Shown here piece after piece: positions 1 through 64,000 of a DNA stretch of 64,000 nucleotides. Each line of letters starts with the position of its first letter. Position 1 is the stretch's first letter. This DNA is from an uncultured Desulfosarcina sp. Its GTDB lineage: Bacteria; Desulfobacterota; Desulfobacteria; Desulfobacterales; Desulfosarcinaceae. Position numbers and translations under genes: made by a program. The DNA lies in the NCBI GenBank assembly GCA_963674945.2, contig CAXXWQ010000003.1, positions 2,208,001-2,272,000 of the forward strand. The letters are read 5' to 3'. Under the pieces are notes generated by a model, which was given only the letters and a program-made list of their open reading frames with translations, made no database searches and was not told the origin of the DNA.

Positions 1-2
1 AT

Positions 3-248
3 ATCCTGGATGGGGACATGGCCATCATCCGCCCGCAGCCCAATGTGGAAAATGGGGAGATTGCCGCCGTAATCGTTGCGGACATGCTGACCGAGGCGAC
101 ATTGAAACGCGTGCACAGGGACCGGTATTCCATTACCCTGGCGCCGGAAAATCGTTCCCATTCGCCCCTCATCATCAAAGGCCCAAAACGGGCGAACGTG
201 AAGATTATCGGAAAGCTGGTGGGCATCATACGCCGGGAGAGAACATGA
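3..248 (+). CDS. lexA: LexA-type S24 peptidase, C-terminal part (5' end outside the window)
   Basis: Frame is open from base 3: ILDGDMAIIRPQPNVENGEIAAV...EATLKRV...LAPEN...IIGKLVGIIR, matching the LexA/S24 catalytic domain (DGD, NGEI, ATLK). A phage-repressor-like S24 protein cannot be excluded. Confidence 0.75.
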   Translation: MLDGDMAIIRPQPNVENGEIAAVIVADMLTEATLKRVHRDRYSITLAPENRSHSPLIIKGPKRANVKIIGKLVGIIRRERT

Positions 249-652
249 AGGAAATCGTCCAGGTCACCGCGGCCGTACTGGAAAAAGACGGCAAATATTT
301 TATCGCCCAACGCAAACTATTTCTGGACGGACGCAAACGGGAAGATCCCCTCTCGGGAAAGTGGGAGTTTCCCGGCGGAAAGATCGAACCCGGAGAAACG
401 CCGGAAGAATGCCTGGCACGAGAACTCAAGGAGGAGTTGGGCATCGAGGTGACCGTGCACGAGTACCTGGGCTCTACTGTTCACCATTACGATCACATCT
501 CCATCGAACTGATGGCCTACCGGGCCACCTGGGTCGGCGGAGCCATCACCGTGAAGGATCACCACGACTATCGATGGGTGTCGGCCGATGAACTGGACCG
601 GTTTGAATTCTTGCCGGCGGATATCCCGTTCGTTGAGATGCTGAAAAGTTAA
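245..652 (+). CDS. MutT/NudG-like NUDIX (d)NTP pyrophosphohydrolase
   Basis: NUDIX box WEFPGGKIEPGETPEECLARELKEELG and C-terminal FLPADIP; ATGA overlap with the upstream stop. Confidence 0.9.
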   Translation: MKEIVQVTAAVLEKDGKYFIAQRKLFLDGRKREDPLSGKWEFPGGKIEPGETPEECLARELKEELGIEVTVHEYLGSTVHHYDHISIELMAYRATWVGGAITVKDHHDYRWVSADELDRFEFLPADIPFVEMLKS

Positions 653-726
653 CCTTTTTTTCGGTTAAAAAACAAGTCCTCTTTGGCTTGCTATAAGATG
701 ATTGGCGCTACTGCTGGATTGTTACA

Positions 727-856
727 AGAATTCAGGAGCCAGGAGTCAGAATTCAGAATCAGGTATTCGCCTTCGGCTCGATCCATATTATCCAATCGAC
801 GGAGCGAAGCGACATCAGATTCATTCTGGCTCCTGAATTCTGTCTTCTGACTCCTG
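727..856. repeat. Inverted repeat whose arms are tandem heptamers (AGAATTC/AGGAGCC/AGGAGTC type)
   Basis: Left arm 727-760 agaattc-aggagcc-aggagtc-agaattc-agaatc. Right arm 823-856 reverse-complements to caggagtc-agaagac-agaattc-aggagcc-agaat. Confidence 0.8.
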
Positions 857-935
857 TGTTTCGATGAGATGCAAGTGTTTTCCCCTGCCAGTTCATAAGG
901 AAAGTAGCTGAAAACCAATAAAATGAGGTCTTACC

Positions 936-1943
936 ATGAAAAAGCCGGAGAAAAACCAAGGCCGGGTCATCGTTCTGGCAACCGGGGGAACCATTGCCGG
1001 AACCGCCGAAACGAAAACCCGTTCCGGATACGTTTCCGGCATGATGACCGTGGATGAAATGATCGACGCCGTTCCCGACATTCGAGAGCTGTCACCGATA
1101 AAAGGGGAGCAGATCGCCAACGTCGGCTCCCAGGACATGACATTTGCGATCATGATCACCCTGGCCAACCGGATCAATCATCACCTGAAAGACGACGCCG
1201 TAAAAGGGGTGGTGGTCACCCACGGCACCGACACCATGGAGGAGACGGCCTATTTTCTCAACCTTACCGTACACAGCGACAAGCCGGTGGTACTCACCGG
1301 CGCCATGCGACCGGCCACGGCGTTGAGTGCCGACGGACCGCTTAACCTGTACAATGCCGTTGCCGTCGCCGCGGACACCAAAGCCAAGGGGCGCGGCGTC
1401 CTGGTGGTGATGAACGACCGGATTCACGGCGCCCACTCCTTGAGCAAGACCAACACGACCGCAGTGGAGACGTTTCTCTCACCCGTGAGCGGACTTATCG
1501 GCACCGTGAACTACGGGGAGATGGAGTATTTCAGGCGACCGTTTCGCCGCCATACCCGAAAAAGCGATTTTTCCGTGGCCGGCTTGACCACCTTGCCGCG
1601 GGTGGATATTCTCTATGCATGTGCGGATATGCCGGCCGATCTGATCGACTGCTCCGTTTCCCGTGGGGCCCGGGGGATCGTCATCGCCGGAGACGGCAAC
1701 GGCAACATGAACCAGTCGACCATACAACGCGCCTTGTGGGCCGTCCAGCAGGGCGTGATTGTCGTCCGCAGTTCCCGGGTGCCAACGGGAAGGGTCGGCC
1801 GAAACGTGGAGATCGATGACGATGGCATGGGGTTCGTCGCATCGGACGAACTCAACCCTGCCAAGGCCCGCATCCTGTTGATGCTGGCTCTTGTGAAGGA
1901 GCGCAGCATAGATGAGATCCAGCAGTTGTTTTTCGAATATTGA
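936..1943 (+). CDS. ansB: L-asparaginase/glutaminase, type II-like
   Basis: ATGGTIAG and THGTDTMEETA active-site motifs, TGAMRP, ADGPLNL, LNPAKARILL. No obvious signal peptide. Confidence 0.92.
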   Translation: MKKPEKNQGRVIVLATGGTIAGTAETKTRSGYVSGMMTVDEMIDAVPDIRELSPIKGEQIANVGSQDMTFAIMITLANRINHHLKDDAVKGVVVTHGTDTMEETAYFLNLTVHSDKPVVLTGAMRPATALSADGPLNLYNAVAVAADTKAKGRGVLVVMNDRIHGAHSLSKTNTTAVETFLSPVSGLIGTVNYGEMEYFRRPFRRHTRKSDFSVAGLTTLPRVDILYACADMPADLIDCSVSRGARGIVIAGDGNGNMNQSTIQRALWAVQQGVIVVRSSRVPTGRVGRNVEIDDDGMGFVASDELNPAKARILLMLALVKERSIDEIQQLFFEY

Positions 1944-2072
1944 CGGCTCCGTATAAAGGCCGATATCGGCGTTACGCTTCATCCTTCGTCACTGTGGCGT
2001 ATCCAACCATACGCCTCGTTCCTCGTGTCTCGCAAGCCTTGCTCTCGAACTTCTAAGGAACCCGTCCATTAA
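1940..2072 (+). repeat. MITE-like dispersed repeat, copy 1
   Basis: ttgacggctccgtataaaggccgatatcggcgttacgcttcatccttcgtcactgtggcgtat...atacgcctc...; homologous to copies at 14396, 15427 and 42671. Its TGA is the asparaginase stop codon. Confidence 0.85.
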
Positions 2073-2220
2073 TCGAAGTAAAAAGTTTTTTTATAAAAAG
2101 CTTTCACCCCGCGTTAGACCATCGGCAAAATAACTGAGGAATGAGTTTTTTTCTCAATACTGATTGATCATCTTTGGCATGGAAAAGCTTTTTACGTTGC
2201 ATTTAGATCCGACGATGCGA

Positions 2221-2248
2221 TAATGCAATACGTGGATAGTACCGATAT
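2221..2248 (+). promoter_or_regulatory. Possible sigma28 (FliA)-like promoter
   Basis: TAATG-N15-ACCGATAT upstream of the TonB receptor; same spacing as sites at 18987 and 27149. Weak match to the consensus. Confidence 0.3.
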
Positions 2249-2309
2249 TCGTGTTTTATCGAATCATTCATCAATGCTGTTGTTGATACGGGGTATAGTG
2301 AGGTTTGAA

Positions 2310-4379
2310 ATGAGATCAATTACGGTTTTCTTCTGGGTTGCCGTGTTGAGCTTCGGCCTTTGGATGCCATATCCTGCCAACCCGATCGCCCATGCTGCCG
2401 AAAGTGACAGCGCTGGCCCGGACGCCACCGATTTTACCAAATTTTCGTTGGAGGAGCTAAAAAATGTGGTGATCATCTCGGTTTCCAAAAAACCCGAGAT
2501 GGTATCGGACGTGGCGGCAGCGGTCTACGTGATCACCCAGGAGGAGATACGACGTTCCGGTGTCACGAGCATCCCCGAAGCACTGCGACTGGCGCCCGGT
2601 GTCCACGTGGCCCGTATCAGCGCAACGGACTGGGCCATTAACATCCGTGGACTGAACGGCCAGTTCGCCCAAAACCTGCTCGTGATGATCGATGGCAGAA
2701 AGGTTTACACACACGTTTTTTCGGGTGTTTTCTGGGATATTCAGGACACGGTGATCGAAGATATCGACCGCATCGAAGTGATCCGCGGGCCGGGTGCGGC
2801 ACTTTGGGGGTCCAACGCGGTAAACGGTGTGATCAACATCATCACCAAACCGGCGAAAAAGACGCTGGGGGGACAGGTCGCGGTTCTGGGCGGGAACGAG
2901 GAGCAGAGTGCAAGCTTTCGATACGGCGGCACCTTGAACAACGGCACGCAGTATCGCGGCTATGGAAAGGTCTTCAACCGGGGGGATCTCGAAGATGTCG
3001 ACCTGAAACTGGAAACCTCCCAGGCCGACGTCAACGATGCACAATCCACCGACAACTGGCGATCCGGCCGGGGTGGTTTCAGAGTCGATATGGAGCCGGG
3101 ATACGGCCTGCCGGTGGGGAATAAAAACTCCTTTACCGCACAAGGGGAGGCTTACACCAACAGCTATGACAAGGAATTTGAACGCCGTTCCATCATCTTT
3201 CCTTCAGCGGTTACCCACCAGGACGGCGAGAGCGATACCTCCAAGGCGACCGGTTGTCATCTGCTCGGTCGTTGGCAGCACAGCCTATCCGATGATTCCG
3301 ATACCATTTTGCAGGTTTACTACGACTTTACCCAGAAGGATTACGATCCGGGCAGCGGCGAGGTTCACACCACCGACCTGGATTTTCAACATCGGTTGCC
3401 CCTCGGCACACGAAACGAGGTGGTGTGGGGCCTGGAATACACCTTCATATCCGATGATTTCGACGACAGTGCCAGCGTACAGATGGATCCCTCCCTTCTG
3501 CGGCAAAACCTCTGGAGTGCCTTTGTCCAGGATGAGATGCAGGTCATCGAGGACCGGTTGAGTCTCATCGCAGGGTCCAAGTTCGAATACAATGAAGTTA
3601 CCGGTATGGAGATTCAGCCCAGTGTTCGCGGAATTTACGATCCCATCGAATGGTTTTCCGTCTGGGCGGCCATATCCCGTGCCGTGCGCGTACCCTCGCG
3701 CATCGAAATGGACGGCCGGACAATCGACGCCATCGCCTTGCCTTCGGATCCGGAAACGCAGGTGGCGGTGGTGACCCAGGGCAACGACGACCTCGATGCC
3801 GAATATCTGACCGCCTACGAACTGGGCTTCCGATGGATGCCCAAACCATACCTTTGGCTGGATACCACTTTGTTCTTTAACGACTATCAGGACCTGATCG
3901 GCCTGGAATTGATCGACATTGATGCGGGCACCGGTCGCTATCTGCTCGGTTATGCCAACAACCAGGCCGGGGAGGCTTACGGACTGGAGATGGTGGCGGA
4001 TTGGAAGGCCACCGCGAACTGGCTGCTGGGCGCCTCCTACTCGTATTTGCATACCCAGATCGACGAGAACATGATCTCGGACCCCGACATCGACAGGCTG
4101 CTCTCACAGGACAGCAATCCACGCCATCTGTTTTCCATCCGATCCAATCTGGATGTCACGCCGAAGATCGACTTCGATCTGTGGTTTCGATTCGTGGGCA
4201 GTCTTCCCGAAAGGAATATTTCGAGCTATACGGTGCTGGATGCACGACTCGCCTGGCGGCCCCTTACCAGCCTTGAACTCTCCGTGGTCGGGCAAAACCT
4301 CTTGGAAGAGGGGCATTCGGAATTCTCAACGTTGGAAGTCGAACGCAGTATTTATTTTAAACTCGATTGGAAATTTTAA
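2310..4379 (+). CDS. TonB-dependent outer membrane receptor
   Basis: Signal peptide; plug motifs (AVYVITQEEIRRSG, IPEALRLAPG, DIDRIEVIRGPGAALWGSNAVNGVINIITK); C-terminal LDWKF. Start moved to ATG 2310 behind a GAGG RBS. Confidence 0.93.
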   Translation: MRSITVFFWVAVLSFGLWMPYPANPIAHAAESDSAGPDATDFTKFSLEELKNVVIISVSKKPEMVSDVAAAVYVITQEEIRRSGVTSIPEALRLAPGVHVARISATDWAINIRGLNGQFAQNLLVMIDGRKVYTHVFSGVFWDIQDTVIEDIDRIEVIRGPGAALWGSNAVNGVINIITKPAKKTLGGQVAVLGGNEEQSASFRYGGTLNNGTQYRGYGKVFNRGDLEDVDLKLETSQADVNDAQSTDNWRSGRGGFRVDMEPGYGLPVGNKNSFTAQGEAYTNSYDKEFERRSIIFPSAVTHQDGESDTSKATGCHLLGRWQHSLSDDSDTILQVYYDFTQKDYDPGSGEVHTTDLDFQHRLPLGTRNEVVWGLEYTFISDDFDDSASVQMDPSLLRQNLWSAFVQDEMQVIEDRLSLIAGSKFEYNEVTGMEIQPSVRGIYDPIEWFSVWAAISRAVRVPSRIEMDGRTIDAIALPSDPETQVAVVTQGNDDLDAEYLTAYELGFRWMPKPYLWLDTTLFFNDYQDLIGLELIDIDAGTGRYLLGYANNQAGEAYGLEMVADWKATANWLLGASYSYLHTQIDENMISDPDIDRLLSQDSNPRHLFSIRSNLDVTPKIDFDLWFRFVGSLPERNISSYTVLDARLAWRPLTSLELSVVGQNLLEEGHSEFSTLEVERSIYFKLDWKF

Positions 4380-4391
4380 TCCCTGCGATTT

Positions 4392-4979
4392 ATGGATATC
4401 CCTATCATACCCAATAGATGGGCCGATTTGTGCACAAGCCGGATGATTGTCATCTGTCTGCTCGGCATCTTGTTATTGTCGCCGGCGACTGCGGCCGGTG
4501 AGACGATCATGGGACAGGAGTACGACGTCAAGATCGGTTTTATTTACAATTTCATCAATTTCGTGACCTGGCCCAAGGGGGTTTTTTCCGAAGACTCGGA
4601 ACCGCTGATCCTCTGTCTCGTGTCGGATAACCAGGAGAGCGAAACGATCTTCAAATTGGACAAAACACCCATCAAGGGACGAACCATCAAGGTGGTTTCC
4701 TATCAGGAAGGGGGGTGCGTAACCCGAAGCCATGTCATCTTCTTCGCCACACAGAACAAGAGTGTCATCCGGTCGACACTGAATCAATCCAAGGGGCTGA
4801 GCATTTTGACCATCGGTGAAGTCGACGGTTTTACCGGCATGGGAGGCATCATCAATTTTTTTGAGGAGAGCAATCGCCTCCGATTTGAAGTCAACATGGA
4901 AGCCGTCCGTATCGAAGGATTGAAAATGAGTGCGCAACTGCTCGGATCCGCCCAGATCGTTAAACAGGAGTCCGAGTAA
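4392..4979 (+). CDS. yfiR: YfiR-family (DUF4154) periplasmic protein
   Basis: Signal peptide; EYDVKIGFIYNFINFVTWP, ILTIGE, GGIINF, LRFEVN, GLKMSAQLL are typical YfiR motifs. Confidence 0.88.
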   Translation: MDIPIIPNRWADLCTSRMIVICLLGILLLSPATAAGETIMGQEYDVKIGFIYNFINFVTWPKGVFSEDSEPLILCLVSDNQESETIFKLDKTPIKGRTIKVVSYQEGGCVTRSHVIFFATQNKSVIRSTLNQSKGLSILTIGEVDGFTGMGGIINFFEESNRLRFEVNMEAVRIEGLKMSAQLLGSAQIVKQESE

Positions 4980-4980
4980 C

Positions 4981-7281
4981 ATGAGACCGTTTCGTGACCT
5001 GAGCATCAAGCGGAAACTGACGATGATCATCATGCTGACCAGTGGCATCGCCCTGGTGTTTGCATCCGGTGCACTCATGTACAGCAATATCAAAACTTCC
5101 GAGAAAATTCTCAGAAATGATCTTTCCAGCCTGGCCAGCGTGATCGGCGCAAACAGCGTGGGCGCGATTGTTTTCGATGACCAGCAGACGGCGGAGCAGA
5201 ATCTTGCCGGCCTGCATGCAAAGCCGGATGTCGCACTGGCCTGTATCTACGATCGCAATGGCAAAATTTTTGCCACCTACATGCAAAAGGGGGCCGGTGA
5301 GGTGGTGCAGGTTCCCCAGTTGCGTGATCCGGGTCAATATTATGAGGGCAACTATCTATTGGTATACAGTCCGATCCTGCAATGGACAAGTACCATCGGT
5401 ACTGTCTGCATCCAATTCGATTTGCGCAGGACACAAAAAGAGACTTTACGTTCTGCGGCGATATTCGGCATCATTTTGTTTTTTGCCTTTGTTATCATCT
5501 GGGTGCTTTCCTTTCACCTGCAGAAAGTCGTTTCCCGTCCGATCATGCGTCTTACGGAAATTGCACGGGTGGTTTCCGAAAAGAAGGACTTTTCGGTCCG
5601 GGCCGAAAAGTTCGCCGATGATGAAATCGGTGTGCTGATCGATGTGTTCAATGGCATGCTGGCGCAGATTCAATCCCGGGATGAGAAGCTTCGGGAGTAT
5701 CGGGAACATCTGGAGGAGCAGGTGGCCAGTAGGACCATCGAGCTTCGCCAGGCAAACAAGATGCTCCAGTCGGCAAAGGACGCTGCCGAATCGGCAAACC
5801 GCGCCAAAAGCGAGTTTTTGGCAAACATGTCCCACGAAATCCGGACTCCCTTGAACACGGTATTGGGATTTTCGGATCTGCTGCGGTCGCTGATCACCGA
5901 CGAGAGTCAAAAAAGCTACCTGGCGGCAATCATTTCCAGCGGCAAAGGGCTGCTCTCTTTAATCAACGGAATCCTGGACCTGTCCAAGATCGAAGCGGGA
6001 AAGATGGATCTTCAGTACGAAGCGGTCAATCCCCATGCGATCTTCGAGGAGGTCCGGAATATCTTCGCCTTGCAGGCCTTTGAGAAAAAGATCGATTTCA
6101 GCGTCGTTCTCGATTCGGAGATTCCCGACTGTCTGATGCTCGACGAGGTGCGTCTCAAGCAGATCCTGTTCAACCTCATCGGCAACGCCGTCAAATTCAC
6201 CGAACAAGGTTATGTCCGCATCACCGTGAAAAAAGGGGAGGAGACCGAAGACCCCAGCGACATTCCACTCACGATTTCCGTGGAAGACACGGGGATCGGC
6301 ATCCCGGAACAATTCCACGATGAGATCTTCGAGGCCTTTCGTCAAAAGGACGGTCAGAGCACCAAACAGTTTGGTGGGACCGGCTTAGGGTTGTCCATCA
6401 CCAAGCGGCTTGTGGAGATGATGGGGGGAACCATCAGCGTCCATAGCGAAAACAACCGGGGAAGCCGGTTTGACATTTTCATTCCTCACGTGAAGGTGAC
6501 CGAAGCCGAACATCCGGCGGAATTCGGTGACACCTTCGATCCCGAAACGATCCGATTCAATGAGGCCACGGTTTTAATCGCGGACACCATTGCCTCCAAT
6601 CGTTCCCTGATCAAGGCCTTTTTGCATCAGACCCCATTGGTTCTGATAGAGGCCAACAACGGCGAAACCGCCACAAACATGGCCCGAGAGTGCAAACCGG
6701 ATGTGATTCTCATGGACCGCAGGATTTCAGGGGAAATCGGCCCCGATGCTACGGCAAACATCTGTTTGATCGACGAAGCCTGCCGGATCCCCATCATTGC
6801 AATGACGGCAGCCGGTGCAAAAGGGGAAAAGGAGGCATTGACTGCCAAGGGGTTTTCCGGATATCTGACAAAACCGCTTCAAAAAGCCGCCCTGTTCAAG
6901 GAACTGAGTCGATTTCTCCCCCACCATACACTTCAGCGAGGAGATGCAGGCCAGGCATTGACGGCGTCGCCCGTGAATCCCGATCGGCTGCCCATGGTGA
7001 TCGAGCGGTTGGAAAAGGAGTACCGACAGACATGGGAGACGGTTCGGAAAAATCAATTTTTTAATGAAATTGAAGATTTTGGAACAATCATCGCCAAACT
7101 TGGGGAGGAGAATGCCATCGGGGGCCTTACAACCTACGGACAGGATTTGAGTGCATATGCGGCGCGTTTTGACGTGGAGAAGATGAATACGACCCTGGAT
7201 GCCTATCCGCAATTGATACAAAACATCAAGGCGATATCTGCATCAATGGTAAAGGAAGAGGCAAATGGATCCGAAAAATGA
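4981..7281 (+). CDS. Hybrid histidine kinase with YfiN-like (CHASE8-type) periplasmic domain, HAMP, HisKA, HATPase and REC
   Basis: SIKRKL-TM, IGANSVGAIVFDDQQTAEQNLAGL, second TM, HAMP (DFSVRA..DDEIGVL), FLANMSHEIRTPLN, N/G boxes (GGTGLGL), REC (DVILMD, YLTKP). Confidence 0.9.
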   Translation: MRPFRDLSIKRKLTMIIMLTSGIALVFASGALMYSNIKTSEKILRNDLSSLASVIGANSVGAIVFDDQQTAEQNLAGLHAKPDVALACIYDRNGKIFATYMQKGAGEVVQVPQLRDPGQYYEGNYLLVYSPILQWTSTIGTVCIQFDLRRTQKETLRSAAIFGIILFFAFVIIWVLSFHLQKVVSRPIMRLTEIARVVSEKKDFSVRAEKFADDEIGVLIDVFNGMLAQIQSRDEKLREYREHLEEQVASRTIELRQANKMLQSAKDAAESANRAKSEFLANMSHEIRTPLNTVLGFSDLLRSLITDESQKSYLAAIISSGKGLLSLINGILDLSKIEAGKMDLQYEAVNPHAIFEEVRNIFALQAFEKKIDFSVVLDSEIPDCLMLDEVRLKQILFNLIGNAVKFTEQGYVRITVKKGEETEDPSDIPLTISVEDTGIGIPEQFHDEIFEAFRQKDGQSTKQFGGTGLGLSITKRLVEMMGGTISVHSENNRGSRFDIFIPHVKVTEAEHPAEFGDTFDPETIRFNEATVLIADTIASNRSLIKAFLHQTPLVLIEANNGETATNMARECKPDVILMDRRISGEIGPDATANICLIDEACRIPIIAMTAAGAKGEKEALTAKGFSGYLTKPLQKAALFKELSRFLPHHTLQRGDAGQALTASPVNPDRLPMVIERLEKEYRQTWETVRKNQFFNEIEDFGTIIAKLGEENAIGGLTTYGQDLSAYAARFDVEKMNTTLDAYPQLIQNIKAISASMVKEEANGSEK

Positions 7282-8269
7282 AGGGCAATTCAATATTCTG
7301 ATCGTCGACGATGTCCCCAAGAACATTCAGGTGGCGGCGAATATTCTGCAAAAGAGCGGATATCGCATGGCTTTCGCACAGGACGGTCCCGCGGCCATCG
7401 CCCAGAGCGAAGCCAACCGTTTCGATCTGATCCTGCTGGACATCATGATGCCCCAGATGGACGGGTTTGAGGTGTGTCGACGTATTCGGAGCAATCTGGA
7501 CAACAGGGAGATTCCCATCATCTTCCTGACAGCCAAAAACGATACGGACAGCATCGTAAAGGGATTCGAACTGGGCGCCGTGGATTACCTGACCAAACCG
7601 TTTAACGGTGCCGAATTACAGGTCCGGGTCAAAACACACTTGGATCTGCATCGGTCGAAAAGAGAGATCATCGCCACCAACAAGCGCCTCACCGAGGAGA
7701 TCGCGGAGCGCATAAAAGCGGAAAAAGCCCTGGAGGAGAGCAAAGAGGACTACCGCAAATTGTCCATCCACGACAGTCTCACCGGTTTATACAATACCCG
7801 CTATCTCTACAGCACGATGGAATCCCTGGTCGATGAAAGTCGGCGCACGAAATTACCCTTTTCCCTTATTTTTCTGGATATCGATAATTTCAAAATGGTG
7901 GTCGACACCCATGGACATCTTTTGGGCAGCCAGGCCCTTGCCGAAGTTGCGCAGACCATTTTGCACTGTATTGCCGAGCCTGCCTTCGGCGTGGCCTATG
8001 GCGGCGACGAATTCGTCGTCGTGTTGCCAGGCCATGACCACGGCCAGGTGTTGGAAAAAGCCAGGCAGATCCGGGCCACCATGTTGGATACGCGCTACCT
8101 GCCCGAGGTGAAAAACGGGGTTCGGTTGCAGGCCAGTTTCGGTATTGCCACCTACCCGGATGATGCCTCCGACATCAAGACGATTCTTGCCAAGGCGGAC
8201 CAGGCCATGTTCCAGGTAAAGACACGGGGGAAGAACGCGGTGGGGGATGTGCGTCGCATCATGGAATAA
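7265..8269 (+). CDS. Response regulator diguanylate cyclase (REC-GGDEF)
   Basis: REC (ILIVDD, LLDIMMP, YLTKPF), DSLTGLYN, DIDNFK, YGGDEF, ADQAMF. Confidence 0.93.
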   Translation: MDPKNEGQFNILIVDDVPKNIQVAANILQKSGYRMAFAQDGPAAIAQSEANRFDLILLDIMMPQMDGFEVCRRIRSNLDNREIPIIFLTAKNDTDSIVKGFELGAVDYLTKPFNGAELQVRVKTHLDLHRSKREIIATNKRLTEEIAERIKAEKALEESKEDYRKLSIHDSLTGLYNTRYLYSTMESLVDESRRTKLPFSLIFLDIDNFKMVVDTHGHLLGSQALAEVAQTILHCIAEPAFGVAYGGDEFVVVLPGHDHGQVLEKARQIRATMLDTRYLPEVKNGVRLQASFGIATYPDDASDIKTILAKADQAMFQVKTRGKNAVGDVRRIME

Positions 8270-8273
8270 GAAC

Positions 8274-9227
8274 CTATACAAGGTCCGTCGAGTTGGTAAT
8301 CTGATTGAAATATTCGGTCACCTGGTTCTTGTTTTCCGATTCCATGTGGGCCATGGCAGTACGGGGATGCTGGTTCAGCACGCCGGTCACCATGTAGGGA
8401 ATGAAGTAGCCCCAGTCGATTTTTTCCCGCCATGGAAAGATGTGGGATTCGATCACTTCAATGAGAGGCTTCACCCTGAATTTGGGATTCTTCAAAAAGG
8501 AGACCAGAAGTTCCAACGGACAATTGCCCGCACCCCGCCCGATACCGTAAAGGCTGCCGTCCAGGTAGTTTGCACCGTTGATGATGGCGGCAATGGTGTT
8601 GGCGAAGGCCAACTGCTGGTTGTTGTGGGTGTGAATGCCGATGGTCTTGTCCGGCAGGGCCGCCATGTACTTCTGGGTCAGCGTATCGATATCCTCCGAA
8701 TAGAACGCACCGAAGCTGTCGACCAGATAGATGACCGGCACCCGGCATTTGGACAGATCGTCCAGTGCCTCCTCCAGGTCCCTGGGACCGACGGTGGATA
8801 CGGCCATGAGGTTGATGGTGGCCTCATATCCCTTGTCCATGCAGTGATGGGCCAGGGCAATGGCCGCATCGATCTGATGGACGTAACAGGCCACACGAAC
8901 CATGTCCAAGGAGCTCTCCGCACATGGGGGGATGTCTTCATACTCGATCCGACCGATATCCGCCATGGCGGACAGCTTGATCTTCCTGTCTCCGTTGTGG
9001 CCGACGATGCGTCGGAGATCCTCTTCGGCGCAGAATTTCCACGGGCCGAATTCATTCCGGGAGAATGCCGATTCGGAACTCAGATAACCGATCTCCATAT
9101 AGTCGATACCGGCCTTGACATTGGCCAGGTAGACCTGTTCCACGAAGTCGTCTTCGAACTGCCATTTATTCATCAATCCGCCGTCGCGAACCGTACAATC
9201 CAATACCTTGATTTGGGGACGATACAT
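8274..9227 (-). CDS. DRE-TIM metallolyase (4-hydroxy-2-oxovalerate aldolase-like / pyruvate carboxyltransferase domain)
   Basis: LDCTVRDGG, YLVDSFG, GIHTHNNQQLAFANT, GIGRGAGNCPLE. Confidence 0.85.
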   Translation of the reverse strand: MYRPQIKVLDCTVRDGGLMNKWQFEDDFVEQVYLANVKAGIDYMEIGYLSSESAFSRNEFGPWKFCAEEDLRRIVGHNGDRKIKLSAMADIGRIEYEDIPPCAESSLDMVRVACYVHQIDAAIALAHHCMDKGYEATINLMAVSTVGPRDLEEALDDLSKCRVPVIYLVDSFGAFYSEDIDTLTQKYMAALPDKTIGIHTHNNQQLAFANTIAAIINGANYLDGSLYGIGRGAGNCPLELLVSFLKNPKFRVKPLIEVIESHIFPWREKIDWGYFIPYMVTGVLNQHPRTAMAHMESENKNQVTEYFNQITNSTDLV

Positions 9228-9541
9228 CTCATTCTCCGTATTCTGCGGTAATCATTTTCCCTGACATCTTTCCAATCCATTTTTCTCCATGGAGGGCAAT
9301 TTCATCCGGATGAAACCCGTGAATCAACGTCCATAGCCCAACCCTCGCATCAATGTCAAGCTTGTTCTTATACATAGAAACAAAAACGGAAAATTATTTT
9401 TCTCCCGTACCCTAAAGCCCGTAAAAATAATGCCGAGATAATAAGTGATCGGCGTTCATTCCAAATGCGACAACCAGCGATCCTGGACATGGAACACCGC
9501 GGGCACACACCACCTCACGAAAAAGGCGAAGGATCGGAAAC

Positions 9542-9913
9542 ATGGGATCCAAAGACGATAAAATAGAATCTTGCCAGTCGTTCACGACCACGTCGGTAAC
9601 AGCACAATGCGCTGGAATCGCAGCGGACATTCATCCGGATGACAGTTTGCCTTTCCTTGAACCGCCGGTTTTTACAAACCTGGGCAGCGAACCGGAATGC
9701 GGCGTCGAAATACCGGACAACAAACGGATCGCCCGGTTGTTCATCGGTTTTGGCGGTATTGCCGCTTCGACGATGTTTGTCATGGCAGGCTTCGAACGGG
9801 CGTCATCGGTCTTTATCCCTTCCATCACATTGCTCAGCGTTTTCGCCGGTGCCGGATTCGTGTACCTCTTCGTAAAGGCCATCCTGGCCGCCGAATACGA
9901 TTTTGAGTTGTAG
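9542..9913 (+). CDS. Hypothetical membrane protein (two C-terminal TM helices)
   Basis: 123-aa ORF with two hydrophobic segments filling the intergenic space; no family recognised. Confidence 0.5.
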   Translation: MGSKDDKIESCQSFTTTSVTAQCAGIAADIHPDDSLPFLEPPVFTNLGSEPECGVEIPDNKRIARLFIGFGGIAASTMFVMAGFERASSVFIPSITLLSVFAGAGFVYLFVKAILAAEYDFEL

Positions 9914-10041
9914 AACCGAACCGATCGCCTACCTGGTCGGTTCATCGTCTTTCCACTCTCCTGTCTTGAAATGCATGCGAATTCGGGTATAATTTGGGCC
10001 TAACCATTAATCGTGTTCGCCGAGAAATAGGAGATTCTGTG

Positions 10042-10812
10042 ATGGCTCGAATCATTTCGCTGGTTTGGTTGACAGGTGTTCTTGTTCTGGGGGCGGTCAG
10101 CTCCGCAGGGGCCGTTGGTGCTGAAATTGCGTTTGGCGGTTGGATGCAGTGCCCCAGCGGCATAATCGGATATCAACCTTCCGGTGAAACCGATCTGCTG
10201 GATCTGGAAGAGAACCTGATGTATGACGACGAAACACGAGCCTATGCACGTATGTATGTCGACATGCCCTTTTATGTCCCCAACGTTTACTTGATGGCCG
10301 CACCAATGGAATTCGATTCCGACGGCCTAGTGGAAAACGGATTCAATTTCGGTGGTTCCGCGTTTGAGGCGGGTTCTTTTTATTCGGAAATGGAGTGGAA
10401 GAATATCGATATCGGCCTGTATTACGGGGTCCCTTTTTTTGAAAAGAAAAATAAATATGTGTTCAACATCGATTTCGGGCTGAACCTAAGACTGATCGAT
10501 TACGAACTGATAATACGCCAGCCGGAAAATCGGTTAACCAAAAAAACATCCGATATCATTTACCTTCCCCTGCTATTTCTTGCAGTTCAGTTTCGTCCCA
10601 TGGAACGGTTGTCCGTGGAAGTGGAAGGCAGGGGAATCTCTTACGACGAAAACGAAATTCTCAGTTTGATTGGCCGGGTTGAAGTGAAAATCGCAGGCCC
10701 CGTTTTTTTGGCGGGTGGATATCGGTATGAGAAATCCAAGCTGGATGAGGATGACATTCAAGCGGATATGGAGTTCAGCGGTCCATTTCTGGAATTGGGC
10801 TTATCCCTGTAA
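10042..10812 (+). CDS. Outer membrane beta-barrel protein (TIGR04219-like)
   Basis: AGGAG RBS, signal peptide, alternating beta-strands, PFYVPNVY, GGYRY, C-terminal FSGPFLELGLSL. Confidence 0.7.
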   Translation: MARIISLVWLTGVLVLGAVSSAGAVGAEIAFGGWMQCPSGIIGYQPSGETDLLDLEENLMYDDETRAYARMYVDMPFYVPNVYLMAAPMEFDSDGLVENGFNFGGSAFEAGSFYSEMEWKNIDIGLYYGVPFFEKKNKYVFNIDFGLNLRLIDYELIIRQPENRLTKKTSDIIYLPLLFLAVQFRPMERLSVEVEGRGISYDENEILSLIGRVEVKIAGPVFLAGGYRYEKSKLDEDDIQADMEFSGPFLELGLSL

Positions 10813-10919
10813 AACCCTTTTGACATAGTTCTGAAAACCGTCCGCCACAGACCGCCATTTACTCGTTTCATTGTTTTCGATTCCGTGTCCGCTCATATCC
10901 AACGAATAAGGAGGACGTT

Positions 10920-11381
10920 ATGGCATTGTATCTAGTCCAACATGGGAAGAGCAATCCAAAAACAATAGACCCCGAAAAGGGACTGTCCGAAGAAAGTATG
11001 GAAGAAGTTACGCGGATCGCGCAAGTTGCGGCCGGGTATGGCTGTAAGGTTGGCAAAATATTTCACAGTGGAAAGAAACGCGCCGAAGAGACGGCTGCCA
11101 TCTTTGCATCTCATCTGAAACCGGATGGTGGGGTCGAACAAATGGATGGCATCGATCCACTGGATGATGTCGTTCCCTTTTCACACACCCTATCGGCTGA
11201 AGACGACGCGATGGTGGTGGGCCACCTGCCGTTCATGGAGAGGCTGACATCCTACCTGATTATCGGCTCGGTGGAGCCACCTGTGTTTCAGTTTCAGAAC
11301 GGCGGGATCGTCTGTCTGGACAAGGGACCGGGTACACAGAACTGGATCGTGAAGTGGGCATTGATGCCGAATATTGGATAG
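10920..11381 (+). CDS. sixA: Phosphohistidine phosphatase SixA
   Basis: LYLVQHG, IFHSGKKRAEETA, MVVGHLPF; histidine phosphatase fold of SixA size. Confidence 0.85.
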   Translation: MALYLVQHGKSNPKTIDPEKGLSEESMEEVTRIAQVAAGYGCKVGKIFHSGKKRAEETAAIFASHLKPDGGVEQMDGIDPLDDVVPFSHTLSAEDDAMVVGHLPFMERLTSYLIIGSVEPPVFQFQNGGIVCLDKGPGTQNWIVKWALMPNIG

Positions 11382-11393
11382 AAACCGATCCAT

Positions 11394-14141
11394 CTACACG
11401 GTCTTTTCCGGCGGTTGGCGCTTTCCGTTTTCCGGTGCAAACGGCAATGAAAAATAAAAGGTGGCGCCTTTCCCGGGCGTACTCGTGACGCCGAGTTTTC
11501 CCCCGTGGTGCTCGATGATCTGGCGTGTGATGGACAACCCCAGGCCGGTTCCCGGCGGGCGACCTCTTTTTGAGTCGACGACCTGCTGAAATTTATCGAA
11601 GATATGCTCCTGGTCCGCCTCGCTGATGCCGATACCGTTATCCGATACATACACTACCAACGCATCGATTTCGTAAGCCACTCGTATTTCGATCCGTCCG
11701 TTCTCAGAATCGCAAAATTTTACGGCATTGGAAATCAGATTCACCATGGCCTGAATCAACTGGTCCTGGTCTCCCTGGATGGGCTGGGACCAGTCGGGCA
11801 TGGTAATCTCCATCCGAATATTTTTCTCATCCACCAATTGCCTCGTGGTACTCACCGCATCCGTTACCACATCTTTCACGTCCACGGTCGTAATGTTCCA
11901 GGTCGTACGGCCGGACTCCAGCTTTTGAAAATCGAGGACCTGGGTGATGAGCCGGGTGAGTCTTCGTGTCTCCCGGATGATGATGCCGGCAAACTCTTTC
12001 TGTCGGTCGGCGGGCGTGTCGGTGTAATCGTGAAGAATTTCGGCAAGGGATCGGATGGCGGTGAGCGGTGTCCGCAGCTCATGGGAAACGGTGGAGATGA
12101 ATTCGTCCTTCATCCGATCCAGTTCCCTGAGGCGCTGGTTGGCTGCCTTGAGTTCCGCGGTCGCCCGTTCCAGTTCATGGCTGTAGATGATGGCTTGCCG
12201 GGTTTCGTTCAAGATGTCCATCACCTCGTCGATGCCCAGAGGCTCTTCCTTGACAACCGATGCGACCATGACCCGGGCCGATGCCGACCCGATGGCACCG
12301 GCCAAAAGTTTCTCGATGTGATTGACCAGACCGGGGTCTCTGGTAAGTGCCTGGTCCCTGTCGATGCCATAGGCCATGACATAACTGTCCAACGCCGCAT
12401 CGGTCCGTTTTCTTCCCAGAAAACGCTGCAACATGGAAACGAGGTCCGGAAGGTAGGCGGTCCCCCGCCAGATGGAAGGGTCATGAACCCTGCCCACATA
12501 CCGGTAGACATCCACGAACATGCTGGCCTGGCTATGTTCCATGGCAGATGGACGGCTGAAGAGGGAACCGGCCAGGTAGCATCCCAAATTGGCCAGCATG
12601 CTCCAGAACACCGCATGGGTGATATGATCGAATACATCGAGTCCGAACAATTCGAACGGTTTGAGAAAGGAGATGCCAAAGGGACCGTGTTCCAGGTAGT
12701 CCTGAGGCATCAAGCCCGCACCGGCAAGGGAAGGGAGAAAAAGGGTATAGCCCCAGACGGAAAAACCGGCGATCAGGCCCAACAGTGCGCCGGTGCGCGT
12801 CCCTCCTTTCCAGAAAATGCCCAGCAGCAGCGCCGGTGCGAACTGCGCCACGGCCGTAAAGGAGACCAGTCCGATGGAGACCAGTGTATAGTGCTCGCCG
12901 GCATAGTGGAAGTAGGCGTAGCCCAGCATCAAGACCAGGATGATGGAAAGTCGTCGAATGGACATCAATATGCTGCTCAAATCCTCCCGCTGGGCCAGCT
13001 TAAAGGTGCGCATGTGAAGGAGCAGCGGCATTACCAGATCATTACAGATCATGGTGGAAAGAGCAACGGTCTCCATGATGACCATTCCCGTTGCCGCGGA
13101 CATGCCGCCGATGAATACCAGGACCGCCAGAAACAATTGTTCATTGGCCATAGGGAGGGTGAGAACGTACATGTCCGCGTCCAGTGCGCTGGCCCCGAAA
13201 CAAAGCTTGCCGGCAAATGCCACCGGTAAAACGAAGATGTTGATGGCCACGAGATACAAAGGAAAGAGCCAGATGGCCTTGTTCAGGTGTTTTTCGTTGA
13301 CATTCTCCACTACCAGTACCTGGAATTGGCGCGGAAGAAAGACGATGGCCATCATGGACAAGAAGATATGCGCCAGCCAGCTGTAGAAGGCGTCGGTATT
13401 GGTGGGAAGGGTCATCAGTTTCCGCAGTTCGTCCGATGCGATTGCCCGCTGGCCGAGATCGGCGAAACCATCGTAGAGGATGAAGGTGACGAAGATGCCG
13501 GCGGCCAGAAATGCCACGAGTTTGACGATGGACTCCAAGGCGATGGCCGCCACCAAACCCTCATGGCGTTCTGTGGCCTCCAGGCTGCGGGTGCCGAAAA
13601 TCGTCGCAAACAGCGCCAGGAACAGGGCCACGTAAAAGGTGGTGTCACTCCAGATACCGATCACCTCCGGAGAGGGCAGGGGGGCCAGGGAGGGATATTG
13701 ATGGATCAGGAGAAAGCTTGTGGAGATGGCTTTCAGCTGCAGTGAGATATAGGGAATGATTCCCAGCACGGCGATGACGGTCACCACACCCGCCAGCGTC
13801 ATGCTCTTGCCGTAACGGGAGCCGATGAAATCGGCAATGGAGGTGATCCGGTGAATTTTGGAAATCCGGATGATCTTTTTCAGCACCAGAAACCCCAAGG
13901 TGGCCATCAAGGTGGGACCCAGATAGGTGGTGAGATACCCCGGTCCTGCCGATGCGGCCCGACCGACGCTACCATAGAAAGTCCAGGCGGTACAATAAAC
14001 GGCCAGGGAAAGGGCGTAGATGTAGGGGTTGCTGATGATGCTCCTTCCCACATCGGCGCGTTTGTCACCAAAGTAGGCGACGCCGAACAGGATGCCGATG
14101 TAGCAAAGGGAAAAGAAGATGACGGTTTCCGTTGCCAGCAT
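11394..14141 (-). CDS. Sodium:solute symporter (SLC5)-STAC histidine kinase, CrbS/CbrA-like
   Basis: Multi-TM SLC5 domain (YALSLAVYCTAWTFYGSVG, LPRQFQVLVVEN); STAC-like EKLLAGAIGSASAR; HisKA VSHELRTPL; HATPase GTGLGL. Confidence 0.9.
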   Translation of the reverse strand: MLATETVIFFSLCYIGILFGVAYFGDKRADVGRSIISNPYIYALSLAVYCTAWTFYGSVGRAASAGPGYLTTYLGPTLMATLGFLVLKKIIRISKIHRITSIADFIGSRYGKSMTLAGVVTVIAVLGIIPYISLQLKAISTSFLLIHQYPSLAPLPSPEVIGIWSDTTFYVALFLALFATIFGTRSLEATERHEGLVAAIALESIVKLVAFLAAGIFVTFILYDGFADLGQRAIASDELRKLMTLPTNTDAFYSWLAHIFLSMMAIVFLPRQFQVLVVENVNEKHLNKAIWLFPLYLVAINIFVLPVAFAGKLCFGASALDADMYVLTLPMANEQLFLAVLVFIGGMSAATGMVIMETVALSTMICNDLVMPLLLHMRTFKLAQREDLSSILMSIRRLSIILVLMLGYAYFHYAGEHYTLVSIGLVSFTAVAQFAPALLLGIFWKGGTRTGALLGLIAGFSVWGYTLFLPSLAGAGLMPQDYLEHGPFGISFLKPFELFGLDVFDHITHAVFWSMLANLGCYLAGSLFSRPSAMEHSQASMFVDVYRYVGRVHDPSIWRGTAYLPDLVSMLQRFLGRKRTDAALDSYVMAYGIDRDQALTRDPGLVNHIEKLLAGAIGSASARVMVASVVKEEPLGIDEVMDILNETRQAIIYSHELERATAELKAANQRLRELDRMKDEFISTVSHELRTPLTAIRSLAEILHDYTDTPADRQKEFAGIIIRETRRLTRLITQVLDFQKLESGRTTWNITTVDVKDVVTDAVSTTRQLVDEKNIRMEITMPDWSQPIQGDQDQLIQAMVNLISNAVKFCDSENGRIEIRVAYEIDALVVYVSDNGIGISEADQEHIFDKFQQVVDSKRGRPPGTGLGLSITRQIIEHHGGKLGVTSTPGKGATFYFSLPFAPENGKRQPPEKTV

Positions 14142-14152
14142 AGCAGTATCCG

Positions 14153-14377
14153 TTACTCGTCATGTTCGGAAGATCGAATCGACGGCTTGGATTGACTGAC
14201 CAGGAAGGTCAGAAAAATGATAAACATCCAGGAACCGAAAAGGTACAAAAACATGATGGGAATGCCAAACACCAGCACCGGACGATCGAAGAGGAGGAGA
14301 AACGGGTAGTTGAACAAGACCAGGCTGATAAAGAAAATTCCCACCAGGCGTATGCTTCTTATTTTGTCGCGGGTCAT
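14153..14377 (-). CDS. Small two-TM membrane protein accompanying the SLC5 kinase (DUF3311-like)
   Basis: LVLFNYPFL...VFGIPIMFLYLFGSW; GGGAG RBS; ends 11 bp before the kinase start. Confidence 0.75.
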   Translation of the reverse strand: MTRDKIRSIRLVGIFFISLVLFNYPFLLLFDRPVLVFGIPIMFLYLFGSWMFIIFLTFLVSQSKPSIRSSEHDE

Positions 14378-14395
14378 GGGGCGGCTCCCTGAACC

Positions 14396-14537
14396 TGACG
14401 GCTTCGTAAAAAGCCCGATATCGGTGTTACGCTTCGTCCCTCGTCATAAATACGCCTCATTCCTCGGGTCTTGCAAGCCTTGATCTCGAACTTCTGAGGA
14501 ACTCGTTCATTAACCCGACTTTTTACGTGTTCATCAA
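14396..14537 (+). repeat. MITE-like dispersed repeat, copy 2
   Basis: tgacggcttcgtaaaaagcccgatatcgg...gactttttacgtgttcatcaa; imperfect terminal inverted repeats; left arm of the internal hairpin is deleted. Confidence 0.85.
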
Positions 14538-14574
14538 TATTGCGTTGTGCCCCTATGGATATGGAAAGGCGGGT

Positions 14575-15321
14575 CTACTCGATTTCAACCTCCGCGGGGG
14601 CGATGATGTTCGGATTCTCTCTATCGGACAGTGCAGGCATGGAGATGGTTTTCAACTGCCAGCCACGATGTCGCAAAACCCCGGTAAAAGGTGGCTGGCC
14701 GACCACATTGCCCACCAGTTTGATGGCGCTTTGATCGAATCCCTGGTCAATCTGCACACGCTCCCCTTCGGCTTCTTTCATCACGGGCGCCAAAGCCAGG
14801 TAGCGGTCCACGGTCTTCCGGCAATTTTCGTGAATGCTGCGTACGGCTGCCCCAATCTGTGCATCCTGATACAAGGTAAGATCCTCCTGCAAGAAATCCA
14901 TGAGACGACCCTGGCGCTGGAGAACCGAAAAGAGATGGACAAACAACCGTTTTTCCTTGTTCTCCCGCTTGTCCCGTTGTGTTTCGGTTTCCTGTAAGGT
15001 TGCAGACTTTTTCTCAGGTTTGGCCACCTTGGACGGGGGCGGTTCCCTGTTGGCGACGAGAAGTTTGGTCAAGGTGTTTCTTTGAAACATCCAAACGAGG
15101 ATACCATACAAAAAAAGAAATGCGAACATACAGATGTAAATGACCGGGTCCATCGGCGTCCCCGGTTTCTGGGCCTGCCAGTAGAAGCCGGCAACGACGG
15201 CGAACAGGATCGTCGAGAAAAAACAGGATAGAAAAAAGGTGCGCAGGGAAAAAGACTTCAGTAACATATGAGGTTTCATCGATATTTGGCCTGTTGGGTT
15301 TTTTATTGAAAAAGACGTCAT
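14575..15321 (-). CDS. DUF2760-domain membrane protein
   Basis: Two N-terminal TMs; LQRQGRLMDFLQEDL..YQDAQIGAAVRSIH, LVGNVVGQPPFTGVLRHRGW, IIAPAEVE. Confidence 0.8.
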   Translation of the reverse strand: MTSFSIKNPTGQISMKPHMLLKSFSLRTFFLSCFFSTILFAVVAGFYWQAQKPGTPMDPVIYICMFAFLFLYGILVWMFQRNTLTKLLVANREPPPSKVAKPEKKSATLQETETQRDKRENKEKRLFVHLFSVLQRQGRLMDFLQEDLTLYQDAQIGAAVRSIHENCRKTVDRYLALAPVMKEAEGERVQIDQGFDQSAIKLVGNVVGQPPFTGVLRHRGWQLKTISMPALSDRENPNIIAPAEVEIE

Positions 15322-15426
15322 ACCTATTTTCTAGGGTCTATAATGAAAACTCTCGTGTTCTGTCAATACAATCGATGCCAGGAATTGCCTTGTGAAGGGT
15401 GTATGGTTGTGATAATCACGTTACAA

Positions 15427-15582
15427 TTGACGGGTTCGCAAAAAGTCCGATATCGGCGTTACGCTTCATCCTTCGTCACTGCGGCGTACGATCAGTACGC
15501 CTCATTCCTCAAGGACTCGCAAGTCTTGATCTCGGGCTTTTTACGAATCCGTCCGAACAGCGACCTTTTACGAGTTCATCAA
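15427..15582 (+). repeat. MITE-like dispersed repeat, copy 3 (most complete)
   Basis: ttgacgggttcgcaaaaagtcc...GGCGTAC-gatca-GTACGCC...gctttttacgaatccgtc...gaccttttacgagttcatcaa. Confidence 0.88.
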
Positions 15583-15655
15583 AATTGGGAGCAGGAATGA
15601 GCCGGTTCACGTATCACATTCGATGTTCGCTTTCAACCGCGTGAGAACCATTATC

Positions 15656-15880
15656 ATGGCAAACAATTTCAGACATCGTTTCGATTTTGATATCGGTTAT
15701 TTGATAAAAAGTCCATGCAAAGAGTGTGTGGATCGTTATCTGTTTCCTGATTGCATAGACGACTGCATGCCGCTGGATCGAATCCGTACGGTATTGGCCA
15801 ACTCCGTATCCTGCTCCAGGGTCCATTCATCCATGGAATCCAGCGCCATTTTTAATGACACTACGGAAAAGAAACAGTAA
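15656..15880 (+). CDS. Small cysteine-rich hypothetical protein
   Basis: FDFDIGYLIKSPCKEC-x8-CIDDC...SC; 74 aa. Confidence 0.6.
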   Translation: MANNFRHRFDFDIGYLIKSPCKECVDRYLFPDCIDDCMPLDRIRTVLANSVSCSRVHSSMESSAIFNDTTEKKQ

Positions 15881-16034
15881 AGACGCCGTTTTCGAACCTA
15901 CCCGCCCAAAACCCGTTGTCAACAGCGACCTCCGGTTGCCGAAAACAAACCGAAGAGGCAAATCAATTCTGACATCATCCAACATCTTTTTCAAATGCGC
16001 GTGATGTCATGGCGGCTCAAGATCAGGAGGGACC

Positions 16035-17663
16035 ATGGGGAGTTATCGCTTTCATCATCAGCCACAGTATGAACGCCTGGCGGCGCATGCCAAAACCATG
16101 GAAGGCGACGCGTATCACCTCCGTGAACTGGTTCGTGCCCGTAACCGGTTAGCGGATTTCAGTGTCAGTGGCGGTGGCATCTTCTTCGATTTTTCCCGAC
16201 AGCGGGTGGTCAGCGAAACCATGGCAATGCTTTTCGATCTGGCCGAAAACGCCGATGTGCGCACCCGGTTCTCTGACATGACCCGTGGGAAAAAGGTCAA
16301 TCGAACCGAAAATCGAGCCGCCCTTCACACGGCAACACGGGATTTTTCCGGTTCGCCGGTTGTGTTGGACGGACGGGATATTCAGCCGGAACTCGCCGCC
16401 GTGCGAAGGAAAATCGAAGTATTCAGCCAAAGTGTGCACCGGGGGGACGTTGCCGGTTCAACGGGCAAAGCATTCCGCCATGTTGTCGTGGTGGGCATCG
16501 GTGGCAGCTACCTGGGTACCGAATTTGTCGCCAAAGCCCTGGAGGCCTATGCCGACAGGCAGATGACACTGGATTTTGTCGCCAATGTGGACATTCACAA
16601 TTTCGGGGCCGTCTGGATGCGGCGGTCGCCGGAAAAGACCCTGTGGATCATCATATCCAAGAGCTACACCACCGTCGAGACCATGGCCAACGAGGCGCTG
16701 ATCCGACGCCACATGGATGCCGCCAATCTGGACCCATCCAAGCATATCGTTACGGTTACCAGCAAGGGAAGCCCCGGCGATCAGGGCGGCACACAAAACC
16801 TGGCCTCATTTCATATGTTTGATTTCATCGGCGGGCGATACAGCGTGACCTCCGCCGTTGGCGGTGTGCCTTTGAGCCTCTATTTTGGCTACGATCGTTT
16901 CGAGCGGTTTTTAAAAGGTGCGCAGGAGATGGACATCCACGCAGTGAACGCCGCACCCGAAAAGAACATTCCCCTCCTGGCCGCCCTGATCTCAATATGG
17001 AATACCAGTTTTCTCCGGTATCCCAACAACGCCATCATCCCCTACGCATCACCGCTATGCAGATTGACACCACACGTCCAGCAGCTGAACATGGAGAGCA
17101 ATGGGAAGTCCGTCGATACACAGGGACGATTTCTGCGGGAGCCCGCCGGTACCGTCATTTTCGGAGAGCCGGGCACCAATGCCCAGCACTCCTTTTTTCA
17201 ACTGGCGCACCAGGGAAAGGCCTTTCCCATTGATTTTATCGGTGTTTTGCACCCGCAGTACCGAATCGACGAAGGACGCTTCAAAGGGGTGGGACATCAG
17301 CAGGAGTTGTGGGCAAATATGCTGGCCCAGGCCACGGCACTGGCAAACGGTCGGGAAAGCGAGGATCCGGCGAGGTTCTTTTCGGGGAACCGGCCCTCAT
17401 CGATTATCGTTCTGGAAAACTTGGAACCGGAAAACGTCGGCCGGTTGCTATCGTTTTACGAAGCCAAGACCGTATTCGAGGCTTTCATCTGGGGGATCAA
17501 TCCCTTTGACCAGTTTGGCGTGGAACTTGGAAAGGTGACCGCCGGGACCTTGCGAAGCGAGATTGCATTCCGAAACGATGATTCGAACCACGACTTTGCC
17601 GGCATCGATCCCATTAACCGCGCCTATCTGCAGATGATGTCCGACGGCCGGATTCCGAAGTAG
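16035..17663 (+). CDS. pgi: Glucose-6-phosphate isomerase
   Basis: NRTENRAALH, GIGGSYLG, SKS.TT.ET, GGRYSVTS, QQLNMESNGK, GTNAQHSFFQ, INPFDQFGVELGK. Confidence 0.96.
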   Translation: MGSYRFHHQPQYERLAAHAKTMEGDAYHLRELVRARNRLADFSVSGGGIFFDFSRQRVVSETMAMLFDLAENADVRTRFSDMTRGKKVNRTENRAALHTATRDFSGSPVVLDGRDIQPELAAVRRKIEVFSQSVHRGDVAGSTGKAFRHVVVVGIGGSYLGTEFVAKALEAYADRQMTLDFVANVDIHNFGAVWMRRSPEKTLWIIISKSYTTVETMANEALIRRHMDAANLDPSKHIVTVTSKGSPGDQGGTQNLASFHMFDFIGGRYSVTSAVGGVPLSLYFGYDRFERFLKGAQEMDIHAVNAAPEKNIPLLAALISIWNTSFLRYPNNAIIPYASPLCRLTPHVQQLNMESNGKSVDTQGRFLREPAGTVIFGEPGTNAQHSFFQLAHQGKAFPIDFIGVLHPQYRIDEGRFKGVGHQQELWANMLAQATALANGRESEDPARFFSGNRPSSIIVLENLEPENVGRLLSFYEAKTVFEAFIWGINPFDQFGVELGKVTAGTLRSEIAFRNDDSNHDFAGIDPINRAYLQMMSDGRIPK

Positions 17664-17757
17664 GTCCTTTCGGCGGACTATTTATCCGGTTATTTTATTC
17701 AATCGACAAAGTCGAGAACGCCGGCATGGGCCATGAGATGCCCTTTGTGTGAGGACA

Positions 17758-18768
17758 CTACACGGGGAACCGGTAAAGGACAGCCCCCCACGTAACCCCC
17801 GCACCCAGTCCGAGAAACATGACCGTGCTGCCCGGTCCCACGATCTTTTTTTCCACGGCTTCGTCCAGGGCGATGGGAATACTCGCCGCCGTCGTGTTTC
17901 CGTATTTCTGGATGTTGTTGAATACCTTGGATTCCGGAAGATCCAATGCCTTGGCAAAGGCTTGGTTAATTCGCAGATTGGCCTGGTGGGGGATGAACAG
18001 GTCCACTTCGGAAAGTGGGACATCCGCTGCCGACAAGGCTTCTTTCGCCACTTCGGGAAGCCGCCGCACCGCGTGTTTGAATATGTTCCTGCCATCCATA
18101 TGGGGATAGTGTTTGCCCTCTGCCAACATCGTTTCATCGATTCTGGGATTTTCCCTTGATGCCGGTGCGTAAACCATCAGGCTTTCTGCCAGGGAACCGT
18201 CGGCATGAAGACACGAGGCGAGAACGCCGGCATTCACATCTGTTTCCATTCGTTCCAGACAAACGGCAGCCGCGCCATCACCAAAAATCACCGCAACATC
18301 CCTTCCGTTCGTGCTGACGTCGAGGCCTGTGCTGTGAACCTCGGCGCCGACCAAAAGCACGCGCTCGGCCATGCCGCTTCGAATGTATGCATCGGCGGTG
18401 GCCATGCCGTACAGAAAACCGGTACATTGCTGACGGATGTCCAGGGCAGGCGTCGTTGTCAGGCCCAGTTTATGGGCCAGCAGGCATCCGGAGCCGGGGA
18501 AAAAATAGTCCGGGCTCAGTGTGGCGAAAACAATGAGGTCGATCTCATTCGGTTCCCAACCGGCACGTTCCAAGGCGATTTTCGAAGCTTCAAATCCCAG
18601 ATCGGCTACACCAACGCCGCCCTCTTCCGGAATCCAATGACGCTTTTGAATGCCGGTACGTTGGACAATCCATTCATCGGATGTATCCATTTTCTGCGCA
18701 AGGTCCTCATTGGTAACGATTCGCGGCGGAAGGTATCGGCCGGTACTCCTTAAAACAGTTCGTTTCAT
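17758..18768 (-). CDS. fabH: Beta-ketoacyl-ACP synthase III
   Basis: DTSDEWIVQRTGI, QQCTGF (catalytic Cys), FGDGA, PHQANLRI, GNTTAASIP, GAGVTWG. Confidence 0.93.
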   Translation of the reverse strand: MKRTVLRSTGRYLPPRIVTNEDLAQKMDTSDEWIVQRTGIQKRHWIPEEGGVGVADLGFEASKIALERAGWEPNEIDLIVFATLSPDYFFPGSGCLLAHKLGLTTTPALDIRQQCTGFLYGMATADAYIRSGMAERVLLVGAEVHSTGLDVSTNGRDVAVIFGDGAAAVCLERMETDVNAGVLASCLHADGSLAESLMVYAPASRENPRIDETMLAEGKHYPHMDGRNIFKHAVRRLPEVAKEALSAADVPLSEVDLFIPHQANLRINQAFAKALDLPESKVFNNIQKYGNTTAASIPIALDEAVEKKIVGPGSTVMFLGLGAGVTWGAVLYRFPV

Positions 18769-18986
18769 GATCGCGCACTCCTTGATGGGGAATCCATTTT
18801 ATGGGAAAGGCCGGTATCGTTGACGCGTAACCGGAATTTTATCGGTTTCGATATCCAACATATACGTTTAGATCAAAAAATGATCAACCATTTTGCCGTA
18901 ATCCGATCACGATGGGAAAGTCTTAAAGGCAGATGCACGACTTTTGCAGCAAAAAACATTTCATGGATCGATTATAGATAAAATTC

Positions 18987-19014
18987 TTAAGTTTGCCGGT
19001 TCTGTCGTCGATAT
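18987..19014 (+). promoter_or_regulatory. Possible sigma28 (FliA)-like promoter
   Basis: TTAAG-N15-GTCGATAT (TTAAGTTT...GTCGATAT) about 160 bp upstream of the acidic-repeat gene. Confidence 0.4.
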
Positions 19015-19171
19015 CTTTACTGAATTAAACTCGTGACCGGGGCTATTTACTCTGTGACCGTGACCAATTCAGCGTGTGTGCACGGACCTGTGAGATCACT
19101 TGTCGGCAAGTCGCTTTCCAGAAAAGCATTTTTTTTATGCCGACAACGGCGTTGAGGTAAGCGAAGCGGTG

Positions 19172-21802
19172 ATGGCAAAAGACGAAGAAGAAATACTGGA
19201 CGAAGACCAGCAAAAGGCTTTCGATAGCATCATGGCCCAGATTCAGGGTGGTGATGGGGTTGCGGACGCGGTCGAGAAGCCGGCACCGGAGGGATCAACT
19301 GCGGTCGATGATGAGGTTGCTTTTGCCGCCGAACTCGAAAACGCTGCCCAGGAGGCGTCTGCCGGAAAAGCCGCTTCATCCTCTTCCGACGGAGCTACGA
19401 AGGACGATGAAGATGGCCTGGATGATGAGCAACAGAAGGCCTTGGATAGCATCATGGCCCAGATCGGGGGCGGTGATGGGAGTGCAAAAGAAGTCGAAGA
19501 GAAGGCCCGGGAGGAAGGGGCGGCGGTCGACGATGAGGTCGATTTTGCCGCCGAGCTTGAAAAAGTCGTCCAGGAGGCGTCCGCAGGGGAAATTGTATCA
19601 TCTTCTTCCAACGAAGTTTCGATTGACGAAGAAGACTTGGACGAAGACCAGCAAAAGGCCTTCGATAGCATCATGGCCCAGATCGGGGGCGGTGATGGGG
19701 ATGCGGAAAAGGTCGAAAATCCTGCCAGGGAGGAATCGGAAGCGGTCGACGATGATATCGATTTTGCCGCCGAGCTTGAAAAAGTCGTCCAGGAGGCATC
19801 CGCAGGGAAGGCCGGACCATCCTCATCCGAGGAAAGTTCGGATGACGGTGAAGTGACTCTGGATGATGAGCAGCAGAAGGCCTTGGACAGCATCATGGCA
19901 CAGATCGAGGGCGGTGATGGGGATGCGGAAACGCTCGAAGATTCTGCCCGGGAGGAAGGAGCCGCGGTCGATGATGAGGTCGATTTTGCCGCCGCGTTAG
20001 AAAAAGTGGCCCAGGAGGCATCTGCAGAAACGAACGCCTCATCCACTGCCGAGGAAGATTCGGATGACGATGAGGTGGGGCTGGATGATGAGCAGCAGAA
20101 GGCCTTCGAGAGCATCATGGCACAGATCAATGAAGGCAATAATGATACCGACGACAACGTCGACGAACCGGATGCCGACGCGGAGGATTCGCAAAGATCT
20201 GTGGAAATCGCCGATGAATCGAACGATTCGGAACCTCCGAGCGCCGTCGAATCAGAACAGGAGACACCGGCCGAAGAAGAAGTGCCAATCGAAGATATTT
20301 CCGATGAGATCGACGATATATTGGCGGAAGTCCGTGATGAGGAGGATGAGCCGGAAGAAGCCGATGATACGGGGGAAAAAGAGGATATTGTCGTCGCAGC
20401 CTTGAATGGTGGCACTTTGCCTCCGGAAGCCGGTAAAGATCAAAAGGATGAATCCGGCAAAGGGAAAAAGAGGACAACCACGAATCAGGAAAAATCGTCT
20501 GGCGAAAAAAAACAATCCAAATCAAAGAAAAAAGACGACACCCCATCTCCTGTTGCATCCAAGGGAACGAAGAGGGTCGAACCGTTGCGTGAGGCGGCCC
20601 CGACAAAGGCAAAGAGGAAGAATAAGAAGCGGGTCGTATTACTCTCGACGGGGTTTGTGATCCTGCTCTCCTTTGCAGGCTATTTCTTTTGGACGCAGAA
20701 AATCCAACGCGGATCCGAAAATACGACGGTACCAATCGCCGAAGCCGTGGTTCACAAAGTCCCGGAAGAAGTACACCCTGCTTCTTCCGACCCTGTGGAA
20801 CAGGCCTTCGTTGAAGATTCTTCCGATGTATCCAGGTTGAAAATGACTGCCGAGGCGTTGATGCGGCTGCGGGAAAGAGTGATGGAAAAGCAAACCGAGA
20901 TTGATGAGCTGCAAGGCTACTACCAAACGGGAATCGAGGCCGAGGTCAACGCCATCATGAAAATCGTGCAAGATGCCAAAATGGAGGAACGATCCCATGA
21001 GGCAGCCATGAAAGATCCTCGGATTCGGCTTGGATTGACGGCCATTCAACGGCGAGATTCCTACATCCAAAAGCTCAAAGAACCGGCAAAACAGCTTTTG
21101 GATAATGGTGAAGAGCTTTTGTTTTTATCGCGAAAAGCCGAGTTACTGGCCCTGATGGCTGAAAAGACAAGCGATCTGGAAATCGACGGATTCATCCGGA
21201 CAGCCGAGGAGATTGCCGCTTCCCATGGGGCTCACCTGGAAAATCTCAATATCGATGCCGATTCGGCCACGTCGGCTTCCACCCAATCCATTTGGCGGGA
21301 CATCATCGGACGGTTACCGAAAAAACAGGCAATTGCCTCCGTTGGAAACGTCGAGGCCGCAAAAACGGATAATTCGCAGATATGGAAACAAATCTGCGAC
21401 GGAGACCTTTCCCAGCGCCATCGTCTGACCCAATTAAATCCATCGGCCGCCAAGTGTCTGGCCGCATGGGATGGCAAGGACCTGTATCTTAACAATCTGA
21501 CGGAACTGTCGCCAGAGGTGGCCGCACAATTGGCGCAATGGGACGGTGATTGGCTGGGCTTGAACGGCCTTACGGAACTCTCCCCGGAGGCGGCGAGTCA
21601 TCTGGCTCGCTGGAAAGGAAAAAAACTTTCATTAAACGGACTCACGCGACTTTCACCCAGAGTCGTTGCAATCTTGTCCGAATGGAGGGGGGAGCAAATC
21701 GAACTCATCAACGTAAAACACATGGCGCATTGGGAGAATCAAAACACCCGGCTCTTCCTCTCGGAGGACTTGCAACGAAAACGCCTTGTCAAAGGAGACT
21801 AA
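19172..21802 (+). CDS. Single-pass membrane protein: N-terminal acidic tandem repeats, Lys-rich linker, TM, helical domain, 24-aa LRR-like repeats
   Basis: Five QQKA(F/L)(D/E)SIMAQI motifs; KAKRKNKKR then TM VVLLSTGFVILLSFAGYFFW; repeats LxLNxLTxLSPxxAxxLxxWxG. ATG 19172 preferred over TTG 19100. Confidence 0.85.
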   Translation: MAKDEEEILDEDQQKAFDSIMAQIQGGDGVADAVEKPAPEGSTAVDDEVAFAAELENAAQEASAGKAASSSSDGATKDDEDGLDDEQQKALDSIMAQIGGGDGSAKEVEEKAREEGAAVDDEVDFAAELEKVVQEASAGEIVSSSSNEVSIDEEDLDEDQQKAFDSIMAQIGGGDGDAEKVENPAREESEAVDDDIDFAAELEKVVQEASAGKAGPSSSEESSDDGEVTLDDEQQKALDSIMAQIEGGDGDAETLEDSAREEGAAVDDEVDFAAALEKVAQEASAETNASSTAEEDSDDDEVGLDDEQQKAFESIMAQINEGNNDTDDNVDEPDADAEDSQRSVEIADESNDSEPPSAVESEQETPAEEEVPIEDISDEIDDILAEVRDEEDEPEEADDTGEKEDIVVAALNGGTLPPEAGKDQKDESGKGKKRTTTNQEKSSGEKKQSKSKKKDDTPSPVASKGTKRVEPLREAAPTKAKRKNKKRVVLLSTGFVILLSFAGYFFWTQKIQRGSENTTVPIAEAVVHKVPEEVHPASSDPVEQAFVEDSSDVSRLKMTAEALMRLRERVMEKQTEIDELQGYYQTGIEAEVNAIMKIVQDAKMEERSHEAAMKDPRIRLGLTAIQRRDSYIQKLKEPAKQLLDNGEELLFLSRKAELLALMAEKTSDLEIDGFIRTAEEIAASHGAHLENLNIDADSATSASTQSIWRDIIGRLPKKQAIASVGNVEAAKTDNSQIWKQICDGDLSQRHRLTQLNPSAAKCLAAWDGKDLYLNNLTELSPEVAAQLAQWDGDWLGLNGLTELSPEAASHLARWKGKKLSLNGLTRLSPRVVAILSEWRGEQIELINVKHMAHWENQNTRLFLSEDLQRKRLVKGD
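19199..20130 (+). repeat. Intragenic tandem repeat, period 219-222 bp, four full units plus a partial fifth
   Basis: Unit starts at 19199, 19421, 19640, 19862 and 20084, each carrying AGCATCATGGC(C/A)CAGAT. Confidence 0.9.
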
Positions 21803-21805
21803 CGC

Positions 21806-22381
21806 ATGAGAAGTTCCAATATCTTCGGGCGGATTTTTTCGTTGGCGGTGCTTTTGTTTTTTTCCATACACCCCGCATTCGCAAAGACTGAAGACGATGG
21901 CGAGCAACTGCTAAAGACCATGGCCGAAATTTCATTGCTCAACAACCAAATGGCGCAGAGAAAGGTGGATGCCGAAAATATTCGGGATGCATTGATCAAA
22001 CAATTGAAGTCGATCCAGTCGGAGACACGAGATGAGCTGAAAAAGAAGAAGATCGGCAGTGAAAACAAAGCCAAAAAAGACCCGAGGATCCGGCACAATA
22101 TGATGCTCATTGCCGAGATCAGCGCCTATATCGACAGATACACGCAAAAGATTCGATACTATCGCGTGGCCTGCGACCGTCTTACGTATCTTTATCAGAA
22201 GGCCGACGATGATCTGAAGATCGTCAGTACGCTCTCCGGGTTGAAGATCGATGCCTTGATCGACCAGGCGAATCGACTCATCGACGATTACATGCCCCAG
22301 GCCCAGACCATACTCCTTTCTCCCCAAACGATCACCATTAAAGAGCCGGATCAGTATCTAAAAGGATTCGCGCTGAAATAG
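21806..22381 (+). CDS. Exported alpha-helical hypothetical protein, paralogous to a domain of the upstream protein
   Basis: Signal peptide ending PAFA; starts 3 bp after the upstream stop; KDPRIR segment aligns without gaps to the upstream protein. Confidence 0.8.
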   Translation: MRSSNIFGRIFSLAVLLFFSIHPAFAKTEDDGEQLLKTMAEISLLNNQMAQRKVDAENIRDALIKQLKSIQSETRDELKKKKIGSENKAKKDPRIRHNMMLIAEISAYIDRYTQKIRYYRVACDRLTYLYQKADDDLKIVSTLSGLKIDALIDQANRLIDDYMPQAQTILLSPQTITIKEPDQYLKGFALK

Positions 22382-22464
22382 GGGATAGACACCAGGCATC
22401 GGGCGTGATAATTCAGCCTACATTGAGCGTTTCATCTTTCTCAGGTTTGGGTAAAAGGAGAAAT

Positions 22465-23058
22465 ATGGCTGAAAGCAAGCAACCCGGATACGTAAAATCG
22501 GAAACTGTGATCTGGCTCGTCGTGGCATCCCTTTTGGTTGGATTCGTTGGCGGCGTCGCCTTCGGGATTTACAAAAGCGGGACCGTTCGCGGGCTTCAAC
22601 CAACCAGTGCCGAGGATTCGCAACGAAAGGCCGCCATCGAAGCACTTCAGGCCAGAATCCGTCAGGATTCCCAGGACCTGGATGCATGGATTCAATTGGG
22701 CCATCACTATTTCGACGCGGGATTGACCAAAAACGCCGTCGATGCCTATGAGAAAGCCTTGGCCATCGATCCGAATGATGCCAATATCTGGACGGATTTA
22801 GGGGTAATGTACCGAAGAAACGGTGATCCAAGAAAAGCGGTGGAAGCCTTCGACAAGGCCATCGCAGTGGACCCCGCCCATGAAATCTCCCGATTCAACA
22901 AAGGAATCGTTCTCTTTCACGACTTGCAAGACGAGGATGGCGCCCTAAAGGCATGGGAATCTCTGTTGGCCATCAATCCCGACGCCAAGACACCGGGCGG
23001 TCAAACCGTCCGGGAACTGGTGGACCATATAAAAAGCAACCATGGAAAAAACAAATGA
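22465..23058 (+). CDS. Membrane-anchored TPR protein
   Basis: AAGGAG RBS; N-terminal TM; TPRs (AWIQLGHHYFD, YEKALAIDP, WTDLGVMYRR, FDKAIAVDP). Confidence 0.85.
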   Translation: MAESKQPGYVKSETVIWLVVASLLVGFVGGVAFGIYKSGTVRGLQPTSAEDSQRKAAIEALQARIRQDSQDLDAWIQLGHHYFDAGLTKNAVDAYEKALAIDPNDANIWTDLGVMYRRNGDPRKAVEAFDKAIAVDPAHEISRFNKGIVLFHDLQDEDGALKAWESLLAINPDAKTPGGQTVRELVDHIKSNHGKNK

Positions 23059-23606
23059 AAAAAGCGGTTTGCAACCGGTCCGCCCTGATCTGTAAAGGAC
23101 GTGTGTTTGATCTTTATTCCGAAAACATCACTCTTCCCAACGGCGTTACCTTCGAAATGGAGATCATCCGGCACCCCGGTGCCGCCGCCATCGTTCCCGT
23201 CATGAAGGACGGGCTCGTATTGCTTCTACAACAATACCGTCATGCGGTTGGCGGTTACATATGGGAAATACCCGCAGGAACACTGGAAGCCGGGGAGGAT
23301 CCCCGTCAATGCGCACAGCGGGAACTCATCGAAGAGACCGGCTACAGCGCCGGGTCCTTCGAAAAGCTTACGGAACTTACGCCCCTTCCCGCATATTCGG
23401 ATGAGAGAATCCACATTTACCTGGCGACCGATCTTTCCCGCGCCACGCAACGATTGGACGACGACGAAATTCTTTCCGTTCATCCGTTTGGTTTTAACGA
23501 GGCATTGGAAATGATCTCCAACGGCAAGATTCAGGATGCCAAAACCATCGCCGGTTTGCATCTTGCCGCCGGGCGTCCAAAAGACGTGTGCAACCGATTA
23601 CGGTGA
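23055..23606 (+). CDS. nudF: NUDIX hydrolase, ADP-ribose pyrophosphatase-like
   Basis: HPGAAAIVP, QYRHAV, EIPAGTLEAGEDP..CAQRELIEETG, IQDAKT; ATGA overlap with the TPR gene. Confidence 0.85.
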   Translation: MKKAVCNRSALICKGRVFDLYSENITLPNGVTFEMEIIRHPGAAAIVPVMKDGLVLLLQQYRHAVGGYIWEIPAGTLEAGEDPRQCAQRELIEETGYSAGSFEKLTELTPLPAYSDERIHIYLATDLSRATQRLDDDEILSVHPFGFNEALEMISNGKIQDAKTIAGLHLAAGRPKDVCNRLR

Positions 23607-23607
23607 A

Positions 23608-23847
23608 TCACCGGCATTCGGGCGGCGTTCGTGTACAATGGGTGCTCTGGAGGCGCTCGGTGTATTTCGCCCAAAATCCCTTCTTTGTTTTGGTATCCGC
23701 CGAATCGTATTTTCGCCGACAGGCGTCTGAACAAAAATAGTGGATCCCTTTGTCATCCTTGGAGGTAAAATGGATTTCACGCGGGTCGAAGGTTTTCCCG
23801 CACACGGGATCGACTACAGTTTCCGGGTTTGTGCTGGTTTGTGTCAT
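23608..23847 (-). CDS. YHS/TRASH metal-binding domain protein
   Basis: DPVCG...YFCSDACRRKY; AAAGGGG RBS before ATG 23847. Confidence 0.8.
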   Translation of the reverse strand: MTQTSTNPETVVDPVCGKTFDPREIHFTSKDDKGIHYFCSDACRRKYDSADTKTKKGFWAKYTERLQSTHCTRTPPECR

Positions 23848-24287
23848 GTTTGCCCCCTTTCTGTTACCAAATACGATGCCTATTCGCTTCGTAGAATATA
23901 ATACCGTTTCGTCAATTCGCACGTTCATTTTTTCATGCCGGTATCCTGTCCTCTTGCTGTTCTACGAAAAAATGGAAATCTGTTGGCCTGGTTGCGTGGT
24001 CAGTTTATCGTCAGGACTCCTCAAGCGTGAACAGGGAAGAAGAAAGGGGATTTCGGATAGACGTAATGTGAAGATCGTAAGCGCGCCGAAGGAGGTTTGG
24101 CTTTTTTGATCAGCGATCATGCCTGTTTCAGGCAGATAAACGGTTTTTCTGCTGACAAACGAAACCATGTCAGATTTTTTTACAAAATAGAAAATTTTGC
24201 CAACAGTTCACATTCTCTTGTGAAGATGTCAAGTTGGCATTTACCTGGTTGTCTGAAGAAAATCAATCAATGGCAGCTTTTTCGTTA

Positions 24288-24303
24288 TGGTACTGAACTT
24301 GCT
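24288..24303 (+). promoter_or_regulatory. Sigma54 -24/-12 promoter
   Basis: TGGTACTGAACTTGCT (GG-N10-GC), 70 bp upstream of the kinase-like gene. Confidence 0.65.
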
Positions 24304-24372
24304 TGAATATTGCGTAGCTCGATGGACGCGGCGATTGATCCAATAGACAGGGGAATAGACAAAGGACTGAAC

Positions 24373-25374
24373 ATGCTTGATGATAACAGGCAATTGCCTG
24401 CTTCCCAGAACCAGCCTGCATCGGAATCGGTGAAAAAGCTTGTCGCCCGATGGATGCCTCAGCACTGGAAAAGCGATACCCTCCGTGTGCATACGGATAC
24501 CACAGATTTTTTTTCCATTGAATACGGAGATGTAGTGCTTTTGGAGGGTCATCCCTACCTGATTCGCAACAATGCCCGGGAAGGCCGGTTCGGACTGGAG
24601 GATGACGTCAAACACTGGGTCAAGCGATCCATCGATTTGGTCAGCGGAGAGATGTGCATCATCAAGCTGGTTTTTTACGAAAAGTTTACGACGCGTATCG
24701 GCGGAATCGAATTTGAATGTTTTCGCAGTCCACGAAAGGAGGCCCGTATTCTGGATCTGGTGAAAACCCATCCCAATTTCATGCACGGCATCTCAACGAT
24801 TGATGCAAAAGAAAACACCGTCCGTATTTTGCAGCATATTCGCGGCCCATCTCTTTCCAATTATATTGCCGACATTGTGCAAAACCATGAAAGATATTTT
24901 TATGAAACCTTCCCAAAGATTTTAACAAATTTCATCACATGTGTGGCCGCCATTGGATTTTTGCACGACCATAGAGAAAAACACGGAGACATCCGAAGGG
25001 ATCATATCCTCGTGGACAAACAGACCGGCCAATACCGATGGATCGATTTTGACTACAATTTTCGGCACCGGGAAAATATGTTTGGGTACGATCTGTTCGG
25101 ACTGGGCAATATTCTTATGTACATTGTGGGCAAAGGCGACGTGTATGTGGGGGACCTCGCACGAACCGATCCTGCGATGATTTCCCGACTGACCGATGCG
25201 GATTTGAATATCGTGTTTCATAACCGTGTGGCCAATCTGAAAAAAGTGTATCCCTATATTCCCGAATCCTTGAATCTGGTACTGTTGCATTTTTCCAACG
25301 GTGCCAACTGGTTTTACGAAAACACCGAACAATTATTGCATGATCTTGGATCCGCCATGTGCGACATGCAATAA
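24373..25374 (+). CDS. Atypical protein kinase-like (PKL fold) protein
   Basis: IIKLV (beta3 Lys), RKEARIL (alphaC Glu), HGDIRRDHILVD catalytic loop, WIDFDY in place of DFG. Confidence 0.75.
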   Translation: MLDDNRQLPASQNQPASESVKKLVARWMPQHWKSDTLRVHTDTTDFFSIEYGDVVLLEGHPYLIRNNAREGRFGLEDDVKHWVKRSIDLVSGEMCIIKLVFYEKFTTRIGGIEFECFRSPRKEARILDLVKTHPNFMHGISTIDAKENTVRILQHIRGPSLSNYIADIVQNHERYFYETFPKILTNFITCVAAIGFLHDHREKHGDIRRDHILVDKQTGQYRWIDFDYNFRHRENMFGYDLFGLGNILMYIVGKGDVYVGDLARTDPAMISRLTDADLNIVFHNRVANLKKVYPYIPESLNLVLLHFSNGANWFYENTEQLLHDLGSAMCDMQ

Positions 25375-25386
25375 AAAGGAGGTGTC

Positions 25387-25860
25387 ATGAAAAAAGCGCA
25401 AACCGTACAGAAGAACAAAAAATTTCTGGTTGCCGTCGATGATTCCGCAAACTCTCGTCGCGCCGTTGAATATGTCGGTTACATTATAGGCGGTATTGAC
25501 GGTATTCATGTGACGCTGCTTCATGTGATTCCCGAACCGGAGGATGATTATTTTCAGGAAGAAAGACTAAAGGCGCAATGGGTAAGAAAATATCAAGAAA
25601 AGATGACCTCGGTTCTGGAGGACTATCATGGTATATTAACTGCCGCTGGTATTCCCGAAGGTGCCATCGAAACCCGAATGCCCATGCGCCATTGCCCTTC
25701 CATGGCCGAATGCATCCTTTCGGAAAAGGATGACCGCAACTTCGGCACCATTGTTGTAGGACGCCATGGATTGTCCAGACAGGAAGAATTCCTTTTCGGC
25801 AGCATTTCCAGCAAAATTATCAATCACGCCCGCCATTGCACGGTATGGGTGGTGGAGTGA
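25387..25860 (+). CDS. Universal stress protein
   Basis: LVAVDDSANSRRAVEY, TIVVGRHG...FLFGSISSKII...CTVWVV. Confidence 0.9.
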   Translation: MKKAQTVQKNKKFLVAVDDSANSRRAVEYVGYIIGGIDGIHVTLLHVIPEPEDDYFQEERLKAQWVRKYQEKMTSVLEDYHGILTAAGIPEGAIETRMPMRHCPSMAECILSEKDDRNFGTIVVGRHGLSRQEEFLFGSISSKIINHARHCTVWVVE

Positions 25861-26053
25861 AATCGTTGATCCAACGAGACCAGATGTCTGCCCTTGCAGT
25901 TGACCGGCCGTAACGGGTCCTATAATGGCGCTGTCGTCGCAGCTGTGCACTGCGCCGAGACCGCCTCAAAAATCGAACATTGTGTTCAAACGAGACGAAA
26001 CGTCCCTCCTGCATTGCGTTCAGACGCTTTTTCCAGCCGGCTGGTAAAAAGGC

Positions 26054-26536
26054 TCACTTCAGTTGATAAGGATTGATCGAGAGCACCGGTATTGGTGATT
26101 TCTTAACCACCTTTTCCGCCACGCTGCCAAAAATCACGTGCTCCAATCCCTTTCTGCCGTGGGTTCCCATAATCAGCAGATCGATGTCCTCGGATTCAAT
26201 GACATTCAGAATTTCCTCGGCTGTATCCCCGGCGACGACAATCTTTTGAAAATTGGGACAGCTTTGCAATTGATCATCGCATACGGATTGCAGTGTCTTC
26301 TTGGCAGCTTCGATGGCCTCGTCTTGGAATTTGTCCATGGAAGGATGGGGCACATAAAGTTTTCCCCATCTGTTCAGATCCTGCACCACATGGAGCAGAT
26401 AGACGATACTGTCATATTTCTCGGCAAGGGATAAGACATACGGCAGCAGTTTCGATGAATTTTCCGTTAAGTCAACGGGGAAGAGTATCCTATTGATGAT
26501 GACCGTTTTTTTAATCGTCCCGGACTCTTTGTCCAT
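26054..26536 (-). CDS. Universal stress protein
   Basis: ILFPVDLTENS, LLIMGTHGRKGLEHVIFGSVAEKVVKKSPIPVL. Confidence 0.92.
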   Translation of the reverse strand: MDKESGTIKKTVIINRILFPVDLTENSSKLLPYVLSLAEKYDSIVYLLHVVQDLNRWGKLYVPHPSMDKFQDEAIEAAKKTLQSVCDDQLQSCPNFQKIVVAGDTAEEILNVIESEDIDLLIMGTHGRKGLEHVIFGSVAEKVVKKSPIPVLSINPYQLK

Positions 26537-26635
26537 TGGTGGCCTCCCGTTTTGTGGTTGTTTCGGAAACGGTTTAATTCATGCCCCCCTTTGCTGTGGA
26601 TGAACCGGATGGTAAACCATTCCATAGAATACTGA

Positions 26636-26651
26636 AGCAAAAACAGCGCCA
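26636..26651 (-). promoter_or_regulatory. Sigma54 -24/-12 promoter
   Basis: Minus strand TGGCGCTGTTTTTGCT (GG-N10-GC), 100 bp upstream of the minus-strand USP gene. Confidence 0.65.
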
Positions 26652-27148
26652 ATCGAATCGTTGGATGTTGCATGATAAACAATGGATCTCATCGGCGGGC
26701 AGATGTTGACAAAAAACTTCGCGGGTACCGCACAAATTGACGCATCTCCAATTTGCGTGGGATCTTTGGTGCCGATGATATTCCGACCGTGGCATTTACT
26801 TCCACTGCACATGTTAGTGTTACGGTTTCGCAACGGTAGCGCCACCCGGGGTTAGGGGTAAGGGACGTTGTTTACAAAACATACAAAAATGGTCTGGTCG
26901 ACATTTTGGACTTCTCGAGATAAAATTAGAAAGCAGCGTTCCTGATTTTTGGGTAACGATGTTACGAAATATTTTTTATCCGCATGGTTGCAGTGGCCAT
27001 GGATATGATATAAAAGAATAGTTTCATTGTTCTGATGCCGTGGAATCGTTGATTATTTCCCAATTGCTGCCCATCGCTCGACCTTCTCACTCCTGAATCG
27101 CTTCTTTGTTCCGTGATTTCGACCAAGTGTGACAAAATTAAAAAACCC

Positions 27149-27176
27149 TAAAGAAGTATTCGGAAAATGTCGATTA
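27149..27176 (+). promoter_or_regulatory. Possible sigma28 (FliA)-like promoter
   Basis: TAAAG-N15-GTCGATTA, 58 bp upstream of the kinase-cheR-cheB operon. Confidence 0.4.
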
Positions 27177-27234
27177 CTCTGATTACTCTATGGTGTGTTA
27201 TTGATCATATTTCTCATTTCACTCTGGATAGTCG

Positions 27235-30200
27235 ATGAAACTGACCATCGCAAAAAAGATCTGGATCAGCCTGGGCATATTGATACTAGGCTATTTTTTT
27301 TCCATGGTTCTGGGGTTCGTCACAGGATGGAACACCGAAAATCAATTGACTTCGGTCCTTACCAATCTTTTTCCCGCCACCAAGCACAGTCTCCTCGCCG
27401 AGACGACCTTCAAGGAACAGATCCGGCTGTATAGCGATGCCATCCTTATTGGAGACGCGACCAATATAGACAAAGCCAACCAGAAGGCGCGCCAGGTGCA
27501 AGAGGCGCTCTATCGAATCATCGGTCTATCGGGCCTGCCCCATGAAAAAAAGGAAGCCACTCGGCTGCTCAGGGAACGACTGAAGGATTTCAGCCGATCC
27601 GCCCAAACCACCTACACGGCCCTGGTCAGTGAGTTTGAACACCAGAACCTGGGATCCTTTTCGTCCCAGGAAGCCGAACAACTCGCCCAGGAGACCGAGG
27701 ACCTGAAAAAAGGATTGGCAGACCTGAACCAGTCTTTTTCCGAGGCATTGGAAACCGAACTGACCCAGATCAATCAAAGGACGTATCAACAGCGTCACAT
27801 CAACATGGCCCTTTTTGCAATCATCCTCCTATGCCTGGGTGTGGGGGTCTTTTTCATGACCACCCGAACGATCACCAACCCCTTGAAAAAGATCATGGAG
27901 ACCGCCGAGGCCATCTCCCAAGGCGATTTCAGCAAGGAGATCCAGATTCAACAAGAGGATGAAATCGGCCAACTGGCAACGACTTTCTCCAAAATGAAGC
28001 AAATCATCAACGAGGTTTTGGAGAGCATGGACAGGCTGATCAAGGCCATCAGGGAAGGCCGGCTTGACCATCGGGGTGATCCGGGTGCCTTTTCCGGAAA
28101 CTGGCGCAATCTCATTTCCGGTACCAACGACCTCATCGAGGCGTTCACTGACCCCATCAACACATCTGCCATTGCCCTCGAGAAAATGTCGGCCGGTGAG
28201 ATTCCCGAGACCATTGCCACCACATACCGGGGGGATTTCAACAAGACGAAGAACAACCTCAACGATCTCATCCGCAACCTCGATCGAACCGTCGAAATCG
28301 CCAAGAAGATCGCCGACGGTGATTTGTCGACCGAGGTGATTCCCCTGTCGGCAAAGGACAGCCTGGGGAAATCGCTGGCCACCATGACGCGCAGCCTGAA
28401 AAAGATGACCGACGATTCCAGTCGCGAGGACTGGCTCAAAAGCGGACTCAACGAGATCAACAAGGGGATTCACGGCGAGATGGATGCGGTCACCATCACG
28501 CGCAACGTGATTACCTTCCTGGCCGGATACCTCGATGCACAGGTGGGTGCCTTTTACCTGGCGGACCATTCGGATTCGGGGAAACCGATAAAATTTAAAT
28601 TGGTCAGCAGTTACGCCTACAAGGTGCGCCGAAGCAATACCAGTGAATTCCAATTGGGCGAGGGTCTCATCGGCCAGGCGGCACTGGAGAGAAAAGGAAT
28701 TTTATTCACCAACGTGCCGGATGACCATGCGGTCTACACCATCGACTCAGGCGTGGGCGAGTCGTCTCCCCGCCACATCTACGTGATGCCCATGATCTTT
28801 TCCGATCAGGTACTGGGCGTCCTGGCCCTGGGGGCCGGCAAGGAATTCGGCCAAACGGAAATCGAACTCATCGATCGAAGTTCCGAGAGCATCGCCATCG
28901 GTCTGAGCGCCGCCCAATCCCGCTTTCAGATGGCGGACCTGCTCAAAAAGACCCAGAACCAGGCGGAGAAACTGCAGACCCAACAAGAAGAGCTGAAGGC
29001 AGCCAATGAAGAACTGGAAGAGCAGACCCAACTGCTCAAACAGTCCGAGGAGGAACTGAAAACCCAGAGTGAAGAACTTCAGGTGACCAACGAGGAACTG
29101 AAGGAAAAATCCAAAATCCTGGAGGCACGCCAGAAAGAGATCGATCGGTCCAGAAGGGAGATCCAGCGTCGTGCCAGGGACCTGGAACTGGCCAGCAAAT
29201 ACAAATCGGAATTTCTGGCCAACATGTCCCACGAACTGCGAACCCCCTTAAACTCCATGCTTTTGTTGTCCAAAATGCTGAAGGACAACGAGGAAAACAA
29301 CCTTACCCAGGGACAAATTGAATCTTTGCAGGTGGTGCACAGTTCGGGCAAGGATCTGCTCAACCTGATCAACGACATCCTGGATCTTTCCAAGATAGAA
29401 GCCGGAAAGATGGATATGAACTTCGAAGAGGTGAACATTGAAGAAATTGCCAAGTATCTGAACGACCAATTTTTGCCGGTGGCAAAGGACAAGGGCGTGT
29501 CCTTCCGCAGCCGGGTAGCCGAAGGTCTTCCGGAAATCTTGATCAGTGACGGCCCCCGGGTGGAGCAGATCTTGCGGAACCTGATTTCCAATGCCATCAA
29601 ATTCACCGAAAAAGGCAGTATCTCCGTGACCATTGACCGTCCCGATGAAAACACGGTGCTTGGAATAACGGGAATGGACCCTGAATCGGCCATCGCTTTT
29701 TCCGTATCGGATACGGGCATCGGTATTGCCGAAGATAAGCAGGCGGTCATATTCGAGGCCTTTCAACAGGCCGACGGTACCACCAGCCGGCGGTTCGGTG
29801 GCACCGGTCTGGGGCTGACCATCTCCCTGGAACTGAGCAAGAAACTGGGGGGAATGATCCTCATGGACAGCAAAGAGGGAGAAGGCAGCACCTTCACCCT
29901 GGTGCTGCCCCAACAGGGAGTGGATGGCGAGGCGAAATCAAAACCGGCGGATCTGCCCGACATCATTTCCCGTGGGACAATTGAAAAAGAAACACCGGTT
30001 GTGCCCTCGATGAAAGCCACCGAAGAACCGGACCGGGAGGAGGGCAAAACAGCCACCTTACCAGATGACCGTGCACTGATTGAAAAGGGCGATAAATCGA
30101 TTTTGGTCATCGAAGACGACCTTCGCTTTTCCAACATCTTGAAGGACTTCATCCATAAACGGGGATACAAATACCTGGCCAGCGAAAGGGGAAAAAGCGG

Positions 30201-31272
30201 CCTGGAACTGGCCATCCGATACCAGCCCACATCCATCATTCTGGACATCCACCTGCCCGATATGGACGGCCTGATGGTTTTGGACATGCTGAAAAAAAAT
30301 CTTGCGACCCGCCACATCCCGGTCCACATCATCTCTGTCCGGGAAGCCAATTCGGAAGCCATGAAGAAAGGGGCCATCGGTTGGAACAAGAAGCCCACGA
30401 CCGCCAAGGAGATCGAATCTGTTTTATCCAAATTCGAACAGGTTTTGAAAAAGTCATTGAAGGAAGTGTTGATCGTCGAGGACGACGAGGCCAACCAGGT
30501 GGCGTTGACCCAGCTGATCAAGAGTCAGGGAGTGAACATCACGGTCGCCGGGGATGGCCGGCAGGCCCTGGATTCGATCACGGCCAACAAGCCCGATTGT
30601 GTCATCTTGGACTTGGGATTACCGGACATATCCGGGTTTGATCTGCTCGAAAAACTGGAATCCGAAATGTCCGAATCCGGTGAATCACTGCCACCGTTTA
30701 TCATCTATACGGGAAAGGAGCTGTCGGAAGAAGAGTACCGGAATCTAAACAAATATGCCAAAAGCATCGTCATAAAAGGGGCCAACTCCCCCGATCGTCT
30801 ATTGGACGAAGTGTCACTGTTTCTGCACAGCGTGGAAAGCCAACTTCCCGAAGAGCAACGAACCGTCTTGCGTATGCTCCATGATCCCACCAAGGTACTG
30901 GAAAATCGAACCGTTTTATTGGTTGACGACGATCTTCGCAACACCTTTGCCCTCTCAAAGATACTGGGAAACTATGGTATCAAGGTAATTCTTGCCGATA
31001 ACGGGCAAATGGCCATTGAAAAGCTGGAGAGCGAGACGGCGATCGATCTGGTCCTCATGGACATCATGATGCCGGTCATGGATGGATTCGAGGCGATTCG
31101 GCGAATCAGGAAACAACCCAGGTTCGAGAAGTTGCCCATCATCGCACTGACCGCAAAGGCCATGAGCACGGATCGGGACAAATGCATCGATGCCGGTGCC
31201 AATGACTATCTGGTAAAACCGTTGGACGAGGAAAAGTTGGTCTCGATGCTTAAGATATGGCTTTTCAAATGA
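27235..31272 (+). CDS. Hybrid histidine kinase: 2 TM, poly-HAMP, GAF, Glu-rich coiled coil, HisKA, HATPase, three REC domains
   Basis: HAMP chain; GAF (GEGLIGQAALE); QQEELKAANEELEEQ; FLANMSHELRTPLNS; GGTGLGL; RECs LVIEDD, LIVEDD, LLVDDD. Confidence 0.93.
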   Translation: MKLTIAKKIWISLGILILGYFFSMVLGFVTGWNTENQLTSVLTNLFPATKHSLLAETTFKEQIRLYSDAILIGDATNIDKANQKARQVQEALYRIIGLSGLPHEKKEATRLLRERLKDFSRSAQTTYTALVSEFEHQNLGSFSSQEAEQLAQETEDLKKGLADLNQSFSEALETELTQINQRTYQQRHINMALFAIILLCLGVGVFFMTTRTITNPLKKIMETAEAISQGDFSKEIQIQQEDEIGQLATTFSKMKQIINEVLESMDRLIKAIREGRLDHRGDPGAFSGNWRNLISGTNDLIEAFTDPINTSAIALEKMSAGEIPETIATTYRGDFNKTKNNLNDLIRNLDRTVEIAKKIADGDLSTEVIPLSAKDSLGKSLATMTRSLKKMTDDSSREDWLKSGLNEINKGIHGEMDAVTITRNVITFLAGYLDAQVGAFYLADHSDSGKPIKFKLVSSYAYKVRRSNTSEFQLGEGLIGQAALERKGILFTNVPDDHAVYTIDSGVGESSPRHIYVMPMIFSDQVLGVLALGAGKEFGQTEIELIDRSSESIAIGLSAAQSRFQMADLLKKTQNQAEKLQTQQEELKAANEELEEQTQLLKQSEEELKTQSEELQVTNEELKEKSKILEARQKEIDRSRREIQRRARDLELASKYKSEFLANMSHELRTPLNSMLLLSKMLKDNEENNLTQGQIESLQVVHSSGKDLLNLINDILDLSKIEAGKMDMNFEEVNIEEIAKYLNDQFLPVAKDKGVSFRSRVAEGLPEILISDGPRVEQILRNLISNAIKFTEKGSISVTIDRPDENTVLGITGMDPESAIAFSVSDTGIGIAEDKQAVIFEAFQQADGTTSRRFGGTGLGLTISLELSKKLGGMILMDSKEGEGSTFTLVLPQQGVDGEAKSKPADLPDIISRGTIEKETPVVPSMKATEEPDREEGKTATLPDDRALIEKGDKSILVIEDDLRFSNILKDFIHKRGYKYLASERGKSGLELAIRYQPTSIILDIHLPDMDGLMVLDMLKKNLATRHIPVHIISVREANSEAMKKGAIGWNKKPTTAKEIESVLSKFEQVLKKSLKEVLIVEDDEANQVALTQLIKSQGVNITVAGDGRQALDSITANKPDCVILDLGLPDISGFDLLEKLESEMSESGESLPPFIIYTGKELSEEEYRNLNKYAKSIVIKGANSPDRLLDEVSLFLHSVESQLPEEQRTVLRMLHDPTKVLENRTVLLVDDDLRNTFALSKILGNYGIKVILADNGQMAIEKLESETAIDLVLMDIMMPVMDGFEAIRRIRKQPRFEKLPIIALTAKAMSTDRDKCIDAGANDYLVKPLDEEKLVSMLKIWLFK

Positions 31273-32102
31273 CGAACATCGAATCCATAGAGATGGATCT
31301 GTTGCTCGAAGGCATCTATCGACACTACGGATACGATTTCAGAAATTACAGTCGTGCCTCGTTGAAACGGCGGCTGACCCAGCACATGAAACGTTCCGGG
31401 CAGACGCGTCTTTCGGAGTTGATTCCACGGGTGCTCCACGACCAGGCGTTTTTCAATGCTCTTCTCAAGGAGATGTCCATCACTGTTACGGAGATGTTCA
31501 GGGACCCCGCTTTTTATAAAGTGTTGCGTAAAAAAGTGATTCCCGTACTCAAGACCTATCCTTTCGTCAAGATATGGCACGCCGGGTGCGCTACGGGCGA
31601 GGAGGTCTACTCCATGGCCATCGTACTTACCGAGGAGGGCTACTACGATAAGTGTCATATTTACGCGACCGATTTCAACACTCACGCCCTCGACACGGCC
31701 AAAGAGGGGATCTACCCCTTGGAACGCATACGGGAGTACATGGAAAACTACAATCAGAGCGGCCGCAGGTCCTCTTTTTCCGAATACTTCACCGCGGCCT
31801 ACCAGTCGGCGAAGATGATCAATTCCCTGAAAAAACAGATAACCTTTACCCATCACAACCTGGCCACCGATACATCCTTCGGTGAGATGAATATGATCGT
31901 TTGCCGAAACGTTTTGATCTATTTCAACAAGACACTCCAAGACAGAGCTCTTTCCCTTTTCCACGAAAGCCTCTGCCATGGCGGTTTTTTGTGTCTGGGG
32001 AAGAAAGAAACCATTACTTTTTCCAGTGTGAAAAGGGGATTTCAAACCGTGTCCGATGAGGAATGCATTTTCAAGAAAACCATCGCCTGGTCCGACGGAT
32101 AA
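31269..32102 (+). CDS. cheR: Protein-glutamate O-methyltransferase CheR
   Basis: YGYDFRNYS, SITVTEMFRDP, IWHAGCATGEEVYS, CRNVLIYF; ATGA overlap with the kinase. Confidence 0.93.
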   Translation: MTNIESIEMDLLLEGIYRHYGYDFRNYSRASLKRRLTQHMKRSGQTRLSELIPRVLHDQAFFNALLKEMSITVTEMFRDPAFYKVLRKKVIPVLKTYPFVKIWHAGCATGEEVYSMAIVLTEEGYYDKCHIYATDFNTHALDTAKEGIYPLERIREYMENYNQSGRRSSFSEYFTAAYQSAKMINSLKKQITFTHHNLATDTSFGEMNMIVCRNVLIYFNKTLQDRALSLFHESLCHGGFLCLGKKETITFSSVKRGFQTVSDEECIFKKTIAWSDG

Positions 32103-32108
32103 CGGTCC

Positions 32109-32729
32109 ATGAGCGAATCTTACCAATCATTCGAAGCCGTGGTAATGGGGCTTTCCATGGGTGGTTTGGATGCACTGACCGTCATGATTCCGCGATTTCC
32201 AAAGAATTTCGGGATGCCGGTGATCGTCGTTCAACATCGGCGATCCGACCCGGACAGTTTTCTCTCCCTCTATCTGGACACGTTGGGAGAGATATCGGTG
32301 AAAGAGGCAGAGGATAAAGAGACGATCCGGCCCGGCATCGTGTACATCGCTCCGGCCGACTATCATCTGATGGTGGAAGAGGACCGGACATTTTCCCTAT
32401 CCGTGGACGCCCCCGTTCAGTATGCCAGGCCTTCCATAGATATCCTTTTCGAGACCGCCGCGGAGGCATACCTGGACAGACTCGTCGGCGTGATCATGAC
32501 CGGTGCCAATGCCGACGGCAGGGACGGTCTGGCAAAAATCAAGGCCCTGGGCGGACGGTGCATCGTCCAGGATCCCAGTACGGCAACCTCCGACACCATG
32601 CCGCGATCGGCAATGGAGGCGATACAACCCGATCATGTGGTGCCATTGGAAAAGATCGTCGATCTGCTAATCGACATCGACCACCTTGGTACGGGACGAA
32701 CAAACAGAAACCATAAACAAATTTCTTAG
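32109..32729 (+). CDS. cheB: CheB methylesterase, stand-alone (no REC domain)
   Basis: GLSMGG (Ser), VVQHR (His), RPSIDILF, MTGANADG (Asp), MPRSA. Confidence 0.92.
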   Translation: MSESYQSFEAVVMGLSMGGLDALTVMIPRFPKNFGMPVIVVQHRRSDPDSFLSLYLDTLGEISVKEAEDKETIRPGIVYIAPADYHLMVEEDRTFSLSVDAPVQYARPSIDILFETAAEAYLDRLVGVIMTGANADGRDGLAKIKALGGRCIVQDPSTATSDTMPRSAMEAIQPDHVVPLEKIVDLLIDIDHLGTGRTNRNHKQIS

Positions 32730-32765
32730 GATAGACAGGCAACACTTCAATTTTAGGAGCCGAAT

Positions 32766-34877
32766 TTGGAAAACATCACGAATGCACTGTCCTCCAAAAT
32801 CCTTATTGTCGACGACAAGCCTGCGAATCTGTTTGCCTTATCCGCCGCACTGAAAAAGCTGGAAGCTGAAATCATCACCGCCACCTCCGGAAACGAAGCC
32901 TTGTCGTTATTACTCAGACACCGGTTCGCCATGGTCATCCTTGACGTCAACATGCCGGGCATGAGCGGTTTGGAAGTAGCCGAGTTGATGCGTGACAACG
33001 AGGCTACCCGGGACATTCCCATTTTGTTCATCACCGCCTTTAGCAAGGACGATTGGCAGATCTTCAAAGGGTATCATGTCGGTGGTGCGGACTATCTGTT
33101 AAAGCCGATCCAGGAGCCCATCCTCATCCAAAAAGTCCGGGTATTTCTCAAGCTGAATCAACAGAAGATGCTCCTGGAACAGACCTCACGGGAACTGGCC
33201 CGGTCCAATCGCGCACTCGAAAAGGCCAGGAGCGATCTGGAACGACGGGTGGAGGAACGCACCGCCGATCTGAAGCGCGCCAATGAGCATCTCGTATCGG
33301 AAATCCACGAGCGGCAAAGGACCGAAGAACGCATTCAGCGTCTTCAGACTTTTTTGGAGAGTGTCATCAATTCCATGCCGAGCGCACTGATCGGTATCGA
33401 TCTCGATGGACGGATCACGCAATGGAATCCTGTCGCCGAGACCTTGATTGGAAAAGGAGCAGAGGTGACCAGGGGGAAGTCTGTTTACCGGGTCTGCCCC
33501 TTTCTCGAGGATAAGCAAAAGATCATCCAGCGGATCATGGAAACGGCTGATCCCTATACCGAAGAGACGATCGTCCATTGGGAAGAAAACAGGGATCGAT
33601 TCTGGAACATGACCATCTACCCGTTGGTCCGAAACGGTGTGGAAGGCGCGGTGATTCGAATCGACGATGTCACCGACCGCGTCTTGGCCGCGAAAAAACA
33701 GGAGCAATTCGAAGACAACCTTCGCAAGGTCCAAAAAATGGAGGCCATCGGCAATCTGGCCGGCGGCATTGCCCATGATTTCAACAACATCTTGTCCGCC
33801 ATCATCGGATATTCGGAATTGCTTGAAATTGCAGTAAGCGGCAGCCTTCAATCCGAACGATACGTTAAACAGATCCTGACGGCATCCAACCGGGCGAAGA
33901 ATCTGATACAGCAAATCCTGACGTTCAGCCGCAAGGCGGAGAGCAGCCTCCAACAGATAGAGATCCGACCCGTCGTTGCCGAAGCCATGAAACTGCTGCG
34001 CGCCTCCCTGCCCGCCACCATCGAAATCCATGAACACATCGCCCCGGAGGTAAGGATGGTTATGGCAAATCCCACCCAGATTCACCAGATTCTGATGAAT
34101 CTGTGTACCAATGCCAGTCATGCCATGGACGAGGACGGGGGGCGGCTGGATGTGGTCTTGGAGGGCGTCGTGTTGCGTGAGGACGACTCCGAACGGATCG
34201 GTGATCTGACCGCCGGAGAGTACCTGCGGATCACGGTTTCCGATACGGGAAAGGGCATACCGACGGAAATCATCGAGCGAATCTACGAACCCTATTTCAC
34301 TACCAAGGGGCCGGACAAGGGAACGGGACTCGGGCTTTCCGTGGTCCACGGGATTGTCCAGAATCACGGTGGGCATATCACCGTTGACAGCCAATTGGAA
34401 AAGGGCACGCGATTTTGCATATTTCTTCCCATGCTCGATACCCCCTTTTTCGAGGATGTGACAATGGAAGCGATGGAGGATATCGACTTGAAAGGAAGCG
34501 AACGCATCCTTCTGGTGGATGATGAGGCCTCCATCGTCGAAATCCAGCAACAGATGCTGGAAAAGTTAGGCTATCGCGTGACCACGACCACCAAGGGACT
34601 CCACGCGTTAGCGTTGTTTACTTCCCATCCGGAATCCTACGACATGCTCATCACCGACATGACCATGCCCCATGTCACCGGACTCAAACTCGCCATCCAG
34701 ATAAAAAAGATAAAACCGAGCATCCCGGTTATTTTGTGTACCGGATACAGCGAAGCCATCACCAAAGAACAGGCCCTGGCCATGGGCATCGAGGGGTTTA
34801 TCATGAAACCCTTCGATAAGGATAGCCTGGCACTGACCATAAGAAAGATTTTCGAAGAGAGGCGGGCAAAGGAATAG
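32766..34877 (+). CDS. Cytoplasmic hybrid histidine kinase (REC-PAS-HisKA-HATPase-REC)
   Basis: AGGAG RBS with TTG start; ILIVDDKPANL; PAS; GGIAHDFNNIL; GTGLGL; ILLVDDE, ITDMTMP. Confidence 0.92.
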   Translation: MENITNALSSKILIVDDKPANLFALSAALKKLEAEIITATSGNEALSLLLRHRFAMVILDVNMPGMSGLEVAELMRDNEATRDIPILFITAFSKDDWQIFKGYHVGGADYLLKPIQEPILIQKVRVFLKLNQQKMLLEQTSRELARSNRALEKARSDLERRVEERTADLKRANEHLVSEIHERQRTEERIQRLQTFLESVINSMPSALIGIDLDGRITQWNPVAETLIGKGAEVTRGKSVYRVCPFLEDKQKIIQRIMETADPYTEETIVHWEENRDRFWNMTIYPLVRNGVEGAVIRIDDVTDRVLAAKKQEQFEDNLRKVQKMEAIGNLAGGIAHDFNNILSAIIGYSELLEIAVSGSLQSERYVKQILTASNRAKNLIQQILTFSRKAESSLQQIEIRPVVAEAMKLLRASLPATIEIHEHIAPEVRMVMANPTQIHQILMNLCTNASHAMDEDGGRLDVVLEGVVLREDDSERIGDLTAGEYLRITVSDTGKGIPTEIIERIYEPYFTTKGPDKGTGLGLSVVHGIVQNHGGHITVDSQLEKGTRFCIFLPMLDTPFFEDVTMEAMEDIDLKGSERILLVDDEASIVEIQQQMLEKLGYRVTTTTKGLHALALFTSHPESYDMLITDMTMPHVTGLKLAIQIKKIKPSIPVILCTGYSEAITKEQALAMGIEGFIMKPFDKDSLALTIRKIFEERRAKE

Positions 34878-34905
34878 TGCCTGGTCGTACAAATGGGAGG
34901 ACCAC

Positions 34906-37900
34906 ATGCGTTCTCGGAGAACGTGCCGCCTGTGGGAGGTCTCAATGACCCGTGTTGCCATGGCGTTGCTGATGGTGTTCATGCTGGGCGCGTGGACAGA
35001 TGCCCGGGCGCAGGAACAAACGCTCAGGTTTGATCGGGTCATCAGTACGGGGTCCATGTTAATTCCCGGTCCCATCATCCAGGACCGGGACGGGTTTCTT
35101 TGGATTGGGGCACAGGGCAGCGGCCTTATCAAGTTTGATGGCTATGATATCAAACGGTATATCGCCGGTCCCGATTCGATTCTGGATGACAATGTCACCG
35201 CATTGGTTCAGGACAGGGAAGGAATCATCTGGATTGGCACGCTGGGCGGACTCAGCAGTTATGACAAGGCCACAGACAGCTTTACATCTTATCTGCATAT
35301 TCCTGACACAACAGACAGCATCAGCAGCAACCGGATCAGTACATCGACACATGCGCTTTTGGAAGGCAAGGAGGGAAAGATCTGGGTCGCCACCGCCAAC
35401 GGGCTCAATGCATTGGACAAGAGCACCGGAACGTTTACCCGTTATCCGCATGTGCCCGAACGAACCGATCGCCTGGATAGCAGCAACGTCCTGTCCATTT
35501 ATGAAGATAACGAAGACACTCTCTGGATTTTCACGGAAACCGGACAGAGCAAATTAGATAAGGACCGCGGGACCTTCATCCATTACCCGGGTCTCCATCA
35601 TTAATCCGCGGACGCAGGAGAAGGAACCGTTCATGCCGTCCTCGAAGATAGGGATGGAATTTTGTGGATCGGAACCGATTCCGGTTTGAAATCATTCGAT
35701 AAAACGACGGGTACCTTCACCTTCCATCGATTCGACCCCGACAAGCCCCAGGGGCTGCCCTGCGATCTGATTTACGCCATCCACGAGGATGAAAACGGTA
35801 ATTTGTGGATGGGGCACGGCAACGAATTAAAAGGGCTGACCATCTTCGATAAAGAAAAAGGCATCTTCACGAACTTCAGACATGATCCCAAGAACCCTTT
35901 TTCCATCAGCAGTGACTCGGTGGTGGGGATCCTTGAAGATAATCAGGGAATCATTTGGCTGGCGCATTTAAACGGATCTCTGGACAAATACGACAAACAG
36001 AATCAAAAATTCAACATATATCCGAGTGATTCGGATGATCCGCATACCATCAGTGACACGTTGATCAATACATCCTATGAGGACAGCGCAGGAACGATTT
36101 GGTTCGGCGCAGGAAACGGGCTCAACAAGTATGACAGAAAAACCGGTCGATTCACTCGTTATCTGAGTAATACGGATGACCCCAAAAGCATACCGGGTGG
36201 TTTCATCTGTGGGCCTTTGGAAGACAGTCATGGCAATTTCTGGGTATTGTCATCGGACAATTATATCTCGCTGTTTGACCGGAAAAAGGGTGTGGTGTCA
36301 AAGATCTACAACACGGTGAGTTTTCCGGTTACGGTCATCGAGGATCGTTTTCATCCTGATCATCTCTGGATTGTCTCCTGGGGCGAAGGTCTGGGCAGAT
36401 TTGACAAAAACAGCCACGAAACAACGGTTTTCACTCATGACCCAGATGATTCGGAAAGCATCGGCCACAATAACATGGCGCAACTGTATCAGGATACAGA
36501 TGGATTTATCTGGTTGCCGACAATGGGAGGGGGGCTGAACAAATTCGACCCTAAAACCGAAAAAGTGGTCAAGCAGTACAGGCATAACCCGGACAATCCG
36601 ACGAGTATCGGCAGTGACACCGTCGCCCATATCTTCGAGGATTCCGCCGGCAACTTCTGGGCAGGCACCTATGGCGGAGGGTTGAATAAATTCAACAAAG
36701 AGAACGAAACCTTTACACGGTATACGGTGGAAACCGGATTTCCCACGAACACCGTTACGAATGTTCTCGAAGATGACCAGGGCATCTTGTGGTTGGGATC
36801 AAAAGTCGGGTACATCCGGTTTGATCCCCATACCGGAACCGCGAGAGTCTACACCAAGGAAGACGGCCTAGCCGGCAATGAGTTCCAGGAAGCCGCCATG
36901 TGCAAGGCCAAAGACGGCAGCATATGGATCGGTACGATAACCGGGGCAAACAGCTTTTCCCCCCAAAATCTTATGGATAACTCTTATATTCCGCCAGTTC
37001 ATTTTACCGCCATCAAACAGGGGGGAGAAGAGGTCCATCTGGCAAAAGCACCGGAAAGGATAACGGACCTTGCGCTGGATTGGCAGAACAATTTTTTCGA
37101 GTTCGAGTTTGCGGCGTTGAGCTACACGAATCCCAAGAGAAATCAACACGCCTATATGCTGCAGGGGGTGGATCAGGATTGGTACGTTTCGGGTGCCAGA
37201 CGCTTCGGGCGCTATACCGGGTTGTCGCCCGGTGAATACACCTTGCGAATCAAGGGATCCAACAATGACGGGGTCTGGAACGAACAGGGCGGCGCCATTA
37301 CCATCAGAATTCTTCCTCCCTGGTGGCAGTCCTCCTGGTTCAGGATGCTTGCCGTGATGATATTTGCCGGGGGGGGATTTGGGATTTTCTGGTGGCGCGT
37401 GAGGACGATTGTAAACCAGAGAAAACGACTCGAACGCCAAGTCACCGAAAGAACCCAGGAGCTGCAAATTGCCAAAGACGCCGCCGAATCGGCCAACAGG
37501 GCCAAGAGCGACTTTCTGGCCAATATGAGCCACGAACTGCGGACGCCCTTGAACGCGATTTTGGGATATTCGCAACTGATGCAAAGGGATCCCGCACTTT
37601 TTTCGGAACACCGGAAGAACCTGGAAATCATCAATCGCAGCGGCGAACATTTGCTGGCATTGATCAACGATGTACTGGAAATATCGAAAATCGAAGCGAG
37701 GCAGGTTCATTTGGAACTTGTTACCTTTAATTTGTACGCCTTGCTTGACGATCTGGAACTCATGTACCGTACAAGGGCGCAAGCAAAAGGGATACGGTTT
37801 GAGATACAGGGGAAAGCGGGTGTTTTGCAATACGTGAAAACCGATCGGAACAGACTGCTCCAGATACTGATCAATCTTTTGGATAACGCCCTTAAGTTTA

Positions 37901-38961
37901 CTGAGAAAGGCGAGGTTACACTGTCTATGGGGACCGGGGAATTGGAAGCGGCTTCGGCTCCGGTCCGGCGGGCACCAACAGGCACGTTCGCGCAACCGAT
38001 TGGGGACACACAGATCATCTTTGCGGTAGCGGATACCGGCGTCGGTATTGCCGCGGATGAACTGGACAAGGTGTTTGCGTATTTTGAACAGACTGAAAGT
38101 GGCAAGAATCTTAAAAGCGGCACCGGTTTGGGACTTGCCATCAGCCGGGAATATGCCATTGCCATGGGTGGTGATATCACCGTAACCAGCCAAGTGGGCA
38201 AAGGCAGCAGGTTTTGTCTTGCTATATCCGTCGAGAAAGGCCGTGCGTCGGATATCAAAAATCTGGTTACGGGAAGGCGTGTTCTTGGTCTTGCACCGAG
38301 CAGCGAAAATCAAGAGGTTCCACGCATCCTGGTGGCAGACGACGTCGAGGAGAGCCGCGCCTTTCTGGTGAAAATGTTGAAAACCGTGGGATTTCAGGTT
38401 CGAGAGGCCGCCAACGGAAAAAAGGCCCTGGATATTTTTCAAAAATGGTGCCCTCATTTTATCTGGATGGACATCCGTATGCCGGTGATGGACGGCCTGG
38501 AGGCCACCCGACGTATCAAGGAAACCGACGCTGGAAAATCAACGGTCGTGGCAGCGCTCACCGCCCATGCCCTCGAGGAAGAGAGAGAAGAGATCTTGGA
38601 AAAAGGTTGCGACGACTTTGTGCGCAAACCCTTTCGCGAGAACGAAATTTTCGATACGATGGCAAGACATCTGAACCTCAGGTATAGATATGAAGACGAA
38701 CCGGAGCCGGTTGGTCCTGTAAACCAAAATATCGATGAATATCCCAGACGATTGGATGATTTGCCCGAAGAATTGGTCGGCCAATTGTATCGGGCGGTTG
38801 TCGAATTGGATATGGACGGAACCATGGCGCTGATCGAGAAGATTTCCGAGCATGATGCATCGGTCGGTGGTGTGTTGAAATTCCAGGCGGAAAAGCTCAA
38901 TTATCGTTGCCTGCTAAGCTGGCTCGGGAAAGAGAATGGCGATTCTGGAGTAACATCATGA
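34906..38961 (+). pseudogene. Beta-propeller (Reg_prop/Y_Y_Y) hybrid histidine kinase interrupted by one in-frame TAA at 35602-35604
   Basis: ORFs 34906-35604 and 35662-38961 are in the same frame; read-through HYPGLHH*SADAGEGTVHAVLEDRDGILWIGT continues the propeller repeat; then Y_Y_Y, TM, HisKA, HATPase, REC. Alternative start at 34945. Confidence 0.85.
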
Positions 38962-40568
38962 ACGACCCTCGAAGAAAAAAGCAGGATCATAGAGAAATTC
39001 TTATCGTTGAAGATACGCCGACAAGTCTACAATATTTAACGAAAATTCTCACGGGCCACGGTTACCGTGTACGTCCCGCAACGGACGGCCCCCTTGCGCT
39101 TCAATCCGTGGCGGCCAGGGTGCCGGACATGATTTTGTTGGATGTAAAAATGCCGGACATGGACGGCTATGAAGTGTGCCGCCGGCTAAAGACAAACGAA
39201 CGGAGTCGAAGGATTCCGGTCATCTTTATCAGCGCATTGAACGATCTTTCGGAAAAAGTAAAAGGGTTCAAGGCCGGGGGTGTCGATTACATCACCAAGC
39301 CCTTTGAGGCGGAGGAAGTACTGGCGAGAGTGCGGACGCACCTGAATATGAAGGAATTAACCGAGGATCTGGAACGAAACGTAAGCGAGCGTACCGAAAG
39401 ATTGACTCTCGTCAACGAGCAACTCCAGCAGGAGATTGCTGAACGAAAACGAGTCGAGAAAGAACTGCGTAAAAATGACTACACCCTAAGGGCGATATTT
39501 AACCAGACATTCCAGTTCATCGGTCTTCTGGAGCCTGATGGAACGCTATTGAAGGCCAACAAAACCTCTCTGGACTTTCGAGGCATCGAAGAAAAAGACG
39601 TAATCGGCAAACCGTTCTGGGAAACAATCTGGTGGCAACATTCAAGGGATTTACAAGAACGAATACGAATCGCCGTGCATCGGGCAGCGAGGGGCGAATT
39701 CATCCGTTTCGAAACCTTTCATCCGCTACCGGACGGCAGCCCTCATTTTATCGATTTTTCCCTTAAACCGGTAAGAGACGACGCCGGCAACGTTACTTTT
39801 CTGATTTCAGAAGGTTGGGACATCACGGAGCGAAAACTGGCCGAGGATGAGAAGAAAGAGCTTGAATCCCGACTCCGCCAGGCCATGAAAATGGAGGCCA
39901 TTGGAACACTGGCAGGAGGCATCGCCCACGACTTCAACAATATCCTCAGTGCGATCATGGGGTATACGGAACTCAGCCTGTTTGAGGCACCCGAGGGTAG
40001 TGTCCTCGAAGCCCACCTTCATGAGGTCTTCAATGCAACAGGCCGTGCAAAAGACCTCGTCCAGCAGATCCTGATGTTCAGCCGCCAGACCGAGCAACAA
40101 CTCAAACCAACAAAAATCGGGCTTATCGTTAAAGAGGCATTGAAACTTCTCAGGGCCTCCTTGCCTTCGACGATCGATATTCACCAAGACATAAAAAGCA
40201 GTGGCCTCGTGATGGCGGACCCGACACAGATTCACCAGGTGGTGATGAATCTTTGTACCAATGCAGGCCATGCCATGGAGGAAAAGGGTGGTGTGTTGGA
40301 AGTGCGTTTGGTTGACCTGGAACTTGACGCCAGCATGGCGACCCGACATCCCGACATGAAGCCCGGTCCCCATCTGGAGTTGACGGTGAGCGACACCGGA
40401 CACGGAATGACGTCAGGGGTGCTGAGCCGGATCTTCGATCCTTTTTTCAGCACCAAGGGAAAGGGGCAGGGGACAGGCCTCGGGCTTTCGGTTGTCCATG
40501 GCATCGTAAAGAGCCATGGTGGGACCATTCATGCGAATAGCGTTCCTGAAAAAGGTACAAGTATTAAA

Positions 40569-42224
40569 CCTGAATCAGTGGCCTAATTTTTGCTGTTAGG
40601 ATTGGCGCGGGGCGATTGCCTCACACACCATCATTTGTTGATAATTTTTCTCACTATTTTCAAATTTCGAAGGAATTTTGCTCCTGTTTCTCATTCTTTA
40701 GCCATAGCAAATCACCAAGCAAATGCCTGTAAAATTGTTCTTTTAAAAATTATAGCTACTTCATAGCGGAAAGCAAATTCAGACGAAGATAAATCCGATC
40801 CATCAGTTTGGAAAATGGATTGAGTTGGCCAAAGGATATGTACCATTTTCTACTTCTGGTTACTAATCGACCGGCCATATACATCAAGTCCTGCATGACT
40901 GTCCGGATTCGACGCCGGGTAACTTTCTTCCGGCGTATACCGGGCAATTCAGTCGGATCACTCTCTTCGATGCTGATTTGTCCGATAATCCGTAGCATGT
41001 TGTACGTCAGCATCGCCAAATGAAGAATCAAGCTATTGGTGGAAAAATGACCGCTCGGCAAGCGCTCCAGGCCCATGTCGGATTTGAGTTCGGAGTGAAA
41101 CTGCTCGCTGGTACCGTGATCGTGATAAAGTCGAATCACCTCATCCGGTGGCAACTGTGCGAGGCTGCACCAATAGGTATCGATCTGATACTCGGGGAAC
41201 AGCAGTACTTGGCCCTTTTTGGTATGCCTTTCGGTAACCTCAAAGATGATTGGGTAGCGCAATGGATTGCCGTTGATGTCTTCAATCGTCTTTCCGATCC
41301 ATACACATTTTCCTGAGCGGCAATGCTGTTGCTTGCCGGATTTTTTTGCCAGATCAACCCACTTTTGAACAGATTCTCTACGCAAATTGCGTTTGATGAT
41401 AAAGTGGACATTCTTTCGTGAATCGTCAGGAAAGTTGTCTTGACTGTCGTTTCCTGAATCCAACCTCATCAAAATAGGCTGATCGGTAATTTGCCTGGCA
41501 TAATCCAAGGTGGCGTTGATAAATTCGGGGGTGTTTTTCTGGCAGTGTTGTTTTCCTTCTCTGAACTCAAGATTCACCAGATACCCCTCGGTGCCCAGGT
41601 AGGCAAAGATCGGAGCGAAGCCATCCGTGCCTTTGTAGGTTCTGGAAACGCCTTCCTTTTGAGTCTTTGAGTTGTCAAACGGACTCACATCCATATCCAA
41701 AGGAAGGAAATCACCCGCACTGGTTTGGATGGGTGAAATCGCCGGAGCGCAGGATCGAACCAAATCAACGCCTGCATCCTTAATCAGCTTATCGGCTTGG
41801 TTGCCGATCAAATCGATTCGCTGACGCAATGTCGGGCTTGACGGGCATGCACGATTGCCAATGGCCTTGTTGAAAAATTCTTGCTTCTCACGAAAAATCT
41901 CGATCGCATCGTAATCAGGTTTACCAATACTCATGAGAGCAATCATCGAAGCTAAAATGTCACCATGAGAAATTTTCGGGTCTACACAATGGACGCCGTT
42001 GATCTTTTCGAAACGGAACCTGAAATTTATCGCATCAAGTAATGCGCCGATATTGATCAATCCGCTATGACTGGCAAGTTTTTCCATCTCGTGTTTTATG
42101 GTGATCGGACGCCGCATTGATTTCACCTCCGAAGTGAGCGTTTAGTGCCCTAATATTACCATAATATATATGTTTTATCAATTGGTTATAGTGTTTTAAT
42201 CAGGTTTTGTGCCACGGAAACAGG
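40569..42224 (-). mobile_element. IS1380-family insertion sequence, 1656 bp
   Basis: Ends CCTGAATCAGTGGCCTAA and reverse complement CCTGTTTCCGTGGCACAA (13/18 match); 5-bp direct repeat TTAAA at 40564-40568 and 42225-42229; more AT-rich than the flanks. Confidence 0.92.
40756..42117 (-). CDS. IS1380-family DDE transposase
   Basis: LDMDVSPFDNSKTQKEGV..TYKG, RLDSG, YHDHGTSEQFHSELK; GGAGG RBS before ATG 42117; frame intact. Confidence 0.9.
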   Translation of the reverse strand: MRRPITIKHEMEKLASHSGLINIGALLDAINFRFRFEKINGVHCVDPKISHGDILASMIALMSIGKPDYDAIEIFREKQEFFNKAIGNRACPSSPTLRQRIDLIGNQADKLIKDAGVDLVRSCAPAISPIQTSAGDFLPLDMDVSPFDNSKTQKEGVSRTYKGTDGFAPIFAYLGTEGYLVNLEFREGKQHCQKNTPEFINATLDYARQITDQPILMRLDSGNDSQDNFPDDSRKNVHFIIKRNLRRESVQKWVDLAKKSGKQQHCRSGKCVWIGKTIEDINGNPLRYPIIFEVTERHTKKGQVLLFPEYQIDTYWCSLAQLPPDEVIRLYHDHGTSEQFHSELKSDMGLERLPSGHFSTNSLILHLAMLTYNMLRIIGQISIEESDPTELPGIRRKKVTRRRIRTVMQDLMYMAGRLVTRSRKWYISFGQLNPFSKLMDRIYLRLNLLSAMK

Positions 42225-42670
42225 TTAAAGTATATCTGCCTGCCATCGAGAGACGGGCGGAGATCGATACGAGAGAGGAGAAGAGACTGCCGACAGGAGG
42301 ATCGGAGCGCGTCCTTTTTATAGACGATGAGCAGGTCCTGGTGGAGGTTGGAAGTAAAATTTTGGAGACTTTGGGATATCATGTGACAACGAAGAACAGC
42401 AGTGCGGAAGCGTTGGCACTTTTCAGATCTAAGCCCGACAATTTTGATTTGGTGATCACCGATCAGACCATGCCGAATATGACGGGAGATGAACTGGCCA
42501 GAGAACTCATCTTATTGAGGCCCGATATTCCCGTCATCATATGTACCGGTTTCAGCACAAAGATGAATGAAGAGAAGGCCTGTGAAATGGGAATAAAAGC
42601 CTTCGTCATGAAACCGCTTCTTATGCATGATATGGCCAAAACGATACGAAAAGTTCTGGATACCGAATAA

Positions 42671-42780
42671 GATGAACTCGTAAAAGTCTTTTTTATTGAT
42701 GAACGAGTTCCTTGGAAGTCCGATATCGGCGTTACGTCTCATCCTTCGTCGCTGTGGAGTACGATAGGCTCGCCTCATTC
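42671..42780 (+). repeat. MITE-like dispersed repeat, copy 4 (partial)
   Basis: Starts gatgaactcgtaaaag (reverse complement of the copy 3 end) right after a stop codon; then ccgatatcggcgttacg...atccttcgtc...cgcctcattc. Confidence 0.8.
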
Positions 42781-42807
42781 TTTTTTTGTCCTGTCGGTCC
42801 CTCGGTT

Positions 42808-44175
42808 TTAATTGATACCAAAATCTTTCAGCTTCAACTGTAACGTTCTGCGGCTGATTCCCAGTATCTTTGCCGTCTGTGTCCGATTCCCGCCCATGTC
42901 TTCGAGAGTTTTCAGTATCATCTCCTTCTCCACATCCTTCAACGAGCGGCCCGAGGAAAGTACGGATGATCTCCCGGAGGGCTCACTTTCATGATTGACG
43001 ATGGTGCTTGGAAAATTGTCGGGGCCGATCTGCTCTCCCCGCGCCATGATGACTGCCCGTTCGATAACATTTTCCAGTTCCCGAACGTTGCCCGGCCATG
43101 GATAGCGAATGAGCAGGTCCATTGCCGGGGGGGTAAAACCCTTGAACGTCCTGTGGTTTTTGGCCGCATATCGGTCGAGAAAGTGTTTCGCCAGAAGTGG
43201 AATGTCCGGCGATCGGTCCCGCAGCGGAGGAACCGTTATGGTGACGACATTGAGCCGGTAGTAGAGATCCTCCCGGAAACGACTCGACGTGATCTCATCT
43301 TCCAGATTGCGATTGGTGGCGGATATGATGCGCGTATCGACCCTGATTGTTCGTGTCCCCCCGACGGGTTCGAATTCGCGCTCCTGAAGCACGCGAAGAA
43401 TCTTTGCCTGGGTGGCCGGCGTCATCTCGGCGATTTCATCCAGAAACAGGGTGCCGCTATCGGCCATTTGAAAGCGTCCCCGCTTGGGGCCGGTGGCACC
43501 GGTAAATGCACCTTTTTCGTGCCCGAAGAGTTCGTTTTCTAGCAGCGTTTCCGGCAGTGCCGCACAGTTGACCTTGACAAATGGCATGTTTTTTCGCGGA
43601 CTGTTGTGATGAATGGCGTTTGCCACAAGCTCCTTGCCGGTTCCGCTTTCCCCTTGGATCAACACGGTGGCCTCGGAGGGGGCCACCAGCGTCAGGGTCT
43701 CGATCAACTCTCTCATGGACGGACTGTTGCCGATGATATTTCCCAGATCGAACGCCCGGCCCAGTCGTTCCTTGAGGTTGCGGTTTTCCACCGACAATTG
43801 GTTCTGTCGCAGCGTTTTATCCACCAGGATTTTTAATTCGTCGACGTCGATGGGTTTTGTCAGGTAATTTTCGGCCCCTGACTTGAGCGCCTCAACCGCC
43901 GAACGAACCGACCCGAAGGCGGTCATGATGACCACCGGGGTATCGGGGCTGATGCGCGCCATTTTCTTCTGGGCGGCGTCTCCGTCCATTCGTTTCATGC
44001 GAAGATCCATGAGTACCAGATCGAAAAAATTTCTTTCCACCAAATTGCAGGCGGTGTCGCCGTCGTCGGCCTCTTGAATTTCATAGCCCTCGACGGAAAG
44101 TACGGCCTTGAGCATCGTCCGGTGAGAAGCATCGTCGTCGACGACAAGTATCTTGGCGGTTTCGGTGGTATTCAT
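42808..44175 (-). CDS. Sigma54-dependent response regulator (NtrC/ZraR family)
   Basis: REC; GESGTGKE; GAFTGA; LFLDEI; DLYYRLNV; WPGNVREL; Fis HTH (GNRTQTAKILGISRRTL). Confidence 0.95.
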   Translation of the reverse strand: MNTTETAKILVVDDDASHRTMLKAVLSVEGYEIQEADDGDTACNLVERNFFDLVLMDLRMKRMDGDAAQKKMARISPDTPVVIMTAFGSVRSAVEALKSGAENYLTKPIDVDELKILVDKTLRQNQLSVENRNLKERLGRAFDLGNIIGNSPSMRELIETLTLVAPSEATVLIQGESGTGKELVANAIHHNSPRKNMPFVKVNCAALPETLLENELFGHEKGAFTGATGPKRGRFQMADSGTLFLDEIAEMTPATQAKILRVLQEREFEPVGGTRTIRVDTRIISATNRNLEDEITSSRFREDLYYRLNVVTITVPPLRDRSPDIPLLAKHFLDRYAAKNHRTFKGFTPPAMDLLIRYPWPGNVRELENVIERAVIMARGEQIGPDNFPSTIVNHESEPSGRSSVLSSGRSLKDVEKEMILKTLEDMGGNRTQTAKILGISRRTLQLKLKDFGIN

Positions 44176-45905
44176 TTTTCGACATCCTTGAGAAGGAGGG
44201 TGAAGCGGGTGCCCCATGGCTTTCCCGGCGGCGGGCTCTCTAATCGGACGCTTCCGTTATGGTTTTCCGCGATTTTTCTCACCATGGCCAGGCCCAGACC
44301 GGTACCCCTTTCGCGGGTGGTGTAAAAGGGTTCGAATACCTTGTCATGAAGGTCCGGTGCGATGCCCGGGCCGTCGTCTTCCACGAAAACGGCTACCCCG
44401 TTTTCCGGATGGGCCTTGCCGGCCCTTATTTCGATTGTGCCGCCTTCATCCAAGGCGTGGATGGCGTTGAGCATCAGGTTCAGGATCGCCTGGGTGAGCT
44501 GGTTGGGATCTGCGAACAACCGGGGGCAATTCGGATCGATCTCGATCCGGACACGGATGCATTGGGCGCTCGTATCGGCGGATACCAGGGAGACCACATG
44601 ATCGATGATATCCAAAAGGCAAATATCTTCCGGTTCCAATGCCATGGGCCGGGCAAAGTTGAGCAGGTCCGTGACGACATGGTTGATCCGATCGATCTCG
44701 CGCACCATCAAATCTGCATACTCACGCTCGGGAGATTTTTTATCATGACCTTTTCCCAGAAGGTAGGCAAATCCACGGATGGAGCTCAACGGATTGCGGA
44801 TTTCATGCGCCACACCTGCTGCTAGGCGACCGATCGCCGCCAGTCTTTCCGTTCGTCGCACTTGCTTTTCCAGGGCTTTTATGGCGCTCATGTCCCGGAT
44901 CACAACGACTGCGCCCTTTCGACCGCCGGTTTCGTCTTTTATGGGCGTCGCAGTGAGCATCAACGGAAGGGTGTCTCCGGACCTTCGCGAAAACCATATT
45001 TCATGCCCCATTTCGGAGATGCCCGGATCGAGTGTCCGGGCGATGCCGGAATTTTCGAAATCGAATATTTCACGCAAATCGAGGCCATCGATATCGGATT
45101 CCGGAATATCCAGCAGGGAGAGGACCTGACGATTGTAAGAGACCACGTGGCCGGCAGCGTCGATGCTCAGCACGCCGTAGGCCATACTGGCGATCACCTG
45201 CCGGGTATAATCCCGGGCTTCCTGCAGTGTCCTGTTGAGCAGATAGTAGCTTCGCAGCACGATGAAAAAATAGATCACGCCGCCTCCCAAAACCAGTACG
45301 ATTCCTCCCATGATGAAGGCATGCTGCAGATCAGACCGACGGGCCGTTTCATAGGTCTGCATGCTCATGGCCAGATAGACCGTTGCCCTCTGATGGAACG
45401 GCACCTGAACTTCCTTCGTCGAGGACTTCTCCGCCGGAACGTTTGCCTCTTTACCGATGCCCATCGGGTCGAAAGGTTTGGCCACCTCGTACACCCGGCT
45501 CCCGTCTTCCAAACGCCTCAGCCGTGTGTGAACCTCGTCAACATGGTGGAATCGTGGAATCCACAAGGCGCGTGTGCCCTCCAGTGACGGAATGGAGTGG
45601 TGCACCACAATCCCGTCGGCGTTCACCAGAAAGAGGTATTGGATTCCTTCCGAATGGCCGATTTCGTGAACCAGATTGCCGATGGCGTCCTCCCCTTTCG
45701 CCTGCATCGTCATTGATGCACGGGCACCAGCTTCGAGCGCATGAATAAGGGTCAATGCCTGGCGATGAACGACCTGTCTTTCGGCGTTTCTCTCCCGATT
45801 CAGATTGGCAATGGTGGAGATGCTGATGAAGACGAGAAGTATCAGAACGACGAACAAGATAAAAATCGCAGTCAGATAGAGTTGACGACGGGGTACGACG
45901 TTCAT
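44172..45905 (-). CDS. Sensor histidine kinase with PAS (ZraS-like)
   Basis: Two TMs, PAS, AAGVAHEIRNPL, GTGLGL; AAGGAG RBS before ATG 45905; overlaps the regulator start. Confidence 0.92.
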   Translation of the reverse strand: MNVVPRRQLYLTAIFILFVVLILLVFISISTIANLNRERNAERQVVHRQALTLIHALEAGARASMTMQAKGEDAIGNLVHEIGHSEGIQYLFLVNADGIVVHHSIPSLEGTRALWIPRFHHVDEVHTRLRRLEDGSRVYEVAKPFDPMGIGKEANVPAEKSSTKEVQVPFHQRATVYLAMSMQTYETARRSDLQHAFIMGGIVLVLGGGVIYFFIVLRSYYLLNRTLQEARDYTRQVIASMAYGVLSIDAAGHVVSYNRQVLSLLDIPESDIDGLDLREIFDFENSGIARTLDPGISEMGHEIWFSRRSGDTLPLMLTATPIKDETGGRKGAVVVIRDMSAIKALEKQVRRTERLAAIGRLAAGVAHEIRNPLSSIRGFAYLLGKGHDKKSPEREYADLMVREIDRINHVVTDLLNFARPMALEPEDICLLDIIDHVVSLVSADTSAQCIRVRIEIDPNCPRLFADPNQLTQAILNLMLNAIHALDEGGTIEIRAGKAHPENGVAVFVEDDGPGIAPDLHDKVFEPFYTTRERGTGLGLAMVRKIAENHNGSVRLESPPPGKPWGTRFTLLLKDVEK

Positions 45906-45972
45906 CGCTGACGACTCCTTATCCGAAATTATCCGAAAGATCCTCGATTTACAATAATGCGCAAGCAGGGTC

Positions 45973-46144
45973 GGTGCAAATTTTTTTCGCACCTGAGCGA
46001 TTTGCATTTCTACTTGAAAAAACGGTCAGAGTGCATACCGTCAAGAATATCTCATAGCCCTATAACGACACAGGTTATGCGCATCCGCGTATTTTTTTCG
46101 CACTTGTTCCGTTCATTGTCGAAGCCGGATCTTTTTTTCGCGCC
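45973..46144. promoter_or_regulatory. Three candidate enhancer (UAS) sites for a sigma54 activator
   Basis: TTTTTTTCGC(A/G)C occurs within 45973-45993 (dyad GGTGC-N11-GCACC), 46087-46103 and 46127-46144. Confidence 0.5.
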
Positions 46145-46207
46145 TTTTCTATTCCACGGCTTCTTGGTCATTAATAAATAACCCATTTATTCAGCACGTT
46201 ATTCCTA

Positions 46208-46222
46208 TGGCACGTTATTTGA
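46208..46222 (+). promoter_or_regulatory. Sigma54-type promoter with non-canonical -12
   Basis: TGGCACGTTATTTGA: perfect -24 (TGGCACG), TTGA instead of TTGC at -12; 85 bp upstream of the efflux operon. Confidence 0.5.
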
Positions 46223-46307
46223 GTAAGTCGTTTGCATAAGACTTCGCAATGGAAATGAAAACAGCACATTTTCAATTCCATTTATCAATCAACTCCTGGA
46301 GAAAAGA

Positions 46308-47735
46308 ATGGAAAATCTCATTTCGAAGTCGGGTTCTCGAAAAAAGTTTCCGATGAAAAACGGCCGGTTGATATACGATTTCACCATCGTCTTAATCACC
46401 ATGGTGATTTCACTTCAGTCACCTATCGCCGCCAATGCCGATGATGTGGAATCAACCCTGCCCGATGAGAATGCGATTACCGGAGACGCGGTTCGACTGT
46501 CGGACCTGGTTCGACTCGCCTACGCGAAAAACCCATCCATCGCCCAGGCCCGGGAAAATTGGCGGGTTACCATAGAAAACTATCGGGTCGCCGCAGGTTA
46601 CCCTGACCCCCAGCTCATGTTCACCTGGTTCCCCGAACCCATCGAAACCCGCCTGGGACCACAGGACTGGAACGCCCAAATATCCCAGATGATCCCATTC
46701 CCAGGTAAGTTGTCCAAGGCCGGCGAATTGGTGGCGCAGGATGCCCGCATCGCCCGCCTGAAACTGGACAAGACCGTCAAGGAAACGATTCTGGCGGTCA
46801 AATCGTCCTATTACGAATTGTGGTACATCCGCCAGGCTCAAACCATTACTCATCATAATGCAAAGCTTTTGGATCATCTGCGAAAGATTGGCGAGACGGC
46901 CCACGCGCAAGACCGGGCAACGCTCACCGACGTGGTCAAGGCTCAATCTACGACCGGCCAGCTTCAATATGACGCGCTTCTCCTGGAAGAATTGGAACAG
47001 ACGGAAATCACCCGGTTGAACGGGCTGTTGAACCGCCCCCCGGATTCGATTGTCGGTGCGCTGGAATCTCCTGTTATCGCTCCGATCACCGTCGATGGAC
47101 AGTCAATTTACCAATTGGCGGAGGTAAACCAGGAAGAGATTCAAATGGCCCAGGTCGGGGTCGACAAGGGTGACGCCAAAGTCTCACTGGCTCGCTTTCA
47201 GAACATGCCGGACTTCAAGGTCGGCCTGTTTTATGCGGGGATCGGTGAACCGGACGTGGCCATGCCCCCAGAAGATGCCGGACGGGATGCCATCGGTCTA
47301 CAGGCTGGCATCTCCATCCCTTTGTGGTTTGGAAAAAACAACAGCCGCGTGGACAAGGCCCTGGCTGAAAAATCCAGTGCCCGCGCGGAAAAGCAAGCTA
47401 AAATCAACAACGTCCGCACCCAGATCCGCACCCTTTTTTTCAAGGCCCGTAACGCCCAACGCATCATATCCCTCTACCAAACCGACCTGTTGCCCCAGGC
47501 TGCCCGGTCCATGGAACTGGCCGAAGTCTGGTATCGGGAGGGCGAGGCATCTTTTTCCGATTTCATCGAGACCCAATCGGTCTGGTACAATTTTCAACTG
47601 GCGTTGTCCCGTGCAACTGCAGACTACGGGATTTATCTGGCGAAGCTCGAACGGTTGGCCGGAACCACCTTGACCGGCGATGTCAATCCGCCGACGCCAG
47701 CGTCAGGACCCGCGGCAGGAAGGGAAGAGCCATGA
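46308..47735 (+). CDS. TolC-family outer membrane factor 1
   Basis: AYAKNPSI, YPDPQL, ISQMIPFPGKL, GISIPLW, YREGEASFSDFIE. Confidence 0.88.
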   Translation: MENLISKSGSRKKFPMKNGRLIYDFTIVLITMVISLQSPIAANADDVESTLPDENAITGDAVRLSDLVRLAYAKNPSIAQARENWRVTIENYRVAAGYPDPQLMFTWFPEPIETRLGPQDWNAQISQMIPFPGKLSKAGELVAQDARIARLKLDKTVKETILAVKSSYYELWYIRQAQTITHHNAKLLDHLRKIGETAHAQDRATLTDVVKAQSTTGQLQYDALLLEELEQTEITRLNGLLNRPPDSIVGALESPVIAPITVDGQSIYQLAEVNQEEIQMAQVGVDKGDAKVSLARFQNMPDFKVGLFYAGIGEPDVAMPPEDAGRDAIGLQAGISIPLWFGKNNSRVDKALAEKSSARAEKQAKINNVRTQIRTLFFKARNAQRIISLYQTDLLPQAARSMELAEVWYREGEASFSDFIETQSVWYNFQLALSRATADYGIYLAKLERLAGTTLTGDVNPPTPASGPAAGREEP

Positions 47736-49264
47736 AAATCTTCTTTCCCATTATTATTGCCATTTTGTCGATCATTATTGCCGGCGACACATATGCCGGA
47801 TATCGCGACATGCGGCAGGAGATGGAAGCGTATACCCCGCCGGACATGCTTCATCCCGCCACATCCGTTGTTCCGGCAAGCTCTATGGAACCGGATGCCT
47901 TTACGGTGGAGAAGCAAACCATCGAGGAGGCACGGAACCGGTGGGAGCGACTGGTCTCGAGATCACCCTCTTGGATTCCGACAATGGATCTTTCCCCTGT
48001 GGTGACGCAAAGTGCCGACGATGACGAAAAAACCCTTGCCGTACTCCGCGATCCCTTTCCTCTCGAAACCCTTCAAACCCTCATTTGGCTTCGCAATCCG
48101 TCCATCAAAGGGGCCACGGCCCGTTTCAGGGCCGCTCTTGAGGGGTTCGACCAGGTGGCCCAGCTGGACGAAATCTTGCGCCAGTATTCGGCATTCACGG
48201 CAAGCGTCATGACCGGGGTTGGACCCATGACCGGCATGGGCGACAGAATAGAAATGAAATTTCCCTATCCCGGGGTGACGGCACTCAAAGGCCAGGTAGC
48301 GGAAAAAGACGTCGAGATGGAAAAGAGGTCTTTGGATATGGTTCGGCGGGACGCATTGGCGCGCGGTGGAAAGGCCTATTGGAATCTCGTTTACAACCAT
48401 CGAGCGCTGAAGATCACGCGCGATACTCTCGATCAGCTGAATCATCTGGAGTCGGTCGCCACCACGCGATACGGAGCCGGCAAGACAAGTTACCAGGACG
48501 TGGTCAAGATTCGCATCGGCCGGGAAAAATTGGAAGAGCAGTTTGATACGTTACAAAAGCAGCGGATCAACCTGGAGACCGAACTGCTCAGCCTGGTGGA
48601 CCTGCCTCCGGGAACGCTTCTTGGCTGGCCCAGGACCACTACGCCGGACCTGACCGTACCCCGATTGGAAACCCTCTATTCCCTGGCTCTGGAAAAACGT
48701 CAGGAACTGAACCGCATGCGGGCCATGGTGGCCAGGATGGAGCGGATGGTGGAGATGGCCGAGACCATGATTCAACCGGATTTTTCCCAATACTATTCCC
48801 TTTACGCCGATCAGGAGGTCTTGCAGGTGGGCAGCAGCCGGATGAAACCCACTTTCGCAACAACTGTCTCCACGACCCGGGGCAGGGGACTGCCGAAAAA
48901 CGCCTGGTTCGGTACGAAGGACGCCTATCTTGCAGAGACACGGGAAAAACTCAAAGGACTTCGCGCGGACCTCGCCGATGCCGAATCCCAAACCCGGCTC
49001 ATGGTGCGAACGGGCTGGTTCGAGCTGGACCGGGCCCGCCGGGAACGTTCCCTTTACAAAGACCGGCTGCTGGAGCTTTCTCAGACCTCACTGGATGTAT
49101 CTACGAAGGGTTACGAAACCGGAAACGTTTCCTTTGCCGACGTCATCGCATCGTACACCGGATGGCTTGATGTGAACCTGGCAAGCGAGCGTAGAAACAG
49201 CGACGTGGGGATCGCCCGAATCGAACTCGCACGTCGCGTCGGAGCCCCGCTTCCCGGCAGATGA
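47732..49264 (+). CDS. TolC-family outer membrane factor 2 (divergent)
   Basis: Signal peptide; RNPSIK, FPYPG, YGAGKTSYQDVVK, ALEKRQEL, YETGNVSFADVI; ATGA overlap with the upstream gene. Confidence 0.82.
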   Translation: MKIFFPIIIAILSIIIAGDTYAGYRDMRQEMEAYTPPDMLHPATSVVPASSMEPDAFTVEKQTIEEARNRWERLVSRSPSWIPTMDLSPVVTQSADDDEKTLAVLRDPFPLETLQTLIWLRNPSIKGATARFRAALEGFDQVAQLDEILRQYSAFTASVMTGVGPMTGMGDRIEMKFPYPGVTALKGQVAEKDVEMEKRSLDMVRRDALARGGKAYWNLVYNHRALKITRDTLDQLNHLESVATTRYGAGKTSYQDVVKIRIGREKLEEQFDTLQKQRINLETELLSLVDLPPGTLLGWPRTTTPDLTVPRLETLYSLALEKRQELNRMRAMVARMERMVEMAETMIQPDFSQYYSLYADQEVLQVGSSRMKPTFATTVSTTRGRGLPKNAWFGTKDAYLAETREKLKGLRADLADAESQTRLMVRTGWFELDRARRERSLYKDRLLELSQTSLDVSTKGYETGNVSFADVIASYTGWLDVNLASERRNSDVGIARIELARRVGAPLPGR

Positions 49265-49290
49265 AATGGGATGACATGAAAGGAGATCCA

Positions 49291-50724
49291 ATGATTGCCA
49301 AATCCATACGTATTGCACTTGCTGCCCTATTGTTCGGTGGACTATTGAATATGCACGGTTTCCCGCCCTTGGGCCGTTTGTCAGGACTCGACACCATGGG
49401 ACCGGCGGCCGCGGCAGCCGAAGAGGCGCTAAAGGCCGGCATGGTGGATCCCAAAACCGGAAAGAAGATCAAATACTGGGTTGCGCCCATGGATCCCACA
49501 TACATTCGCAACGAACCGGGCAAGTCACCCATGGGTATGGATCTGGTACCCGTCTATGAAGAAGAAGGCGGTGAGAAGGAGCCCTCTTCCACCATTCGCA
49601 TCGATCCGGTGACCCGGCAGAACATGGGCATCCGGCTGGGAAGAGTCGAAAAAAAACACCTCGCCAAAACCATCCGCACCTTCGGAACCATCACCTACGA
49701 CGAGACGGGACTGTATTCGGTCAATACCAAATTCAACGGATGGATAGAGACACTTCACGTGGATTTTTTAGGCGAACGGGTGGAAAAGGGCCAGCCCCTG
49801 TTTGATATTTACAGCCCCGATCTGCTCACAGCCCAGCAGGAATATATCATTGCCGTTAAGCAGCAGAGCGCGAAGAAGAGAAATGATTCTGCCGAAAATG
49901 ACCGTCTGCTGACCGCCTCCCGTACCCGCCTGGCCTACTGGGACCTGACCGATGAACAGATCGCCCAATTGGAAACCTCCGGAAAAATCCAGAAAAACAT
50001 CACCATTTACTCACCGGCAAACGGTGTGGTGATCAAGAAAAGTGCCCTTAAGGGACACTACGTCAAGGCCGGCGAACATCAGTACGAGATCGCTGATCTC
50101 TCCACGGTGTGGGTGGATGTGGACGTTTACGAATACGAGCTTCCCTGGGTCCACAAAGGCATGTCTGCACAGATGGAACTGGCCTACATCCCGGGAAAGC
50201 GTTACACGGGTGAAGTTCTCTTTGTCTATCCGTATCTGGACCCAAAGACCCGGACGGCCCGGCTGCGCCTTTCCTTTCCCAATCCCGACGATCGACTCAA
50301 ACCTGGCATGTACGCCAATGTCTACCTGAAAAGCGCCCTGCCGGATAATAGGCTGGTCATACCTCAGGAAGCGGTTATCGACAGCGGGGTGAGAAAAAGG
50401 GTCTTTGTCTCCAAAGGGAAAGGTAAATTCGAGGCCCGTGAAGTAATCCTTGGGGTCGAGGGTAACGATTACATGTTCGAGGTAAAAAGCGGCCTTTCCG
50501 AGGGAGAAAGAATCGTCCTCTCCGGCCAGTTCATGCTGGATTCGGAGAGCAGGCTCAAAGAGGCCATCGAGAAAATGTTGGAAGCAAAAAGCACAGGCGA
50601 AAGCACCGGTGCCGACGATCTTACCATGGACAATATGACTATGGACGACATGGATATGCGCGATATGACCATGGATGATGCAAAACCGTTGGCAGAGCCA
50701 GCGAAGCAGGAGCCGAAGCCATGA
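49291..50724 (+). CDS. cusB: CusB-type RND periplasmic adaptor with heavy-metal-binding domain
   Basis: YWVAPMDP...PGKSPMGMDLVP, IYSPDLLTAQQEY, LKPGMY, SGQFMLDSES; Met/Asp-rich tail. Confidence 0.9.
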   Translation: MIAKSIRIALAALLFGGLLNMHGFPPLGRLSGLDTMGPAAAAAEEALKAGMVDPKTGKKIKYWVAPMDPTYIRNEPGKSPMGMDLVPVYEEEGGEKEPSSTIRIDPVTRQNMGIRLGRVEKKHLAKTIRTFGTITYDETGLYSVNTKFNGWIETLHVDFLGERVEKGQPLFDIYSPDLLTAQQEYIIAVKQQSAKKRNDSAENDRLLTASRTRLAYWDLTDEQIAQLETSGKIQKNITIYSPANGVVIKKSALKGHYVKAGEHQYEIADLSTVWVDVDVYEYELPWVHKGMSAQMELAYIPGKRYTGEVLFVYPYLDPKTRTARLRLSFPNPDDRLKPGMYANVYLKSALPDNRLVIPQEAVIDSGVRKRVFVSKGKGKFEAREVILGVEGNDYMFEVKSGLSEGERIVLSGQFMLDSESRLKEAIEKMLEAKSTGESTGADDLTMDNMTMDDMDMRDMTMDDAKPLAEPAKQEPKP

Positions 50725-53700
50725 TCGGAAAAATCATCGAGCTGTCCGTAAAGAACAAGTTCCTGGTGATCCTGGCCACCGTGTTTGTCATCGCCGCCGG
50801 AATTTATGCCATCATCCATACCCCCTTGGATGCCATTCCCGACCTGTCCGACGTTCAGGTGATTATTTTCACCGAGTACCCGGGGCAAGCCCCTCAGGTG
50901 GTGGAGGATCAGGTCACCTATCCGCTTACCACGGCCATGCTGTCGGTGCCCTTTGCCAAGGTGGTGCGGGGGTACTCTTTCTTCGGCATATCCTTCGTCT
51001 ACATCATCTTTGAAGACGGCACGGATCTATACTGGGCCCGCAGTCGGGTGTTGGAGTATCTGAATTTCGTGGCCGGCCGTCTGCCCCAGGGCGTGACTCC
51101 TTCTCTCGGCCCCGATGCAACCGGTGTCGGGTGGGTCTACGAGTATATCTTGGAGAGTGACAATCATGACCTGGCCCAGCTTCGGTCCATCCAGGACTGG
51201 TTCCTCCGCTACGAGCTGGCCAGCGTGCCGGGCGTATCCGAAGTGGCTTCCATCGGCGGTTTCGTCAAACAGTACCAGGTGGTCGTAGACCCCAACAAGC
51301 TCAGGGCCTATAACATCCCCATCCAGAAGATCCGCATGGCCATCAAGAGAAGCAATTCCGATGTGGGTGGCCGTCTGGTGGAAATGGGGGAGACCGAGTT
51401 CATGGTCCGGGGACTTGGCTATATAAAGAGCATCGAGGATCTAAACGCGATCCCTTTGGGAGTGAACGACAGGGGGATTCCCATCCTGCTGCGAAACGTG
51501 GCAACGGTAAGGTTGGGGCCTGAGTTGAGGCGGGGCATCGCCGAATACAATGGGCAGGGTGAAGTCGTCGGCGGCATTATCGTCATGCGCTATGGCGAAA
51601 ACGCCCTGAAGGTCATCAATAACGTCAAGAAACGCCTTGGGGAACTGCAATCCGGATTGCCCGAAGGGGTTCGCATCAGGGCGGTGTACGACCGGTCCGG
51701 ACTCATCTTGCGGGCCGTCGAAAACCTCAGACATACGCTGTTGGAAGAGAGCGTGATCGTGGCCATCGTCTGTATTGTGTTTCTCTTTCACTTCCGCAGC
51801 GCCCTGGTAGGGATCTTCACGCTCCCCGTGGGCGTGTTGATCAGCTTTATCATCATGCACGGCCAGGGGATCAACGCCAATATCATGAGCCTGGGGGGCA
51901 TTGCCATCGCCATCGGCGCCATGGTGGACGGTGCCATCGTCATGATCGAAAACGCACACAAACACATCGAACACGATGGCGGGAAAAAGCCCCACTGGCA
52001 GCTGATCACCGATGCCGCCAAGGAGGTGGGGCCGGCCCTGTTCTTTTCGCTTCTGATCATCGCCGTGAGTTTTATACCGGTATTCACCCTGGAGGCACAG
52101 GAGGGCCGGCTCTTCAAGCCCCTTGCCTTCACCAAGACCTACGCCATGATGGGGGCAGCCTTGCTGGCGATTACCATCGTTCCCATTCTCATGGGCTACC
52201 TGATCCGGGGAAAAATCAAGCCCGAAAGCGAAAATCCCATAAACCGTTTTCTCATCTGGGTATACCACCCCATCATCAAGGTCGTGCTCAGAAAGAAAGC
52301 CCTTGTGGTTGTAGCGGCCGTGGTCATCCTTGCCGTCACCTGGATCCCAATCAAGAATATGGGGTCCGAATTCATGCCGCCGATCAATGAAGGAGATCTG
52401 CTTTATATGCCCACCACCTTGCCGGGTATCTCCATCACCAAGGCCAAGGAGCTGTTACAGCAGACCGATCGCATCATCGCATCGTTTCCGGAAGTGGACC
52501 ACACCTTCGGCAAGATCGGCCGTGCGGAAACGGCCACCGATCCGGCACCGCTTTCCATGATCGAAACCACCATCACATTAAAACCGGAATCCCAGTGGCG
52601 GGACGGCATGACCATGGAAAAACTGGTGGATGAACTGGACAAGGCCATCCAGTTCCCCGGACTGACCAACGCCTGGACAATGCCCATCAAGACCCGCATC
52701 GATATGCTCTCCACGGGTATCAAGACACCGGTTGGGATCAAGATTATGGGAGAAGATCTTACCGTACTGAACGATATTGGTGAGGAGGTGGAAGCCATCA
52801 TCCGAAACGTGCCGGGCACCCTGAGTGTGTACGCGGAACGGGTAACCGGCGGCAATTTCCTCGACTACGAGATCCGTCGGGACGAAGCCTCCCGCTACGG
52901 GCTCACGGTGGGAGATGTTCAGGACATCATCATGACCGCAGTGGGCGGCATGAACATCACCCAGACGGTGGAAGGATTGGAGCGTTATCCCGTCAACCTG
53001 CGATATGGCAGTGAGCTGCGCGACACACCGGAAAAACTGCGACGGATTCTGGTCCCCACACCAACCGGTACCCAGGTGCCCATCGGCCAATTGGCCGATA
53101 TCCGCATCGTCAAGGGGCCGCCGGTGGTAAAAAGCGAGAACGCCCGCAACAGCGCCTATGTCTATGTAGATCTTACCGGCATCGACGTGGGGACTTACGT
53201 CAAGACGGCCCAACAAACCATCAAGGAGAAATTACGTCTGCCGCCGGGCTACAGCCTGGTGTGGAGCGGCCAGTACGAGTACATGGTCAGGGCGCAAAAA
53301 CGTTTGATGGTCGTGGTTCCCATGACCCTGCTGATCATTTTCCTGCTGCTCTATTTCAACTTCAAGAACATGTCCGAAAGTCTGCTGGTGATGCTCAGCG
53401 TGCCTTTTTCGCTGACCGGTGGTTTCTGGCTCATGTACCTGTTGGGATACAACATGAGCGTCGCCGTGGGCGTGGGGTTCATCGCCCTGGCCGGTGTGGC
53501 GGCGGAAACCGGCGTGGTCATGCTGATCTACCTCGATATTTCCTATCGAAAATTCAAGGAGAGATTTGGGGAAAGGTTCAATCGCCGCCATCTCTACGAG
53601 GCCATCGAAGAGGGAGCGGCGCTTCGGGTGCGTCCCAAGATGATGACGGTGGTCGCGATCATGGCGGGCCTTATGCCGATCATGTGGAGCCACGGGGCCG

Positions 53701-53837
53701 GATCCCAGGTGATGAAGCGCATTGCCGCCCCCATGATCGGCGGCATGGTCAGCGCCACCATTCTCACCCTGATCGTGGTGCCGGTCATTTACGCCCTGTG
53801 GAAAGGATGGGGACTGCCGGAAGGAACGGATGAGTAA
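50721..53837 (+). CDS. cusA: CusA/SilA-type Cu(I)/Ag(I) RND permease
   Basis: DAIPDLSDVQVII, YWARSRVLEYL, GPDATGVGW; Met-triad equivalents LLYMP, PLSMIET, RIDMLSTG; RVRPKMMT. Confidence 0.95.
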   Translation: MIGKIIELSVKNKFLVILATVFVIAAGIYAIIHTPLDAIPDLSDVQVIIFTEYPGQAPQVVEDQVTYPLTTAMLSVPFAKVVRGYSFFGISFVYIIFEDGTDLYWARSRVLEYLNFVAGRLPQGVTPSLGPDATGVGWVYEYILESDNHDLAQLRSIQDWFLRYELASVPGVSEVASIGGFVKQYQVVVDPNKLRAYNIPIQKIRMAIKRSNSDVGGRLVEMGETEFMVRGLGYIKSIEDLNAIPLGVNDRGIPILLRNVATVRLGPELRRGIAEYNGQGEVVGGIIVMRYGENALKVINNVKKRLGELQSGLPEGVRIRAVYDRSGLILRAVENLRHTLLEESVIVAIVCIVFLFHFRSALVGIFTLPVGVLISFIIMHGQGINANIMSLGGIAIAIGAMVDGAIVMIENAHKHIEHDGGKKPHWQLITDAAKEVGPALFFSLLIIAVSFIPVFTLEAQEGRLFKPLAFTKTYAMMGAALLAITIVPILMGYLIRGKIKPESENPINRFLIWVYHPIIKVVLRKKALVVVAAVVILAVTWIPIKNMGSEFMPPINEGDLLYMPTTLPGISITKAKELLQQTDRIIASFPEVDHTFGKIGRAETATDPAPLSMIETTITLKPESQWRDGMTMEKLVDELDKAIQFPGLTNAWTMPIKTRIDMLSTGIKTPVGIKIMGEDLTVLNDIGEEVEAIIRNVPGTLSVYAERVTGGNFLDYEIRRDEASRYGLTVGDVQDIIMTAVGGMNITQTVEGLERYPVNLRYGSELRDTPEKLRRILVPTPTGTQVPIGQLADIRIVKGPPVVKSENARNSAYVYVDLTGIDVGTYVKTAQQTIKEKLRLPPGYSLVWSGQYEYMVRAQKRLMVVVPMTLLIIFLLLYFNFKNMSESLLVMLSVPFSLTGGFWLMYLLGYNMSVAVGVGFIALAGVAAETGVVMLIYLDISYRKFKERFGERFNRRHLYEAIEEGAALRVRPKMMTVVAIMAGLMPIMWSHGAGSQVMKRIAAPMIGGMVSATILTLIVVPVIYALWKGWGLPEGTDE

Positions 53838-53911
53838 AAAACAATCGGAATGTTCATTCATAAAACGCCGCCCAAATAGCGGTACGCTTTACATCCTAGG
53901 AGGGAAAAACC

Positions 53912-54424
53912 ATGAAGAGACAAATCATTTTCATCATAGCGGCTATTTTCATCCTGACAGCGACGTCGGCCATCGCCATGCAGGAACATGGCAGCCATGG
54001 AACGGCAGGACAACAAGACATGAAATCCGGTGGGCAGATGGATCACGCCGCCCATGGCAAGGAGATGGATCATTCAAAAATGGGCGGAACCTTTAAATAC
54101 GCAGCTACCCAGGGTGGTATCGACGCGGAGTTCCAGGTGATGAGTCTTGCCAGTATGAACATGAAGTCAGATAACGGGGATACCCATCATATTATGGTCA
54201 ACCTGAAAGAGGCCGACGGGGGAGCCCCCATAAAGGAAGCCATCGGCAAGATCAAGGTGATCGCCCCGGACGAATCCGAACAGATCAGTCCCCTGAAGAA
54301 CTACAACGGAATCCTTGCGGCCAACTTCACGTTCAAGGAACCGGGCAAGTATGGGGTGATCTGTCTGTTGAAAAACAAGGACAAGAAGGAAGTATTCAAG
54401 TTCTGGTATCACCACATGCAATAA
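53912..54424 (+). CDS. Exported His/Met-rich protein, putative metal chaperone
   Basis: Signal peptide then MQEHGSHG...MDHAAHGKEMDHSKM; THHIMV; C-terminal beta-rich domain. Confidence 0.75.
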   Translation: MKRQIIFIIAAIFILTATSAIAMQEHGSHGTAGQQDMKSGGQMDHAAHGKEMDHSKMGGTFKYAATQGGIDAEFQVMSLASMNMKSDNGDTHHIMVNLKEADGGAPIKEAIGKIKVIAPDESEQISPLKNYNGILAANFTFKEPGKYGVICLLKNKDKKEVFKFWYHHMQ

Positions 54425-54434
54425 AGAGATCCCC

Positions 54435-55004
54435 ATGCATCTCGGCAAGGTAAAAACAGGCGTCATCATCTTATTGCTGGCGGCGGTGGCGGTGATTCAC
54501 CATCTGCCCATCCATGGTTTCCTGGGAAAGCACATCCTTCACCGGGAGCTGTTTTTCTTTCCCATCGTGTTGGCCGGTCTCTGGTTCGGGCTCAGGGCCT
54601 GTCTTCTCACCGCTGTCGCCGCGAGCATCCTCTACGCACAGTTTTTTTATCATAACGCAGATGCCGGAACCGTGACCATCCCTGTCTTAATGCTTCAGGT
54701 GACCGGATTTTATCTCATGGCGCTGCTCACCGGTGCCATGGTGGACTTGCAGCGACGCCAGCGTCGGGAACGTGATTTTCTCAGCGAGACCTTTGGTAGA
54801 TATGTTTCCAAGGAAGTTCGCGACGAAATTCTGGCCGGTCGCATCTCCTTGAAAGGGGAGATAAAGGATGTGACGGTCTTGTTTGCAGACCTGCGGGATT
54901 TTACAAGGCTCGCCGAAACCATACCGCCGCGTGAGGTTGTGATGATCATCAATACATACTTCGAAGCAATGTCCGAGGCGATAACGGCACACAACGGACT
55001 GGTT
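54435..55004 (+). pseudogene. Membrane-bound class III adenylate/guanylate cyclase, 3' truncated
   Basis: TM region, TFGRYVS, VTVLFADLRDFT, NTYFEAM...HNGLV; similarity stops before the expected GD motif and the frame runs into the antisense strand of hslO. Confidence 0.8.
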
Positions 55005-55008
55005 CGGA

Positions 55009-55938
55009 TTAGTCCGAAAAACGGTTTGCCAGAATCAGATCGATTTGATGCTGATCGAAGGCATATTCGGAGTTGCAGTGGTGGCACCGGATCTTTACGG
55101 GAAAAGGGCCTTTTTCCTGGATATCCTTTAATTCGTCTAAGGGAAGCATGGTCAGTACGTTGCGGATATACTCCCGGTCACAGTGGCAGGAGAAGGCAAC
55201 CTTGCGCCGATCCATGAATTTCGGTCCATAGCCGTTGAAGTACTGGTGAATCAACATGCGCGGGGTGTTCCCTTCGGCAAGAAACCCACCGATGGAGGGA
55301 AGGGTGACGATACGCTGCTCGAGTCCGTCGATAACCGTTTCGTCCGCATCGGGCATGGCCTGGAGAAACAGGCCGCCGGCGGCGCGCATACGGCCCTGTC
55401 GATCGAATTGAACGCTGAGGCCAAAGGATGTGGGGATCTGCTCGGAAGTAAGATAGTAGTGGGCCAGATCCTTTGCCAGGGTGCCGTTTTCCATCATTAC
55501 CTGTCCGGTAAAGGGTCTTTTCGAACCGGTGAGGAAGCGGGTTACCGACAGGAATCCGGCACCGAAAAATGGAGAAAGGTTGAAATCTTCAAGTGGTTCG
55601 TCCACGGGAATGGGCACGTTCTTCAAAAAGCCGCGCACCTCTCCGGCGGCATTGGCCTCGACCGAAAAACCCTTGATGGGGCCGGAGCAATCCACCTTCA
55701 AGGACAACCTGTCCTTACCTTTGAGACCGGCACTCATCAGGCAGGCACCGAGATACGCCTGGCCCAGCACCAGGGTCTCGAGGATTCCCAACTCGTGATT
55801 CGACCGCATCTGGTTGACCATGAGACTGCCATCGACAATTGCCCCACGGATGGTGCCCCCTGCCATCATGAAGCCGTGCAGTGCATCTTCCTCTGCATGG
55901 GACGGAACATAGCCGTCTGCGGGTTGTTTGATCTCCAT
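55009..55938 (-). CDS. hslO: Hsp33 redox-regulated chaperone
   Basis: YYLTSEQIPT, AAGGLFLQAMP, zinc motif CHC...CHHC. Confidence 0.92.
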   Translation of the reverse strand: MEIKQPADGYVPSHAEEDALHGFMMAGGTIRGAIVDGSLMVNQMRSNHELGILETLVLGQAYLGACLMSAGLKGKDRLSLKVDCSGPIKGFSVEANAAGEVRGFLKNVPIPVDEPLEDFNLSPFFGAGFLSVTRFLTGSKRPFTGQVMMENGTLAKDLAHYYLTSEQIPTSFGLSVQFDRQGRMRAAGGLFLQAMPDADETVIDGLEQRIVTLPSIGGFLAEGNTPRMLIHQYFNGYGPKFMDRRKVAFSCHCDREYIRNVLTMLPLDELKDIQEKGPFPVKIRCHHCNSEYAFDQHQIDLILANRFSD

Positions 55939-56352
55939 CTATTTCAATCTCAATTTTTCTTGCACGCGATCAATTCGATCCTGGATCTGCCTGACGTCTG
56001 TCATCTTGTTCAAATGGGTGAGCAGGCCCGACGCTTCGGCCGGGGATTCCCCGCGGCTGTCCAAAAACAGCCGATACCAGTAGGGAATTCTTTCATTGTA
56101 ACAGGTCGTGAGATCCATGGCGAACCGGCGTGCTTTTTTGATGGAAGCATCTTCCCCCGATTTCCATTGCACCCTGCCCCGTCCATCGCCAAGAACCTCC
56201 AGCAGGATACCGCATTGGGAAAGCGCACGGCCGATTTTACGCTTGGTGATATTGTATTGAACCATGGGTTTGATCCAGAGCCTGGCGATAATGTATCCCG
56301 TCAATCCGGCGATGAAGCTGGCGCCGGCGGCGATGAGCAGTGATGAATCCAT
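55939..56352 (-). CDS. Hypothetical protein with N-terminal TM
   Basis: 137-aa ORF packed between hslO and the acyl-CoA ligase on the same strand; AGGAAGG RBS. Confidence 0.7.
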   Translation of the reverse strand: MDSSLLIAAGASFIAGLTGYIIARLWIKPMVQYNITKRKIGRALSQCGILLEVLGDGRGRVQWKSGEDASIKKARRFAMDLTTCYNERIPYWYRLFLDSRGESPAEASGLLTHLNKMTDVRQIQDRIDRVQEKLRLK

Positions 56353-56361
56353 CTTCCTTCC

Positions 56362-58560
56362 TTACCGACCCGAACACTTTGTAAGATAGCCCTGGTATTC
56401 GACCATATGGGCCAAGGCCTTTATCGCCTGTTCCGGTGTGTCGTAGAAAAGCGCCTTTCGTTCATGCCCATCGACGCGATATACAGTGGCGTCCTTCTCC
56501 TCGGTGACCACACTGACGCCAAGGATTGGCTTGTCGTATTGTTCCATCAGATGAATGACGCTGGAAATATAGGTTTGTTCAAAGTTCGCCATCTCCTTGA
56601 TCCTGGCATCGAGAATATCCCGGGTGTACAGGGGATCGGCACCGGCCAGCGACTTTGCCAGCCTTCGCACCAACACCCTGCGCCCGAAAATCCCGAGATT
56701 GATCACCGCGTCACAACCTTCCCACGCCAACAGTCTTTCCATGACGGGCAATGGAATGGAAAGGTCGTTTTCGCCGACGATATCTACTGGGTTGGCACGG
56801 CTCCAAAAGGGTGGAAGGATCCGGTCGATGCTTTCGACGATCGCGGGGGGGAGTTGTGGCACGTCGAGACCGAACTGACTGCACAGATCGGCGGTAACCA
56901 CGCCCCAGCCCCCACCAAGGGTCATGATGGCGACACGGTTGCCCCGGGGAAAGGGAAGGGCAGAGAAAGCTGCCGCCAGGTCTAACAACTCCATGGGTTG
57001 GTCCACCTTGATGATCCCCGCCTGGCGGCAGGCCGCATCGAAGATTCGTTTGTCAGAGGCCATGGCGCCGGTGTGACTGGCAGCCGCCCGGTAGCCCGCT
57101 CGGGTCTGGCCGCCCTTGAGCAGAACGATGGGTTTTTTCCGGCTCACCCGGCTGGCGCTTTCGAAGAAACGGCGGCCTTGCCGGACATTTTCCAGGTAGA
57201 TCAGCACTGTCCGTGTCGTGTCGTCGACCTCGAATCCCTCCAGGAAATCCTCCACGGCGATCATGGCCTCGTTTCCGGAACCGCAAAAGCCGCGAATGCC
57301 GATTCCCTGGGCCTCTGCAAAGGCGAGCAGTTGCATGCCCATGTTACCGGACTGTGCCACCATGGCCGTGGAACCAGGCAGGGGCCGGACCGCCACGCCC
57401 GTGCAATAAAAGGAAATATGGGGATTGTTGATGCCCATGGTGTTGGGGCCAATCATGGTGATTCCCGCTTCCCGAAGCTGCGCCACCAGTTCCTGCTCAA
57501 GACGTTTGCCTGCCGTCCCGGTCTCACCGAATCCGGAGGTAACCAGCAACATGTACCGGATACCCTTGGCCTTGAGCTGGGGGATCAGCTCCAAAATATA
57601 TTTCGCCGGTATGGTCACCACGGCAAGGTCCACATCGTCGGGAATGTCGGCAACCGTTTTACATGCGGGTTGGCCGGCGATGGTCCCGCCATTTGGATTG
57701 ACGGCGAATATTTTTCCCCGGTAACCGCCACTGATGGTGTTGCAGATGAGCATGTTTCCCCATTTTCCAATGGTGGCGGAAGCGCCCACGAAAGCCAGGG
57801 ACCGGGGATAGAAGAGGCTGGCGATGGCTTCGGGCGGCACGGGGTGACGGTCCGTCTCCTCGCGTTGGGGATGGGCCAGCGTGACCAGGGCGTCCACCGC
57901 CAGGATCTCGCCCGTTTTTGTGGCGATGAGGGGATTGATGTCGACTTCGGCGATCTCGGGTATCGCGGTGGCCATGGCCGACAGCCCCAGCAGGGTCTTT
58001 TCGATTAATGCCATGTCCACCTCATCCTCGCCACGAAAGGGGCCGAGGAGTGATCGGGAACGGATCTGTTGAATCATCTCCCCTACATCCGCGGTATCGA
58101 TGGGTGCCAGTCGAAAGGCGATATCGGACAGGGCTTCGGTAAGGACGCCGCCCACGCCGAAGGAGATCGCCGGGCCGAAGTGGGGATCGCGAAAAAGGCC
58201 CGCCATGAATTCGCGGCTGCCGCGGATGTAAGGTTGAATAAGGAACCTGGCACCCGGGGCGCACTCCTTGATTTTTTCCACGGCGGATACCAGGGTGGCA
58301 TCGTCCGACAGACCGAGATGAACCAGTCCTTTTTCCGTCTTGTGGTGCAAGCCTTCGGCGATACCCTTCAAGACGATGGGGTATCCATAGCCCACGGCGG
58401 CATCCAGGGCCTCGGTGGTCGTATCGGCCATGGTTTCCGGCACCGTGGGAATGCCGTAATGGCTCAATAGGATTTTGGATTCGGCCTCGTCCAGGGATCG
58501 CCGCCCCGCGTCCAATGCTTTTTTTACCTCTTGAGAGAGATCCAATTCATTTCTCCACAT
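56362..58560 (-). CDS. ADP-forming acetate/acyl-CoA ligase, fused beta(ATP-grasp)-alpha
   Basis: HKTEKG, RDPHFGP, EVDINPL; then FYPRSLAFVGAS, IGPNTMG, AQSGN, AASHTG (phospho-His), NPVD. Confidence 0.9.
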   Translation of the reverse strand: MWRNELDLSQEVKKALDAGRRSLDEAESKILLSHYGIPTVPETMADTTTEALDAAVGYGYPIVLKGIAEGLHHKTEKGLVHLGLSDDATLVSAVEKIKECAPGARFLIQPYIRGSREFMAGLFRDPHFGPAISFGVGGVLTEALSDIAFRLAPIDTADVGEMIQQIRSRSLLGPFRGEDEVDMALIEKTLLGLSAMATAIPEIAEVDINPLIATKTGEILAVDALVTLAHPQREETDRHPVPPEAIASLFYPRSLAFVGASATIGKWGNMLICNTISGGYRGKIFAVNPNGGTIAGQPACKTVADIPDDVDLAVVTIPAKYILELIPQLKAKGIRYMLLVTSGFGETGTAGKRLEQELVAQLREAGITMIGPNTMGINNPHISFYCTGVAVRPLPGSTAMVAQSGNMGMQLLAFAEAQGIGIRGFCGSGNEAMIAVEDFLEGFEVDDTTRTVLIYLENVRQGRRFFESASRVSRKKPIVLLKGGQTRAGYRAAASHTGAMASDKRIFDAACRQAGIIKVDQPMELLDLAAAFSALPFPRGNRVAIMTLGGGWGVVTADLCSQFGLDVPQLPPAIVESIDRILPPFWSRANPVDIVGENDLSIPLPVMERLLAWEGCDAVINLGIFGRRVLVRRLAKSLAGADPLYTRDILDARIKEMANFEQTYISSVIHLMEQYDKPILGVSVVTEEKDATVYRVDGHERKALFYDTPEQAIKALAHMVEYQGYLTKCSGR

Positions 58561-58777
58561 GCGTGCTTATCTATGTAAATAGCCAATTCACCTGAGTTGG
58601 CAGGGTCAGGTATCGGCGACTTCGAATTCGATAACCTACCAGATCACGAAGGGAAATTAAAACTGAAAATGGGTGCCACCTTTATTTTCATCTTCTACGA
58701 CTTACTTTACGACCCATACCAACTATGGTATATATTTCAATTTTATTTTACCGTAATTGCTGGGAAGTTATACCACA

Positions 58778-59290
58778 ATGACACGGATTGGACTGGGATA
58801 CGACATTCATCGGCTGGTGCCAGGCCGAAAACTGGTACTCGGAGGGATTACCATACCCTTCGAAAAGGGACTGCTGGGACACTCGGACGCAGATGTACTG
58901 GTCCATGCCGCCTGTGACGCCTTGCTCGGCGCCGTGGGAATGGGGGATATCGGCGAACATTTTCCAGACACCGATCCGATTTACAAGGATGCCTGTAGCA
59001 TCGATTTTCTGATGAAGGTGTACAGAGACGTCAAAATGGCGGGATATGCCCTGGTCAACATGGATGCCACGATCTTTGCACAGGCCCCGAAGCTTTCCCG
59101 TCACAAGTCCAAAATGGCCGAGAGAATGGCCGAGAGCATCTCGGTCTCTTCGCGTCTTATCAATATCAAGGCCACGACGACCGAAAGGTTGGGCACCATC
59201 GGAACCGGTGAGGCCATGGCCGCCATGTGTGTGGTGTTGCTTCAGTCCAGGACCACCCGCAAAGCGGGTGACTCGTTTAATCGGCCATAG
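58778..59290 (+). CDS. ispF: 2-C-methyl-D-erythritol 2,4-cyclodiphosphate synthase
   Basis: RIGLGYDIHRL, GHSDADVLVHA, GDIGEHFPD, NIKATTTERLG. Confidence 0.96.
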   Translation: MTRIGLGYDIHRLVPGRKLVLGGITIPFEKGLLGHSDADVLVHAACDALLGAVGMGDIGEHFPDTDPIYKDACSIDFLMKVYRDVKMAGYALVNMDATIFAQAPKLSRHKSKMAERMAESISVSSRLINIKATTTERLGTIGTGEAMAAMCVVLLQSRTTRKAGDSFNRP

Positions 59291-59336
59291 GCCGGATATC
59301 CAAAGGCGCGCCAGTGCTGAATCGTTCAGGTTGGTT

Positions 59337-59358
59337 CCGGGTGCAAGTCACCCGGTTT
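59337..59358 (+). terminator. Possible hairpin terminator between ispF and cysS
   Basis: CCGGGTG-caagt-CACCCGG followed by only three T. Confidence 0.3.
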
Positions 59359-59422
59359 GAATACAACGAATCCACCGGGTCAACAATTGGCCGATAACGC
59401 ATCCGCAAGAGGTTTCGCATCA

Positions 59423-60850
59423 ATGGCAATACGCATCTACAACACCCTGACGAAATCAAAGGAAACCTTCGAACCGCTGGTTCCCGGCCACATCAAGATG
59501 TACGTATGCGGTCCCACCGTGTATGACGATTGTCACGTGGGACATGCACGATCCGTTGTGGTTTTCGATGTCGTGGTCCGCTACCTGCGGGCCCAAGGGT
59601 ATGAGGTGACCTACATTCGCAATTTCACCGATGTGGATGACAAGATCATCAAAAGAGCAAACGAGGTTGGTGTCGATGCCGGGGAACTGGCCGAAAAATA
59701 CATCCAGGCGTTCTACCGGGACATGGATGCACTGAACGTGATGCGCGCGGACCAGGAACCAAAAGTCACCGAACACATCGACGATATCATTCAGATCGTC
59801 GAGACACTCGTAAGCAATGGGTCCGCCTACCTGGCCGATGGCGACGTCTTTTTCTCCGTGGAGTCATTCGCCGATTACGGGAAGCTTTCCGGTCGAAAGC
59901 TATCGGACATGGTGGCCGGCAGTCGGGTGGAGATCAACGAGAGCAAGAAAAATCCGTTCGACTTCGTACTGTGGAAGGCCGCCAAGCCAGGCGAACCCGC
60001 CTGGCCGAGTCCCTGGGGCCAGGGAAGGCCGGGTTGGCACATCGAATGTTCGGCCATGAGCAATCGATACCTCGGCGAGACATTCGATATCCACGGTGGC
60101 GGCAAGGATCTCATTTTTCCTCACCATGAAAACGAGATCGCCCAGTCCGAGGCCGTTCACGGGAAACCCTTTGCCCGATATTGGATGCACAATGGTTTCG
60201 TGAATATCGATAATGAAAAGATGTCCAAATCCTTGAACAATTTTCTGATGATCAAGGATATCCTGGCGACCTGCCATCCCGAGACCGTGCGTCTATTCCT
60301 GCTTTCCAATCACTATCGCAGTCCCATCGATTTCTCCGACCAGAACCTGAAGGAATCGGAGAAGGCGCTGGACAAGATCTACGGCCTGGCAAAACGTCTC
60401 GACGAATCGGGCCATTGTGCGGTGCCCGGACCGGATGCCCTCGGCGGCAGTCACTGGCAGTCCTTTTGCAAGGCGATGGATGACGATTTCAACACGGCAA
60501 AGGGAATCGGCATCCTCTTCAACCTGGTCAAAGAGGCCAACCGGTTGCTGGATGACGACAATGGTGACGAAACGCTCGCGGCCACCTTCGGCGCCGACAT
60601 GATCCGCATGGGAGGTATTCTGGGCATTCTCCAACTCGATTGGCGGGATTATTTCGACCAGAGAACCCATAGCCAACTGGAAGCCGTGGCGTTTTCAACC
60701 CAGGAAATCGATGATCTGGTGGCCGAACGAACGGCCGCCAGAAATCGAAAGGACTGGAAACGGGCCGACGAGATTCGAAATCGACTGGAGCAATCCGGTA
60801 TCGTCCTGGAAGATGGTGCACAAGGTACTACGTGGAAGGTCTCCAAATAA
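59423..60850 (+). CDS. cysS: Cysteine--tRNA ligase
   Basis: [36 protein letters not shown]. Confidence 0.97.
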
Positions 60851-60947
60851 AAAGCGTTTCCAGTCCAAAAATGGCCGAACCGTATTTCGAAAGAAACTCT
60901 TTTTTCCATTATTTTGCCGATGGACGAAATGGGAAACGCTTTTTATT
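60846..60947. repeat. 102-bp element with perfect 16-bp terminal inverted repeats
   Basis: AATAAAAAGCGTTTCC (60846-60861) and GGAAACGCTTTTTATT (60932-60947); the left repeat contains the cysS stop codon. Confidence 0.75.
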
Positions 60948-61001
60948 AATCCGGTTTTCCCCGCGATCCAGTTTTCTTCTCTGTTGTCGAGTAACGAAAA
61001 A

Positions 61002-62996
<1,995 letters not shown>

Positions 62997-63001
62997 AGAA
63001 T

Positions 63002-64000
63002 ATGATTGAAGAGAGCACCATCAAAGGAATCAGCCAGAATCCCGGCGTCTATCTGATGAAGGACGAGAAGGGAAAGATCATCTACGTGGGCAAGGCCATT
63101 AATTTGCAAAAGCGGGTGGCCTCCTACTTTCAGCGGAAAGAGGCCCTTGGTCCGAAGACCGCATTGATGGTCAGCCGCATCGCCGACATCGAAACCGTGG
63201 TGACGGCATCGGAAAAAGAGGCACTGATTCTGGAGTCCAATCTGATCAAACGGCATCGCCCCCGGTTTAACGTGGTGCTAAAGGACGACAAACGATACCC
63301 TTCCATTCGCATCGACACCCGGGCGATCTATCCCAGGATCGAAATCGTGAGAAAAACCCCGAAGGACGGCACCATCTATTTCGGTCCGTTCACCTCCGCG
63401 CTTGCCATGCGGCAGACCGTCAAGATAATAAACAAGAACTTTCCTTTGCGTAAGTGCGGCGACCGGACCATGTCAAGCCGCAGCAGACCGTGTATCCACC
63501 ACCAGATCGGGCAATGCCTTGCCCCCTGCTGTCTGGCCGTGGATCCGGCTGTTTACAAAGAGGTGGTCAAGGAGGTGATCCTTTTCCTGAAGGGCCGGAC
63601 ACCCGAACTCATTCGGCGCATTCGCTCCCAGATGATGGGCGCTTCCGATCTTCAGGAATTCGAAACGGCGGCGGTGCTGCGGGATCGAATGCTGGCGTTG
63701 GAAAAGACCGTGGAACGGCAGGTTACGGTGACCACCGATTTTCTGGACAGGGATGTGATCGGCATGCATGGAAACAACGAGTTCAAAATTCTCACGATCA
63801 TGAATCTTCGCCACGGTTTTCTCCAGGGCATACGCCATTTCGAATTGACCCAGGCCGCACCAGAGCAAGGTGAACTGATATCTCAGTTCTTGGGTCAGTA
63901 TTATTTGGACGTCCACAAGATTCCCCAGGAGATTCTGGTGCCGTACCTGCCGGAAAACAAGTCCGTTGTCGAAGATGCCCTTTCCGAGCGGCGGGGGAGG
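63002..64000 (+). CDS. uvrC: Excinuclease ABC subunit C (runs off the window; absent from the ORF track)
   Basis: Hand translation MIEESTIKGISQNPGVYLMKDEKGKIIYVGKAINLQKRVASYF (GIY-YIG), then EALILESNLIK, LKDDKRYP. Confidence 0.95.
   Translation, partial: MIEESTIKGISQNPGVYLMKDEKGKIIYVGKAINLQKRVASYFQRKEALGPKTALMVSRIADIETVVTASEKEALILESNLIKRHRPRFNVVLKDDKRYPSIRIDTRAIYPRIEIVRKTPKDGTIYFGPFTSALAMRQTVKIINKNFPLRKCGDRTMSSRSRPCIHHQIGQCLAPCCLAVDPAVYKEVVKEVILFLKGRTPELIRRIRSQMMGASDLQEFETAAVLRDRMLALEKTVERQVTVTTDFLDRDVIGMHGNNEFKILTIMNLRHGFLQGIRHFELTQAAPEQGELISQFLGQYYLDVHKIPQEILVPYLPENKSVVEDALSERRGR

Follow-up and report, generated by a model that had tools for sequence, protein, structure and literature searches.

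The window, a 64,000-nucleotide stretch of DNA from an uncultured Desulfosarcina sp., contains two adjacent genes encoding a large bitopic protein and a small exported protein (Table 1). For the large gene a GTG at 19169 is an alternative possible start, and the small gene begins 3 nt past its end. A scan for sigma70 promoters and terminators remained at chance level.

Table 1. Coordinates of the features at the locus, numbered from the first letter of the window
Feature	Position	Strand	Remarks
sigma28 (FliA)-type promoter motif	18987..19014	+	8-nt box, 12-nt spacer, 8-nt box
Large bitopic protein gene	19172..21802	+	876 aa from ATG
Acidic repeat array, predicted cytoplasmic	19196..20128	+	222-nt unit, 4.2 copies
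Lys-rich stretch ahead of membrane segment	20432..20641	+	24 K/R in 70 aa (residues 421-490)
Single TM segment, predicted	20633..20698	+	about residues 488-509; Kyte-Doolittle peak 2.15
Periplasmic helical domain, paralogous to small protein	20807..21346	+	hhalign, AF2
Four-unit LRR domain with two-cysteine cap	21347..21799	+	24-residue units
Small exported paralogue, 191 aa	21806..22381	+	predicted signal peptide, residues 1-26
Membrane-anchored TPR gene	22465..23058	+	TPR Pfam matches; non-conserved neighbour

Architecture of the two proteins and their predicted complex

The elements listed in a preliminary description of this DNA, namely an acidic repeated N-terminus, a Lys-rich stretch, one TM segment and four 24-residue LRR-like repeats in the large protein, followed after 3 bp by a signal-peptide gene, were all found again. 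Residues 1-420 of the large protein include 140 D/E as against 22 K/R, and a conserved 16-residue motif, probably forming a docking helix, recurs five times in the acidic array; it is present in 1-6 copies in 40 of the 79 homologues, all of them from the window's family save for one other genome. The same architecture is seen in 79 loci, including the single TM segment, and the low-complexity cytoplasmic tail is variable, with lengths ranging from 24 to 592 aa. The N-in topology proposed earlier is supported by a positive-inside bias of K/R, seen in 65 of 76 homologues, and by the cytoplasmic CheX domains at the N-termini of some of them. The LRR domain has no match reaching the Pfam cut-offs; its AF2 model shows strands at the 24-residue spacing, and in keeping with an LRR fold it matches FBXL2 (Z 11.5, rmsd 3.8, 136 aligned). 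The two cysteines of its cap are found in 74 of 79 homologues.

Of 78 homologues of the small protein, 77 have a hydrophobic region ahead of the mature portion. The earlier claim of a helical domain shared by both proteins was based on segments starting with KDPRIR at 21011 and 22076, and the 19 identities of their ungapped 65-aa alignment are exact. The Smith-Waterman score of this segment pair, 88, was reached by none of 2000 shuffles (maximum 73), while an hhalign comparison of the large protein's helical domain with the whole small protein was significant (probability 98.0, E 2.2e-13) and, over 165 columns, covered the latter in its entirety. The AF2 models likewise share one helix pattern. 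By these comparisons the small protein is confirmed as a full-length paralogue of the helical domain of the large protein. A search for extended or fused versions of the small protein turned up, among 7998 scored candidates, one 338-aa case, an apparent read-through, which is weak evidence.

Modelling predicts that the large and small proteins form a complex, lending support to the proposal of a hetero-complex: the prediction gave a score of 0.80, as against 0.02 for the best of three controls, with the runs agreeing in at least 98% of contacts and a partner pLDDT of at least 87. Of 157 solved complexes 116 attain the mark applied, as do 2 of 215 mismatched pairs. In the predicted contact each protein engages through a single face, leaving the equivalent face free; on these mirror faces Asp135 of the small protein, invariant in 76 of 76 homologues, lies opposite Tyr584, Arg628 and Tyr631 of the large protein (conservation 0.91-0.97). 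Inter-protein covariation over 76 paired loci (Meff ~60) carries no weight, as a few columns dominate the top pairs; it assigned 5 of the top 100 pairs to the predicted face and 10 to the mirror face, against 4.6 expected for each.

Distribution, promoter and association with the flagellum

The co-occurrence expected of a genuine pair was recovered in other genomes, the two genes lying side by side in 76 of the 81 loci, which span many families of the Desulfobacterales; in two loci (L137, L139) the large gene lacks the small gene beside it. A further match in the phylum search (G278; E 8.4e-4, 43 positions) was left out of the carrier counts. The TPR gene, previously suggested as a component of the system, did not hold up in this role: it is present in 20 of 81 loci, with 126 nt or less separating it from the small gene in just 3 of the 81, and is found in none of the 40 loci fetched outside the window's family. 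Together with the SixA-like, NUDIX, guaA and efp neighbours, it was rejected as a core part because each of these is restricted to some families.

The promoter motif resembles the consensus printed in PMC2859248, and a conserved copy precedes the large gene in 57 of 69 loci (threshold at 99% of shuffles, leave-one-out scoring). With a matrix built without the window, the site of the pair ranked first genome-wide (26.1), and that of a response regulator-motA-motB operon second (24.6), followed among the flagellar genes scored by the DVU0524 FlgM-associated gene (22.2), flgM (15.7) and flagellin (14.0). Early genes (flgB, fliL, flgF and flhA) scored at most 6.5, and 1% of 700 sampled upstream regions reached 13.9. 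Both fliA and flgM are encoded in the window's genome. By its conserved FliA-type promoter motif, the pair is a putative member of the sigma28 (late flagellar) regulon.

FliM was detected in 42 of 45 carriers of the pair, compared to 166 of 301 genomes of the order; Fisher p values for this co-occurrence overstate it, because the genomes are kin. Within the window's family (n=65), 55 genomes have both the pair and FliM, 5 neither, 3 the pair alone and 2 FliM alone. Six genomes, including three of 94-97% completeness (G024, G054, G474) as well as G060, G041 and G006, lack the pair along with FliM and FlhA; of these, G054 retains 7 CheW matches and G006 also keeps CheW. The pair has mostly been lost together with the flagellum, and the motility link of the earlier description is supported by both motif conservation and flagellar co-occurrence. 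Among the deviating cases, no FliM, FliG, FlhA or MotA match was found in G058 (94% complete), which carries the pair with its promoter site; this genome may be a real exception, or a contig of it may have escaped binning; the carrier G597 lacks FliM, FliG and FlhA and has MotA. Conversely, no match to the pair was found in the flagellated families f158 (0/6) and f162 (0/5), in three flagellated genomes of f136, or in the higher-scoring FliM class; the motors of these flagellated genomes therefore need no such pair. The pair of G528 stands in divergent orientation to a motA/motB-like operon, itself a second, divergent set (28% identity to that genome's MotA), with a CheX-CheX-FliN gene about 5 kb and flbT/flagellin genes about 22 kb away. 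Outside G528, no flagellar gene lies within the fetched flanks of the 81 loci.

The tails of certain homologues also point to the flagellum. CheX domains exceed the Pfam cut-off at the N-termini of L127, P0223 and P0237 (twice in the last), and none was found by Pfam in the window's own protein. The ten CheX-bearing homologues require 2-3 changes on a quick tree, and the fused domains are closer to the genome's CheX-CheX-FliN protein, at 21-44% identity, than to the other CheX domains there, at 11-25%. The E-x-x-N motif is intact in L127, P0217 and P0237; seven domains, comprising four from family f5 and those of P0223, P0228 and P0251, are degenerate, having lost the Asn. At p<=0.05, peptides resembling the FliM N-terminus occur in 28 of 75 tails, as against 2 of 66 control acidic stretches, and are strong in family f170; the window's own tail is non-significant (p=0.42). 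A CheA dimerisation-domain match is absent in 15 of 48 carriers, including f136 (0/4), f170 (0/5) and G351, which encodes a CheX-fused homologue.

Comparison with known families and systems

That the pair lies outside characterised families, as had been supposed, is consistent with all searches. Neither window protein matches a Pfam or NCBIfam family over cut-off, and among 41 members of each, no family was hit by more than 2 at E<=0.01; searching PDB sequences, the small-protein profile had a sole match, at E 0.15, Foldseek gave none at E<=0.001, and the ESM Atlas only best matches below 0.9 to unnamed clusters. The fold searches retrieved generic helical bundles and LRRs. These included VIA (best Z 11.8 across 88 residues), BAR (Z 10.0) and Vipp1 (Z 8.9), all within the usual range for helical proteins; the matches to CdvB2, Vipp1 and BAR were judged generic. 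The preliminary description's new envelope system is too broad a reading, as the evidence points to the flagellum.

In PMC8789113 HubP is described as having a single membrane pass and a long cytoplasmic region rich in acidic repeats, and the large protein likewise combines one TM segment with such a region. It differs from HubP/FimV in the opposite orientation of its N-terminal tail, in the periplasmic LRR and dedicated exported paralogue, and in lacking a FimV/TPR C-terminus. LysM, FimV core and C-terminal, and other peptidoglycan-binding domains were absent by Pfam and NCBIfam from the full protein and 41 periplasmic parts; a separate FimV family search matched nothing in any control genome and so carries no weight.

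The pair also resembles the periplasmic stator scaffolds of polar motors, which PMC7990780 presents as a single-pass membrane protein with an exported periplasmic partner, confined to one lineage. It shares these properties with PflA/PflB of Campylobacter, the MotX/MotY T-ring of Vibrio and the FlbB/FlcA collar of Borrelia, and its motAB-type promoter motif was counted as a likeness in co-regulation. It differs in having no sequence or fold match to them, in its paralogous helices and LRR, and in its long putative cytoplasmic docking tail, sometimes with CheX, which those scaffolds lack. Neither protein has a TPR match of the kind seen in PflA/PflB, FlcA and MotC/MotK. The FlgY/MotE/FlbB E-ring proteins, according to PMC13023049, also feature long periplasmic helices in signal-peptide and membrane-anchored versions; in contrast to these, the pair has a late-type promoter, its 81 loci have flanks in which neither fliJ nor fliK was matched, and 41+41 members have no MgtE_N head (PF03448). 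The AF2 models show a helical bundle and an LRR. The only MgtE_N match in the window's genome, in a 459-aa frame, is probably an MgtE transporter. Some homologues resemble FliY/FliM, whose cytoplasmic architecture joins an N-terminal CheY/FlhG-binding peptide to a CheC/CheX-like domain, in combining a FliY-type CheX with FliM-N-like peptides in the tail, but the pair lacks FliN/SpoA, and its tail is joined to TM and periplasmic domains rather than to the C-ring. ZomB/MotV and FipA are, like the large protein, single-pass and lineage-restricted, and regulate motor switching or FlhF; they have virtually nothing in the periplasm, and their TPR or DUF2802 domains were not matched in the pair.

A candidate motor accessory and its alternatives

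As the promoter motif is shared with motor genes and the pair is mostly lost alongside the flagellum, we tentatively favour a late-class accessory of the flagellar motor, a reading with slightly less than an even chance of being correct. The two helical domains would bind and alternate head-to-tail into a hetero-oligomeric periplasmic scaffold, which the TM segment of the large protein would anchor, and the acidic cytoplasmic tail would dock switch-level regulators, such as CheY-like proteins or FlhG, beside the motor. The function and location of the pair, and with them the second interface, a ring or filament form, the motor site and the partners of the tail, are what we infer.

The genes under sigma28 are expressed after the basal body has been built. 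For this reason, and since HubP's defining domains were not found, the polar-landmark reading of the preliminary description is weakened, even though its motility link stands. A hub unrelated to HubP/FimV but alike in design, with the hetero-oligomer holding the pole and the acidic repeats recruiting FlhG/ParA-like ATPases and signalling proteins outside the motor, we regard as unlikely, if still a serious contender. The single pass and long acidic array, as in HubP, favour it, as do the FlhF and FlhG-like genes of the window's genome, a second MinD/FlhG-like gene there whose upstream region has a strong sigma28-type motif, and the strong FliM-like peptides of f170, where no CheA was found; FlhG, like CheY-P, binds the FliM N-terminal motif according to bioRxiv 2021.07.06.451403. 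However, expression from a sigma28-type promoter would come too late for the choice of a flagellar site, no peptidoglycan-binding domain was found, and the pair is absent from G054, which retains chemosensory genes. Still less probable is an envelope role of the sigma28 regulon outside the motor, in attachment, aggregation, or sealing around the filament or after its loss. Sigma28-type sites do precede genes without an obvious motility role in the window's genome, the pair is mostly distant from flagellar clusters, and G058 keeps it with no flagellar genes detected, yet the repeated FliY-type CheX fusions and FliM-like peptides are left unexplained.

A transmembrane sensor, whose LRR would perceive a ligand or surface and whose tail would alter CheY-like phosphorylation at the motor, apart from the CheA/MCP array, appears distinctly improbable. 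The same LRR type is found in other bacteria on Ser/Thr kinases, M56 peptidases and one ECF sigma factor, the fused CheX is intact in L127, P0217 and P0237, and the pair is kept in the 15 of 48 genomes without a CheA match, including the CheX-fused G351. Against this, most homologues, the window's among them, have no catalytic domain, several fused CheX domains are degenerate, and so long and variable a low-complexity tail would be a poor conduit for a conformational signal. The acidic tail and CheX fusions could also indicate an anchor for chemoreceptor arrays, and PMC2577667 gives sigma28-type control as typical of che genes in some bacteria; this is highly improbable, given the carriers without a CheA match, the absence of the pair from G054 and G006, which both keep CheW, and a score of only 1.9 upstream of one che cluster in the window's genome.

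Desulfobacterales are abundant sulfate reducers of sediments, and our literature search found no motor scaffold for them. Lineage-specific scaffolds explain the stator recruitment and high torque of polar motors, and to our knowledge have been dissected in few model genera only. As a motor accessory, the pair is a concrete and testable scaffold candidate, with a combination of folds unlike the TPR and MgtE_N scaffolds, and its tail, with repeated FliY-type CheX and FliM-like peptides, would link a periplasmic scaffold to switch control. A long shot on present evidence is that it represents a new class of transmembrane motor regulators, in which an alternating ring would hold LRR sensors around the motor and a FliM/FliY-mimicking tail, with docking peptides and in some lineages an active CheX phosphatase, would tune CheY-like regulators at the switch. 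If true, flagellated Desulfobacterales, among them lineages where no CheA was found, would have a sensory route to the motor around the chemoreceptor array. The pair is kept by flagellated lineages in which CheA goes undetected, and what steers the motors of these lineages is a question that follows from it.

Paralogy and conservation of the gene pair

Every sequence feature that the preliminary description had listed was borne out on inspection. The large protein runs from an acidic N-terminal region (140 D/E in 420 residues) through a Lys-rich stretch, one hydrophobic segment and a helical domain to four 24-residue LRR units; under the positive-inside rule, the basis for reading its topology, the N-terminus would lie inside. 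The putative topology signals of both proteins are conserved: a K/R bias precedes the TM segment in 65 of 76 large homologues and a hydrophobic leader is present on 77/78 small ones. The LRR cap with two cysteines recurs in 74/79 large homologues.

The 65-residue ungapped alignment claimed between the two proteins does hold 19 identities, and their local alignment score was equalled by none of 2000 shuffles. Profile-profile comparison, with alignments of 41 homologues for each protein, yielded an hhalign probability of 98.0 (E 2.2e-13); the 165 aligned columns span the mature small protein in full, and confident AF2 models (mean pLDDT 89.9 and 89.2) display an identical succession of helices. 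Given these alignment statistics, the hhalign match and the matching helix order, the large helical domain and the small protein are real paralogues, not a case of generic coiled-coil likeness. No specific family for the helical domain emerged from searches of Pfam, NCBIfam, PDB sequences and the ESM Atlas, or from fold comparisons. The LRR is of a repeat type found in multiple copies on kinases, M56 peptidases and one ECF sigma factor of other bacteria, and its nearest ESM Atlas clusters are mostly from Planctomycetota (scores <0.9). Although no Pfam model passes its cut-off on this type, it forms long arrays (database proteins P0123, P0124, P0210, P0242 and others); its profile matched 4223 representatives at E<=0.001.

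Coordinates of the gene pair and of other features (window positions unless a genome contig or locus is named; G000, the window's genome; L, fetched loci)
Feature	Position	Strand	Length	Remark
Large gene	19172-21802	+	876 aa	
Small gene	21806-22381	+		3-nt gap after large gene; N-terminus signal-peptide-like
DUF2760 gene	14575-15321	-		Several relatives add an Hsp70-like gene here, ahead of a fabH-like gene and the pair
SixA-like histidine phosphatase gene	L054:4742-5203			Here and in 20 other Desulfosarcinaceae loci, often 3' of small gene; not in window or outside family
Unnamed TM and coiled-coil protein	G000:C4:137488-138432; L132:9863-10747			3' of guaA; adjoins motAB operon in G000 (by eye); near pair in 17 other-family loci
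Receiver-domain protein, most like NosR-type c-di-GMP phosphodiesterases	G000:C4:139854-142627 (L217)			Heads PomA-like motA-motB operon with strong sigma28-type site in front
Flagellin, then flbT, flaF	G000:C4:185880-187625 (L219, L220)			Flagellin N-terminus best matches PRK12688/PRK14708; fliA and flgM alongside; no fliD/fliS recognised there by eye; labels partly from reading translations, partly family-scanned
Two unnamed small genes and a MinD/FlhG-like gene	G000:C2:333092-333439, C3:1867646-1868233, C4:3136228-3136995			Each behind a strong sigma28-type site; additional candidates for late flagellar genes
Second, divergent MotA/MotB-like pair	G000:C2:295508-297181; L121:4155-5823			No sigma28-type site in G000 (score 7.5)
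Orphan CheX-CheX-FliN (FliY-like) gene	G000:C4:1262176-1263543 (L221)			Distant from flagellar cluster; related CheX domains in 56/301 genomes, retained in G054 despite its lack of FliM and FlhA

Small-protein homologues, several of them from Desulfosarcina, are annotated 'hypothetical protein'; this suggests that the window stems from the same group (Desulfosarcinaceae, Desulfobacterales). The small gene was matched in 58 of 65 Desulfosarcinaceae genomes, and its profile in 45/301 genomes of the Desulfobacterales and 4/401 of the phylum, one of these four being a short doubtful match. Among 81 loci the large gene was present in 79, the small gene in 78 and both in 76, always on the same strand with the large gene first. 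The five loci without both comprise two split-contig halves of one genome, one contig end, and two (L137 and L139) with the large gene alone. Since these loci were picked mostly via small-gene matches, adjacency is best tested from the small-gene side. A large-protein profile search of 52 further chosen genomes added four carriers: two adjoin a divergent small-gene match that is weak (E 0.001-0.03), one adjoins a similar-looking ORF without a profile match, and one stops at the contig edge. The remaining neighbours vary by family. The downstream TPR gene, noted earlier as following the pair, does not belong to the module, because it is rarely close to the pair (present in 20/81 loci, within 126 nt only in 3) and absent outside the family (0/40). 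A literature search covering listings and the openings of abstracts, mostly of papers outside subscription, found nothing on the pair, which is a real, conserved, unnamed two-gene module.

Predicted hetero-oligomer

The proposed hetero-oligomer was favoured by modelling: complex prediction of the two periplasmic parts scored 0.80 versus 0.02 for the best control, with at least 98% contact agreement between runs and partner pLDDT of at least 87. This mark was attained by 116/157 solved complexes and 2/215 mismatched pairs, counts that are only rough for the alignments used. PDB searches found no similar complex, and large/small covariation was uninformative. In the predicted heterologous contact the end of the large protein's second long helix packs against a small-protein groove. 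The mirror faces, unused in this contact, are also conserved when mapped via the hhalign register: small-protein Asp135, invariant in 76/76, would face large-protein Tyr584, Arg628 and Tyr631 (conservation 0.95, 0.97 and 0.91), and the large-protein mirror face averages 0.66 against 0.43 for its domain. We infer that the two proteins alternate head-to-tail as a copolymer, ring or filament.

Promoter and co-occurrence with flagellar genes

The sigma28-like site noted earlier is a two-box motif upstream of the large gene that resembles the consensus given in PMC2859248. With leave-one-out scoring, 57 of the 69 loci having upstream DNA carry a motif that outscores 99% of shuffles, and a less refined count of consensus matches, set against control genes, pointed in the same direction; this conservation is the independent promoter result. 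Recovery of sigma28 targets is partly built in, because the matrix, though built without the window, was seeded with a sigma28 consensus. With it, the window site ranked first of 347 genome-wide matches above 13 bits, and the second-ranked site lies ahead of a response regulator-motA-motB operon. Sites of the DVU0524 FlgM-associated gene (22.2), flgM (15.7) and flagellin (14.0) compare with a background in which 1% of 700 sampled upstream regions reached 13.9; flgB, fliL, flgF and flhA upstream regions scored at most 6.5. The genome encodes FliA and FlgM, and in a related deltaproteobacterial genus sigma28 sites precede flagellin (PMC2577667).

FliM was found in 42/45 carriers versus 166/301 genomes of the order, and of the three carriers without it, two have FliG. 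In the family the pair and FliM occur together in 55 genomes, five have neither, three the pair only and two FliM only (Fisher p 1.3e-4, overstated by kinship). FlhA is present in two of the three pair-only genomes and is also missing from the five with neither and from G474; three of these six genomes are 94-97% complete, and one genome without pair, FliM or FlhA (G054) still shows seven CheW matches. The pair is missing from many flagellated genomes, among them 6/6 tested of family f158 and 5/5 of f162. Carrier FliMs belong to a class that scores lower (E 1e-73 to 1e-86; one is partial) than the majority, and a long branch separates those of family f1 from 30 top-scoring FliMs. FlbT occurs in 34/49 carriers versus 48/301 genomes overall and FliY-type CheX in 38/49, the 49 including four from the targeted search. 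From the FliM class and these FlbT and CheX distributions it follows that the pair follows a single sub-type of flagellar system, possibly just one clade. In one genome (G528) the pair and a second motA/motB-like operon, which includes an SLT gene, are divergently transcribed; CheX-CheX-FliN lies about 5 kb away and flbT/flagellin about 22 kb. Fetched flanks of the other 80 of 81 loci held no flagellar neighbour.

Cytoplasmic tail and alternative readings

An N-terminal CheX-like domain is fused to the large protein in 5/79 loci and five further database proteins; a sixth, P0224, was left out as an apparent truncated copy of the L127 protein. L127, P0223 and P0237 (two domains) exceed the Pfam CheX cut-off. 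On a quick 86-row tree the CheX label changes 3 times, at least 2 of them forced by well-supported branches. The fused domains are nearer to the genome's CheX-CheX-FliN protein, whose nearest NCBIfam family is FliY/FliN, than to its other CheX domains. A FliM N-terminal peptide profile built from 60 fetched FliM loci, judged against shuffles, matched 28/75 tails at p<=0.05 and 17/75 at p<=0.01, compared with 2/66 and 1/66 control acidic genome stretches. For the window's own tail the match lacks significance (p=0.42); this tail carries instead a related 16-residue motif, present in 40/79 homologues in 1-6 copies, that would be a docking helix. CheY-P and FlhG each bind the FliM motif (bioRxiv 2021.07.06.451403; PMC12826062).

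A link of the pair to the flagellum is thus probable, and most likely it is a new, lineage-specific flagellar accessory. Genes under sigma28 are expressed after hook-basal-body completion. The pair would accordingly be expressed late, with stator genes, and would join the finished basal body, where a membrane-anchored periplasmic hetero-oligomer would form a scaffold beside the stators and a tail mimicking C-ring docking elements would concentrate switch regulators. Late-type expression, the predicted hetero-oligomer, the anchor and the docking-like tail fit best with this mechanism, which we regard as plausible but tentative. The pair would then act in the manner of PflA/PflB, MotX/MotY or the spirochaete collar (PMC7990780).

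Other roles seem less probable. A HubP-like hub, to which the acidic tail had been likened, is unlikely; the pair lacks the LysM or FimV domain of HubP/FimV (PMC8789113). It lacks likewise the TPR feature of stator scaffolds, the MgtE_N head of E-ring proteins (PMC13023049) and the DUF2802 of single-TM motility regulators (PMC11620751), and belongs to none of the named families tested. A sigma28-controlled envelope role apart from the motor is rather improbable. In its favour, several other high-scoring sites precede genes without motility annotation, and one carrier (G058, 94% complete) retains the pair together with its site while FliM, FliG, FlhA and MotA gave no match, which also counts against the co-occurrence with flagellar genes. 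The CheX fusions could suggest a sensor-phosphatase, a role we consider more doubtful still; L127, P0217 and P0237 retain an unaltered E-x-x-N motif, which has a role in CheX, and the other fused domains have it in altered form. Anchoring of chemoreceptor arrays is very improbable, because 15 of 48 carriers, including f136 (0/4) and f170 (0/5), have no match to the CheA dimerisation domain.

Flagellar genes are present without such a match in 10 genomes (f136, f170 and G351), and in G489 the CheW match is absent too.
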